In this document: positions 1-14,007 of the stretch, in pieces
Layout of the letters: every line of letters begins with the position of its first letter
How positions within the stretch are numbered: position 1 is the first letter of the stretch
IMG/VR virus record: IMGVR_UViG_3300028453_000018
Location: 1-14,007 of that record
DNA from: a virus
Lineage: Duplodnaviria > Heunggongvirae > Uroviricota > Caudoviricetes
Reading direction: 5' to 3' (one strand)
Length of the DNA: 14,007 bases
Program-made: the position numbers and the translations under genes
Notes under the pieces: model-generated
The model's input: the letters and a program-made list of their open reading frames with translations, nothing else
Databases searched by the model: none
What the model was told of the DNA's origin: nothing

Positions 1-357
1 AATGATACGGCGACGCAGCCGCGTTTAAAGCAGGTTGCGCTGTCGGCAATTTCGGAGGTCAACGCAGAGCTGTATGAGTTTCGCAGACGCCAGCAGATGC
101 TGGGATATGCCTCGCTGGCTGAGGTTCCGGCGGAGCAGCTGGACGGCAAAAGTGAGCGCATTCAGCACTATTTCAACGCGGTTTACTGCTGGGCACGCGC
201 CATGCTCAACGAACGATACCAGGACTATGACGCCACGGCATCCGGTGTGAAGCGGGGCGAAGAACTGGCAGAAGCCAGCGGTGATTTGTGGCGTGACGCC
301 CGCTGGGCCATCAGCCGGGTGCAGGATGCGCCGCACTGCACAGTGGAGCTTATCTGA
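1..357 (+). CDS. L: Capsid completion/head stabilisation protein (P2 gpL-like), 3' portion only; the 5' end lies upstream of the window
   Basis: Frame 1 is open from nt 1 to the TGA at 355-357 (the ORF track lists only the part from the first ATG at 97). The stop overlaps the ATG of the next gene (TGATG), and the position immediately upstream of gene X matches P2 synteny. Product assignment is by position and recollection of gpL-like sequence, not by search. Confidence 0.6.
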   Translation, partial: NDTATQPRLKQVALSAISEVNAELYEFRRRQQMLGYASLAEVPAEQLDGKSERIQHYFNAVYCWARAMLNERYQDYDATASGVKRGEELAEASGDLWRDARWAISRVQDAPHCTVELI

Positions 358-560
358 TGAAAGTGCGTGCGCATCAGTATGACACGGTGGACGCGCTTTG
401 CTGGCGTCATTACGGGCGCACGCAGGGTGTCACGGAGCAGGTACTGAAGGCAAATCCGGGGCTTGCCGAATACGGCCCCTTTTTACCTCACGGGCTGCAG
501 GTGGAGCTGCCGGACATTCCGACCACCACCATCGTGCAGACCGTCCAGCTATGGGACTGA
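357..560 (+). CDS. X: Tail protein X (P2 gpX-like, 67 aa)
   Basis: 67-aa ORF, the same length as P2 gpX, coupled to the upstream stop and located between L and the lysis cassette as in P2. Confidence 0.8.
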   Translation: MKVRAHQYDTVDALCWRHYGRTQGVTEQVLKANPGLAEYGPFLPHGLQVELPDIPTTTIVQTVQLWD

Positions 561-563
561 ATT

Positions 564-779
564 ATGACGCTTGAGCGAATCAGCGCCTTTATCACGTATT
601 GCATCGCCGTCGTGCTGGCCTGGCTGGGCGATTTGTCCATCAAGGATGCCTCAACGCTGGGCGGCCTGATGATTGGTGTGCTGATGCTGGCTATCAACTG
701 GTACTACAAACACAAAGCCTACCAGCTTCTGCGCGACGGGCAGATCTCGCGGGAGGACTATGAATCCATCAATCGTTAA
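564..779 (+). CDS. Holin, small two-TMD type (71 aa)
   Basis: 71-aa protein with two hydrophobic helices (ISAFITYCIAVVLAWLG and LGGLMIGVLMLAINWYY) and a charged C-terminus, immediately upstream of and overlapping the endolysin gene. Confidence 0.7.
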   Translation: MTLERISAFITYCIAVVLAWLGDLSIKDASTLGGLMIGVLMLAINWYYKHKAYQLLRDGQISREDYESINR

Positions 780-1272
780 ACGCTGCCTTGTCGGGGCCGT
801 GCTGGCTATTGCTGCCACGCTGCCGGGTTTTCAGCAGCTTCACACCTCCGTGGAGGGGCTGAAACTGATTGCCGATTACGAAGGTTGTCGTCTGCAGCCG
901 TATCAGTGCAGCGCGGGTGTCTGGACCGACGGCATTGGTAATACGTCAGGCGTCATTCCCGGCAAAACCATTACGGAGCGACAGGCAGCAGAAGGGCTGA
1001 TCTCCAACGTGCTGCGTGTGGAGCGGGCGCTGGAAAGGTGTGTGAAGCAACAGCCGCCGCAGAAGGTGTATGACGCTGCGGTGTCGTTTGCCTTCAACGT
1101 GGGAACGGGCAATGCCTGCAGTTCCACGCTGGTGAAATTACTCAATCAGCGGCGCTGGGCAGATGCGTGCCGACAGTTGCCGCGCTGGGTTTATGTGAAA
1201 GGTGTTTTTAATCAGGGGCTGGATAACCGCCGTGCGCGGGAGATGGCCTGGTGCTTACAGGGAGCAAACTGA
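760..1272 (+). CDS. Endolysin, phage lysozyme (T4 E-like fold) with an N-terminal SAR (signal-anchor-release) domain
   Basis: The N-terminus MNPSIVKRCLVGAVLAIAATLPGF is a Gly/Ala-rich weakly hydrophobic segment after KR. It is followed by EGxRLxPYQCxxGVWTxGxGxT, which matches the T4-lysozyme catalytic region E...D/C...T. A good SD (GGGAGG) precedes the ATG at 760. Confidence 0.9.
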   Translation: MNPSIVKRCLVGAVLAIAATLPGFQQLHTSVEGLKLIADYEGCRLQPYQCSAGVWTDGIGNTSGVIPGKTITERQAAEGLISNVLRVERALERCVKQQPPQKVYDAAVSFAFNVGTGNACSSTLVKLLNQRRWADACRQLPRWVYVKGVFNQGLDNRRAREMAWCLQGAN

Positions 1273-1273
1273 A

Positions 1274-1651
1274 ATGAAAAAGAAATTAATCAGCGGACTG
1301 TTTCTGATGTTATGGATGGCGTTGTTAATCGCAGCAATGGTGTATCCGCAGGGGATTTTTCCGGTACTGGCAGCGTCCGGCGTTTGGGTAGCCTGTTTGC
1401 TGACATGGGCGGTAATTCCGGTAGCACTGGCTGCGTTAATTAAGAATGGCCCGCTCTGGCAGGAGTTAAGGGCATCTTTGCTGAAGACAATTACCCGAAA
1501 AGAAAACGTATTTACCAGTTGGGTGATGCGATTGCTGATTGTTGTAAGTCTCGCCTGGACGGGGTGGGCTATTACCCTGGTCTTTTATCTACTGACCGTT
1601 ATTGCCTTCTGGATCACCCGTAATCAGATGGCGCAACAGGTGGCAGCATGA
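1274..1651 (+). CDS. LysA-like small integral membrane protein (putative lysis timing / antiholin-like)
   Basis: Taken from the ATG at 1274 just after the endolysin stop; the ORF track's 1202 start overlaps the endolysin. About 125 aa with several predicted TM helices (LFLMLWMALLIAAMV, VLAASGVWVACLLTWAVIPVALAAL, LLIVVSLAWTGWAITLVFYLLTVIAFWI). The position equals lysA of P2. Confidence 0.65.
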   Translation: MKKKLISGLFLMLWMALLIAAMVYPQGIFPVLAASGVWVACLLTWAVIPVALAALIKNGPLWQELRASLLKTITRKENVFTSWVMRLLIVVSLAWTGWAITLVFYLLTVIAFWITRNQMAQQVAA

Positions 1652-2076
1652 ACCGGTTGCTGCTGGTTGTGCTGGCGTTATTACTGGCGGCGCTGGGCTG
1701 GCAGACGTGGCGGCTGGCTGATGCCAGCCAGACCATCAGCACGCAGGCAGACGAGCTTCGGAGCAAAAGCCAGGCACTGGCAAAGAGCAACAGCCAGCTT
1801 ATCAGCCTGTCCATTCTGACTGAAACCAATAACCGGGAGCAGGCGCGGCTCTATGCCGAAGCAGAACAGACCAGCGCACAGCTGAGACAACGACAACGCC
1901 GGATCGAGGAACTGAAACGTGAGAACGAGGATTTACGCCGCTGGGCTGATACTCCTTTGCCTGCTGACATTATCCGGCTGCGGGAACGTCCGGCACTCAC
2001 CGGAGGTGCAGCTTACCGTCAGTGGTTGTCCGCGAGTGACGCCGTGTCGGCTGGATCAGACAGCGCCGCGCACTAA
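1648..2076 (+). CDS. lysB: i-spanin (Rz-like; P2 LysB-like)
   Basis: N-terminal TM anchor (LLLVVLALLLAALGW) followed by a charged, Q/R/E-rich coiled-coil-like periplasmic domain. The start overlaps the upstream stop (ATGA), and an o-spanin ORF is embedded in the +1 frame. Confidence 0.8.
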   Translation: MNRLLLVVLALLLAALGWQTWRLADASQTISTQADELRSKSQALAKSNSQLISLSILTETNNREQARLYAEAEQTSAQLRQRQRRIEELKRENEDLRRWADTPLPADIIRLRERPALTGGAAYRQWLSASDAVSAGSDSAAH

Positions 2077-2209
2077 CGGTGATCTGAACGCATTGCTGGA
2101 TGAAACGGAGGCCGCCTGGGCGGTCTGTGCAGACAAAGTGGACATGATTATTGCGTGTCAGGAGCGAAACAGTGAACAAACCACAATCCCTGCGCCACGC
2201 CCTCAATAA
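1919..2209 (+). CDS. lysC: o-spanin lipoprotein (Rz1-like; P2 LysC-like)
   Basis: GTG start in the +1 frame inside the 3' end of lysB. Lipoprotein signal peptide with lipobox LTLSG|C, and a Pro/Cys-containing mature region. At 96 aa it equals P2 LysC and extends past the lysB stop. Confidence 0.75.
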   Translation: MRTRIYAAGLILLCLLTLSGCGNVRHSPEVQLTVSGCPRVTPCRLDQTAPRTNGDLNALLDETEAAWAVCADKVDMIIACQERNSEQTTIPAPRPQ

Positions 2210-2603
2210 AGCGGTGCCTTATGTCCGCAATAACCCGGACAAACTGCATCTGTTTGTGGATAACGGTTCGCTGGTTGCCACGGGGGCCAGCTCCATGTCA
2301 TGGGAGTACCGTTACACCCTGAACGCAGTGATTGAGGATTTCAGCGGCGACCAGAATCTGCTGATGGCCCCGGTTATGCTGTGGTTGCGGGATAACCAGC
2401 CCGATGCCATCAATAACCCGGAGTTACGGGAAAAGTTATTCACCTTTGAGGTGGATATTCTGCGCAACGATGTCTGTGATATCAGCCTTAACCTGCAACT
2501 GACAGAGCGTGTGCTGGTCAGCACTGACGGCAGTGTGTCGAACGTTGAAGCGGTAGCGGAACCTGATGAACCTGAAGAAATGTGGACGGTGAAACGTGGC
2601 TGA
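2151..2603 (+). CDS. R: Tail completion protein R (P2 gpR-like)
   Basis: About 150 aa with a gpR-like motif (LHLFVDNGS...), positioned between the lysis genes and S. The start is uncertain: ATG at 2151, or GTG at 2172 preceded by CAGGAGCG; either way it overlaps the end of lysC. Confidence 0.8.
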   Translation: MRVRSETVNKPQSLRHALNKAVPYVRNNPDKLHLFVDNGSLVATGASSMSWEYRYTLNAVIEDFSGDQNLLMAPVMLWLRDNQPDAINNPELREKLFTFEVDILRNDVCDISLNLQLTERVLVSTDGSVSNVEAVAEPDEPEEMWTVKRG

Positions 2604-3042
2604 ATTGCAGAAGGTGGACGACTGGTTGAGTGCCTTGCTGGCGAATCTGGAACCAGCCGCCAGAAGCCGCATGATGCGCCAGCTGGCGCAGGAACTGCGC
2701 CGGACACAGCAGCAGAATATCAGGATGCAGCGCAATCCTGATGGCAGCAGTTATGAACCGCGCAGGGTAACAGCACGCAGCAAGAAGGGGCGCATCAAAC
2801 GTCAGATGTTTGCAAAGCTGCGCACCACAAAATACCTGAAAACTGCCGCCAGCGCCGACTCTGCCAGCGTACAGTTTGAAGGCAAGGTGCAGCGTATTGC
2901 CCGTGTTCACCATTACGGCCTGCGTGATCGCGTCAGTCGCAAAGGACCGGAGGTCCGTTACGCAGAGCGCCGCCTGCTGGGTGTAAATGATGATGTTGAG
3001 GCAATGACCCGCGACATGATTCTGCAATGGCTGGCGGGGTGA
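2596..3042 (+). CDS. S: Tail completion / virion morphogenesis protein S (P2 gpS-like)
   Basis: 148 aa; GTG start at 2596 overlapping the R stop (GTGGCTGA); position and size match P2 gpS. Confidence 0.85.
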   Translation: MAELQKVDDWLSALLANLEPAARSRMMRQLAQELRRTQQQNIRMQRNPDGSSYEPRRVTARSKKGRIKRQMFAKLRTTKYLKTAASADSASVQFEGKVQRIARVHHYGLRDRVSRKGPEVRYAERRLLGVNDDVEAMTRDMILQWLAG

Positions 3043-3046
3043 TCTT

Positions 3047-3064
3047 TGTATCAGCACTGATACA
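3047..3064 (+). promoter_or_regulatory. Candidate Ogr/Delta-type late-promoter activator site (TGT-N12-ACA) upstream of V
   Basis: TGTATCAGCACTGATACA: TGT at 3047-3049, a 12-nt spacer, ACA at 3062-3064, and the whole 18-mer is a near-perfect palindrome. It lies in the 68-bp S-V spacer, where P2 has promoter PV. Confidence 0.55.
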
Positions 3065-3110
3065 AGTTGCAGCACTGCCGCCTTTCTTCCCCTGATGGCA
3101 ACCTTTCCCT

Positions 3111-3689
3111 ATGAACGCACAATTAACCGAAATCATGCGCCTTATCACCAACCTGATCCGCACTGGGGTAGTCACCGAAGTGGACCGGGAAAACTGGCTT
3201 TGTCGGGTGAAAACGGGCGACCTTGAAACCAACTGGATTAACTGGCTGACGCTGCGCGCGGGTAATGCCCGCACATGGTGGAAACCATCGGAAGGTGAGC
3301 AGGTGGTGCTGCTGAGTCTGGGCGGCAATCTGGAGACCGCCTTTGCGCTGCCCGCTGTCTATTCGAATCAGTTCGCACCACCGTCGACGTCGGCGGACGC
3401 CTGCGTGACAGAACATCCTGACGGTGGCTGGTTTGAATACGAACCCGCCACCGGGCGCTGGTATGTCAGGGGCATCAAATCAATGGTCATTGAGGCTGCT
3501 GACAACATCACCCTGAAAACCAGTGAGTTTGTACTGGAGGCTGACCGCACGCGCATTAACAGCGAAGTGGTGATCAATGGTGGCGTTACCCAGGGCGGCG
3601 GAGCGATGAGTTCTAACGGGATCGTGGTTGATGCGCATCAGCATACTGGCGTCCTGAAAGGCGGCGATACAACCGGAGGCCCGGTATGA
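3111..3689 (+). CDS. V: Baseplate spike / assembly protein V (P2 gpV-like)
   Basis: 192 aa, with an N-terminus resembling gpV and a Gly-rich C-terminus (GGDTTGGPV). An in-frame stop lies 18 nt upstream of the ATG, so the start is well defined. Confidence 0.9.
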   Translation: MNAQLTEIMRLITNLIRTGVVTEVDRENWLCRVKTGDLETNWINWLTLRAGNARTWWKPSEGEQVVLLSLGGNLETAFALPAVYSNQFAPPSTSADACVTEHPDGGWFEYEPATGRWYVRGIKSMVIEAADNITLKTSEFVLEADRTRINSEVVINGGVTQGGGAMSSNGIVVDAHQHTGVLKGGDTTGGPV

Positions 3690-4045
3690 CGCTTTATAGT
3701 GGGATGAACAATACCAGCGGCAAAGCCATTACTGATATTGACCATCTGCGCCAGTCGGTGCGGGACATTCTGCTGACGCCGCAGGGTAGCCGCATTGCTC
3801 GCCGTGAATATGGTTCCCTGCTGTCGGCACTGATAGACCAGCCACAAAATCCGGCGTTACGCCTGCAGGTCATGTCGGCAGTGTATGTGGCGCTGAGTCG
3901 CTGGGAGCCACGGCTGACGCTGGATTCCATCACCATTAACAGCAATTTTGACGGTTCAATGGTGGTGGGACTGACTGGGCGGCGTAATAACGGTGTGCCT
4001 GTTTCCCTTTCCGTATCAACAGGAGCAGAGAATGGCAGTGATTGA
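3686..4045 (+). CDS. W: Baseplate wedge protein W (P2 gpW / T4 gp25-like)
   Basis: 119 aa; ATGA overlap with the V stop; GPW/gp25-like sequence and size. Confidence 0.9.
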   Translation: MTLYSGMNNTSGKAITDIDHLRQSVRDILLTPQGSRIARREYGSLLSALIDQPQNPALRLQVMSAVYVALSRWEPRLTLDSITINSNFDGSMVVGLTGRRNNGVPVSLSVSTGAENGSD

Positions 4046-4940
4046 CCTTTCGCAGTTGCCTGCGCCGCAGATTGTCGATGTGCCGGACTTTGAGACGTTG
4101 CTTGCCGAACGCAAGGCCGAATTTGTTGCGCTTCATCCGAAAGATGAGCAGGAAGCAGTGATCCGCACGCTGGAACTGGAATCTGAACCCGTCACCAAAT
4201 TGCTTCAGGAGAACGCTTATCGTGAGTTGCTTCTGCGCCAGCGCATTAACGAAGCCGCGCAGGCGGTGATGGTGGCTTACGCGATGGGCGGCGATCTTGA
4301 CCAGCTCGCTGCTAACTACAACGTGAAACGCCTGACGGTGACACCTGCTGATGATGACGCTGTACCGCCCGTTGCGGCTGTGATGGAAAGTGATGAAGCG
4401 TTACGCCTGCGTGTGCCTGCAGCCTTTGAAGGGCTTTCTGTTGCGGGGCCAACTGCCGCTTATGAGTTTCATGCACGAAGCGCCGACGGTCGGGTGGCGG
4501 ATGCCAGTGCAACCAGTCCGGCACCTGCAGAGGTGGTGCTGACTGTCCTGAGCCGCGAAGGCGATGGAACAGCAGAAAAAGACCTGCTGGACGTGGTGGA
4601 AAAGGCTCTGAACAGTGAGAACGTCCGCCCGGTGGCTGACCGTCTGACGGTTCGCAGCGCAGAAATCATCCCGTACCGCGTGGAAGCTACCATTTTTCTC
4701 TATCCGGGACCGGAAGCAGAGCCGGTAATGGCAGCGGCAAAAGCCAGCCTGCAGAAGTACATCGCCAGTCAGACGCGGCTTGGTCGGGATATTCGCCGTA
4801 GCGCCATCTTTGCCGCCCTGCATGTTGAGGGGGTGCAGCGTGTGGAACTGGCTTCGCCGCTGGCGGATGTGGTCCTGAACAAAACGCAGGCGGCATCATG
4901 TACGCAGTGGAGCGTAACCAACGGAGGAACGGATGAATAG
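4032..4940 (+). CDS. J: Baseplate protein J (P2 gpJ-like)
   Basis: The ORF is open from 3993, but the ATG at 4032 is preceded by AGGAGCAGAG and gives MAVIDLSQLPAP..., matching the conserved gpJ N-terminus as I recall it; about 302 aa. Confidence 0.9.
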   Translation: MAVIDLSQLPAPQIVDVPDFETLLAERKAEFVALHPKDEQEAVIRTLELESEPVTKLLQENAYRELLLRQRINEAAQAVMVAYAMGGDLDQLAANYNVKRLTVTPADDDAVPPVAAVMESDEALRLRVPAAFEGLSVAGPTAAYEFHARSADGRVADASATSPAPAEVVLTVLSREGDGTAEKDLLDVVEKALNSENVRPVADRLTVRSAEIIPYRVEATIFLYPGPEAEPVMAAAKASLQKYIASQTRLGRDIRRSAIFAALHVEGVQRVELASPLADVVLNKTQAASCTQWSVTNGGTDE

Positions 4941-5538
4941 TCTGCTGCCACCGGGTTCAACACCACTGGAGCGCCGATTGGCGCATACGTGCAGCGGGAT
5001 TTCTGATCTGAAGGTGCCGCTGCGTGACTTGTGGAATCCGGCTACCTGTCCGGTCAGCTTCCTGCCTTATCTCGCCTGGGCGTTCTCTGTGGATCGCTGG
5101 GACGAGGGCTGGACAGAAAGCGTCAAACGCCAGGTGGTGAAGGATGCTTTTTATATTCATCAGCATAAAGGGACCACCAGTGCCGTGCGGCGGGTGGTGG
5201 AGCCGTTCGGCTTTCTGATCCGCATTATTGAGTGGTGGCAGACCGGAGAAACACCAGGCACGTTTCGCCTGGATATCGGCGTGCAGGACCAGGGCATCAC
5301 TGAAGATACCTATCTGGAACTTGAGCGGCTGATAAGCGATGCCAAACCATGTAGCCGTCACATGATCGGCATGTCCATCAATCTGCAAACCAGTGGCCCG
5401 CACTGGGTAGGGGCCGCCAGCTATCTTGGCGAAGAAATCACGATCTATCCGTATATCAACGAAACAATTATTTCCGGTGGCACCGCGCATGAAGGCGGGG
5501 CGGTCCATGTTATTGACACAATGAGAGTGAATCCATGA
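4933..5538 (+). CDS. I: Baseplate / tail protein I (P2 gpI-like)
   Basis: 201 aa; overlaps the J stop; position between J and H. Confidence 0.85.
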   Translation: MNSLLPPGSTPLERRLAHTCSGISDLKVPLRDLWNPATCPVSFLPYLAWAFSVDRWDEGWTESVKRQVVKDAFYIHQHKGTTSAVRRVVEPFGFLIRIIEWWQTGETPGTFRLDIGVQDQGITEDTYLELERLISDAKPCSRHMIGMSINLQTSGPHWVGAASYLGEEITIYPYINETIISGGTAHEGGAVHVIDTMRVNP

Positions 5539-7058
5539 GCACAAAATTTTATACCCTGCTGACGGATATTGGTGCGGCGAAACTTGCCAGCGCCGCCGCG
5601 CTCGGTGTGCCGCTAAAAATTACCCATATGGCGGTGGGCGATGGCGGCGGAGTATTGCCAACGCCGGACGCAAAGCAGACGGCACTGGTAAATGAGAAAC
5701 GCCGGGCTGCGCTGAATATGCTTTATATCGACCCGCAGAACAGCAGCCAGATTATTGCTGAACAGGTGATCCCTGAAAACGAGGGCGGTTGGTGGATACG
5801 TGAAGTGGGCCTGTTTGATGAGTCCGGGGCATTGATTGCCGTGGGCAACTGCCCGGAAAGCTATAAGCCGCAACTGGCTGAAGGCAGCGGGCGCACCCAG
5901 ACCGTGCGCATGGTGCTGATTACCAGCAGTACGGACAATATCACCCTGAAAATCGATCCTGCTGTAGTGCTGGCAACCCGCAAGTATGTGGATGACAAGG
6001 CACTGGAGCTGAAGGTGTACGTGGATGACCTGATGGCAAAACATCTTGCCGCACTGGACCCGCATTCACAGTATGCACCCAAAGAAAGTCCAACGTTTAC
6101 CGGAACCCCCAAAGCGCCAACGCCAGCGGCGGGGAATAATACCACGCAGCTTGCGACCACCGCGTTTGTTCAGGCGGCACTCACGGCCCTTATTAATGGT
6201 GCGCCAGCCACGCTGGACACGCTGAAAGAAATAGCCGCAGCCATTAACAATGATCCGAATTTCAGTACCACCATTAACAATGCGCTGGCACAAAAAGCGC
6301 CGCTGTCGAGTCCGGCACTCACCGGAACGCCAACAGCACCTACTGCGGCACAGTCGGTCAACAATACACAGATTGCCACTACAGCTTTTGTGAAATCAGC
6401 GATTGCAGCAATGGTGGGTTCTGCACCCGCGGCACTGGATACACTGAACGAACTGGCGGCGGCACTGGGGAATGATCCGAACTTTGCCACGACAATGCTT
6501 AATGCGCTGGCAGGTAAACAACCGCTGGACAATACGCTTACCAATTTGAGTGGAAAGGATGTAGCTGGTCTTCTCGCATACCTTGGTTTGGGAGAAGGTG
6601 CTCCAGCTATTGGCGTTCCGTTCTTCTGGCCGTCCGCTGCAATGCCAAATACTGTAATCGACAGCTGGTCCAGTATGGTGTTTTTGAAGTTCAACGGGGC
6701 GAAATTTTCTGCCACTGATTACCCTGTGCTGGCGAAAGTGTTTCCTGCGCTGGTATTACCTGAAGCCCGCGGTGATTTCATTCGTATCTGGGATGACGGG
6801 CGAGGTGTAGACGGTGGTCGCACGTTGTTAAGCGCACAGGACTTTGCTCAGCAGCGTATAACAGGGGATTTCATGGGGGGAGCTATGGGTAGCTCTGGCT
6901 CAATAAAAGCGGGTGCACTTGTTAATTCTTACACCAATTACGGTGCTGGATCTCAGGATTTGCAGTATTTCTCTATTGATAGTGCCATTGAAACGAAAAC
7001 TGCAAGTGAAACACGTCCTCGTAATATCGCGTTTAACTTTCTGGTGAGGGCTAAATAA
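5535..7058 (+). CDS. H: Tail fiber protein H (P2 gpH-like), with a conserved N-terminal baseplate-attachment region, internal tandem repeats and a C-terminal tail-collar-type domain
   Basis: 507 aa. The N-terminus (MSTKFYTLLTDIGAAKLA...MAVGDGGG...) matches the conserved gpH N-terminus as I recall it. Two roughly 70-aa repeat units occur (TGTPxAPTxA...NNTQxATTAFV...LDTLxExAAAxxNDPNF...). The C-terminus carries a collar-like motif (DYPVLAKVF...LPEARGDFIRIWDDGRGVDGGR). Confidence 0.9.
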   Translation: MSTKFYTLLTDIGAAKLASAAALGVPLKITHMAVGDGGGVLPTPDAKQTALVNEKRRAALNMLYIDPQNSSQIIAEQVIPENEGGWWIREVGLFDESGALIAVGNCPESYKPQLAEGSGRTQTVRMVLITSSTDNITLKIDPAVVLATRKYVDDKALELKVYVDDLMAKHLAALDPHSQYAPKESPTFTGTPKAPTPAAGNNTTQLATTAFVQAALTALINGAPATLDTLKEIAAAINNDPNFSTTINNALAQKAPLSSPALTGTPTAPTAAQSVNNTQIATTAFVKSAIAAMVGSAPAALDTLNELAAALGNDPNFATTMLNALAGKQPLDNTLTNLSGKDVAGLLAYLGLGEGAPAIGVPFFWPSAAMPNTVIDSWSSMVFLKFNGAKFSATDYPVLAKVFPALVLPEARGDFIRIWDDGRGVDGGRTLLSAQDFAQQRITGDFMGGAMGSSGSIKAGALVNSYTNYGAGSQDLQYFSIDSAIETKTASETRPRNIAFNFLVRAK

Positions 7059-7651
7059 TGAAACCTGTTTTTGATGAAAATGGGCTGGCTACAGTGCCGG
7101 GCGATATGCGTTGTTTTTATTATGATGCTGAAACATCTGAGTATACGGGTTGGTCTGATGAATATATTAATACTGGCGTAAGTATGCCCGCCTGTTCCAC
7201 TGGTATTGACCCTGGCGAAAACATTCCGGGAAAAGTGGCTGTATTTACAGGTAAGGGATGGAGCCATGAAGAGGACCATCGCAATGAGACTGTTTACTCA
7301 ATCGAAAATGGCGCAACTGTTACAGTGGATTATATCGGTGCCATCAAAAACGGTTATGTCACGCTTTCACCGTTAACGCCATACGATAAATGGGATGGTG
7401 AGAAATGGGTGACGGATACTGAAATACAACATCGCGCCGCAGTAGAAGCGGCAGAAACACAGCGTCGGTCACTGATTGATACTGCAATGGCTTCCGTTAG
7501 TTTGGTTCAACTGAAATTACGGGTCGGAAGAAAATTAACTGATGCAGAAACAGTAAAACTTAATGCTGTTCTTGACTACATTGACGCAGTGACGGCAACA
7601 GATTTCAGCACAGCCCCTGATATTAACTGGCCCAAACTACCAGAATTTTAA
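7058..7651 (+). CDS. G: Tail fiber assembly chaperone G (P2 gpG / Tfa-like)
   Basis: 197 aa; start overlaps the H stop (TAATG); position directly after H; lower GC than the surrounding genes, as is typical of the host-range module. Confidence 0.8.
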   Translation: MKPVFDENGLATVPGDMRCFYYDAETSEYTGWSDEYINTGVSMPACSTGIDPGENIPGKVAVFTGKGWSHEEDHRNETVYSIENGATVTVDYIGAIKNGYVTLSPLTPYDKWDGEKWVTDTEIQHRAAVEAAETQRRSLIDTAMASVSLVQLKLRVGRKLTDAETVKLNAVLDYIDAVTATDFSTAPDINWPKLPEF

Positions 7652-7658
7652 ATTCCTG

Positions 7659-7681
7659 CCCCGCGCCTGCGGGGATTTTTT
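7659..7681 (+). terminator. Rho-independent terminator after G
   Basis: GC stem CCCCGC (7659-7664) / GCGGGG (7669-7674) with a 4-nt loop, followed by TTTTTT (7676-7681), 8 nt after the G stop codon. Confidence 0.65.
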
Positions 7682-7692
7682 CACCCCGTCGT

Positions 7693-7710
7693 TGTGCCAT
7701 TTTCCATACA
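7693..7710 (+). promoter_or_regulatory. Candidate Ogr/Delta-type late-promoter activator site (TGT-N12-ACA) upstream of FI
   Basis: TGTGCCATTTTCCATACA: TGT at 7693-7695, a 12-nt spacer, ACA at 7708-7710. Its centre is about 85 nt upstream of the FI ATG; the FI ATG has a GGAGAG SD. Confidence 0.5.
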
Positions 7711-7785
7711 AACCCCATCGCGTGCACCCTGCGTGTATCAACCAGAACATAGACAGACCCCCTCTACAACCGGAGAGACTGCCTT

Positions 7786-8958
7786 ATGGCTCAGGATTAC
7801 CACCACGGGGTGCGCGTTGTTGAAGTCAACGAAGGCACCCGATCCATTACCACGGTGAGCACCGCCATCGTGGGCATGGTCTGCACGGGCGATGATGCCG
7901 ATGCAAAAATGTTTCCTCTTAATAAACCCGTGCTGATCACTGATGTACTGACCGCCAGCGGTAAAGCGGGTGAGTCCGGCACGCTGGCCCGTTCGCTGGA
8001 TGCCATCGCTGACCAGGCAAAACCCGTGACCGTTGTTGTGCGTGTGCCGCAGGGTGAAACGGAAGAAGAAACCACGACTAATATCATCGGCGCAGTGACC
8101 GCTGAAGGTAAAAAAACAGGTATGAAAGCCCTGTTATCTGCCCAGACACAGCTCGGCGTTAAACCGCGCATTCTCGGCGTGCCAGGTCACGATAACAAAG
8201 CCGTTGCGACTGAGTTGCTGAGCGTGGCGCAAAGCCTGCGTGGGTTTGCTTACCTGTCAGCGTATGGCTGCAAGACGGTACAGGAGGCGATCACTTACCG
8301 TGAAAACTTCAGCCAGCGCGAAGGGATGCTGATCTGGCCTGACTTTACTGGCTGGGACACGGTGCTGAATGCCGAAGCAACGGCATATGCCACCGCCCGT
8401 GCGCTCGGTCTGCGCGCCAAAATTGATGAGCAGACGGGGTGGCACAAGAGCCTGTCCAACGTAGGTGTGAACGGTGTCACCGGAATTTCTGCTGATGTGT
8501 TCTGGGATTTGCAGGACCCGGCAACCGATGCAGGTCTGCTGAACCAGAACGACGTCACCACACTTGTGCGTAAAGACGGCTTCCGCTTCTGGGGTTCCCG
8601 CTGCCTGAGTGATGACCCGCTCTTTGCCTTCGAAAACTACACCCGCACGGCGCAGGTGCTGATGGACACGATGGCAGAAGCACACATGTGGGCGGTGGAT
8701 AAACCTCTTAACCCGTCGCTGGCGCGCGACATTATCGAAGGTATCCGCGCCAAAATGCGCAGCCTGGTCAGTCAGGGGTATCTCATTGGTGGTGATTGCT
8801 GGCTGGACGAGTCGGTGAACGACAAAGACACGCTGAAAGCCGGAAAACTCACCATCGACTACGACTACACGCCAGTGCCGCCACTTGAAAACCTGATGCT
8901 GCGTCAGCGCATCACCGATCAGTACCTGGTGAATTTCGCCAGCCAGGTCAGCGCGTAA
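7786..8958 (+). CDS. FI: Contractile tail sheath protein FI
   Basis: 390 aa (P2 FI is about 396 aa); follows a terminator, promoter motif and SD; position before the tube gene. Confidence 0.95.
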
Positions 8959-8967
8959 GGGGACAAC

Positions 8968-9483
8968 ATGGCTTTACCACGCAAATTAAAACACCTGAAC
9001 CTGTTTAACGACGGGAACAACTGGCAGGGGATCGTTGAATCGCTGACGCTGCCGAAATTCACCCGCAAATATGAGAAATATCGCGGCGGCGGAATGCCGG
9101 GTGCAGTGGATGTGGATCTGGGGCTTGATGACAGTGCGCTGGACACAGAATTTTCCATTGGTGGTACTGAACTGCTGCTGTTTAAGCAGATGGGCAAAGC
9201 CACTGTGGATGGCATCCAGCTGCGCTTTACCGGCTCTATCCAGCGTGACGATACCGGGGAAGTGCAGGCCGTGGAGCTTGTGGTGCGTGGTCGTCACAAA
9301 GAAGTGGATTCCGGCGAGTGGAAGACGGGCGAAAGTAACACCACCAAAGTGACCAGTACCAACAGCTACGCGAAGCTGACCATCAATGGTGAGGTGCTCT
9401 ATGAAGTGGACCTTATCAACATGGTGGAAATTGTGGACGGAGTGGACCTGATGGAAGCGCACCGCAACGCCCTTGGCCTCTGA
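8968..9483 (+). CDS. FII: Tail tube protein FII
   Basis: 171 aa (P2 FII is about 172 aa), 9 nt after the sheath stop, with SD GGGGACAAC. Confidence 0.95.
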   Translation: MALPRKLKHLNLFNDGNNWQGIVESLTLPKFTRKYEKYRGGGMPGAVDVDLGLDDSALDTEFSIGGTELLLFKQMGKATVDGIQLRFTGSIQRDDTGEVQAVELVVRGRHKEVDSGEWKTGESNTTKVTSTNSYAKLTINGEVLYEVDLINMVEIVDGVDLMEAHRNALGL

Positions 9484-9537
9484 AGTATCTGAACGGCGCG
9501 GGATTCCGCGCCAGAACCCAATTTACAGGACAACAAA

Positions 9538-9840
9538 ATGAGCGATAAGCAGACTGAAAAGACCATTCAACTGGATACCCCCATCATGCGCGGTAAAACA
9601 GAAATTACCGAAATTGTGTTGCGTAAACCGCAGTCCGGTGCGCTGCGTGGCACACGCCTGCAGGCCATTATGGATATGGATGTGAACGCGATGATGACTG
9701 TGATCCCCCGCATCTCCAGTCCGGCACTGACTGCACAGGAAATCGCAGAGATGGACCCGGCAGATCTCACTGCCATGTCGGTTGAGGTTGTCACTTTTTT
9801 GTTGAAGAAGTCGGTGCTTGCCGGTTTACCGACAGCCTGA
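9538..9840 (+). CDS. E: Tail assembly chaperone E
   Basis: 100-aa ORF between the tube and tape measure genes; it contains the slippery T6G heptamer at 9795-9801 near its 3' end. Confidence 0.85.
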   Translation: MSDKQTEKTIQLDTPIMRGKTEITEIVLRKPQSGALRGTRLQAIMDMDVNAMMTVIPRISSPALTAQEIAEMDPADLTAMSVEVVTFLLKKSVLAGLPTA

Positions 9841-9974
9841 CGGTTGACGATCTGGTGGCAGATATCGCCACCATTTTTCACTGGCCGCCATCCGTTACTG
9901 ACGTTATGCCGCTGACCGAAGTGCTGGAATGGCGGTATAAAGCGATTCAGAGAAGCGGGGCCAACGATGAGTGA
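9538..9974 (+). CDS. E': Tail assembly chaperone E' (E+E' fusion made by a programmed -1 ribosomal frameshift at 9795-9801)
   Basis: The slippery sequence T TTT TTG lies in the E zero frame at 9795-9801. The -1 frame is open from 9801 for 57 codons (VEEVGACRFTDSLTVDDLVADIATIFHWPPSVTDVMPLTEVLEWRYKAIQRSGANDE) and ends at TGA 9972-9974, overlapping the T start codon at 9967. The predicted product is about 145 aa (P2 E+E' is about 142 aa). Confidence 0.7.
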
Positions 9975-12726
9975 TAACAACCTGCGGCTGCAGGTCATTC
10001 TTAATGCGGTTGACAAACTCACCCGCCCATTCCGTGCTGCACAGGCCAGTTCGAAAGAGCTGGCTGGCGCAATCAGAAACTCCCGTGACGCATTAAAGCA
10101 ACTCAATCAGGCGGGTAACAGCCTGGAAAAATTTCGCAAGCTGCAGGCCGATAACAAGAAGTTAGGCGACAGGCTGAACTATGCCAGACAGAAGGCTAAT
10201 TTGCTTAGCTCTGAGCTGGAGGCGATGGAACAACCATCACAACGGCACCTTGTGGCTTTAGGTCGGCAAACGCTGGCAGTCCAACGCCTGGAAGAACAAC
10301 AAAAATATTTGCAGAAGCAAACGGCGCTTGTGCGTGCAGAACTGTACCGGGCGGGAATTTCTGCGAAAGATGATGCGGGAGCAACTGCCCGTTTAGCCCG
10401 TGAAACATCACGTTATAACCAGGAATTGTCGAAACAGGAGGCGCGGCTGAAGCGACTGGGTGAAGCTCAGCGCAGGATGAATGCGGCGCGTGCCAGTTAT
10501 GCCCGTTCGCTGGAGGTGCGCGATCGTATTGCAGGTGCCGGAGCCACTACCACGGCTGCAGGTCTGGCAATGGGGACGCCAGTGATGGCGGCAGTAAAAA
10601 GCTATACCAGCATGGAAGATGCCATGAAAGGTGTGGCAAAGCAGGTCAATGGTCTGCGTGACGATAATGGCAACCGCACTGCACGTTTTTATGAAATGCA
10701 GGATGCCATCAAGGCTGCCAGCGAACAGTTGCCGATGGAAAAAGGTGCGGTGGACTTCGCTGCACTGGTTGAAGGTGGTGCGCGCATGAACGTCGCAAAC
10801 CCTGACGACAGCTGGGAAGACCAGAAACGTGATCTGCTGGCCTTCGCCAGCACGGCGGCAAAGGCGGCAACAGCCTTTGAGCTGCCAGCGGATGAACTGT
10901 CAGAAAGTCTGGGAAAAATCGCCCAGCTCTACAAAATCCCTACCCGCAATATTGAACAGCTCGGTGATGCGCTGAACTATCTGGATGATAACGCCATGTC
11001 GAAAGGGGCAGACATCATTGATGTGATGCAACGCCTGGGCGGTGTGGCTGATCGTCTGGATTATCGTAAAGCGGCGGCGCTGGGTTCCACCTTCCTGACA
11101 CTGGGTGCTGCGCCGGAGGTTGCAGCCAGTGCAGCAAACGCGATGGTGCGTGAGTTGTCCATTGCCACCATGCAAAGCAAGAGTTTCTTTGAAGGGATGA
11201 ATCTGCTGAAACTCAATCCTGAAGTGATTGAAAAGCAGATGACGAAGGATGCGATGGGAACCATCCAGCGCGTGCTGGAGAAGGTGAACGCACTGCCGCA
11301 GGACAAGCGTCTGTCTGCCATGACCATGTTGTTTGGTAAAGAGTTTGGTGATGACGCGGCGAAACTGGCAAACAACCTGCCGGAACTGCAGCGCCAGCTA
11401 AAACTGACAGCGGGCAATGATGCGCTCGGTTCCATGCAGAAAGAATCCGACATCAACAAAGACTCACTTTCTGCTCAGTGGTTGCTGGTCAAAACCGGAG
11501 CGCAGAACACCTTCAGCAGCCTGGGTGAAACGCTGCGCCAGCCGCTGATGGATATTCTGTACACGGTGAAAAGCATCACGGGAGCGTTGCGCCGCTGGAT
11601 GGAAGCTAACCCGGAACTGACAGGCACACTGATGAAAGTAGCGGCTGTTGTGGCTGCGGTTACCGTAGGCCTCGGCACCTTAGCGGTGGCGCTGGCTGCA
11701 GTGCTGGGGCCGCTGGCAGTCATCCGTCTGGGATTCTCTGTGCTGGGTATCAAAACGTTACCTTCCGTTACGGCAGCAGTAACACGAACCAGCAGCGCGT
11801 TGTCCTGGTTAGCTGGCGCTCCACTGGCACTGCTGCGACGCGGGCTTGCTTCATCGGGCAACGCAGCGGGTTTACTTACTGCGCCGTTGTCGTCTTTGCG
11901 CCGCACGGCATCACTGACGGGGAATGTCCTGAAAACTGTAGCAGGTGTGCCGGTTGCACTGTTGCGGTCTGGATTATCCGGTTTACGTGCTGTTGCTGTG
12001 ATGTTTATGAATCCTCTGGCGGTACTGCGCGGTGGACTGTCTGCCGCAGGCGCGGTGCTGCGAGTACTGGCATCCGGTCCGCTGGCGATGCTGCGCGTTG
12101 CCCTGTATGCCATATCTGGTCTGTTAGGTGCTCTGCTCAGTCCGATAGGTCTTGTGGTTACTGCACTGGCGGGTGTGGCGCTGGTTGTCTGGAAATACTG
12201 GCAACCCATCACCGCATTTCTCGGTGGCGTGGTGGAAGGATTCAAAGCGTCGACAGGTCCCATCAGTGCTGCATTCGAACCACTTAAGCCTGTGTTTCAG
12301 TGGATTGGCGACAAAGTGCAGGCGTTGTGGGGTTGGTTTACTGATCTGCTGACGCCTGTTAAGTCGACCTCTGCTGAACTGCAGAGCGCAGCGGCAATGG
12401 GGCGACGATTCGGGGAGGCTCTGGCGGAGGGGCTGAATATGGTCATGCATCCGCTGGACTCCCTGAAATCCGGTGTTTCCTGGTTGCTGGATAAACTCGG
12501 CATTGTCAGTAAAGAAGCTGCAAAGGCGAAACTGCCGGAAAGCGTGACGCGTCAGCAACCTGCGACGGTGAATGCAGACGGTAAAGTGATGATGCCATCG
12601 GGTGGTTTTCCATCATGGGGATATGGCTTTGCGGGGATGTATGACAGCGGCGGCTATATCCCGCGCGGGCAGTTTGGCATCGTCGGTGAAAACGGGCCGG
12701 AAATTGTTAACGGCCGGCAAATGTGA
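9967..12726 (+). CDS. T: Tail tape measure protein T, N-terminal 919 codons, ending at an apparently premature in-frame TGA
   Basis: Long ORF with an alpha-helical, Q/A/R/E-rich N-terminal half and a hydrophobic repeat region (PLALLRRGL, PVALLRSGL, PLAVLRGGL, PLAMLRVAL), sitting between E' and U as in P2. The frame stops at 12724-12726, but the coding signal continues in the -1 frame. Confidence 0.85.
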   Translation: MSDNNLRLQVILNAVDKLTRPFRAAQASSKELAGAIRNSRDALKQLNQAGNSLEKFRKLQADNKKLGDRLNYARQKANLLSSELEAMEQPSQRHLVALGRQTLAVQRLEEQQKYLQKQTALVRAELYRAGISAKDDAGATARLARETSRYNQELSKQEARLKRLGEAQRRMNAARASYARSLEVRDRIAGAGATTTAAGLAMGTPVMAAVKSYTSMEDAMKGVAKQVNGLRDDNGNRTARFYEMQDAIKAASEQLPMEKGAVDFAALVEGGARMNVANPDDSWEDQKRDLLAFASTAAKAATAFELPADELSESLGKIAQLYKIPTRNIEQLGDALNYLDDNAMSKGADIIDVMQRLGGVADRLDYRKAAALGSTFLTLGAAPEVAASAANAMVRELSIATMQSKSFFEGMNLLKLNPEVIEKQMTKDAMGTIQRVLEKVNALPQDKRLSAMTMLFGKEFGDDAAKLANNLPELQRQLKLTAGNDALGSMQKESDINKDSLSAQWLLVKTGAQNTFSSLGETLRQPLMDILYTVKSITGALRRWMEANPELTGTLMKVAAVVAAVTVGLGTLAVALAAVLGPLAVIRLGFSVLGIKTLPSVTAAVTRTSSALSWLAGAPLALLRRGLASSGNAAGLLTAPLSSLRRTASLTGNVLKTVAGVPVALLRSGLSGLRAVAVMFMNPLAVLRGGLSAAGAVLRVLASGPLAMLRVALYAISGLLGALLSPIGLVVTALAGVALVVWKYWQPITAFLGGVVEGFKASTGPISAAFEPLKPVFQWIGDKVQALWGWFTDLLTPVKSTSAELQSAAAMGRRFGEALAEGLNMVMHPLDSLKSGVSWLLDKLGIVSKEAAKAKLPESVTRQQPATVNADGKVMMPSGGFPSWGYGFAGMYDSGGYIPRGQFGIVGENGPEIVNGRQM

Positions 12727-13043
12727 CCAGCCGGAGAAATACAGCTGCACTGGCTGCCGTTGTTGCCGGAATGATGGGCGTTGCTGCCGCGCCAGCAGAG
12801 CTTCCACCGTTGCACCCTTTGGCACTTCCCGCGAAAGGTGGAGAAGCGATGGTGAGTCGCGCAGCCACTGTGCCGCTCGTTCAACGGATTGAGGCACCGA
12901 CGCAGATCATCATTCAGACGCAGCCAGGACAAAGTGCGCAGGATATTGCGCGGGAGGTGGCACGCCAGCTTGATGAACGTGAACGCAGGCTGAAGGCAAA
13001 AGCCAGGAGTAACTACAGCGATCAGGGGGGATACGACGCATGA
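12711..13043 (+). CDS. T: Probable C-terminal segment of tape measure protein T in the -1 frame (frameshifted or pseudogenised 3' end)
   Basis: This frame is open from 12711, just after a TAA at 12708-12710, to TGA 13041-13043, and its stop overlaps the U start codon (ATGA at 13040-13043) in the way P2 junctions do. The T frame and this frame overlap only across 12711-12723. Confidence 0.6.
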   Translation, partial: RPANVTSRRNTAALAAVVAGMMGVAAAPAELPPLHPLALPAKGGEAMVSRAATVPLVQRIEAPTQIIIQTQPGQSAQDIAREVARQLDERERRLKAKARSNYSDQGGYDA

Positions 13044-13525
13044 TGATGGTGCTGGGATTGTACGTGTTTATGCTGCGCACCGTTCCGTATCAGGAACTGC
13101 AGTATCAACGCAGCTGGCGACATGCGGCAAACAGTCGGGTAAACCGACGTCCGTCCACGCAATTTCTGGGACCGGAAAACGACATGCTGACGCTTTCCGG
13201 TGTTCTTATGCCGGAGATAACAGGCGGCAGGCTGTCGTTGCTGGCACTGGAGCAGATGGCAGAACAGGGGAAAGCATGGCCCCTGATTGAAGGCAGCGGC
13301 ACGATTTACGGCATGTATGTGATTGAGGGACTGAATCAGACTAAAACGGAGTTTTTCCGCGACGGTATGCCGCGCCGGATTGAGTTCACCCTGTCGCTCA
13401 AACGAGTCGATGAATCCCTGTCCGATATGTTCGGTGATCTCAGTGCGCAACTGAATAATCTGCAGGACACGGCAACGTCTGCCTTAAGCGATATCAGTAA
13501 AACGGTGGGAGGGCTGCTGTCGTGA
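13040..13525 (+). CDS. U: Tail protein U (P2 gpU-like)
   Basis: 161 aa (P2 gpU is about 159 aa); position after T; stop overlaps the GTG of the next gene. Confidence 0.9.
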   Translation: MMMVLGLYVFMLRTVPYQELQYQRSWRHAANSRVNRRPSTQFLGPENDMLTLSGVLMPEITGGRLSLLALEQMAEQGKAWPLIEGSGTIYGMYVIEGLNQTKTEFFRDGMPRRIEFTLSLKRVDESLSDMFGDLSAQLNNLQDTATSALSDISKTVGGLLS

Positions 13526-14007
13526 ATTTCAGCTCTGAACTGCTTAACAAAGGCAACAAAACTCCCGCATTCAGCATCAGTATTGAGGGCAGGGATATCA
13601 CCACTGTGCTGGATAACCGCCTGATGAGTTTGACGCTGACGGATAACCGGGGCTTTGAAGCGGACCAGCTTGATCTGGAGTTGGATGACGCTGACGGAAA
13701 AATCGTGCTGCCGCGCCGTGGTGCGGTCATTACGCTGGCGCTGGGCTGGAAGGGGCAGCCGCTTTTCCCGAAAGGGGCATTCACAGTGGACGAGATTGAA
13801 CACACTGGCGCACCGGACCGCCTGACTATCCGGGCGCGAAGTGCTGATTTTCGGGAAACGCTGAATACCCGCCGTGAAAAATCGTGGCATAAGACCACCG
13901 TCGGGGAAGTGGTGAAGGAAATAGCCGCGCGGCACAAGCTGAAGATGGCACTGGGAAAAGACCTGCCGTCACTCTCATTAGTCTGGTGTATATGCTCCAC
14001 GGGCTTA
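13522..14007 (+). CDS. D: Tail protein D (late control gene D family), 5' portion only; continues beyond the window
   Basis: GTG at 13522 overlaps the U stop (GTGA). The frame is open to the window end (VNFSSELLNKGNKTPAFSISIEGRDITTVLDNRLMSLTLTDNRGFEADQLDLELDDADGK...), the position after U matches P2, and the N-terminal motif resembles the Phage_GPD family. Confidence 0.75.
   Translation, partial: MNFSSELLNKGNKTPAFSISIEGRDITTVLDNRLMSLTLTDNRGFEADQLDLELDDADGKIVLPRRGAVITLALGWKGQPLFPKGAFTVDEIEHTGAPDRLTIRARSADFRETLNTRREKSWHKTTVGEVVKEIAARHKLKMALGKDLPSLSLVWCICSTGL

Follow-up and report, generated by a model that had tools for sequence, protein, structure and literature searches.

Phage endolysins that carry an N-terminal signal-anchor-release (SAR) domain fall into two classes. 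According to a recent preprint (bioRxiv 10.64898/2026.09.09.750462, citing Kuty 2010), class I is marked by a Cys at the catalytic position and another within the SAR domain, whereas class II has the triad E-D-T and lacks a SAR Cys. The prototype of class I is Lyz of phage P1, the structure of which is available in an active form (1XJT) and an inactive form (1XJU). In P1 Lyz, the catalytic Cys is kept in a disulfide until activation (PMC3556154), and the Dsb system serves in modifying the SAR domain (PMC9239132). Signal peptidase does not cleave off the signals of Lyz and of R21, the endolysin of phage 21; both enzymes are set free when the proton-motive force collapses (PMC6116005). Much closer to the endolysin described here is KP12.peg.319 (98% identical, in the same cassette position), a relative that is already labelled P1 Lyz-like with a SAR domain: it has been modelled onto 1XJT (TM-align 0.83), has been termed P1 Lyz-like in structure with a conserved SAR domain, and has been purified and found to be lytic in spot tests (PMC9902359). 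That publication makes no mention of the cysteine triad or of tests of caging for KP12.peg.319.

The DNA analysed here (the window) is a stretch of 14,007 nucleotides from a virus of the Caudoviricetes, positions 1 to 14,007 of the IMG/VR record IMGVR_UViG_3300028453_000018. It includes an ATG-started open reading frame (ORF) on the + strand, the 170-aa translation of which is identical to the endolysin sequence quoted in an earlier note on this DNA. The genes around it are as follows:

357-560: gpX (PF05489)
564-779, + strand: holin of 71 aa with two hydrophobic segments, a candidate pinholin (PF16080, HP1 holin family, E 4.3e-9; phrog_20; RefSeq 'HP1 family phage holin')
760-1272, + strand: endolysin gene, 170 aa plus stop, a GH24/T4-type lysozyme that belongs by its sequence with P1 Lyz in class I of the SAR endolysins (ORF; PF00959; matches to 1xjt)
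1274-1651, + strand: LysA-like multi-pass membrane protein of 125 aa, a putative lysis-timing accessory (annotation of ON470620; phrog_162; NF038378; strongly hydrophobic segments)
1648-2076, + strand: LysB, an Rz-like i-spanin with an N-terminal transmembrane domain (TMD) (phrog_89, E 2.6e-46; annotation)
1919-2209, + strand: LysC, an Rz1-like o-spanin, overlapping lysB (PF23793 LysC, E 1.9e-15; phrog_952; lipobox)
downstream of LysC: gpR and gpS (annotation)

The order of these genes is that of the P2 late operon, i.e., X - holin - endolysin - lysA - lysB - lysC - R - S, and from 3.1 to 14 kb of the window the sizes and order of the ORFs are those usual for P2 tail genes. The cassette is a Fels-2/P2-like lysis cassette of a prophage; its HP1-family holin, its LysA and its two spanins, LysB and LysC, stand in P2 late-operon order, in agreement with the P2-like cassette that the earlier note had suggested. 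The 5′ end of the endolysin gene shares 20 nt with the 3′ end of the holin ORF, and the lipobox of LysC (L-S-G-C) occupies residues 18-21 of its GTG-started ORF. The holin has a sub-threshold Pfam match to the P21 holin S (23.2 bits versus a cutoff of 26); BLASTP of the holin against an S21 sequence gave no similarity. A small holin with two TMDs adjoining a SAR endolysin is one mark of a pinholin-SAR endolysin cassette, and this arrangement is found here; if the holin is a pinholin, it would make small depolarising pinholes in place of large holes. Two distant Cys-type SAR homologues (L083 and L084) also have a PF16080 holin directly upstream. Fusion ORFs of endolysin and LysA (277-296 aa) also exist, with frameshifts at several different G-runs. 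As biological products, these fusions were set aside, because frameshifts at differing G-runs look like errors or pseudogenes.

The single Pfam domain in the endolysin is Phage_lysozyme (PF00959; E 4.6e-40, 137 bits versus a cutoff of 22.3), and the label given to the protein in the databases is "lysozyme" only. When the sequence was compared with PDB chains using HMMER, the top match was P1 Lyz (1xjt_A, E 2e-26; 1xju_A, E 5e-25), behind which stood R21 (3hde/3hdf), RrrD of DLP12 (4zpu) and the lysozymes of P22 and T4, all PDB matches being GH24 lysozymes. In BLASTP, the endolysin and P1 Lyz are 37% identical (E 1e-33). The likeness between the two proteins is, as judged from these alignments, homology and not chance. 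The features within the endolysin gene on which the comparison depends are:

760-831, + strand: putative SAR domain, residues 1-24, an n-region MNPSIVKR followed by the weakly hydrophobic core CLVGAVLAIAATLPGF (hydropathy; G/A/S/T content; model)
784-786, + strand: codon of Cys9 (TGC), the SAR-domain thiol and proposed attacker of the inhibitory disulfide (conservation across SAR-bearing homologues)
874-1242, + strand: Phage_lysozyme (GH24) catalytic domain, residues 39-161 (Pfam envelope)
880-882, + strand: codon of Glu41, the catalytic Glu (T4 lysozyme E11, P1 E42; HMMER, BLASTP and MAFFT alignments)
886-888, + strand: codon of Cys43, putative partner in the caging disulfide (P1 C44; P1 alignment, MAFFT and conservation in close family members)
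907-909, + strand: codon of Cys50, at the catalytic Asp position (T4 lysozyme D20, P1 C51; BLASTP with T4 lysozyme and HMMER alignment with P1)
925-927, + strand: codon of Thr56, third member of the triad (T4 lysozyme T26, P1 T57; HMMER, BLASTP and MAFFT alignments)
1039-1254, + strand: span of four further cysteines that are invariant in the family, C94 (1039-1041), C120 (1117-1119), C137 (1168-1170) and C165 (1252-1254)

The endolysin contains the motif E41-G-C43-R-L-Q-P-Y-Q-C50-S-A-G-V-W-T56. In the HMMER alignment, its block ADYEGCRLQPYQCSAGVWTDGIGNT faces the P1 Lyz block GNAEGCRRDPYMCPAGVWTDGIGNT, and the two proteins have EGCR..PY.C.AGVWTDGIGNT in common. The P1 residues facing E41, C43, C50 and T56, counted along the 1xjt chain from the alignment, are E42, C44, C51 and T57, and the SAR Cys of P1 is C13; the P1 numbering that the earlier note had given (Cys13, Glu42, Cys44, Cys51, Thr57) is therefore correct, and a literature search on the residue numbers Cys13/Cys44/Cys51 returned nothing relevant. 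The BLASTP alignment with T4 lysozyme opens at E41 = E11 and continues ungapped through C50 = D20 and T56 = T26, so that E41/C43/C50/T56 of the endolysin correspond to E11/L13/D20/T26 of T4 lysozyme without a gap, and the triad E-8X-C-5X-T is present with a second Cys two residues past the Glu. No alternative Asp in register with D20 of T4 lysozyme was found in the endolysin in the alignments with T4 lysozyme and P1 Lyz. As the two alignments are ungapped, Cys50 occupies the catalytic Asp column, as the note had claimed, and there is no Asp in register. The note had also stated that the spacing of the key residues mirrors that of P1 Lyz almost residue for residue. This is true of E41, C43, C50 and T56, which match without a gap; it is not true of Cys9, which is 32 residues before the Glu (29 in P1) and lies outside the pairwise block, the endolysin C9 and P1 C13 falling in one column in the MAFFT alignment.

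An exhaustive HMMER search over 50%-identity representatives gave 16,508 relatives, of which the best 150 were analysed. The MAFFT set comprised the endolysin, 11 SAR-bearing representatives of the Cys type (35-56% identity), P1 Lyz, the Asp-type SAR enzymes R21 and P0211, and T4 lysozyme. C9, C43 and C50 are kept in all 13 Cys-type SAR proteins of this alignment; within residues 1-40 the only invariant positions are M1 and C9, and the downstream invariant positions are E41, C43, Y48, C50 and T56. R21, P0211 and T4 lysozyme have no equivalent of any of the three cysteines. Thus, the comparisons with P1 Lyz and R21 that the note had proposed as checks give P1 Lyz as the best match and R21 as an Asp-type enzyme without the triad of cysteines. 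Of 22 close family members, all but one carry Cys43, the exception (P0089) having Gly43.

The SAR-bearing relatives that have the C..C pair were also considered as non-redundant lineages (≤60% identity across the N-terminus plus the catalytic region), and the SAR Cys is present in the proteins as called in 12 of 15. In two of the three exceptions, an in-frame upstream ATG in their own DNA restores an N-terminus that includes the Cys (MKKALTKTVCS... and MKNQKMIGTCM...); in the third, an in-frame ...KKSICSV is present upstream and is linked to an ATG through a run of seven A, where eight would be needed. The three exceptions thus proved to be miscalls of start codon or assembly, and once these are corrected, every one of the 15 lineages has a Cys in that third of the SAR segment which is N-terminal and closest to the cytoplasm.

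Among the non-redundant relatives without a SAR segment, 18 of 31 carry a Cys in place of the Asp, and in 8 of these 18 the C..C pair is complete. Since a Cys at the Asp position is frequent in SAR-less GH24 relatives, Cys50 alone is not evidence of caging, and it was rejected as a marker of redox caging by itself; in the same way, the occurrence of the C43/C50 pair in eight SAR-less relatives means that the pair alone is no proof of caging. What is diagnostic is the triad of cysteines together with the SAR segment. The endolysin has seven cysteines altogether (9, 43, 50, 94, 120, 137 and 165), and 94-120 and 137-165 are putative periplasmic structural disulfide pairs. These extra pairs (137 + 165; 94 + 120 or 90 + 116) co-occur only in SAR-bearing homologues, which is consistent with folding in the oxidising periplasm. 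A search of IMG/VR with a 5-sequence alignment gave 80 loci, which were useless as a contrast set because all are 96-100% identical.

The N-terminal segment has 23 uncharged residues behind K7-R8, with a hydrophobic core of 16 residues (C9-F24). The fraction of G/A/S/T in this core is 0.44, compared with 0.53 in the SAR domain of P1 Lyz, 0.65 in that of R21, and 0.24-0.35 in the TMDs of the holin and LysB from the same cassette. The best summed insertion energy over 19 residues is +5.5 for the endolysin, +0.5 for P1, +0.8 for R21 and -3.2 for the LysA TMD, and over 17 residues, a length suited to the shorter TMDs, it is +3.1 for the endolysin, -0.6 for the holin TMD and -0.8 for the LysB TMD; these sums, on the scale of Hessa 2005, are crude and ignore position dependence. 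By composition and hydropathy, the N-terminus is SAR-like, at the short and weak end of the range. The earlier note had described a Gly/Ala-rich, weakly hydrophobic SAR domain containing Cys9. The G/A/S/T content and the flanking KR fit that description, with the qualification that the core is shorter and weaker than those of P1 and R21.

The predicted structure includes this segment. An AlphaFold (AF2) model from a 54-sequence alignment had a pLDDT of 94 and a pTM of 0.88, and replaced a poor model (pLDDT 65) from a 22-sequence alignment (80-99% identity). In the model, residues 11-30 (pLDDT 94-97) form two short helices, and residues 11-26 are packed against the catalytic domain. When the model was compared with the PDB using Foldseek, 1xjt ("active form of P1 phage endolysin Lyz") came first, with a TM of 0.86 over 173 columns, SAR segment included, followed by R21 (3hde) and RrrD (4zpu), whereas the SAR-less inactive form of P1 Lyz, 1xju, gives a TM of just 0.58. 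Because it matches the full-length active form, the model resembles the enzyme after release and refolding, when the SAR segment belongs to the globular body.

By the published criteria, a catalytic Cys together with a SAR Cys places the endolysin in class I. It has a GH24 domain, a Cys at the Asp position, a second Cys (C43, equivalent to P1 C44) and a Cys in the SAR segment. It also has the N-terminal arrangement of class I (basic residues followed by a weak, charge-free TMD rich in G/A/S/T), at the low end of the range, as its core is weaker and shorter than those of P1 and R21. The characteristics of class II, i.e., of the R21 type, are not those found: C50 replaces the Asp of E-D-T, and C9 is in the SAR segment. 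Thus, every sequence-level criterion supports placing the endolysin with P1 Lyz in class I. What the data show directly is homology, the register of the catalytic residues, the three cysteines and their conservation together with the SAR segment, as well as the match in fold and the surroundings of the gene.

The way in which such an enzyme would act can be set out by analogy with P1 Lyz, from which we infer, by homology, the export, non-cleavage and tethering of the endolysin, its two disulfide states and the role of the holin. The host Sec system would export the endolysin, and the uncleaved N-terminal segment would serve as a weak type II signal anchor. In the tethered state, Cys9 would be out of reach at the cytoplasmic edge of the bilayer, and the periplasmic Dsb system would close a disulfide between Cys43 and Cys50, thereby occupying the catalytic Cys (the equivalent of Asp20 in T4 lysozyme); the tethered enzyme would thus be restrained in three ways, through its location, its conformation and a covalent bond. 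Upon triggering, the adjoining HP1-family holin would collapse the proton-motive force, and the SAR segment would exit the membrane and pack onto the catalytic domain. The thiol of Cys9 would then attack Cys43, giving a Cys9-Cys43 disulfide and a free Cys50, and the active muramidase would degrade the cell wall, after which the LysB/LysC spanins would disrupt the outer membrane. We consider it probable, with good confidence, that this is how the endolysin of this Fels-2/P2-like prophage works: uncleaved export, tethering, C43-C50 caging, release by the holin, isomerisation by C9 and completion of lysis by the spanins.

Because the core of the putative SAR domain is short and weak, the main rival to this reading is an ordinary cleavable Sec signal peptide, in which case the endolysin would be a soluble periplasmic lysozyme like Lys44 of the Oenococcus phage fOg44, and Cys9 would be lost with the leader. 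A hydrophobic core of 13-16 residues behind a KR n-region would also suit the h-region of an ordinary signal peptide, there is an AxA motif (A16-I17-A18), and the SAR domains of P1 and R21 have more favourable summed insertion energies. However, P1 Lyz likewise has an AxA (A14-I15-A16), yet it is reported to be uncleaved (PMC6116005). No conserved signal-peptidase site was found across the homologues: the candidate -1/-3 columns (18, 19 and 23) are not kept as small residues and are taken up in homologues by bulky or charged ones, with M, R, F, Y, I, E and Q among them. Further, Cys9 is invariant at 35-56% identity while all of its neighbours vary, which is hard to explain in a leader that is discarded; the AF2 model packs residues 11-26 onto the catalytic domain with high pLDDT, as in full-length active P1 Lyz; and a C43-C50 cage would have no built-in release without Cys9. 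A cleavable signal peptide is accordingly judged very improbable, in line with the earlier note, which had favoured a SAR domain.

The two other rivals concern the cysteines and the start codon. If control were like that of R21 (class II), i.e., via topology and refolding only, the cysteines would be catalytic (C50) or incidental, and there would be no inhibitory C43-C50 disulfide. Such control would be in keeping with the natural Gly43 variant and with the SAR-less relatives that carry a Cys at the Asp position or even the C43/C50 pair, as the pair would then predate SAR control or be independent of it. It fits poorly with the finding that all 15 SAR-bearing lineages of the Cys type have C9, C43 and C50 together whereas the Asp-type SAR enzymes have none of them, and with the fact that the closest homologue, P1 Lyz, cages with exactly a triad of the C9/C43/C50 type; we regard it as very improbable. 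The start codon matters since the GenBank entry ON470620 annotates a GTG start at 799, and the resulting protein of 157 aa would be a cytoplasmic endolysin requiring a large-hole holin. This is hardly credible: GGGAGGA stands before the ATG at 760, homologues of 80-93% identity conserve residues 1-13 at the protein level, while distant ones again show the KR-C motif, most database entries for the endolysin are of 169-171 aa, and even the 157-aa form would begin within the hydrophobic segment.

Returning to the SAR endolysin caged by its cysteines, there is a variant of this reading in which the emphasis differs. With a SAR core that is unusually short and weak, and with the thiol at its outermost edge on the cytoplasmic side, tethering to the membrane may be leaky, and the Fels-2-like family could be a redox-first rather than a topology-first variant of the P1 paradigm, with the C43-C50 cage as the dominant brake on lysis timing. 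In such a variant, the conserved adjoining LysA membrane protein might modulate release, and the periplasm-specific structural disulfides (94-120 and 137-165) would leave exactly one regulatory thiol. We consider this variant possible but unlikely.

The endolysin is an ordinary and very widespread member of a class that was defined in 2005-2010, with no new mechanism, and the finding adds no new principle to the biology of phage lysis. Its value is more practical. Of 5426 complete E. coli genomes, 1031 (~19%, or about 1 in 5) carry the holin-endolysin pair, some of them at 100% identity, and the pair is also present in many prophages of Klebsiella and Salmonella; in the E. coli genomes the annotation is "lysozyme" and "HP1 family phage holin" only. 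Given the class I identity, start-codon calls that remove Cys9 are wrong, and in recombinant use the full-length protein would be expected to be toxic or membrane-bound, with activity dependent on redox conditions, which bears on projects with KP12-type endolysins. The identity of the class also informs how lysis timing may be controlled in Fels-2-like prophages.

The most closely related systems are those of the Fels-2-like Peduoviridae (Fels-2, SopEPhi, RE2010, 4LV2017, KP12 and 500465-1), which carry this gene in a cassette of identical make-up, the proteins being 92-98% identical, and show essentially no difference: the DNA of the cassette is 97-98% identical to that of the Klebsiella phages 4LV2017 and KP12 and the Escherichia phage 500465-1, and the endolysin protein is 92% identical to those of Fels-2, SopEPhi and RE2010. 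The closest relative of solved structure, P1 Lyz, has the same GH24 fold as the endolysin described here, also has 7 cysteines, keeps the counterparts of C137 and C165, and has a Cys within the N-terminal third of a weakly hydrophobic N-terminal segment of the uncleaved type (a type that is predicted for the endolysin). In contrast to P1 Lyz, the endolysin has a shorter hydrophobic core (16 versus ~19 residues) with fewer Gly, has its SAR Cys right behind the KR n-region and further from the catalytic Glu, is without the 11-residue insertion that P1 Lyz has after FNxG, and has its middle pair of cysteines at 94/120 rather than 91/118. The genes also differ in their setting, in that the endolysin is part of a compact holin-endolysin-LysA-spanin cassette, whereas lyz of P1 is unlinked to lydA/lydB.

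The class II SAR enzymes, R21 of phage 21 (3HDE/3HDF) and RrrD of DLP12 (4ZPU), share the GH24 fold, the N-terminal SAR segment and the equivalents of C137 and C165, and are paired with a small class II holin, as is the endolysin here; R21 differs in having the canonical E-D-T, no SAR Cys and no Cys adjoining the Glu, and is controlled through refolding only. A further variation is Lyz103 of the Erwinia phage ERA103, reportedly (Kuty et al. 2010) a SAR endolysin whose catalytic Glu is caged and in which a thiol of the SAR domain brings about activation by isomerisation of disulfides. The inhibitory disulfide of Lyz103 is reported to flank this Glu, with Asp retained in the triad, whereas here the Cys at the catalytic position would itself be the caged residue. 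Finally, gpK of P2 has the same position in a P2-type late operon as the endolysin described here, but it is not a GH24 SAR lysozyme. As P2 K is related to the R endolysin of lambda (PMC6139136), the holin-endolysin module here differs from that of P2, i.e., the module has been swapped within an otherwise P2-like order of genes.

In addition to the cysteines at positions 9, 43 and 50, the endolysin, a GH24 lysozyme, has four further cysteines, as follows:

1039-1254 (+ strand): C94, C120, C137 and C165 of the endolysin

In an alignment of GH24 homologues, cysteine is near-universal at positions 137 and 165 among those bearing a signal-anchor-release (SAR) segment, including R21 and P0211, which have Asp at the catalytic position, and both cysteines are missing from all 21 of the 21 SAR-less homologues. 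Cysteine at position 9 belongs to the SAR segment itself. There are three database proteins (L083:556-650, L084:400-460 and L085:535-650) which seemed to be SAR enzymes with the C..C motif but lacking the SAR cysteine; they are start-site miscalls, as in-frame upstream sequence gives back a basic n-region and the cysteine. In L084, a homopolymer error is likely, because a run of seven A residues separates the ATG from the reading frame. The endolysin in GenBank ON470620 is annotated from an internal GTG (window position 799; 157 aa), which cuts off the n-region and Cys9; most other records start at the ATG at 760.

The proposed cage is a disulfide between C43 and C50. A close homologue from Dryocola sp. 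(P0089; 87% identity, four member sequences) has Gly at residue 43, with C9 and C50 kept; this natural variant would be without that cage. The motif E-G-C-x6-C is also found in many SAR-less, apparently cytoplasmic GH24 lysozymes of the homologue set (e.g. P0163, P0180, P0212, P0248). Disulfide caging is impossible in the reducing cytoplasm. The motif in these SAR-less enzymes may be the ancestor of the SAR-regulated form, or its relic.

Of 5426 complete E. coli genomes, 1031 carry the holin-endolysin pair (window 564-1272), almost always in the chromosome and in at most three copies per genome. Exact (100%) matches among them mark the window as most probably an E. coli prophage. Downstream, the LysA frame is already open from 1202, within the endolysin gene (1202-1274). 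Many database ORFs of 277-296 aa, some in complete NCBI genomes, are endolysin-LysA fusions, which arise by single-G deletions in several different G-runs within ~30 nt of the 3' end of the endolysin gene; these probably reflect sequencing error or prophage decay. The o-spanin LysC (1919-2209) is best taken to start with the GTG at 1919; read this way, it has a lipoprotein signal with the lipobox L-S-G-C at its end. A shorter ORF of 56 aa, starting near 2036, is all that some records annotate.

The remaining cysteines of SAR-bearing homologues fall into alternative co-occurring pairs (94+120 or 90+116), the other alternatives being a short loop bounded by cysteines at 150-151 or none at all. 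From the alignment, these pairs and 137+165 look like periplasm-specific structural disulfides, leaving over the odd triad of C9, C43 and C50. The pair 94+120 is that of the endolysin's own family, and 90+116 corresponds to C91+C118 of P1 Lyz, also occurring in others.

Follow-up and report, generated by a model that had tools for sequence, protein, structure and literature searches.

Among the described systems closest to the locus analyzed here, phage P2 carries its lysis genes in the late operon in the order X-Y-K-lysA-lysB-lysC-R, where Y is a 93-aa holin (phrog_175) with three described transmembrane domains (TMDs; PMC3091744) and K belongs to phrog_90. The LysB/LysC pair of P2 has been tested experimentally and represents the "overlapped" type of spanins, a family in which Fels-2 is listed and in which the o-spanin gene starts out of frame inside the i-spanin gene and runs past its stop codon (PMC6139136). 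For the holin and the endolysin the reference systems include HP1, whose Hol protein behaved experimentally as a pinholin and is the partner of the SAR endolysin Lys (PMC7312051), and P1, whose endolysin Lyz works with a different holin/antiholin set, LydA/LydB (PMC9025707).

The lysis cassette and its relatives

The window, i.e., the whole stretch of 14,007 nt of viral DNA that was analyzed, contains five lysis genes on the forward strand, which are bounded upstream by the tail gene X (357-560; Pfam Phage_tail_X, 116 bits) and downstream by the tail completion gene R (2172-2603; PF06891, 161 bits). They encode a holin, a predicted SAR endolysin, a LysA-like membrane protein, LysB and LysC. 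All five open reading frames were found where a preliminary description, made from the letters of the sequence, had placed them between X and R, and each one has a match to the expected family. The functions assigned in that description are backed for all five genes by profile searches, by the comparison with P2 and by conservation in a set of 46 related loci from Escherichia, Klebsiella, Salmonella, Pantoea, Erwinia, Pseudomonas and others. In the profile searches curated cutoffs were exceeded by the holin, the endolysin, LysB and LysC, as well as by the products of the flanking genes X, R and S. With a probability of about 90% we consider the cassette to be the late-operon lysis module of a Fels-2/4LV2017/500465-1-type prophage from the P2 family (Peduoviridae), operating by the mechanism proposed below.

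The cassette is already known, being an ordinary five-gene lysis set of P2-like prophages whose genes are named by public pipelines. At the DNA level its identity is 97-98% with 4LV2017, 500465-1 and prophages of E. coli, and approximately 80-85% with Fels-2 and SEN8; Fels-2, SEN8, Klebsiella phage 4LV2017 and Escherichia phage 500465-1 all carry the same five genes with allelic differences only. At an identity of at least 95% the cassette was present in approximately 880 of the 5,426 complete E. coli genomes of the collection. Its place in the late operon and its gene order are those of P2. Orthology of the whole cassette to that of P2 was nevertheless rejected, since BLASTP alignments of the holin and the endolysin with Y and K were marginal or insignificant, and thus only lysA, lysB and lysC are orthologous to P2 genes. 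The cassette holin has two TMDs and belongs to the HP1 family and to phrog_20, and the endolysin falls into phrog_7 (SAR lysozyme), in contrast to the PHROGs of Y and K.

Overlapped spanin genes and the start of R

The i-spanin gene lysB (1648-2076), equivalent to Rz, encodes a protein of 142 aa without cysteine, which matches TIGR03495 (phage_LysB) with 174 bits at a cutoff of 92.75 and phrog_89 with an E value of 3e-46. It has one N-terminal hydrophobic segment, at residues 1-21 (Kyte-Doolittle 2.86) with the TMD placed at 3-19, as expected of an i-spanin anchor. The o-spanin gene lysC (1919-2209), equivalent to Rz1, encodes 96 aa from a GTG start preceded at 8 nt by the Shine-Dalgarno-like sequence GAGGA (1906-1910), and its product matches the NF038368 model (P2_Rz1) with 124 bits at a cutoff of 27 and PF23793 with 57 bits. 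As had been proposed in the preliminary description, the +1-frame start of the gene lies within lysB and its end beyond the lysB stop. The term "embedded" used there for the pair has to be corrected, as the lysC stop at 2209 lies beyond the lysB stop at 2076 and the architecture is the overlapped one of P2; in lambda, Rz1 lies wholly embedded in Rz, whereas the o-spanin gene of the cassette outlasts that of the i-spanin (PMC6139136). LysB and LysC are homologous to their P2 counterparts (32 and 42% identity, respectively), and lysC of P2 also encodes 96 aa, begins within lysB in the +1 frame and reaches 38 nt into R, with an overlap of lysB and lysC of 146 nt as compared to 158 nt in the cassette.

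By hydropathy and reading of the sequence, the LysC N-terminus is a signal peptide followed by a lipobox, MRTRIYAAGLILLCLLTLSG and then C21-G22; the lipobox itself, L16-T-L-S-G-C21 with glycine at +2, is encoded at 1964-1981. The absence of aspartate at +2 (Gly22) means that there is no inner membrane retention signal. The lipobox recognized in the preliminary description is sustained by the related loci, where the signal peptide is retained and the consensus L-[S/A]-G-C is found in 45 of 46, the exception (L038) having LPGC. In none of the 46 loci is the lysC frame interrupted by a stop codon, and a GTG or ATG start is kept even where identity drops to 35-45%. The four periplasmic cysteines of LysC (C37, C43, C70 and C80) are conserved in position, so that LysC has the residues for intermolecular disulfide links, the links themselves being putative. 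PseT.3 of T4 is, like LysB, devoid of cysteine (PMC6139136).

It should be noted that the GC-rich window contains many off-frame open reading frames of 90-260 aa, and for this reason an open +1 frame alone is not evidence for a gene. If 1919-2209 were open merely by chance, as can happen in GC-rich DNA, LysB would be the sole product of the region, and this would agree with the abundance of long off-frame frames and with several public records in which the frame is unannotated or annotated short. We regard this explanation as extremely improbable, given the score against the curated P2_Rz1 model, the retention of start, signal peptide and cysteines in 46 loci and of the lipobox in all but one of them, and the fact that lysC of P2 is a recognized gene (PMC6139136). 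Evidence for coding also comes from nucleotide diversity by codon position, computed across 32 distinct sequences. Diversity is 0.126 in the lysB/lysC overlap (1919-2076), about half of the 0.229 seen in the lysB-only part; within the overlap it is approximately 0.15 at both wobble positions and 0.069 at the non-wobble position that the two frames share. The lysB-only, lysC-only and R-only segments show a single-frame signature and the overlap shows a two-frame one, the pattern switching exactly at the gene borders, with the third-position peak shifting to the lysC frame in 2077-2171. The length of the overlap, 158 nt, is the same in 38 of 43 loci. This pattern indicates that both frames of the segment are under purifying selection and that the dual coding suspected in the preliminary description is real.

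Downstream, lysC overlaps R by 38 nt (2172-2209), and not by up to 58 nt as previously thought, because R starts at GTG 2172 and not at TTG 2151. The upstream start was rejected in view of the Shine-Dalgarno sequence AGGAG (2160-2164) situated 7 nt before GTG 2172, the alignment to the GpR profile, in which residue 1 falls on profile position 1, the database annotations and the 43 loci, 39 of which share the 38-nt overlap; the same length is found in P2 (8455-8492). A second dual-coding stretch, which had been placed at 2151-2209, thus exists in the shorter form 2172-2209, where diversity is highest at the third codon position of R (0.239) and R therefore dominates the constraint.

Automated annotation of this region is uneven. 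PGAP names for proteins identical to those of the cassette are HP1 family phage holin, lysozyme, LysB and LysC, with lysC starting at a CTG 14 codons downstream of GTG 1919. One RefSeq phage record holds only the last 38 codons of lysC, the gene is absent from one GenBank record, and the PHROG label of LysA is "endolysin". The lysC model of the preliminary description (GTG 1919, 96 aa, full signal peptide) improves on several of the public ones, in line with the known tendency of overlapped o-spanin genes to be missed or given a wrong start (PMC6139136). The discovery value of the cassette is small, as this is textbook P2-family biology, and its practical use is that of an annotation check. 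A counterpart of the "putative attenuator" hairpin noted in lysC of P2 was also considered, and was dropped since the 7-bp GC hairpin at approximately 2109-2126 has an ordinary folding energy (z score -0.79) and is not followed by a T-run. A scan of positions 1-3400 for promoters and terminators gave nothing within the cassette above shuffled expectation.

Holin and predicted SAR endolysin

The first gene of the cassette (564-779) encodes a class II holin of 71 aa from a single start codon. The protein matches PF16080, the HP1 holin family, with 36.7 bits (Pfam cutoff 28.8) and phrog_20 with an E value of 2e-26, and stays under the cutoff of the Pfam P21 holin S family (23.2 bits versus 26). 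Hydropathy confirmed the two hydrophobic segments which had been claimed for it, at about residues 6-22 and 30-46, followed by a charged C-terminus; together with the small size and the adjoining gene of a SAR endolysin this is the layout of pinholins. The holin stop and the endolysin start, an ATG at 760, overlap by 20 nt (760-779), a feature missing from the preliminary description and identical in length in all loci compared; holin and endolysin genes also overlap in HP1, which is likewise a P2-family phage. HP1 further resembles the cassette in having its holin in the same Pfam family, and it differs in that hol and lys lie elsewhere in the genome, that there is no LysA, that TMD1 is less hydrophobic and that the holins are only 21% identical. 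The likeness to phage 21 consists in a two-segment holin with a charged C-terminus beside a SAR endolysin and in the sub-threshold P21 holin S match, while S21 has no pairwise similarity to the holin and the cassette has no dual-start antiholin.

The preliminary description had linked the holin to pinholins such as S21 by analogy. The link goes further than that, in that the protein belongs to a family with a pinholin as prototype, but the resemblance to S21 does not extend to TMD1, which is far more hydrophobic in the cassette holin. Its Kyte-Doolittle value is 2.18 as compared to 1.61 in HP1 Hol and 0.63 in S21 (reference sequence 100% identical to phage 21), and its Gly/Ala/Ser/Thr fraction is 0.33 as compared to 0.60 in S21. 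Neither hydropathy nor composition of the holin thus shows the weakly hydrophobic, releasable TMD1 of S21, and a mechanism in which TMD1 exits the membrane cannot be assumed. Pairwise BLASTP gave no match of the holin to S21 and an insignificant one to HP1 Hol (E 0.19); since profile methods alone link these proteins, close homology is not claimed.

These same data lend some weight to a canonical class II holin that makes large holes, so that the ensuing loss of membrane potential would merely trigger the SAR endolysin, as in P1, where Lyz has LydA as its holin. To our knowledge a pinholin is not a requirement for SAR endolysins, and a TMD1 as hydrophobic as TMD2 (2.18 and 2.09), the paucity of Gly/Ala/Ser/Thr in TMD1, the lack of a dual-start motif in the gene and the insignificant pairwise similarities would all suit such a holin. 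We give this reading a substantial chance, although not the better one, as the protein exceeds the HP1 holin family cutoff and narrowly misses the one for P21 holin S, and as the homologous holin of SEN8 carries the annotation "pin holin". The prototype HP1 Hol, moreover, killed cells without lysing them and released no beta-galactosidase (PMC7312051). By analogy with this prototype the holin of the cassette most likely makes small holes.

The endolysin gene (760-1272) encodes 170 aa of the T4-lysozyme fold family, of the P1 Lyz type (PF00959, 137 bits). The closest relatives of solved structure are 1xjt/1xju (E 2e-26), which we take to be structures of P1 Lyz, in agreement with the annotation notes of Fels-2 and Midge, whose records name P1 Lyz as the closest characterized protein. 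More distant are 3hde/3hdf, presumably the endolysin of phage 21. The endolysin shares with 1xjt/1xju the block EGCRxxPYxCxAGVWTDGIGNT, and the active-site residues of the P1 Lyz pattern are E41, C43, C50 and T56, with E41 and the threonine 15 residues downstream aligning to the 1xjt motif as in T4-lysozyme-like muramidases. In the homologous Lys of HP1 (34% identity, E 3e-27) a cysteine in the SAR segment is likewise combined with EGC...YxC.

The putative SAR segment (778-831) consists of K7 and R8 followed by C9-F24 (CLVGAVLAIAATLPGF). It has a hydropathy of 2.08, a value which alone does not separate a SAR segment from an ordinary signal anchor, and a Gly/Ala/Ser/Thr fraction of 0.47. The KRC at its start is kept in nearly all homologues compared, one of them (L034) having KNC, and Cys9, Cys43 and Cys50 are kept in every one, even in the distant Midge, ENT90 and HP1. 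A cysteine lies in the putative N-terminal SAR helix of the cassette endolysin and in the SAR helix of P1 Lyz, at position 9 in the former and presumably at position 13 in the latter. With two further cysteines flanking the active site the cysteine pattern is of the P1 Lyz type, and the activation by disulfide isomerization known from P1 Lyz would be expected here.

Proposed mechanism and the LysA slot

The mechanism that we propose builds on what the sequences show, namely the gene identities and families, the signal and lipobox, the conserved cysteines, the dual-coding constraint and the geometry of the overlaps; how large the holes are, how the disulfide switches, what the spanins do and what LysA contributes are taken over from relatives. 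The endolysin would be exported by Sec and held by its SAR helix at the inner membrane, where it would be inactive, probably due, as in P1 Lyz, to a disulfide of Cys43 and Cys50 around the catalytic Glu41. The 71-aa holin would build up in the membrane and depolarize it at a programmed time, most likely via small holes, upon which the SAR helix would be released, the Cys9 thiol would reshuffle the disulfide and the endolysin would degrade the murein. The inner membrane i-spanin LysB and the outer membrane lipoprotein LysC, the latter translated in the +1 frame starting at the GTG within lysB that has its own Shine-Dalgarno site and stopping 38 nt into R, would form a periplasm-spanning complex that disrupts the outer membrane after murein loss. 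The polytopic LysA may, like its P2 counterpart, be a putative antiholin that modulates the timing of lysis and is not essential.

The LysA-like protein (1274-1651; 125 aa) lies between the endolysin gene and lysB and is polytopic, with three to four hydrophobic segments. The name given to it in the preliminary description is justified by phrog_162, which it matches over its full length (E 1e-43) and which also holds P2 LysA (E 2e-67); it further matches NF038378 with 122 bits. The pairwise alignment to P2 LysA has an E value of 0.002 and covers one helix, so that the likeness exists at the profile level only. The slot is variable: among 37 related cassettes, 14 have no gene there and five have other inserts, and in Fels-2 it is annotated as two short ORFs. 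The LysA allele is approximately 40% identical to the alleles of cassettes that are otherwise 70-90% identical, as in SEN8 and the Klebsiella ST phages. Given the cassettes that lack the gene and the profile-level likeness, a role of LysA in lysis is accessory and putative, and an interaction with the holin cannot be deduced from P2, since the partner holin is unrelated to Y.

This variability, the divergence of the allele, the marginal pairwise similarity and an uninformative NCBI family name would also be compatible with an unrelated membrane protein carried as cargo in a permissive slot in place of a lysis regulator. We hold this to be unlikely, as the full-length match is to the PHROG that includes P2 LysA itself, and as position, size and multi-TMD character are those of P2 LysA, which the P2 record credits with an effect on lysis timing. 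A putative lysis modulator of the LysA kind is the preferred reading of this gene. Given a TMD1 that is hydrophobic throughout and the absence of a dual start, the holin may also act in a third way, neither by exit of TMD1 nor by a large hole, with the LysA slot being a swappable, holin-specific timing module; we think this rather improbable, but if it were true the polymorphic LysA slot, as such a module, would tune lysis to the host.

Gene content and relatives of the lysis cassette

The window covers the late genes for morphogenesis and lysis in a prophage of the P2 family (Peduoviridae). Plus-strand ORFs and profile searches (Pfam, PHROG, and NCBIfam/TIGR models) place five lysis genes, all on the plus strand, between the tail genes X (357-560, Phage_tail_X) and R (2172-2603, PF06891), the latter followed by S (2596-3042). 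These encode a holin of 71 aa (564-779; PF16080 'HP1 holin family', 36.7 bits with a cutoff of 28.8; phrog_20), an endolysin of 170 aa (760-1272; PF00959, 137 bits), the membrane protein LysA of 125 aa (1274-1651; phrog_162, NCBIfam NF038378), the i-spanin LysB of 142 aa (1648-2076; TIGR03495 equivalog, 174 bits with a cutoff of 92.75) and the o-spanin LysC of 96 aa (1919-2209; NF038368 P2_Rz1 equivalog, 124 bits with a cutoff of 27; PF23793). Identical proteins are named by the NCBI pipeline 'HP1 family phage holin', 'lysozyme', 'DNZ54_00345 family protein', 'Rz-like lysis system protein LysB' and 'Rz1-like lysis system protein LysC', an NCBI note describing LysC as 'substantially overlapping although not fully embedded'. 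Over positions 300-2700 identity is 97-98% to E. coli prophage CP019275, Klebsiella phage 4LV2017 and Escherichia phage 500465-1, and ~80-85% to Salmonella phages Fels-2 and SEN8. Of 5,426 complete E. coli genomes, 774 contain the lysis segment 560-2210 with a coverage of at least 80%, mostly at 95% identity or more. This is a known type of lysis system that annotation pipelines name as a matter of routine. The five genes of the preliminary description are confirmed and the functions given there are supported by profile searches, comparison with P2 and conservation across 46 loci, with corrections to the spanin architecture, the second overlap and the grounds for a pinholin. The gene order is that of P2 (X-Y-K-lysA-lysB-lysC-R). 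Since P2 Y (phrog_175) and P2 K (phrog_90) are unrelated to the holin and endolysin of the window, the cassette is a mosaic of a P2-type lysA/lysB/lysC module and an HP1-type holin-endolysin module.

Elsewhere in the window the tape-measure gene T (9967-13043) is split, as one C is missing from a C-run at ~12714 with respect to E. coli ZF34 (AACGG-CCGGCA in the window, AACGGCCCGGCA in ZF34); T ends after 919 codons (stop 12724-12726) and its last 106 codons form a separate ORF in another frame (12723-13043), which reflects either a defect of the prophage or an error in sequencing the homopolymer. The heptamer TTTTTTG at 9795-9801, in the last part of gene E (9538-9840), corresponds to the conserved P2-family -1 slippery site for the tail chaperone E+E', an identity based on position only as its single occurrence in the window is no more than expected by chance. 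Between G and FI some close relatives, E. coli ZF34 among them, carry opposite-strand alternative tail-fibre/assembly genes and a recombinase (7817-9696 in the related locus L047), which is an invertible host-range segment; the window contains neither an invertible tail-fibre segment nor a recombinase, and has a 135-nt gap at 7651-7786.

The o-spanin gene and its overlaps

Off-frame ORFs longer than the 96 codons of lysC are common in this GC-rich window, so the open frame alone is no evidence for the gene, and the comparative tests suggested in the preliminary description were therefore run on 46 loci (12 phage, 33 genomic, and the window), taken from Escherichia, Klebsiella, Enterobacter, Citrobacter, Raoultella, Pantoea, Erwinia, Tatumella, Pseudomonas, and other genera. 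The lysC frame is free of stops in all 46, with GTG or ATG at the equivalent start position, and the lipoprotein signal proposed for this ORF is present throughout, as a basic n-region, a hydrophobic core and then a lipobox (LTLSG-C, LCAG-C, LLAG-C, MLSG-C and similar; LPG-C in one locus). Another four cysteine positions are kept, down to 35-45% identity. Asp never directly follows the lipid-modified Cys, the residue there being Gly, Ala or Thr, as is consistent with outer-membrane sorting.

Nucleotide diversity per codon position was determined on 32 distinct aligned sequences. At lysB positions 1/2/3 it is 0.18/0.17/0.34 in the lysB-only segment, with the wobble at position 3, and 0.15/0.07/0.16 in 1919-2073, where the minimum falls on the site that is wobble in neither frame and mean diversity is halved (0.126 vs 0.229 in the lysB-only part). 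Further downstream it peaks at lysC position 3 in 2077-2171 (0.26), lysC being the dominant frame, at R position 3 in 2172-2206 (0.24, with 0.05 at the lysC wobble) and again at R position 3 in the R-only segment (0.37), where R dominates. The region 1919-2076 thus carries the clear dual-coding signature that had been predicted; in the second overlap, likewise described as dual-coding, R dictates the sequence and the last dozen LysC residues are under weak constraint. This overlap measures 38 nt and not up to 58 nt, R starting at GTG 2172, which has AGGAG 7 nt upstream, makes residue 1 of R coincide with the first position of the GpR profile, and corresponds to the start annotated in relatives. 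The longer figure derived from TTG 2151, which lacks the Shine-Dalgarno, profile and annotation support of GTG 2172. P2 lysC (8202-8492) has the same length of 96 aa, likewise begins within lysB, and shares its last 38 nt with R, which starts at 8455. In 38 of the 43 fully matched loci lysB and lysC share 158 nt, and in 39 lysC and R share 38 nt.

Because lysC extends beyond the lysB stop, the spanin architecture is 'overlapped', as in the tested P2 LysB/LysC pair, rather than 'embedded', the lambda type (PMC6139136), as it had first been called; the P2 o-spanin family of that spanin survey includes Fels-2. LysB has a single N-terminal TMD and zero cysteines, and mature LysC has four (C37, C43, C70, C80), a likeness to T4, where the o-spanin alone carries the cysteines needed for function (PMC6139136). 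A 7-bp GC-rich hairpin (~2109-2126, GGCCGCC/GGCGGUC) lies in the lysC-only stretch, and P2 has a hairpin annotated as 'putative attenuator' at a nearby position; folding energy in the window is ordinary (z = -0.79), with no T-run after the hairpin.

The coordinates 1919-2209 proved to be the best model for lysC: GTG 1919 is the earliest possible start after TGA 1913-1915, has GAGGA in front of it (1906-1910), and no other start yields a complete signal peptide. Public models are discordant. PGAP begins the gene with the CTG of codon 15 (locus L046, 2102-2350), RefSeq reduces the gene of phage 500465-1 to its last 38 codons (L001, 3294-3410), the GenBank record of 4LV2017 (L002) has no lysC annotation, SEN8 has the full-length gene (291 nt), and the o-spanin model of phage Midge (L009, 2033-2191) begins past the lipobox. 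This matches the high reported rate at which o-spanin genes are missed or mis-started (PMC6139136).

Endolysin and holin

The endolysin begins MNPSIVK7R8-C9LVGAVLAIAATLPGF, with two basic residues and then a hydrophobic stretch rich in Gly/Ala/Thr (G/A/S/T fraction 0.47), the putative signal-arrest-release (SAR) helix. Its best solved relatives are 1xjt/1xju (E 2e-26; common motif EGCRxxPYxCxAGVWTDGIGNT), which we take to be P1 Lyz in its inactive and active states, and the Fels-2 and Midge records likewise give P1 Lyz as the nearest characterised protein. Identity to HP1 Lys is 34% (E 3e-27). Every homologue examined, including the distant Midge, ENT90 and HP1 Lys, retains Cys9 (within the SAR helix), Cys43 and Cys50; this is the cysteine pattern of the P1-type switch, and suggests activation of the endolysin by disulfide isomerisation. 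In the GenBank record of 4LV2017 the gene is modelled shorter, from 799, which would remove the SAR helix.

The holin has hydrophobic segments at ~6-22 and ~30-46, a charged C-terminus and one Met start only. Its gene overlaps the endolysin gene (ATG at 760) by 20 nt (760-779) in all loci compared; HP1 hol and lys also overlap, by 8 nt. A pinholin had been proposed by analogy with S21, to which pairwise comparison gave no alignment (the S21 sequence used being 100% identical to phage 21), and the Pfam P21 holin S model scores 23.2 bits, below its cutoff of 26. HP1 Hol, the PF16080 prototype, kills E. coli without lysis or beta-galactosidase release, is required for phage release and is partnered by an overlapping SAR-endolysin gene; its authors call it a pinholin (PMC7312051). 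Family membership thereby lends the idea family-level experimental support beyond the S21 analogy, by a link at profile level only (pairwise 21% identity, E 0.19). Against this stands the character of TMD1, with a hydropathy of 2.18 vs 1.61 in HP1 Hol and 0.63 in S21; being much more hydrophobic, it should not be assumed to undergo S21-type release. We put the probability of a pinholin at roughly 55-65%.

LysA and its variable slot

The 125-aa protein (1274-1651) has 3-4 hydrophobic segments and, like P2 LysA, matches phrog_162 over its full length; pairwise similarity of the two is marginal. The PHROG label 'endolysin', carried over into PHROG-derived RefSeq labels, is evidently wrong. In a survey of 37 related cassettes (loci L003-L042) the LysA slot is a hot spot of presence/absence and allele variation: a LysA homologue is detectable in 18, five hold another insert, and the slot is empty in 14, in which the endolysin gene ends 4 nt inside lysB. 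Outside the near-identical clade LysA homologues are ~40% identical, vs 70-92% for the flanking lysis genes. P2 lysA is recorded as non-essential and timing-modifying (P2 record; PMC3091744), and the variability of the slot fits a putative non-essential timing role here, as in P2.

Follow-up and report, generated by a model that had tools for sequence, protein, structure and literature searches.

A predicted Ogr/B-type activator site and a probable leaderless start for gene V in the late region of a P2-like prophage

The window, by which we mean the whole 14,007 nt stretch analysed here, contains the late region of a P2-like prophage, as judged by its gene order and Pfam matches. The genes run in the order X, holin, lysis genes, R, S, V, W, J, I, H, G, FI, FII, E, T and U, followed by the start of D, within which the window ends (Table 1). 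Its nearest phage records are Klebsiella and Escherichia P2-like phages (96-97% identity), with SopEPhi and Fels-2 next among phage records at about 83% identity to the window, and the E. coli CI5 prophage, which is 186/Fels-2-like in having CI, CII, Fil and DinI/Tum-like genes, is 99.8% identical over the S-V region. A mosaic boundary within D is suggested because the last 39 nt of the window (13969-14007, inside D) are unaligned in the best E. coli matches, which elsewhere are 99% identical (query positions 1-1169 of 1208). One E. coli genome carries, adjoining ssrA, a defective prophage remnant that has no V gene.

Table 1. Coordinates of features in the window around the V operon
Feature	Position	Strand	Basis
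Gene S (tail completion), last gene of the preceding late operon	2596..3042	+	Pfam Phage_tail_S, 3.8e-42; ORF list
Predicted Ogr/B-type activator-binding dyad of the V-operon late promoter, TTGT-N12-ACAA	3046..3065	no strand	Position as P2 pV site; conservation in relatives
Predicted extended -10: TG (3096-3097), G, hexamer CAACCT (3099-3104), at -15 to -7 from the A of the ATG	3096..3104	+	Sequence and profile of relatives
Predicted transcription start on the A of the V start codon (leaderless mRNA)	3111	+	P2 annotation; -10 and dyad locked to the ATG; no Shine-Dalgarno sequence
Gene V (baseplate spike/assembly protein V), head of the V-W-J-I-H-G operon	3111..3689	+	Pfam Phage_base_V, 1.1e-17, and GpV Apex motif; ORF list
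Intrinsic terminator (CCCCGCGCCTGCGGGG and T-run) at the end of the V operon	7659..7680	+	Terminator scan
Second dyad TTGTGCCATTTTCCATACAA, upstream of tail sheath gene FI (ATG 7786)	7692..7711	no strand	TTGT-N12-ACAA, placed as P2 pF/186 pJ

The S and V genes are separated by a compact gap of 68 nt, in which the 18-mer TGTATCAGCACTGATACA (3047-3064), an exact match to TGT-N12-ACA, starts 5 nt after the S stop codon (3040-3042). The first-pass annotation had pointed to this 18-mer as a palindrome, and it proves to be longer still, as inclusion of one flanking base on each side gives a palindrome of 20 nt with 9 bp arms (9+2+9), TTGTATCAG-CA-CTGATACAA. Its centre, which had been placed about 55 nt before the V ATG, is at 3055.5, or 55.5 nt before the A of that codon. 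The TGT-N12-ACA consensus is described together with four promoters (PP, PO, PV and PF) and an Ogr zinc finger of the form CX2CX22CX4C in the account of PMC3931495.

The frequency of such elements in the window gives a mixed picture. There are five matches to TGT-N12-ACA against 3.9 expected, with no enrichment, and three palindromes with 8 bp arms and a gap of 0-4 nt (two of them at the dyad site) against 1.1 expected, a number that 15% of simulations attain. The sole other palindrome of this kind is the perfect 16 nt TGCGCCAGCTGGCGCA in the interior of gene S (2675-2690). Because both the TGT-N12-ACA pattern and the 8-bp-arm palindromes are near their chance levels, the palindrome alone is no proof of function. 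The longer form TTGT-N12-ACAA occurs twice against 0.21 expected, with two copies attained in 3 of 200 shuffles, and the two copies occupy the S-V and G-FI gaps, which are the places of PV and PF in P2. The significance of the dyad would thus come from its position and its conservation in relatives, the palindrome itself providing no basis for it.

The absence of a Shine-Dalgarno sequence before V, also remarked upon initially, is evident from duplex energies: the best pairing of positions -20 to -3 with the 16S 3' end is -1.8 kcal/mol for V and -3.9 to -10.3 kcal/mol for 16 other genes, making V the weakest match among the 17 window genes checked. W and the later genes of the operon carry GGAG-type ribosome sites. 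A start further upstream is ruled out because there is an in-frame TGA at 3093-3095. The ATG at 3135 was considered as an alternative start and rejected; it likewise has no Shine-Dalgarno sequence (+0.1 kcal/mol), the first ATG, like codons 2-5, is retained in every relative, and the corresponding residue of P2 V is not a Met. V therefore combines the two properties expected of a leaderless mRNA, namely no Shine-Dalgarno sequence and a start codon that is AUG, not GUG or UUG.

The proposed -10 hexamer agrees with the consensus at two positions only (A at -11 and T at -7), and a consensus scan found no sigma-70 -35/-10 pair at the V promoter, as would be expected of an activator-dependent promoter. 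A recognisable -10 accompanied by a poor -35, the arrangement that characterizes P2-type late promoters, is what is seen at V. A scan of the window for intrinsic terminators between S and V gave none that was convincing, the only candidate being a weak one at 3019-3040; since there is no S-V terminator in the window, read-through transcripts from the upstream operon probably carry V as well, in which the V AUG would be an internal one lacking a Shine-Dalgarno sequence.

The geometry of the V promoter matches the annotation of P2. The P2 RefSeq record (NC_001895) lists 10239-10266 as 'activator binding site; activation of pV promoter' and places the V-operon transcription start at 10308, where the V coding sequence (10308-10943) also begins; the pV activator site is centred 55.5 nt upstream of the annotated start, a figure identical to that in the window. 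At the other P2 late promoters the sites are 55-58 nt from the starts, with leaders of 23 nt for P, 40 nt for O and about 25 nt for FI. The P2 V start is taken here from this database annotation and from a secondary citation, P2 being named in the discussion of leaderless genes in PMC4633059 among the few sources of such genes studied in E. coli, with reference to Christie & Calendar (1985), a paper on its four late promoters. The spacing had at first been called unusual, with the suggestion that the site might otherwise lie at a different distance from the start than it does in P2; the equal distance of 55.5 nt in P2 speaks against both, this being the canonical geometry of the promoter. The deduction that this geometry implies a leaderless V mRNA was right, because the P2 RefSeq start coincides with the V start codon at the same spacing, the start in the window itself being a predicted one. 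To call a leaderless mRNA unusual is justified for E. coli genes generally, but for V it is documented in P2 and conserved in relatives.

A scan with the V protein, using one genome per bacterial species, gave 65 loci, which were re-anchored on the V start codon and dereplicated to 44 representatives that share less than 80% identity in the 80 nt preceding V. Of these 44, 34 have an exact TGT-N12-ACA with its centre 54.5-57.5 nt from the V ATG, where about 0.001 per locus would be expected by chance; 25 of these are at 55.5 nt, seven at 56.5 nt and one each at 54.5 and 57.5 nt, and the sequence surrounding the dyad is otherwise unrelated among the relatives. When 43 representatives are aligned on the ATG without gaps, information is confined, apart from a weak signal at -35, to TTGT (-65 to -62), ACAA (-49 to -46) and, between the dyad and the ATG, G at -14 (30/43), C at -12, A at -11 (35/43) and T at -7 (38/43). 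The -35 is weakly conserved (T in 26/43), and positions -6 to -2 contain no information, so that nothing is found at the place of a Shine-Dalgarno sequence; the start codon is ATG in all 43. Taken together, the TG at -15/-14, the A at -11 and the T at -7 would constitute an extended -10 suitably placed for transcription to start at the A of the ATG. These relatives, together with the position of the P2 site, support the original assignment of the dyad to the V-operon late promoter as an activator site of the P2 type (Ogr/B/Delta).

Codons 2-5 of V (AAC GCA CAA YTN; 3114-3125, and the homologous positions in loci L003-L065) have a wobble A in GCA in 33 of 43 relatives and in CAA in 39 of 43, both of these being non-preferred codons in E. 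coli. This bias may reflect selection on the 5' end of a leaderless mRNA, or a general preference for low structure near starts.

The compact 68 nt S-V gap is present in about 20 of the 65 loci, and in others S ends from 570 to more than 1,300 nt upstream of V, or beyond the 1.5 kb flank. The dyad keeps its distance of about 55.5 nt from V whether or not cargo separates S from V, and because this spacing is maintained despite the cargo, the dyad goes with V and not with the S terminus. The junction of S and V is a hotspot for cargo, with the TTGT of the dyad forming the right boundary of the variable DNA. Long inserts are found in L009, L011, L012, L014, L016, L020, L022, L030, L037, L039, L040, L043, L045, L047 and L062 (upstream of position 1501 in each), the P2 insert with orf30 is at 1369-2308 of L001, and extra junction genes in phage records include one for an FRG-domain protein (SEN8) and others for hypothetical proteins (RE2010 and Cartapus).

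Two loci from Scandinavium and Tatumella prophages (L015, 1413-1515, and L029) have the dyad centred 68.5 nt from the V ATG. Both have TATAGT at -25 to -20, and the extra 13 nt of leader carries a ribosome site, AAGAGGA or AGAAGG. The promoter in these prophages thus keeps its internal geometry while the added leader brings in a ribosome site, and they provide a natural control that supports a leaderless arrangement elsewhere.

The pronounced symmetry of the window dyad is a separate matter. Among the 34 sites of the relatives the outermost pair (0/19) is complementary in 28, pairs 1-3 are complementary in all 34, and inside the N12 a mean of 2.1 of six pairs is complementary against 1.5 by chance, such that the symmetry is confined to the outer TTGT/ACAA; the left half favours TGT-R-Y-C-A. 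The window dyad, with five of its six inner pairs complementary, is the most palindromic of all the sites compared, and the Fels-2 counterpart is TGTGCCA...TGGCACA. Because the inner pairs are poorly conserved in relatives, the extended symmetry is a feature of this sub-lineage and no requirement of the element.

We favour the interpretation that the dyad is the activator site of the PV late promoter in a Fels-2/186-like P2-type prophage, with transcription predicted to start on or near A3111 and to give a leaderless V mRNA, and we put the probability of this at about 0.8. Ogr, B and Delta are zinc-finger activators whose binding site is the dyad near -55 and whose effect is exerted through the RNA polymerase alpha subunit of the host (compare the rpoA109 phenotype). 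Late in the lytic cycle a small zinc-finger protein of the Ogr/B type would be made from a gene located just after D, beyond the window; this protein would bind the TTGT-N12-ACAA dyad, centred near -55, and recruit the host sigma-70 RNA polymerase to the weak -35 and the extended -10 (TGgCAACCT), with transcription starting at A3111 or within about a base of it. The resulting V-W-J-I-H-G mRNA would be leaderless for V, the 5'-terminal AUG being translated without a Shine-Dalgarno sequence, and W and the later genes would be translated from their own GGAG-type sites.

The same activator site might serve a V mRNA that is not leaderless, either because the start is displaced or because V is expressed mostly by read-through from the O...S operon with internal initiation independent of a Shine-Dalgarno sequence. 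The lack of a convincing terminator between S and V and the weakness of the -10 hexamer are both compatible with this, and the variation of 1 nt either way in the spacing of the relatives means that the start could be 1-2 nt away from the A. We nonetheless consider it unlikely, given that the P2 annotation places the start on the ATG itself, that the -10 and the dyad are at a fixed distance from the ATG in very diverged sequences, and that the lone lineage with extra distance has gained a Shine-Dalgarno sequence. Moreover, the start codon is ATG in every relative, and in leaderless initiation in E. coli GTG is less than 10% as active as ATG, according to the summary given in PMC4633059, while an internal AUG without a Shine-Dalgarno sequence would be poorly translated on read-through transcripts.

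It is far less probable that the palindrome acts as a hairpin in RNA or DNA that ends the S transcript, whether as a terminator, a 3' stabilizer or a processing site. Its start 5 nt after the S stop codon, the possibility of a 9 bp RNA hairpin and the changes on both arms in Fels-2 that preserve pairing are all in keeping with such a role, but the A/T-rich stem runs into AGUUGCAGC with no U-run, the terminator scan omits the dyad, and the folding energy of the region is unremarkable (z = -1.55). Pairing within the N12 is not conserved, the window being the extreme case; in loci with cargo between S and V the dyad is still 55.5 nt from V, and away from S; and the outer motif recurs at FI and P/O without the inner symmetry. 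We have rejected a terminator or hairpin role for the dyad, which has neither the G+C-rich stem nor the U-run of a terminator. That the palindrome is a functionless product of chance is scarcely credible, for although patterns of its kind are about as frequent in the window as chance predicts, a dyad so specific in position in 34 of 44 diverged relatives, at a place homologous to the annotated P2 site and with the TTGT-N12-ACAA form restricted in the window to the two expected promoter positions, is a different matter.

A PV late promoter with an Ogr/B-type activator site is expected to have sister sites at other late operons and a cognate activator gene, and both are seen in the 99.8%-identical CI5 prophage. 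V heads the V-W-J-I-H-G late operon, and sister sites are present at FI in the window and at P/O, V and FI in CI5 and Klebsiella phage 4LV2017. The FI dyad in the window is centred 84.5 nt before the FI ATG and begins 12 nt after the strong terminator that ends the V operon; it is predicted to be a late promoter equivalent to PF and pJ, with a leader of about 26-29 nt containing GGAG. The CI5 prophage has nine TGT-N12-ACA matches, of which those in the P/O and S-V gaps and in the gap upstream of FI bear TTGT...ACAA flanks, and directly after D it has a gene annotated as 'ogr/Delta-like zinc finger' (Pfam Ogr_Delta, 5e-22; CX2CX22CX4C). Both of the checks proposed in the first-pass annotation, for an ogr-like zinc-finger gene and for the same dyad upstream of the capsid operons, are thus answered positively in this prophage. 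The same pattern of dyads, along with an annotated Ogr-like gene, likewise directly after D, is present in 4LV2017.

The terminase gene P offers a parallel to V in some of these phages. Four of them (Fels-2, CI5, 4LV2017 and Yersinia phage MLG42) have the centre of the P/O dyad exactly 55.5 nt before the P ATG, TATGTT or TAGGTT at -12 to -7 and no clear Shine-Dalgarno sequence; for YenM06.16-2 the corresponding figure is 56.5 nt, and TAGCCT occupies -12 to -7. P2 and 186 have GTAGCCT as the -10, then a 23 nt leader with GAGG before P, and the distance between the P and O ATG codons is 143 nt in CI5, 174 nt in P2 and 166 nt in 186. The P promoter loci compared are at 14440-14640 of L071 (minus strand), approximately 2650-2750 of L158, approximately 15667-15780 of L068, and upstream of 401 in L154, L155 and L156; a scan of viral contigs for the terminase P gave only loci of about 100% identity, and the comparison rests on six records. 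From these sequences P may be leaderless too in the lineage of the window prophage.

Two further features of the P region can be noted. In 4LV2017 (L068, 15667 against 15715) the RefSeq P start is 48 nt (16 codons) downstream of the start that corresponds to those of the CI5 PGAP annotation and Fels-2; the upstream ATG looks correct, since the residues ahead of the RefSeq start (DPRRQA) are shared with P2 P. A second TGT-N12-ACA, TGTGCCATGAACACCACA on the P strand (L071, 14482-14499), overlaps the P start in CI5, 4LV2017 and MLG42 and is broken in Fels-2 (TGGGCC), and is probably a chance match within coding sequence.

Extending this to the group as a whole, we tentatively propose, at somewhat under even odds, that a leaderless start is a selected and recurrent design of P2-like late operons, used for V in almost all enterobacterial P2-like lineages and for P in those of the Fels-2/Elveevirus type, to which the window prophage belongs, with lineages switching between designs by gain or loss of a short segment bearing a Shine-Dalgarno sequence, of which V in L015 and L029 is an example. 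If true, the leaderless start could set a low output of the first cistron, or make it dependent on the condition of the translation machinery in late infection.

For annotation, the V start can be fixed at 3111 and predicted PV and PF late promoters marked in the window; because a leaderless mRNA would explain why V has no ribosome-binding site, gene callers should leave the V start alone. As the orthologue of P2 PV, with the same geometry, the element is well understood and adds little to the biology beyond that of P2. The gain is a comparative one: in dozens of loci with otherwise unrelated sequence upstream of V, the distances between dyad, -10 and ATG are held constant, and the sole lineage to depart from them (L015 and L029) has acquired a ribosome site. 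This is good indirect evidence that a leaderless V mRNA, as described for P2, is the rule in this phage family and is maintained by selection.

The window resembles P2 in having its activator site before V and after S, the end of the O operon, at 55.5 nt from the ATG, in having no Shine-Dalgarno sequence and a -10 of the CAAnCT type (CAATCT in P2 and CAACCT in the window), and, as seen in prophages near-identical to the window, in the position of an Ogr-type activator gene after D. It differs in that S and V in P2 are separated by 940 nt containing a putative terminator and the non-essential, reverse-strand orf30, as compared with 68 nt and no terminator here; in that P2 PV has no exact TGT-N12-ACA (it can be read as TGT-N14-ACA or TGT-N11-ACA), whereas the window has a near-perfect 20 nt palindrome; and in the V proteins, which are about 42% identical. 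The FI dyad is like P2 pF and 186 pJ, where activator sites lie in the same place and leaders are about 24-26 nt, and the terminator of the V operon is equivalent to 186 t45 and the putative V-operon terminator of P2.

The prophage is 186/Fels-2-like in type, as judged from its close relative CI5, and the corresponding gap between the S and V homologues in 186 is 69 nt. The B-dependent late promoters of 186 taken for comparison are that of orf32, pV/p12 and pJ. Upstream of 186 orf32 a TTGT starts 65 nt before the ATG, the -10 is CATTCT and there is no Shine-Dalgarno sequence, as in the window, but the right half-site is not ACA (CGG/CCA); the orf32 promoter and start are unannotated in the 186 record examined, and a search of the literature found no mapped orf32 promoter. 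Among the leaderless mRNAs of mobile elements in E. coli, of which lambda cI transcribed from PRM, Tn1721 tetR and P2 V are examples, the predicted V mRNA of the window would be similar in its 5'-terminal AUG and its lack of a 5' untranslated region and Shine-Dalgarno sequence; unlike the others, V heads a long structural operon, the later genes of which have normal ribosome sites.

Follow-up and report, generated by a model that had tools for sequence, protein, structure and literature searches.

Tail-fibre mosaicism is reportedly common to P2, Mu, P1, lambda and the T-even phages, an observation credited to Haggard-Ljungquist, Halling and Calendar in 1992 (J Bacteriol 174:1462). Phage P2 itself is close to the locus described here: as in the window (the whole 14,007-nt stretch of DNA that was analysed), its genes stand in the order I-H-G-terminator-FI, H begins with the N-terminal PF12571 domain, G belongs to the Tfa family PF02413, and the C-terminal part of H together with G is common to unrelated phages, whereas the N-terminal part follows the backbone. 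The two differ in tip allele, only the last 275 nt of the window's G matching P2-type phages (at ~82%), and in the nature of the junction within H, which in the window is an invertase crossover site; canonical P2 is not known to have such a site. The same 26-bp site family occupies the constant/variable fibre junction in the Din-family switches, namely Mu G/Gin, P1 C/Cin, e14 P/Pin and the invertible loci of P2-like prophages, and the e14 and P2-like segments invert in E. coli (PMC4272514). The cassette of these switches, like that of the window, consists of a variable tip plus tfa, and five relatives (L001, L002, L003, L006 and L008) hold near-identical cassettes within such a switch. Unlike them, the window has a single site and neither an invertase nor an opposed cassette, and thus represents a fixed derivative that cannot invert. 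A further point of comparison is Tfa of Mu (gpU; PDB 5YVQ), for which North et al. (2019, Nat Microbiol 4:1645; via PMC9608196) describe two domains, the N-terminal one variable and fibre-binding, the C-terminal one conserved and responsible for assembly.

With considerable confidence, we regard the locus as a host-range cassette of mosaic make-up within the tail operon of an E. coli prophage of the P2-like type (Peduoviridae), and to judge from their nucleotide matches, the tip of H and the first half of G are in all likelihood an import from unrelated E. coli prophages. Since the homology junctions fall at 6571-6596 and 7370-7419, the exchanged unit very probably comprises H residues ~355-507 and G residues 1 to ~105/120. 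All features retained here lie on the plus strand. Gene H (5535-7058), a listed open reading frame of 507 aa identified by Pfam, PHROG and existing annotation, encodes a P2 gpH-type tail fibre, as both its attachment domain and its position in the operon indicate. Pfam PF12571 (Phage_tail_fib) covers residues 1-150 (E 4.5e-65; 218.7 bits against a cut-off of 23, for a model of 150 positions), and PHROG 327 ('tail protein') is matched at E 1e-201. The gene stands in a P2-type tail operon, V-W-J-I-H-G followed by FI-FII-E-T-U-D, an order read from the Pfam assignments of the surrounding genes in L010, whose locus is 99.98% identical to the window, and supported by the annotation of 4LV2017. The exact H protein is annotated in databases as 'phage tail protein [Escherichia coli]'. 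Klebsiella was considered as a host, given that the best backbone matches in the phage database are Klebsiella prophages, but was rejected because existing annotation assigns the exact H and G proteins to E. coli.

Backbone and tip have discordant nearest relatives. Over 92-93% of the window, the backbone is 95-97% identical to P2-like Klebsiella and E. coli prophages, with the tip plus G as the sole gap in the match, and the 5' part of H, the baseplate genes and the sheath gene all match these prophages at 95-97%. The constant part of H (5535-6570), which comprises the baseplate-attachment domain and a shaft with a ~76-aa tandem duplication, belongs to this resident backbone (95-97% identity to Klebsiella phages KP12 and 4LV2017 and to E. 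coli P2-like prophages). Its homology to P2-like relatives stops at 6596-6599, and same-backbone relatives resume their match from 7370. The patch from ~6572/6585 to ~7417 instead shows 97-100% identity to L007, L008 and L009, whose backbones are unrelated, and its carriers are Mu/SfV-like and e14/pinE-like E. coli prophages that have nothing else in common with the window. The initial annotation had proposed that the H tip and its chaperone are an exchanged module from a different phage lineage, and this discordance, together with the sharpness of the breakpoints, bears it out: the relatives of the tip and of the N-terminal part of G (Mu/SfV-like and e14/pinE-like) are not those of the H N-terminus (P2-like). 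Part of the tip also matches the lambdoid phage mEp213 from the same junction, from which the myovirus 606R2 likewise carries the tip; the N-terminal parts of the fibres are unrelated between lineages, and all join at LGLGEG. Lineages in which the tip is joined at the crossover site include, besides mEp213, the invertase-less P2-like 4LV2017 and MEI005.

The left junction of the cassette is an orphan 26-bp crossover site of the Din-family (pix/gix-type) invertases at 6571-6596, TTCTCGCATACC-TT-GGTTTGGGAGAA, which codes for LLAYLGLGE within H. Direct comparison with Mu and e14 showed that 23/26 of its positions agree with the left P-segment site of e14 and that it has the ACC-NN-GGTTT centre in common with Mu gix. 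L001 and L003 have an identical sequence as the left inverted repeat of their invertible fibre segments, and in L006 the site is an inverted-repeat arm of such a segment. An adjacent serine invertase gene (gin/cin/pin) is present in L001, L002 and L003, and an opposed alternative tip+tfa pair is present in these three as well as in L006 and L008; between G and the sheath gene, the relatives hold tfa', an inverted alternative tip and a recombinase. The window contains one exact copy of the site, and a search across its 14 kb at up to 3 mismatches yielded no partner; nor did the window yield a suitable or long pair of inverted repeats flanking a segment, an invertase ORF (the gap from G to the sheath gene is only 134 nt), an inverted tfa' or an opposed alternative tip+tfa pair. 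With no invertase, second site or alternative tip in the window, the fibre is therefore fixed in one form. A look for invertase or crossover sites in homologues had been suggested by the initial annotation as a check, and homologues do possess an invertible segment, while the window retains a single orphan site exactly at the junction.

The imported tip begins with a proximal part (6597-6833; H residues 355-433), which is 98-100% identical to L007-L009 and 92-100% identical to L001, L002 and L006, and which we describe as a divergent collar-like domain containing LPEARGDFIRIWDDGRGVDGGR. The initial annotation had singled out this motif, which is present at H 411-432 with the amendment that its leading 'F' is L (ALVLPE); the accompanying description, 'tail-collar-like', holds at the level of profiles and not for the window sequence. 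Searched as a profile, the tip family finds the tip of T4 gp37 (2XGF; E 3.5e-15) and the short tail fibre of phiTE (9CUY; E 6.9e-17), with homology that extends over the collar-like domain, whereas Pfam Collar (PF07484), with a gathering threshold of 24 bits, reaches 14.9 bits on the window tip (E 0.027; model positions 14-57 only) and 16.8 bits on the allele-B tip of L001, below threshold in both. The tip of L013, homologous to that of the window at 48% identity, scores 53.8 bits in the same alignment columns, and a 9-residue insertion in the collar-like domain of the window (VIDSWSSMV) breaks the Pfam match. Homology to such collar-bearing tips suggests membership of the Collar family at the profile level only. 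The H tip further resembles those of T4 gp37 and phiTE in its NIAFN(F/Y)(L/I)VR strand, and differs from them in that its variable region is far shorter (~61 residues) and that a reading of the tip sequence brought no HxH iron-binding needle repeats to notice.

The collar-like domain is followed by a hypervariable block of 61 codons (6834-7016; H residues 434-494), which is probably the distal, receptor-contacting part of the fibre. It occurs as alternative alleles, at least five of them in alignment A1. The window carries allele 'A'; allele 'B', of similar length, is found in L001, L002, L005 and L006, where allele A has no DNA match. Allele A is rare (6/5426 complete E. coli genomes), and a search of the phage collection with the DNA of this block matched no phage record. 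H ends with a conserved C-terminal strand (7017-7055), ETRPRNIAFNFLVRAK, recognized from the alignment of tip alleles, across all of which it is nearly invariant, and which aligns with NIAFNYIVRL at the C-terminus of T4 gp37. An AlphaFold2 monomer model of H 346-507, built from a 16-sequence alignment, was unusable (mean pLDDT 37.4, pTM 0.19); the structural roles proposed here for the tip and for G are read from profile homology. The collar-like domain (H 355-433) and the last 13 residues of H may thus form a constant scaffold, with the 61-residue block (H 434-494) making contact with the receptor, which by analogy with P2, Mu and P1 would most likely be the LPS core. By homology, the tip module would then be the determinant of receptor specificity.

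Gene G lies directly downstream of the fibre gene, its start codon overlapping the H stop at 7058, and its product is a tail fibre assembly protein of the Tfa/Caudo_TAP family (aa 77-196 score 90.6 bits with Pfam PF02413, for which the cut-off is 22.1; PHROG 105 'tail fiber assembly', E 4e-79). The N-terminal domain (7058-7369; aa 1-104), imported with the tip and predicted to bind the fibre, is 95-100% identical to the tfa genes of L001, L002 and L006-L009, unrelated to those of the same-backbone relatives L003, L004 and L013, and common only to carriers of the same tip scaffold; a Pfam search with the N-terminal half of G alone gave no match. The conserved C-terminal domain (7370-7651; aa 105-197) is the allele of the resident backbone: it is 97.2% identical to that of E. 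coli MEI005 (L013), contiguously through the terminator and the sheath, tube and tape-measure genes (7370-10400), and ~82% identical to the tfa of P2, HK97 and Klebsiella phages. From PLTPYDKWDG onward, this domain is common to G, L003, P2, HK97 and others. The right-hand crossover zone (7370-7419; ...PLTPYDKWDGEKWV...) lies at the start of the C-terminal domain, where both parental types are at least 95% identical to the window; identity to L013 climbs from 45% to 98-100% at ~7380, and identity to L008 drops to 62-85% past ~7420. Only the N-terminal ~105-120 residues of G thus appear to have travelled with the tip, so that the unit which the initial annotation took to be the H tip plus G holds for the tip and for this part of the chaperone, the 3' third of G being resident.

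This arrangement, a tip-dependent N-domain followed by a conserved C-domain, with the right joint at 7370-7419, agrees with the two-domain Tfa model as set out in PMC9608196. As described there for Mu Tfa, the variable N-domain of G goes with the tip and the C-domain is conserved across phages; in the window the latter is that of the recipient, and the joint falls at the domain boundary. Unlike Mu Tfa, G has no detectable sequence match to any solved chain, a search of solved structures returning nothing at E <= 1. If the model extends to G, its N-domain would bind the H trimer in its C-terminal region, and assembly of that trimer would be driven by the conserved C-domain of G.

In the account that we favor, the patch 6597 to ~7417 would have been drawn from a pool of cassettes residing in Mu/SfV-like and e14/pinE-like E. 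coli prophages, a pool which in many relatives lies in an invertible segment that also holds an invertase gene and, in opposed orientation, a second tip+tfa pair. Abundance and composition are what suggest this direction of transfer, from pool to window. The recombination joints would be sequences that very different phages have in common and that flank the exchangeable unit on both sides, with the 26-bp crossover site within H (6571-6596) on the left, and the DNA of the conserved Tfa C-terminal domain, from 7370, on the right. As a DNA invertase and short-homology recombination would leave the same sequence, the left joint is not attributable to one over the other.

A single-crossover route is conceivable, though in our estimation unlikely. 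An invertase-bearing P2-like ancestor would already have had allele A downstream of its own crossover site, and a crossover in the Tfa C-domain DNA with an invertase-less, MEI005-like relative would have removed tfa', the alternative tip and the invertase; the left joint would then be old, and the right joint alone recent. Such a route needs just ordinary homologous recombination between related phages, and all DNA to the right of 7370 does follow an invertase-less relative without a break. There are also P2-like prophages in which an invertase accompanies the same constant part of H, crossover site and proximal tip, L001 being 96.8% identical to the window across 4900-6833, with L002 and L003 similar. 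However, no P2-like phage with both an invertase and allele A was found: L001 and L002 hold allele B, and in 6/6 complete E. coli genomes allele A sits in Mu/SfV-like or e14-like elements. Moreover, clustering at 90% identity groups the exact H protein only with proteins of 507 aa, and the two loci that show sequence 3' of H (L010 and L012) have no invertase after G.

A more speculative proposal, which we hold to be improbable, is that the orphan site still functions and is acted on in trans by Pin/Gin-type invertases that co-resident prophages provide. Invertases from e14, Mu-like or other P2-like elements might recombine the orphan site with the sites of other elements, such that invertase-less phages would capture tips, the left joint arising by site-specific exchange and the right one by homologous exchange within the conserved Tfa domain. 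If true, this would account for the fact that every fibre lineage examined joins its tip exactly at the crossover site.

Base composition also sets the region apart, within limits (~6834 to ~7797) that differ from those of homology (6597 to ~7417). GC3 is 0.54-0.75 in the backbone genes, 0.565 in the constant part of H, 0.524 in H as a whole, 0.34 in H codons 434-494 and 0.343 in G. Across the window, the low-GC3 segment with the best support is 6326-7797 (0.396, against 0.616 outside), and a three-state fit within H and G gives GC3 values of 0.64, 0.50 and 0.34 with breaks at ~6035 and ~6881. When amino acids were held fixed and codons resampled from backbone codon usage, the proximal tip (6597-6833) did not deviate significantly (observed 0.519, expected 0.605; z -1.6), whereas GC3 was low in the hypervariable block (6834-7016; 0.344 against 0.592, z -4.2), the N-terminal half of G (0.356 against 0.579, z -4.8) and its C-terminal half (0.333 against 0.613, z -6.0). 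From this test and the segment fits, marked AT-richness starts near 6834-6881 and runs through G. The initial annotation had placed an AT-rich tract from ~6540 to the G stop; the profile is indeed not uniform (log-likelihood ratio 39.3 for 6326-7797, against a maximum of 11.1 in 30 shuffles) and the low-GC tract is significant, but it starts later than was claimed. The end at 7651 is correctly the stop of G, and 6540 lies 31 nt before the crossover site. The repeat region, said to be GC-rich, is so only in part, since GC3 is 0.40-0.55 from H codon ~231 on.

Composition and descent are thus offset at both ends of the patch. The first 236 nt of the imported DNA are compositionally like the backbone, and the resident 3' third of G is the most AT-rich piece, though contiguous with the backbone. 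The tip and tfa of L013, which are other alleles of the same backbone lineage, are equally AT-rich (GC3 0.32-0.33), and the same cassette has a GC3 of 0.42-0.45 in every backbone, matching only the 606R2 and e14-like backbones (0.43-0.47). Because composition departs from the limits of the latest exchange, the GC dip reflects a long history of exchange in the tip/tfa region and not one event. That the dip might instead have arisen in place, through mutational bias, relaxed codon selection or amino-acid composition and without horizontal exchange, is very improbable. It does extend over resident-backbone DNA (7420-7651), is common to other tip/tfa alleles of the lineage, and is preceded by a gradual fall in GC3 already from ~6035; but ~830 nt are 97-100% identical to cassettes of otherwise dissimilar phages, the breakpoints at 6597 and 7370-7419 are sharp, the GC3 deficit remains with amino acids fixed, and the differences of G from other tfa alleles cluster past 7418 where an even spread would be expected. 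An active, phase-variable host-range switch like Mu G, P1 C or e14 P, to which the intact site, identical to functional-looking sites of relatives, and the full switch in close relatives might point, merits the least credence of all and is refuted as a cis-inversion by the missing second site and invertase, along with the missing inverted tfa', alternative tip and long flanking repeats and the shortness of the G-sheath gap.

The cassette is followed by elements of the P2-type operon. A Rho-independent terminator at 7659-7681 closes V-W-J-I-H-G; its hairpin, CCCCGC-GCCT-GCGGGG, has 6 G-C pairs in the stem and runs into ATTTTTT. Upstream of the sheath gene, a TGT-N12-ACA element at 7693-7710, found by pattern match, is probably the activator site of the P2-type late promoter P_F; a second copy lies upstream of gene V (3047-3064), both copies being intergenic, and the 5 occurrences of the pattern in the window are not above chance (3.9 expected). 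An Rfam search over 6300-7900 returned nothing at threshold. Minus-strand ORFs at 6170-6715 and 6953-7279 were dismissed as spurious, with no Pfam match. The tape-measure gene of the prophage appears to be frameshifted (at ~12722), and the fibre may therefore never reach an infectious particle.

The swap of a tail-fibre tip with its chaperone is textbook phage exchange, to which import of the H tip and the G N-domain in this prophage adds one more case and, as such, little. The locus nevertheless provides natural, base-level splice points for retargeting P2-type fibres and tailocins, after LGLGEG in H and before PLTPYDKWDG in G, and the near-identity of the Tfa N-domains that accompany alleles A and B suggests that the 61-residue block could be swapped alone. 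The widespread 'integrase' label on fibres with this tip is a misannotation, corrected here. The GC dip marks a long-term exchange zone, and not the limits of the latest transfer.

The tip of the tail fibre and its assembly chaperone very probably form a host-range cassette that has passed between phage lineages by exchange at two conserved joints and is now fixed in this prophage. The window covers the late genes, for lysis and tail, of a P2-like prophage, all of them on the + strand and in the order gpX, holin, lysozyme, LysA/B, R, S, V, W, J, I, H, G, FI, tube, E/E', T, U, D. The V-W-J-I-H-G operon ends with the fibre gene H (5535-7058, + strand, 507 aa) and the chaperone gene G, or tfa (7058-7651, + strand, 197 aa), 3' of which lie a terminator (7659-7681, + strand; six G-C pairs, then a T-run) and the sheath gene FI (7786-8958, + strand). 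Two intergenic TGT-N12-ACA elements, at 3047-3064 (5' of V) and 7693-7710 (5' of the sheath gene), occupy what we take to be the positions expected for the P2 late promoters P_V and P_F; the pattern occurs five times in the window, which is not above chance. A contig of assembly GCA_028611705.1 is 99.98% identical to the window. Proteins identical to H ('phage tail protein') and G ('tail fiber assembly protein') are already public; their annotated source is Escherichia coli, and Enterobacter roggenkampii and Salmonella contribute a few members of the clusters.

Sequence comparison proved sharper than composition for setting the limits of the module. P2-like prophages of Klebsiella pneumoniae (Kp48xx series, 4LV2017, KP12) are the phage records closest to the backbone, at 96% identity over 92-93% of the window, and the sole portion absent from these matches is the fibre tip plus G. 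Matches to H in dozens of P2-like phages stop at query position 1062-1064 (window ~6598), and in pairwise BLAST the backbone homology of three P2-like relatives (L003, L004 and L013) stops at 6596-6599. From 6572/6585 to 7644, matches come from E. coli prophage cassettes otherwise dissimilar to the window, namely those of Mu/SfV-like elements adjoining intS and tRNA-Arg, with a fibre of 254 aa (L007, L009), and that of an e14/606R2-like element, in a silent slot beside pinE (L008). Identity to these cassettes in a sliding comparison is 97-100% over 6585-~7417, then drops to 62-85%; over 7370-10400 an unbroken match of 97.2% identity, through the terminator and the genes for sheath, tube and tape measure, links the window to a P2-like prophage that lacks an invertase, that of E. 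coli MEI005 (L013). Both sets of breakpoints therefore delimit the latest imported patch to 6597-~7417, with the right crossover inside 7370-7419. At least 80% of the whole cassette was found in 282 genomes.

The left junction coincides with an invertase crossover site. The search for invertase or crossover sites in homologues, proposed in the initial annotation, was positive: between G and the sheath gene, relatives from E. coli and Klebsiella carry a further tfa and an alternative tip, both inverted, together with a gene for a recombinase/DNA invertase, and the inverted repeat TTCTCGCATACCTTGGTTTGGGAGAAG / CTTCTCCCAAACCAACGTTTAAGAAAA bounds the invertible segments. The window has a single exact copy at the left junction (about 6571-6597, zero mismatches); no second copy was found across the window at up to three mismatches, and its G-to-sheath gap is only 134 nt. 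With the inversion switch missing, the fibre has a single, fixed form. By direct comparison, 23 of the site's 26 positions agree with the left site of the e14 P segment, and its ACC-NN-GGTTT centre recurs in Mu gix; inversion in E. coli cultures has been demonstrated for the e14 P segment and for P2-like prophage segments (PMC4272514). The site translates to LLAYLGLGE, and in all fibres examined a separate, unrelated N-terminal part meets the shared tip at LGLGEG, a join seen in P2-like H, lambdoid mEp213 Stf, 606R2-type Stf and the Mu/SfV-like 254-aa fibre. RefSeq splits the H gene of E. coli WS0115A (L001 1036-2541) into two partial pseudogenes, while its translation is an uninterrupted 501-aa fibre; the call is probably an annotation artefact of a mosaic, invertible gene.

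At the right junction, Tfa residues 1-~104 are common solely to carriers of this tip scaffold, and the protein from PLTPYDKWDGEKWV onward is common to tfa genes with very different N-terminal halves, such as that of KP12; the DNA of this C-domain is ~82% identical in P2, HK97 and pro483. In the model of North et al. (2019), as recounted in a passage of PMC9608196, a non-conserved N-domain binds the fibre C-terminal region and a conserved C-domain drives oligomerisation. The right junction, as placed by alignment, falls at the Tfa domain boundary and matches this two-domain model. Alignment and model together therefore describe an exchanged unit of two parts that must fit each other.

The AT-rich host-range module previously proposed at 6540-7651 exists as a compositional tract. 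The best segment of low third-codon-position G+C (GC3), 6326-7797, stands at 0.396 versus 0.616 outside (log-likelihood ratio 39.3 versus a shuffle maximum of 11.1), and GC3 is 0.54-0.75 in backbone genes, 0.524 in H and 0.343 in G. An onset at 6540 was not borne out: in a resampling test that kept the protein sequence and drew codons at backbone frequencies, 6597-6833 was not significantly low (observed 0.519, expected 0.605, z -1.6), the corresponding z values being -4.2 for 6834-7016, -4.8 for the N-terminal half of G and -6.0 for its C-terminal half. A three-state fit placed a sharp fall at ~6881 and a milder step earlier, at ~6035. The 3' part of G is the most AT-rich piece, yet is contiguous with the resident backbone, and L013, from the same lineage, has another tip/tfa allele that is equally AT-rich (GC3 0.32-0.33), so the dip marks a zone of long-standing exchange and not the limits of the last event. 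In all backbones examined the cassette keeps a GC3 of ~0.42-0.45, compositionally foreign to P2-like, lambdoid and Mu/SfV-like backbones (0.6-0.65) and in line with 606R2/e14-like ones (0.43-0.47), which on composition are its most plausible long-term home; the closest match overall is the e14/606R2-like L008. The sole other mild dip within the window is a LysA-like lysis accessory gene at 1202-1651 (PF28015 in the near-identical assembly L010), whose GC of 0.50 and GC3 of 0.567 are below those of its neighbours.

The tip comprises a conserved proximal part (H 355-433), a hypervariable block of 61 codons (H 434-494, nt 6834-7016) and the conserved C-terminal strand of H, ETRPRNIAFNFLVRAK. The collar-like motif of the initial annotation is present as LPEARGDFIRIWDDGRGVDGGR, except that the initial F of the pattern is L in H. 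Against Pfam Collar the tip scores 14.9 bits, missing the threshold of 24 because of a 9-residue insertion; the homologous L013 tip scores 53.8 bits. A tip-family profile hits both the distal tip of T4 gp37 (2xgf; E 3.5e-15, gp37 C-terminal NIAFNYIVRL included) and the short tail fibre of phiTE (9cuy; E 6.9e-17), and an AlphaFold monomer model (pLDDT 37) gave no usable structure. By analogy with T4 gp37, reportedly the subject of Bartual and colleagues' 2010 work, the variable block would be the distal, receptor-contacting part of the tip. The alignment of homologues contains at least five alleles of this block; of 5426 complete E. coli genomes, 6 carry the window's own, allele A, and no phage record has it. 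Near-identical Tfa N-domains accompany allele A (the window, L007-L009) and allele B (L001, L002, L005, L006), so the chaperone probably touches the constant scaffold, and these pairings suggest that a single chaperone may serve several receptor-binding variants.

The H shaft contains a tandem ~76-aa duplication (~6099-6326 and ~6327-6554; H aa 189-264 and 265-340) of the pattern ...TGTPxAPT...NNTQxATTAFV...APAxLDTLxExAAAxxNDPNF..., which matches the fibre shafts of PDB 9d93 and 9k09; the copies are ~65% identical in DNA, the second being lower in GC3. Dozens of ~254-aa Mu/SfV-like fibres with this tip (e.g. L009 3495-4259; proteins including P0002, P0003, P0006 and P0009-P0017) are named 'integrase' at NCBI, in what looks like a propagated annotation error.

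Compared with Klebsiella phage 4LV2017, whose T is intact at 3078 nt, the tape-measure gene T of the window (9967-13043) has a 1-nt deletion near 12720-12726, yielding a 919-aa ORF that ends in ...IVNGRQM and a stop, plus a 106-aa ORF in a different frame; the independent assembly L010 has the identical stretch, deletion included. This prophage may be defective in its tail; a real deletion would rule out a normal tail and make fibre specificity moot for this copy. The last 42 nt of the window (13966-14007, inside gpD) are the reverse complement of the L010 sequence that follows there (16437-16481), reflecting either a small inversion or a contig-end assembly artefact.

In the proposed exchange at two joints, the left joint would have been made either by short-homology recombination or by an invertase at the site's central TT, and the conserved Tfa C-domain DNA would have provided the homologous anchor, here with the allele of the recipient lineage. 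A single crossover within that DNA, between an invertase-bearing P2-like parent carrying allele A and an invertase-less relative, is a possible but less likely route; no such parent was found. That the compositional dip arose in place is highly improbable, and an active inversion switch still more so, given that the window has no second crossover site and the switch components are absent; both were excluded. A 1992 study is said to have described this phenomenon for the H and G genes of P2. The invertible segments of Mu, P1 and e14 likewise represent the same phenomenon, and the window cassette fits the Tfa domain model of 2019. Non-mobilizable E. coli plasmids of ~92-99 kb, a size that suggests P1-like phage-plasmids, carry parts of the cassette too, from the last H codons through G; these occurrences widen the range of backbones that share the cassette. 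The window shows a new allele combination of a familiar kind.

What the first reader, a model, noticed from the sequence alone, without database searches (positions are those of the whole stretch)
9538..9974. Conserved programmed -1 frameshift (T6G slippery site) producing E and E' tail chaperones
The heptamer T TTT TTG at 9795-9801 lies in the E zero frame 13 codons before the E stop. Slipping -1 there opens a 57-codon extension that terminates 5 nt after the T start codon. This reproduces the P2 E/E' arrangement (functionally analogous to lambda G/GT), in which a fixed ratio of the two chaperones is needed for tail assembly. Without the frameshift, the 127 nt between E and T would have no assigned coding function.
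Basis: partly seen in the sequence, partly recalled or inferred. Interest (0 to 1): 0.45.

Follow-up and report, generated by a model that had tools for sequence, protein, structure and literature searches.

The report
Known P2-type tail chaperone frameshift
This is the well-known programmed -1 ribosomal frameshift that P2-like phages use to make two tail-assembly chaperones (E and E+E') from one start codon, found here in an ordinary enterobacterial P2-like prophage, so it is real but not new.

Summary
E is 9538-9840. T TTT TTG sits in the E zero frame at 9795-9801. The -1 frame is open from 9786 to a TGA at 9972-9974, which overlaps the tape-measure (T) start at 9967. The window is a P2-like late operon (sheath, tube, E, E', T, U). 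E matches Pfam Phage_TAC_7 and the -1 extension matches Phage_P2_GpE. The fused product aligns without gaps across the junction to P2 gpE+E' (48% identity). P2, L-413C, PsP3, KS5 and Smp131 records annotate the same -1 join, at the same T6G heptamer in the first four and at T TTT TTT in Smp131. Of 174 homologous loci, 173 keep an in-frame slippery heptamer at this codon. The most variable codon position moves to the -1 frame after the E stop. No convincing downstream stimulatory structure was found. Two corrections apply: the E-to-T gap is 126 nt, not 127. The deposited P2 product keeps Leu at the junction, so the expected peptide is ...VTFL/VEEVGA..., not ...VTFF.... Side notes: a synonymously constrained GAGG(T) lies 6-7 nt upstream of the heptamer, and a 1-nt deletion breaks gene T in this copy. 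Verdict: interpretation supported, already known, low interest.

The parts
9538..9840 (+). Gene E (zero frame), 100 aa tail assembly chaperone
   Evidence: ORF. Pfam PF10109 Phage_TAC_7 at E=2.4e-18; phrog_103 tail protein at 7.9e-44. The exact protein occurs on >=1000 contigs named 'phage tail assembly protein [Escherichia coli]'.
9795..9801 (+). Slippery heptamer T TTT TTG (X XXY YYZ in the E zero frame)
   Evidence: It is the same heptamer at the same alignment position as the annotated P2 -1 frameshift site. Conservation: 74 T6G + 6 T6A of 80 IMG/VR loci; 72 T6G + 4 T6A + 1 T7 of 78 species-representative genomes.
9801..9974 (+). E' extension in the -1 frame (57 sense codons + TGA). The full E+E' product is join(9538..9801, 9801..9974), 145 aa.
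   Evidence: Pfam PF06528 Phage_P2_GpE at 4e-19; phrog_1756 at 1.8e-22. The most variable codon position moves to -1 frame position 3 beyond the E stop.
9967..12726 (+). Tape measure gene T. Its ATG overlaps the E' stop (ATGAGTGA). It is truncated in this copy by a 1-nt deletion at 12714-12715.
   Evidence: Pfam PF10145. The ATGAGTGA overlap is kept in nearly all homologues. Deletion shown against CP019275.
8968..9483 (+). Tail tube gene FII (upstream context)
   Evidence: Pfam PF04985 at 8.8e-60.
7786..8958 (+). Tail sheath gene FI (upstream context)
   Evidence: Pfam PF04984, PF17482 and PF22671.
9784..9788 (+). Shine-Dalgarno-like GAGGT 6 nt 5' of the heptamer (candidate 5' stimulator; inferred only)
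   Evidence: The GAG/AAG codon is kept in 152 of 156 distinct sequences, although Glu is GAA 69% elsewhere in the same 60 codons. Its wobble diversity is 0.05 against a mean of 0.47.
9855..9974 (+). Stand-alone 39-aa 'GpE family phage tail protein' ORF as modelled by PGAP in relatives (rival gene model; probably an artefact)
   Evidence: Annotated this way in CP019275, RE-2010 and ST340-VIM1phi10.2. The exact 39-aa protein is on 994 contigs. The start codon is absent at this position in 10 of 135 distinct homologues.
9853..9878 (+). Hairpin TGGTGGC-AGATATC-GCCACCA followed by TTTTT, inside E', 52 nt 3' of the heptamer
   Evidence: Terminator-like scan hit. It is the only consensus helix RNAalifold found. 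It lies too far downstream to be a canonical frameshift stimulator.

Best explanation
This is the E/E+E' tail-assembly-chaperone recoding site of a P2-like (Fels-2/RE-2010-type) enterobacterial prophage. Most ribosomes translating E from ATG 9538 terminate at TGA 9838 and produce gpE (100 aa). A minority slip back one nucleotide on T TTT TTG (9795-9801). In the tandem-slippage model, tRNA-Phe re-pairs from UUU to UUU and tRNA-Leu from UUG to UUU. Those ribosomes continue in the -1 frame from G9801 for 57 codons and stop at TGA 9972-9974, just inside the tape-measure gene. The product is gpE+E' (145 aa, junction ...VTFL-VEEVGA...). By analogy with lambda gpG/gpGT, the shared E part would bind the tape measure protein gpT, and the E' domain would recruit tail tube subunits. 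The frameshift efficiency would then fix the ratio of the two chaperones, and neither would end up in the virion. Shown here: the sequence anatomy, the homology, the conservation and the coding constraint in the -1 frame. Inferred: that slippage actually occurs, its efficiency (about 10% in P2, recalled from Christie et al. 2002), and the chaperone mechanism.
For: Anatomy at the exact coordinates. The gene order is sheath, tube, E, E', tape measure, U, with Pfam matches PF04984, PF04985, PF10109, PF06528, PF10145 and PF06995. The fused product is 48% identical to P2 gpE+E' over 139 aa with no gap across the junction, and the Phe codons of the heptamer form invariant alignment columns in 11 diverse phages. 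P2 (AF063097) carries an E+E' joined CDS and a misc_feature 'site of -1 translational frameshift' next to the same TTTTTTG. L-413C, PsP3, KS5 and Smp131 are annotated likewise. An in-frame slippery heptamer sits at the homologous codon in all 16 phage records inspected. It is T6G in 11; the others are T7, T6C, G GGA AAG, A AAT TTT and C CCT TTC. It is also present in 80 of 80 IMG/VR loci and 77 of 78 species-representative genomes from Escherichia to Xenorhabdus, Photorhabdus and Amphritea. Codon-phase diversity is 0.081/0.043/0.323 upstream of the slip. Beyond the E stop it is 0.026/0.183/0.068, so the wobble position moves to -1 frame position 3. Zero-frame tails differ in length and sequence between lineages, whereas the -1 frame is conserved from the slip site onward. 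Nine of 135 distinct homologues have no ATG/GTG/TTG in the -1 frame between the slip site and the conserved ADIA motif. Literature: the P2 -1 frameshift at TTTTTTG yields E (91 aa) and E+E' (142 aa) and is conserved in KS5, KS14 and KL3 (PMC3091744, citing Christie 2002 and Xu 2004). The lambda G/GT mechanism is described in PMC5009743.
Against: There is no expression data for this sequence. No convincing 3' stimulatory structure exists. The 60 nt after the heptamer fold no better than shuffles (z=-0.06). The local hairpin 9810-9833 shows no excess covariation. Rfam finds nothing. P2 is likewise reported to lack such a structure (PMC3091744), so this is not evidence against membership. UUG-to-UUU re-pairing of tRNA-Leu is imperfect at the third position. 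Automated annotation of close relatives models E' as a separate 39-aa ORF. The tape-measure gene is broken in this copy, so the prophage may be defective and the site may no longer be in use here.
Confidence: 0.94

Rival explanations
1. E' is an independent small gene. A 39-aa 'GpE family phage tail protein' initiates at GTG 9855 and no frameshift is involved.
For: PGAP-type annotations of close relatives model it this way. The exact 39-aa protein is recorded on 994 contigs. A GTG or ATG sits at the aligned codon in 125 of 135 distinct homologues. The Pfam PF06528 model begins at this residue.
Against: The 18 -1-frame codons between the slip site and GTG 9855 are conserved at protein level with P2 (FxVxExGAxxFxxxLxVDDL). 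The start codon is replaced by GTA, TGG or GCC in 10 of 135 homologues, and 9 have no canonical start anywhere upstream of the conserved motif. No GGAG/GAGG/AGGA lies in the 17 nt before 9855. The heptamer is conserved at a fixed codon over 46-96% protein identity. In P2, E' is reported to be translated as a -1 extension of E (PMC3091744, citing Christie 2002).
Confidence: 0.03
2. The long product arises from transcriptional slippage. RNA polymerase adds one extra U in the U6 run, and standard translation of that mRNA subpopulation gives E+E' with an ...FF-V... junction.
For: The site is a homopolymer run of six. DNA variants with T7 give an in-frame fusion with exactly the FFV junction, in Logan contig L180 and in E. 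coli protein QTN08932.1. Sequence analysis alone cannot separate the two routes.
Against: From my own knowledge, runs of six T are short for efficient bacterial RNA polymerase slippage, which typically needs 8-9 or more. Distant relatives use non-homopolymeric X XXY YYZ heptamers at the same place: G GGA AAG, A AAT TTT and C CCT TTC. Those heptamers fit tRNA re-pairing and do not fit polymerase stuttering. The heptamer is always phased X XXY YYZ relative to the zero frame, which transcriptional slippage would not require.
Confidence: 0.03

Closest known systems
Bacteriophage P2 gpE / gpE+E' (FETUD operon; UniProt O64312 TAPFS_BPP2; Christie et al. 2002, J Bacteriol 184:6522, as cited in PMC3091744)
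   Same: Same T TTT TTG heptamer at the homologous codon. Same -1 direction. Same position between tube gene FII and tape measure gene T. Same E' stop overlapping the T start. The fused product is collinear at 48% identity. Neither has an evident 3' stimulatory structure (PMC3091744).
   Different: E is 100 aa here against 91 aa in P2, and the fusion is 145 aa against 142 aa. The zero-frame tail after the slip is 12 codons here against 6 in P2 and is unrelated in sequence. This phage belongs to the Fels-2/RE-2010-like lineage rather than Peduovirus.
Salmonella phage RE-2010 / Klebsiella Kp48xx prophages / E. coli p13P477T-2 (Felsduovirus-like Peduoviridae)
   Same: The E-E'-T region is 88-99% identical at protein level and ~97% at DNA level, with an identical heptamer and frame layout.
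   Different: Those records annotate E and a separate 39-aa ORF rather than a joined E+E' CDS. Their tape measure gene is intact; it is 1025 aa in CP019275.
Phage lambda gpG / gpGT tail assembly chaperones (Levin et al. 1993; Xu et al. 2004, 2013, 2014; reviewed in PMC5009743)
   Same: [quoted passage not shown] A fixed ratio is needed for tail assembly.
   Different: No detectable sequence similarity: Pfam returns only PF10109 and PF06528. The heptamer is G GGA AAG in lambda. Lambda has a non-contractile tail. This is functional analogy, not family membership.
E. coli dnaX tau/gamma -1 frameshift (A AAA AAG with an upstream Shine-Dalgarno-like stimulator and a downstream hairpin)
   Same: A homopolymer-type X XXX XXG heptamer, and an SD-like element upstream of it (GAGGT at 9784-9788) that shows synonymous-site constraint.
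   Different: The SD-like element lies 6-7 nt from the heptamer, outside the 9-14 nt reported for -1 stimulation (PMC5009743). No downstream hairpin is supported. The gene and its function are unrelated.

Membership tests
P2-family E / E+E' programmed -1 frameshift | The upstream ORF is a gpE-type tail assembly chaperone (Pfam PF10109 Phage_TAC_7) | tested here: met
   E=2.4e-18, 66.4 bits against a cutoff of 25, covering residues 9-88.
P2-family E / E+E' programmed -1 frameshift | The -1 frame extension carries the E' domain (Pfam PF06528 Phage_P2_GpE) | tested here: met
   E=4e-19, 68.2 bits against a cutoff of 23, covering the full 37-position model.
P2-family E / E+E' programmed -1 frameshift | An X XXY YYZ slippery heptamer (T TTT TTG in P2) in the zero frame near the 3' end of E, inside the E/E' overlap | tested here: met
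   acT TTT TTG at 9795-9801. The -1 frame opens at 9786. The position is homologous to the annotated P2 site.
P2-family E / E+E' programmed -1 frameshift | The fused product is collinear with P2 gpE+E' across the junction | tested here: met
   BLASTP: 67 of 139 identical, 0 gaps, E=2e-50. Multiple alignment.
P2-family E / E+E' programmed -1 frameshift | Located between the tail tube gene (FII) and the tape measure gene (T), with the E' stop overlapping the T start | tested here: met
   FII 8968-9483, E 9538-9840, E' to 9974, T from 9967. The ATGAGTGA overlap is conserved.
P2-family E / E+E' programmed -1 frameshift | The heptamer and the open -1 frame are conserved in homologues, with coding constraint in the -1 frame | tested here: met
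   173 of 174 loci. Codon-phase switch.
P2-family E / E+E' programmed -1 frameshift | E' lacks its own translation initiation signals | tested here: inconclusive
   No SD motif lies before GTG 9855, and 9-10 of 135 homologues lack any start codon. However, most homologues do have a GTG or ATG at that codon.
P2-family E / E+E' programmed -1 frameshift | The frameshifted fusion protein is actually produced (about 10% in P2), and both products are essential | not testable with these tools
   This needs reporter fusions, mass spectrometry or genetics. Known only for P2 (PMC3091744, citing Christie 2002; the efficiency is recalled from memory).
Lambda gpG/gpGT family (sequence membership) | Detectable sequence similarity to lambda G/GT chaperone families | tested here: not met
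   A Pfam scan at E<=0.01 returned only PF10109 and PF06528. A profile search of the PDB found no related chain. It works like G/GT but is not a sequence member.
dnaX-type SD-stimulated -1 frameshift | An SD-like element 9-14 nt 5' of the shift site | tested here: not met
   GAGG(T) at 9784-9788 lies 6-7 nt from the heptamer. The spacing criterion is from PMC5009743.
Canonical -1 PRF with a 3' stimulatory structure | A stable, conserved hairpin or pseudoknot starting 5-9 nt after the heptamer | tested here: not met
   z=-0.06 for the 60 nt downstream. RNAalifold finds no helix there. The named hairpin 9810-9833 shows no excess covariation. No Rfam hit.

The most novel reading that the evidence does not exclude
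The P2-family E/E' frameshift may have a 5' stimulator that is not mentioned in the two papers I read on this point (PMC3091744, PMC5009743). It would be a Shine-Dalgarno-like GAGG(U) (AAGG(U) in P2) 6-7 nt upstream of T TTT TTG, closer than the 9-14 nt range described for -1 frameshifting. The element is held by selection on a synonymous site. The codon is GAG/AAG in 152 of 156 distinct sequences, whereas Glu codons nearby are 69% GAA. The wobble diversity at that codon is 0.05 against a mean of 0.47.
Probability: 0.2. Interest if true: 0.35.

Novelty: already known. Interest (0 to 1): 0.07.

Why it matters
It matters mainly for annotation. Automated pipelines split this locus into E plus a free-standing 39-aa 'GpE family' ORF, which is recorded on about a thousand contigs. 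The biologically supported model is a joined E+E' CDS with ribosomal slippage at 9801. It adds nothing new about recoding or tail assembly. The constrained SD-like motif upstream of the heptamer is the only element that might repay a small experiment.

Tried and rejected
**Downstream stimulatory structure**
- Folding 60-100 nt after the heptamer gave z=-0.06 and -1.29.
- RNAalifold on 50 distinct homologues found only a 5-bp helix 54 nt downstream.
- The candidate hairpin 9810-9815/9828-9833 shows no excess of compensatory change: covariation score 0.084 against 0.075 in shuffles. I rejected it as a conserved stimulator.

**Database searches**
- Rfam at E<=1 on 9400-10200 returned nothing.
- NCBIfam had no model hit for E, E' or the fusion.
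- A PDB profile search found no solved relative; the best E-value was 0.73.

**Literature**
- Christie 2002 (PMC135442) and Xu 2013/2014 (PMC3762263, PMC3907469) are not held. Their content is cited second-hand or from memory.

**Rejected readings**
- Independent initiation of E' was rejected on conservation upstream of the putative start and on homologues without a start codon.
- Chance occurrence was rejected on base rate and conservation.
- I considered whether the T-gene break at 12714 could be a second programmed shift. I rejected this because relatives have an intact single ORF there.

**Not done**
- I ran no structure prediction, because family membership was already decisive at sequence level.

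Full report
**Observation**

- An ATG-initiated ORF at 9538-9840 encodes 100 aa.
- TTTTTTG occupies 9795-9801 and is phased acT TTT TTG in that ORF. The TTG codon lies 13 codons before the TGA at 9838.
- The -1 frame is closed by a TGA at 9783-9785 and is open from 9786 to a TGA at 9972-9974.
- A slip on the heptamer therefore adds 57 codons.
- The next gene starts at ATG 9967, giving the overlap ATGAGTGA.

This is the only T6G on either strand of the window. In-frame X XXY YYZ heptamers are rare in the window's genes: 10 in 4193 codon positions. This one alone combines a long -1 continuation with a position 12 codons from the end of its gene. One figure needs a small correction: the gap from the E stop to the T start is 126 nt, not 127.

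**What the locus is**

The window is a P2-like late and tail operon. Pfam identifies these genes:
- tail sheath, 7786-8958
- tail tube FII, 8968-9483
- E, as Phage_TAC_7 (PF10109, 2.4e-18)
- the -1 extension, as Phage_P2_GpE (PF06528, 4e-19)
- tape measure, 9967 onward (PF10145)
- gpU, 13040-13525

PHROGs adds baseplate V/W/J/I, tail fibre and fibre-assembly genes upstream. At DNA level the window is 96-98% identical to Klebsiella prophage records (Kp48xx) and to an E. coli prophage-plasmid, and it is related to Salmonella phage RE-2010, a Felsduovirus. The exact E protein is on at least 1000 contigs, mostly named E. coli. About 1060 of 5426 complete E. coli genomes carry this prophage type.

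**Comparison with P2**

The P2 record (AF063097) annotates gpE, a joined gpE+E' CDS and a 'site of -1 translational frameshift'. That site is adjacent to the same TTTTTTG at the homologous codon. L-413C, PsP3, KS5 and Smp131 carry equivalent joined CDSs. The conceptual fusion from the window aligns to P2 gpE+E' at 48% identity over 139 residues, with no gap across the junction. In an 11-phage alignment the two Phe columns at the slip site are invariant.

PMC3091744 states that in P2 the -1 frameshift occurs at TTTTTTG and produces E (91 aa) and E+E' (142 aa). It also reports that the site is conserved in Burkholderia P2-like phages and that no downstream hairpin is found in P2 or those phages. 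It cites Christie et al. 2002 and Xu et al. 2004.

**Conservation**

| Set | Loci analysed | Heptamer at the homologous codon |
|---|---|---|
| Phage records inspected individually | 16 | T6G in 11; T TTT TTT, T TTT TTC, G GGA AAG, A AAT TTT and C CCT TTC in one each |
| IMG/VR loci (57-96% protein identity) | 80 | T6G in 74; T6A in 6 |
| Species-representative genomes (46-93% identity; Escherichia, Citrobacter, Pantoea, Xenorhabdus, Photorhabdus, Amphritea and others) | 78 | T6G in 72; T6A in 4; T7 in 1; none in 1 |

All 80 IMG/VR loci also have the -1 frame open to a stop at the start of T. The single exception among the genomes is a Candidatus Symbiopectobacterium locus. There an upstream deletion has fused E and E' in one frame. 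These sets are dominated by related lineages and are not independent samples. Even so, the non-homopolymeric heptamers in distant relatives show that the slippery property is conserved, not just the T run.

**Coding constraint**

Nucleotide diversity was measured by codon position among 64 distinct close homologues.
- Upstream of the slip it is 0.081/0.043/0.323, so the wobble is zero-frame position 3.
- Beyond the E stop it is 0.026/0.183/0.068, so the wobble is -1 frame position 3.
- In the overlap, all three positions are constrained.

The zero-frame tail after the slip differs in length and sequence between lineages: 12 codons here and 6 in P2. The -1 frame, by contrast, is conserved from the slip site onward.

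**Rival: independent E' gene**

PGAP-style annotations of relatives call a 39-aa 'GpE family phage tail protein' from the GTG that corresponds to 9855. That exact protein is on 994 contigs. Several observations count against this model.
- The 18 -1-frame codons upstream of the GTG are conserved with P2.
- No SD motif precedes the GTG.
- Ten of 135 distinct homologues have GTA, TGG or GCC at that codon.
- Nine of the 135 have no canonical start anywhere between the slip site and the conserved ADIA motif.

I give this rival about 3%.

**Rival: transcriptional slippage**

Sequence analysis alone cannot exclude this. It is disfavoured because the heptamer is strictly phased in every homologue and because distant relatives use non-homopolymeric heptamers. 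I give this rival about 3%.

**Junction residue**

An exact-sequence look-up shows that the deposited P2 gpE+E' (AAD03292.1, O64312) reads ...GF-L-VAELG.... The zero-frame Leu is kept and the G is re-read. The FF version does exist in databases, but only where the DNA has a T7 run that fuses the frames. Those cases are the E. coli protein QTN08932.1 and Logan contig L180. Both peptides should be searched for in any proteomic test, because they distinguish the mechanisms.

**Stimulatory elements**

No convincing 3' structure exists.
- The 60 nt after the heptamer fold no better than shuffles (z=-0.06).
- RNAalifold finds no helix within 50 nt.
- The window's local hairpin 9810-9833 lacks covariation support.
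- Rfam finds nothing.

Upstream, a Shine-Dalgarno-like GAGGT (9784-9788; AAGGT in P2) lies 6 nt before the heptamer.
- Its Glu/Lys codon ends in G in 152 of 156 distinct sequences.
- Glu codons elsewhere in the same 60 codons are 69% GAA.
- Wobble diversity at this codon is 0.05 against a mean of 0.47, which places it third-lowest of 60 wobble positions.

This could be a 5' stimulator of the dnaX type. Its spacing is shorter than the 9-14 nt reported for -1 shifts (PMC5009743), and the sequences are phylogenetically related. I therefore treat it as a hypothesis with about 20% probability.

**Mechanism**

The anatomy, homology and constraint are shown by the results above. The following steps are inferred. 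Ribosomes translating E mostly terminate at 9838. A fraction slip -1 on U UUU UUG and extend to 9974, giving a fixed E to E+E' ratio. The fraction is about 10% in P2, recalled from Christie 2002. By analogy with lambda gpG/gpGT (PMC5009743), the common E part binds the tape measure protein and the E' domain recruits tube subunits. Both are released before the tail is finished. There is no sequence similarity to the lambda proteins, so this is analogy and not membership.

**Verdict**

This is an already known recoding site in a common prophage family. Interest is low.

Noticed in passing
window 12711-12726 (and ORF 12723-13043): The tape measure gene T is interrupted. The window has GGCCGG where CP019275 has GGCCCGG, a 1-nt deletion at 12714-12715. 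As a result T stops at TGA 12724-12726 (919 aa). Its last 106 codons survive as a separate ORF that matches the C-termini of tape-measure PHROG families. Relatives have a single 1025-aa T. The best-matching complete E. coli genomes all carry the extra base. This is either a defective prophage or a homopolymer sequencing error.
   Followed up: partly
window 9784-9788: A Shine-Dalgarno-like GAGGT lies 6 nt upstream of the slippery heptamer. The third base of its GAG codon is almost invariant across 156 distinct homologues, despite GAA-biased Glu usage nearby. It may be a 5' frameshift stimulator at non-canonical spacing.
   Followed up: partly
window 9853-9878: An intrinsic-terminator-like hairpin (TGGTGGC AGATATC GCCACCA, then TTTTT) sits inside the E' coding sequence, 52 nt after the heptamer. 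It is the only consensus helix in the alignment. One lineage (L090-L092, L095) keeps the stem through a double synonymous change (GTG/GCC to GTA/GCT). P2 lacks it. It could be chance from the conserved VADIAT-IFH peptide, or it could be an attenuator.
   Followed up: partly
L133:1183-1620 (Candidatus Symbiopectobacterium sp., NZ_PEHF01000066.1): E and E' are fused into one 139-aa in-frame ORF by a small deletion just upstream of the T6G run. Only the long form can be made, and the short E form is lost. This probably reflects prophage decay in a symbiont genome.
   Followed up: partly
L180:1501-1938 (Logan SRR23924970 contig); E. coli protein QTN08932.1: Variants with a T7 run instead of T6 put E and E' in one frame and give the ...FFV... 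junction. They are rare natural mutants or homopolymer read errors.
   Followed up: yes
window 9855-9974; L001:2056-2175; L004:1018-1137: Public automated annotation systematically splits this locus into E plus a stand-alone 39-aa 'GpE family phage tail protein', instead of a joined E+E' CDS. The Pfam PF06528 model (37 positions) appears to be built on that truncated form.
   Followed up: yes

Follow-up and report, generated by a model that had tools for sequence, protein, structure and literature searches.

The tape measure gene T of the prophage described here is spread over two reading frames, which raises the question of whether it was disabled by a genuine mutation, was misread during sequencing or assembly, or still yields a functional product through frameshifting or from two separate polypeptides. 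The window, that is, the whole 14,007-nt stretch of DNA that was analysed, covers the late genes, for lysis and tail, of a P2-like (Peduoviridae) prophage in the order gpL (partial), X, holin, lysozyme, LysA/B, R, S, V, W, J, I, H, G, FI, FII, E/E', T, U and D (partial). The prophage is integrated next to ssrA/smpB in E. coli, and its right host flank comprises ssrA, smpB, ratA, rnfH, bamE, recN, nadK and grpE. The window corresponds to a whole contig with artefactual ends. Positions 1–14 are a 14-nt prefix of the Illumina P5 adapter, while the 3' end is a fold-back. There, the final 39 nt correspond, with one mismatch, to the reverse complement of what truly lies downstream, and the window departs from the true sequence from position 13966 onward. 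Despite these bad ends, comparison of the deposited sequences indicates that the interior is reproducible across assemblies.

The features around the break are collected in Table 1. The first-pass annotation had placed the end of the T frame at TGA 12724–12726, as was confirmed by the ORF list and translation, and had described an open −1 frame behind it that overlaps the start of U, as was also found on translation. The 919-aa product ends in ...GIVGENGPEIVNGRQM followed by the stop codon, and consists of 916 native residues plus RQM. The −1 frame is closed by TAA at 12708–12710 and then remains open from 12711 to TGA 13041–13043, a stop that overlaps the U start codon (ATG at 13040) as ATGA (13040–13043). 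From 9967 to 13043, the span measures 3077 nt, compared with 3078 nt for the T genes of Escherichia phages 500465-1 and Cartapus and Klebsiella phage 4LV2017.

Table 1. Features at and around the break in T (window coordinates).
Feature	Position	Strand	Basis or detail
Tail chaperone genes E and E+E'	9538..9974	+	−1 slippery heptamer T TTT TTG at 9795–9801; sequence and heptamer scan
Truncated tape measure gene T, 919 aa, premature TGA from frameshift	9967..12726	+	ORF list, translation
Orphaned 3' end of T in the −1 frame; last 106 codons start at GTG 12723	12711..13043	+	Translation, tblastn
1-nt deletion site, CC versus CCC (or TCC) in all intact relatives	12714..12715	+	Alignment
Internal ATG ORF, 64 aa, GGAG 5 nt upstream; holds the predicted C-terminal helix (about 12936–13022)	12849..13043	+	Gene callers, AlphaFold2
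gpU (tube initiator), intact, 161 aa	13040..13525	+	PF06995 on the identical gene in contig L125

Insertion of one C restored a 1025-aa protein continuing ...EIVNGPANVTSRRNTAAL..., as in the homologues. The repaired T matched TIGR01760 with an E-value of 3.7e-92 (309 bits, cut-off 28.8) and PF10145 with an E-value of 1.7e-18, the latter domain being recorded for the 919-aa product as well. In addition, T lies between the E/E+E' chaperone genes and gpU/gpD, in the same order as in 500465-1, Cartapus, P2 and contig L125, and the position of gpU matches that in 500465-1 and Cartapus. In the PDB, the search by sequence yielded no more than a marginal match, to 8kea_G (a phage 'tmp' chain, E = 0.043), in the central hydrophobic region and not at the C-terminus. 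Scans for promoters and terminators near the break gave no relevant hit.

The closest deposited phages, with 95–98% nucleotide identity, are 500465-1, Cartapus and 4LV2017. They have the order FI-FII-E-E'-T-U-D in common with the window, and in each of them T is a single 3078-nt gene of 1025 aa (YP_009949239.1, YP_010664000.1 and YP_009789858.1, respectively) with the same overlap with gpU. Once one C is added, T of the window has the same length and C-terminus as these proteins; as it stands, it differs from them in having one C fewer, 919 aa and its last 106 codons out of frame. The truncated product is collinear with residues 1–916 of the 500465-1 protein at 96% identity. Alignment of the junction, in which the relatives read AACGGCCCGGCAAAT and the window AACGGCCGGCAAAT (in gapped form AACGG-CCGGCAAAT), revealed a 1-nt gap in the window with respect to four phages and a near-identical sister prophage. 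At this point, the homologues have GGCCCGG or GGTCCGG (the latter in Cartapus), whereas the window has GGCCGG. The first-pass annotation had predicted a single-nucleotide break about 105 codons before the end of the gene, to be joined within 12711–12723 by a change such as GGCC to GGCCC, and the alignment agrees with it, with 106 codons lost and the missing base at 12714–12715.

The suggestion that T really ends in the −1 frame was borne out by tblastn with the 106-aa product of that frame, which matched 54 phage records. Among the 40 matches listed, every annotated record had the match at the 3' end of the gene preceding gpU, i.e., the tape measure gene, which points to homology and not chance similarity. 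Residues 46–106 of the fragment are the part conserved with Fels-2-type phages and, among the matches listed, Fels-2, SopEPhi, SEN8 and RE2010 showed 65–87% identity over the last 38–63 aa. Homologues that end at the position corresponding to 12726, followed by a separate conserved gene, were also looked for and were not found; T is a single frame in the homologues. T of the window does not extend as an uninterrupted ORF, with the conserved C-terminal helix, to the gpU overlap. Intact single-ORF orthologues differ from it by an indel whose length is not divisible by three, and the lesion is reproduced in independent sequence data (four assemblies), as is expected of a pseudogene. T is thus a member of the gpT family by descent and a pseudogene as it stands.

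The origin of the missing base was then traced in public assemblies. The exact 919-aa protein was found on seven contigs (JGI/IMG, ENA and Logan) and, at the DNA level, the deletion allele was present in four assemblies: the ENA metagenome assembly ERZ27247011 (62-kb contig), Logan SRR7736617 (35-kb contig), Logan SRR23440604 and the NCBI isolate assembly GCA_028611705.1 (contig ABKPLY010000023.1). In the last of these, the record lists no T protein between E' and U, which would fit annotation as a pseudogene. Over up to 17 kb, host flank included, the four assemblies agree with one another at 100% identity, so that they may represent one clone or, conceivably, one strain sequenced repeatedly. 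The allele was found through exact-protein look-up only; exact-pattern scans for it gave no hit in GTDB representative genomes, IMG/VR or JGI metagenome contigs.

The most serious rival reading is a sequencing or assembly artefact, in which the genome itself would read CCC and a C would have dropped out of a short homopolymer. The bad contig ends described above would be in line with it. So would a sister contig with 8x coverage (ERZ24930562): it has a CCC-to-CC loss of its own, located in gpO, where the surroundings (G-CCC-G) are similar, and this might point to an error specific to such contexts. However, the allele occurs in at least five assemblies with different accessions and several record-naming styles, an isolate genome among them. 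It also co-segregates with a haplotype defined by three substitutions: the sister prophage on ERZ24930562, at the same chromosomal site, differs from the window by these three substitutions across the window span, and it retains CCC and a 1025-aa T. The identical 35-nt context, moreover, is read as CCC elsewhere. Of the 1015 complete E. coli genomes with this locus, none matched the deleted allele at 100%, and the best of them aligned at 101 of 102 positions with one gap, their context being read as CCC. In IMG/VR, the intact 35-mer had exact matches in at least 120 contigs and the deleted 34-mer in none. Finally, the T deletion is the only indel across 11.9 kb aligned to 500465-1, and this is therefore not a noisy assembly. 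Since the context is normally sequenced correctly and the deletion is tied to one haplotype, the assemblies led to the conclusion that the deletion is apparently a genuine, recent and vertically inherited mutation of one E. coli clone, and an artefact was considered unlikely. A single-base frame break can thus be real even in a contig with visibly bad ends.

Could the broken gene act as two polypeptides? Translation might reinitiate at GTG 12723, which overlaps the stop codon as GTGA (12723–12726), or start at ATG 12849, which is preceded by the Shine–Dalgarno-like GGAG, and the C-terminal fragment would then complement the 919-aa part. Gene callers do predict the 64-aa ORF, and report it on ENA and Logan contigs that have a broken or truncated T. 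Judging from these start sites, some C-terminal fragment could be translated separately. Nevertheless, GTG 12723 has no Shine–Dalgarno sequence before it, and the split is absent from natural homologues and goes back to one very recent deletion. A tape measure must, in addition, connect the baseplate with the distal end of the tube in a single chain. A two-polypeptide T is accordingly highly unlikely, and it is scarcely to be expected that the broken gene still gives a working tape measure, whether by reinitiation at GTGA or through the 64-aa helix fragment acting in trans with the 919-aa fragment. If it did, it would be a naturally split tape measure.

A programmed −1 ribosomal frameshift within 12711–12723, joining the frames into a full-length T, was also evaluated. 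The two frames do stand in a −1 relation, and a real −1 frameshift site is found 2.9 kb upstream, in E/E+E'; tail chaperone frameshifts (P2 E/E+E', lambda G/GT) likewise use two overlapping −1 frames in the tail operon, that of E+E' being recorded in the P2 annotation. Whereas the E/E' site has the conserved heptamer, no X XXY YYZ heptamer was found in the T frame between 12600 and 12730 by a scan that recovered the E/E+E' heptamer as an internal positive control. The 100 nt downstream of the break folded no better than shuffled sequences (MFE of −31.2 kcal/mol versus a shuffle mean of −34.1, z = +0.85). The two-frame arrangement is not conserved either, as T is a single frame in every relative examined, including the one three substitutions away; since almost identical relatives are single-frame, a recoding signal has had neither the time nor the selection to evolve. 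With no slippery heptamer, no unusually stable downstream fold and single-frame homologues, recoding was ruled out as a candidate, being improbable in the extreme. Among the three origins named in the first-pass annotation, the genuine inactivating deletion was therefore the one upheld, by its presence in several assemblies on one haplotype, while the assembly indel and the recoding event were not.

The preferred explanation, a genuine inherited deletion in T that has left a tail-defective prophage in early decay, is regarded as likely with good confidence, its loss-of-function part being inferred from the loss of the conserved C-terminal helix and from the comparison with P2 given below. In this explanation, T carries a vertically inherited 1-nt deletion, from CCC to CC, and translation stops at 919 residues, short of the 1025 of the intact protein. 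This strands the final 106 codons in the −1 frame, the conserved C-terminal helix among them, and the truncated T would be unable to anchor in the baseplate or to support polymerisation of tube and sheath. The prophage would thereby be tail-defective and in the early phase of its decay.

Single-sequence AlphaFold2 modelling of the 106-aa fragment predicted a helix at residues 72–100, with a pLDDT of about 80–85. As for the effect of losing such a segment, internal in-frame deletions in lambda gpH, studied by Katsura and Hendrix, reportedly shorten the tail, while the ends of the protein are needed for assembly. In the P2 structure, the tape measure docks on the baseplate spike with its C-terminal helices. 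P2 gpT (NP_046782.1, 815 aa) has the same position in its FETUD tail operon as T of the window, and the two are homologous at the N-terminus (28%, 175 aa) and in the region 586–736 (44%, 153 aa). Both have a charged, helical C-terminal end, but P2 gpT is 210 aa shorter and its gene is intact. BLASTP of the C-terminal 79 aa of P2 gpT against the orphaned fragment gave no alignment, and the putative spike-docking role is carried over from P2 only by position and helical character. Since the lost segment holds the conserved C-terminal helix, and the corresponding region of P2 gpT docks on the spike, the prophage is probably tail-defective. Loss of this helix would probably result in failed tail assembly and not in a proportionally shorter tail.

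Further lesions were found in related prophages. The host flank of WL297 is 100% identical to the right flank of the allele-bearing prophage, and WL297 carries the same prophage, 99.96% identical over the ATPase–portal stretch of the early DNA, from which essentially all morphogenetic genes of the late region have been lost through two deletions. In SRR18481690, a deletion from FI to T has left just the final 64 codons of T, in the KP12 record 4 nt are deleted from T, and the low-coverage sister contig ERZ24930562 has, as noted above, its own lesion in the scaffold gene O. The lineage is decaying, as the loss of the late region in WL297 shows, and the T frameshift fits this ongoing process. 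Decaying (cryptic or defective) prophages likewise carry recent inactivating lesions in otherwise intact structural modules; the window shows no material difference from them and represents an early-stage example with one visible lesion.

The T frameshift is ordinary prophage decay, a known kind of event, and the allele was already present in public assemblies. Its importance beyond correct annotation is small. T should be annotated as a frameshifted pseudogene and the prophage as predicted to be tail-defective. At the ssrA site, decay can be followed stepwise, from a relative with intact T, through the 1-nt frameshift, to the loss of the whole late region, and in this E. coli clone the prophage would not be expected to count as an inducible, transmissible phage.

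Both contig ends of the window (1-14 and 13966-14007) are artefacts. Bases 1-14 (AATGATACGGCGAC) are identical to nt 1-14 of the Illumina P5 adapter. The 3' end is a fold-back: divergence from the true sequence begins at 13966, and the final 39 nt (13969-14007), when reverse-complemented, match window-equivalent 13971-14009 of the true sequence with one mismatch. End effects probably also account for the mismatches at positions 11 and 13956.

Two further features of the window and its prophage lineage were located (table). The product of the additional ORF in L134, an isolate assembly with the deleted allele of the tape measure gene T, and in L137 shows 32% identity to residues 142-368 of the adjoining large terminase (Pfam Terminase_6N), and the related prophages L135, L136 and L138 lack the ORF. 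In the tail chaperone pair, E' ends at about 9974, overlapping the start of T.

Additional features of the window and its prophage lineage
Feature	Location	Position	Context
Additional 235-aa ORF	Between portal Q and terminase P	L134 2972-3679 (GCA_028611705.1); also L137	Window's prophage lineage
Canonical -1 slippery heptamer, T TTT TTG	E/E+E' tail chaperone pair	Window 9795-9801	In E frame

Relative to 500465-1, a close phage with an intact T, a 4-nt deletion in this gene was observed at about 1349 in L003, the deposited record of Klebsiella phage KP12 clone KP12_3 (OM835953.1); because of this deletion, the annotation of T consists of two CDSs, each named 'putative tail protein'. The lesion is a tape-measure frameshift independent of that in the window. 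The sequence is P2-like, and the record is filed under a Vequintavirinae phage. An assembly with the label E. coli DH5alpha, NZ_CP026085.1, was also seen to carry the window's P2-like tape measure gene (3108325-3108426). Such a gene is unexpected in a K-12 derivative; the record may carry a wrong label, or the strain may have been lysogenised.

In the sister prophage contig at the same chromosomal site, L141 (ENA ERZ24930562, NODE_362, 8x coverage), T is intact, and a 1-nt loss at about 2243 (TTTGCCCGCG to TTTGCCGCG) breaks the scaffold gene O into two parts of 214 aa and 77 aa. As at the T lesion of the window, CCC has become CC flanked by G's. The loss in gene O may be either a genuine second step of decay or an assembly error caused by low coverage.

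Larger losses were observed in two relatives. In the P2-like prophage remnant L130 (Logan SRR18481690), FI, FII, E and nearly all of T are deleted, T being reduced to its last 64 codons ahead of U, D and ogr. E. coli WL297 (NZ_CP128613.1, 1155929-1168342) carries the window's prophage at the same ssrA site, with 99.96% identity over the ATPase-portal stretch and 100% over the host flank. Two deletions, from the portal N-terminus to M and from mid-L to ogr, have left a remnant in which only the early genes are kept.
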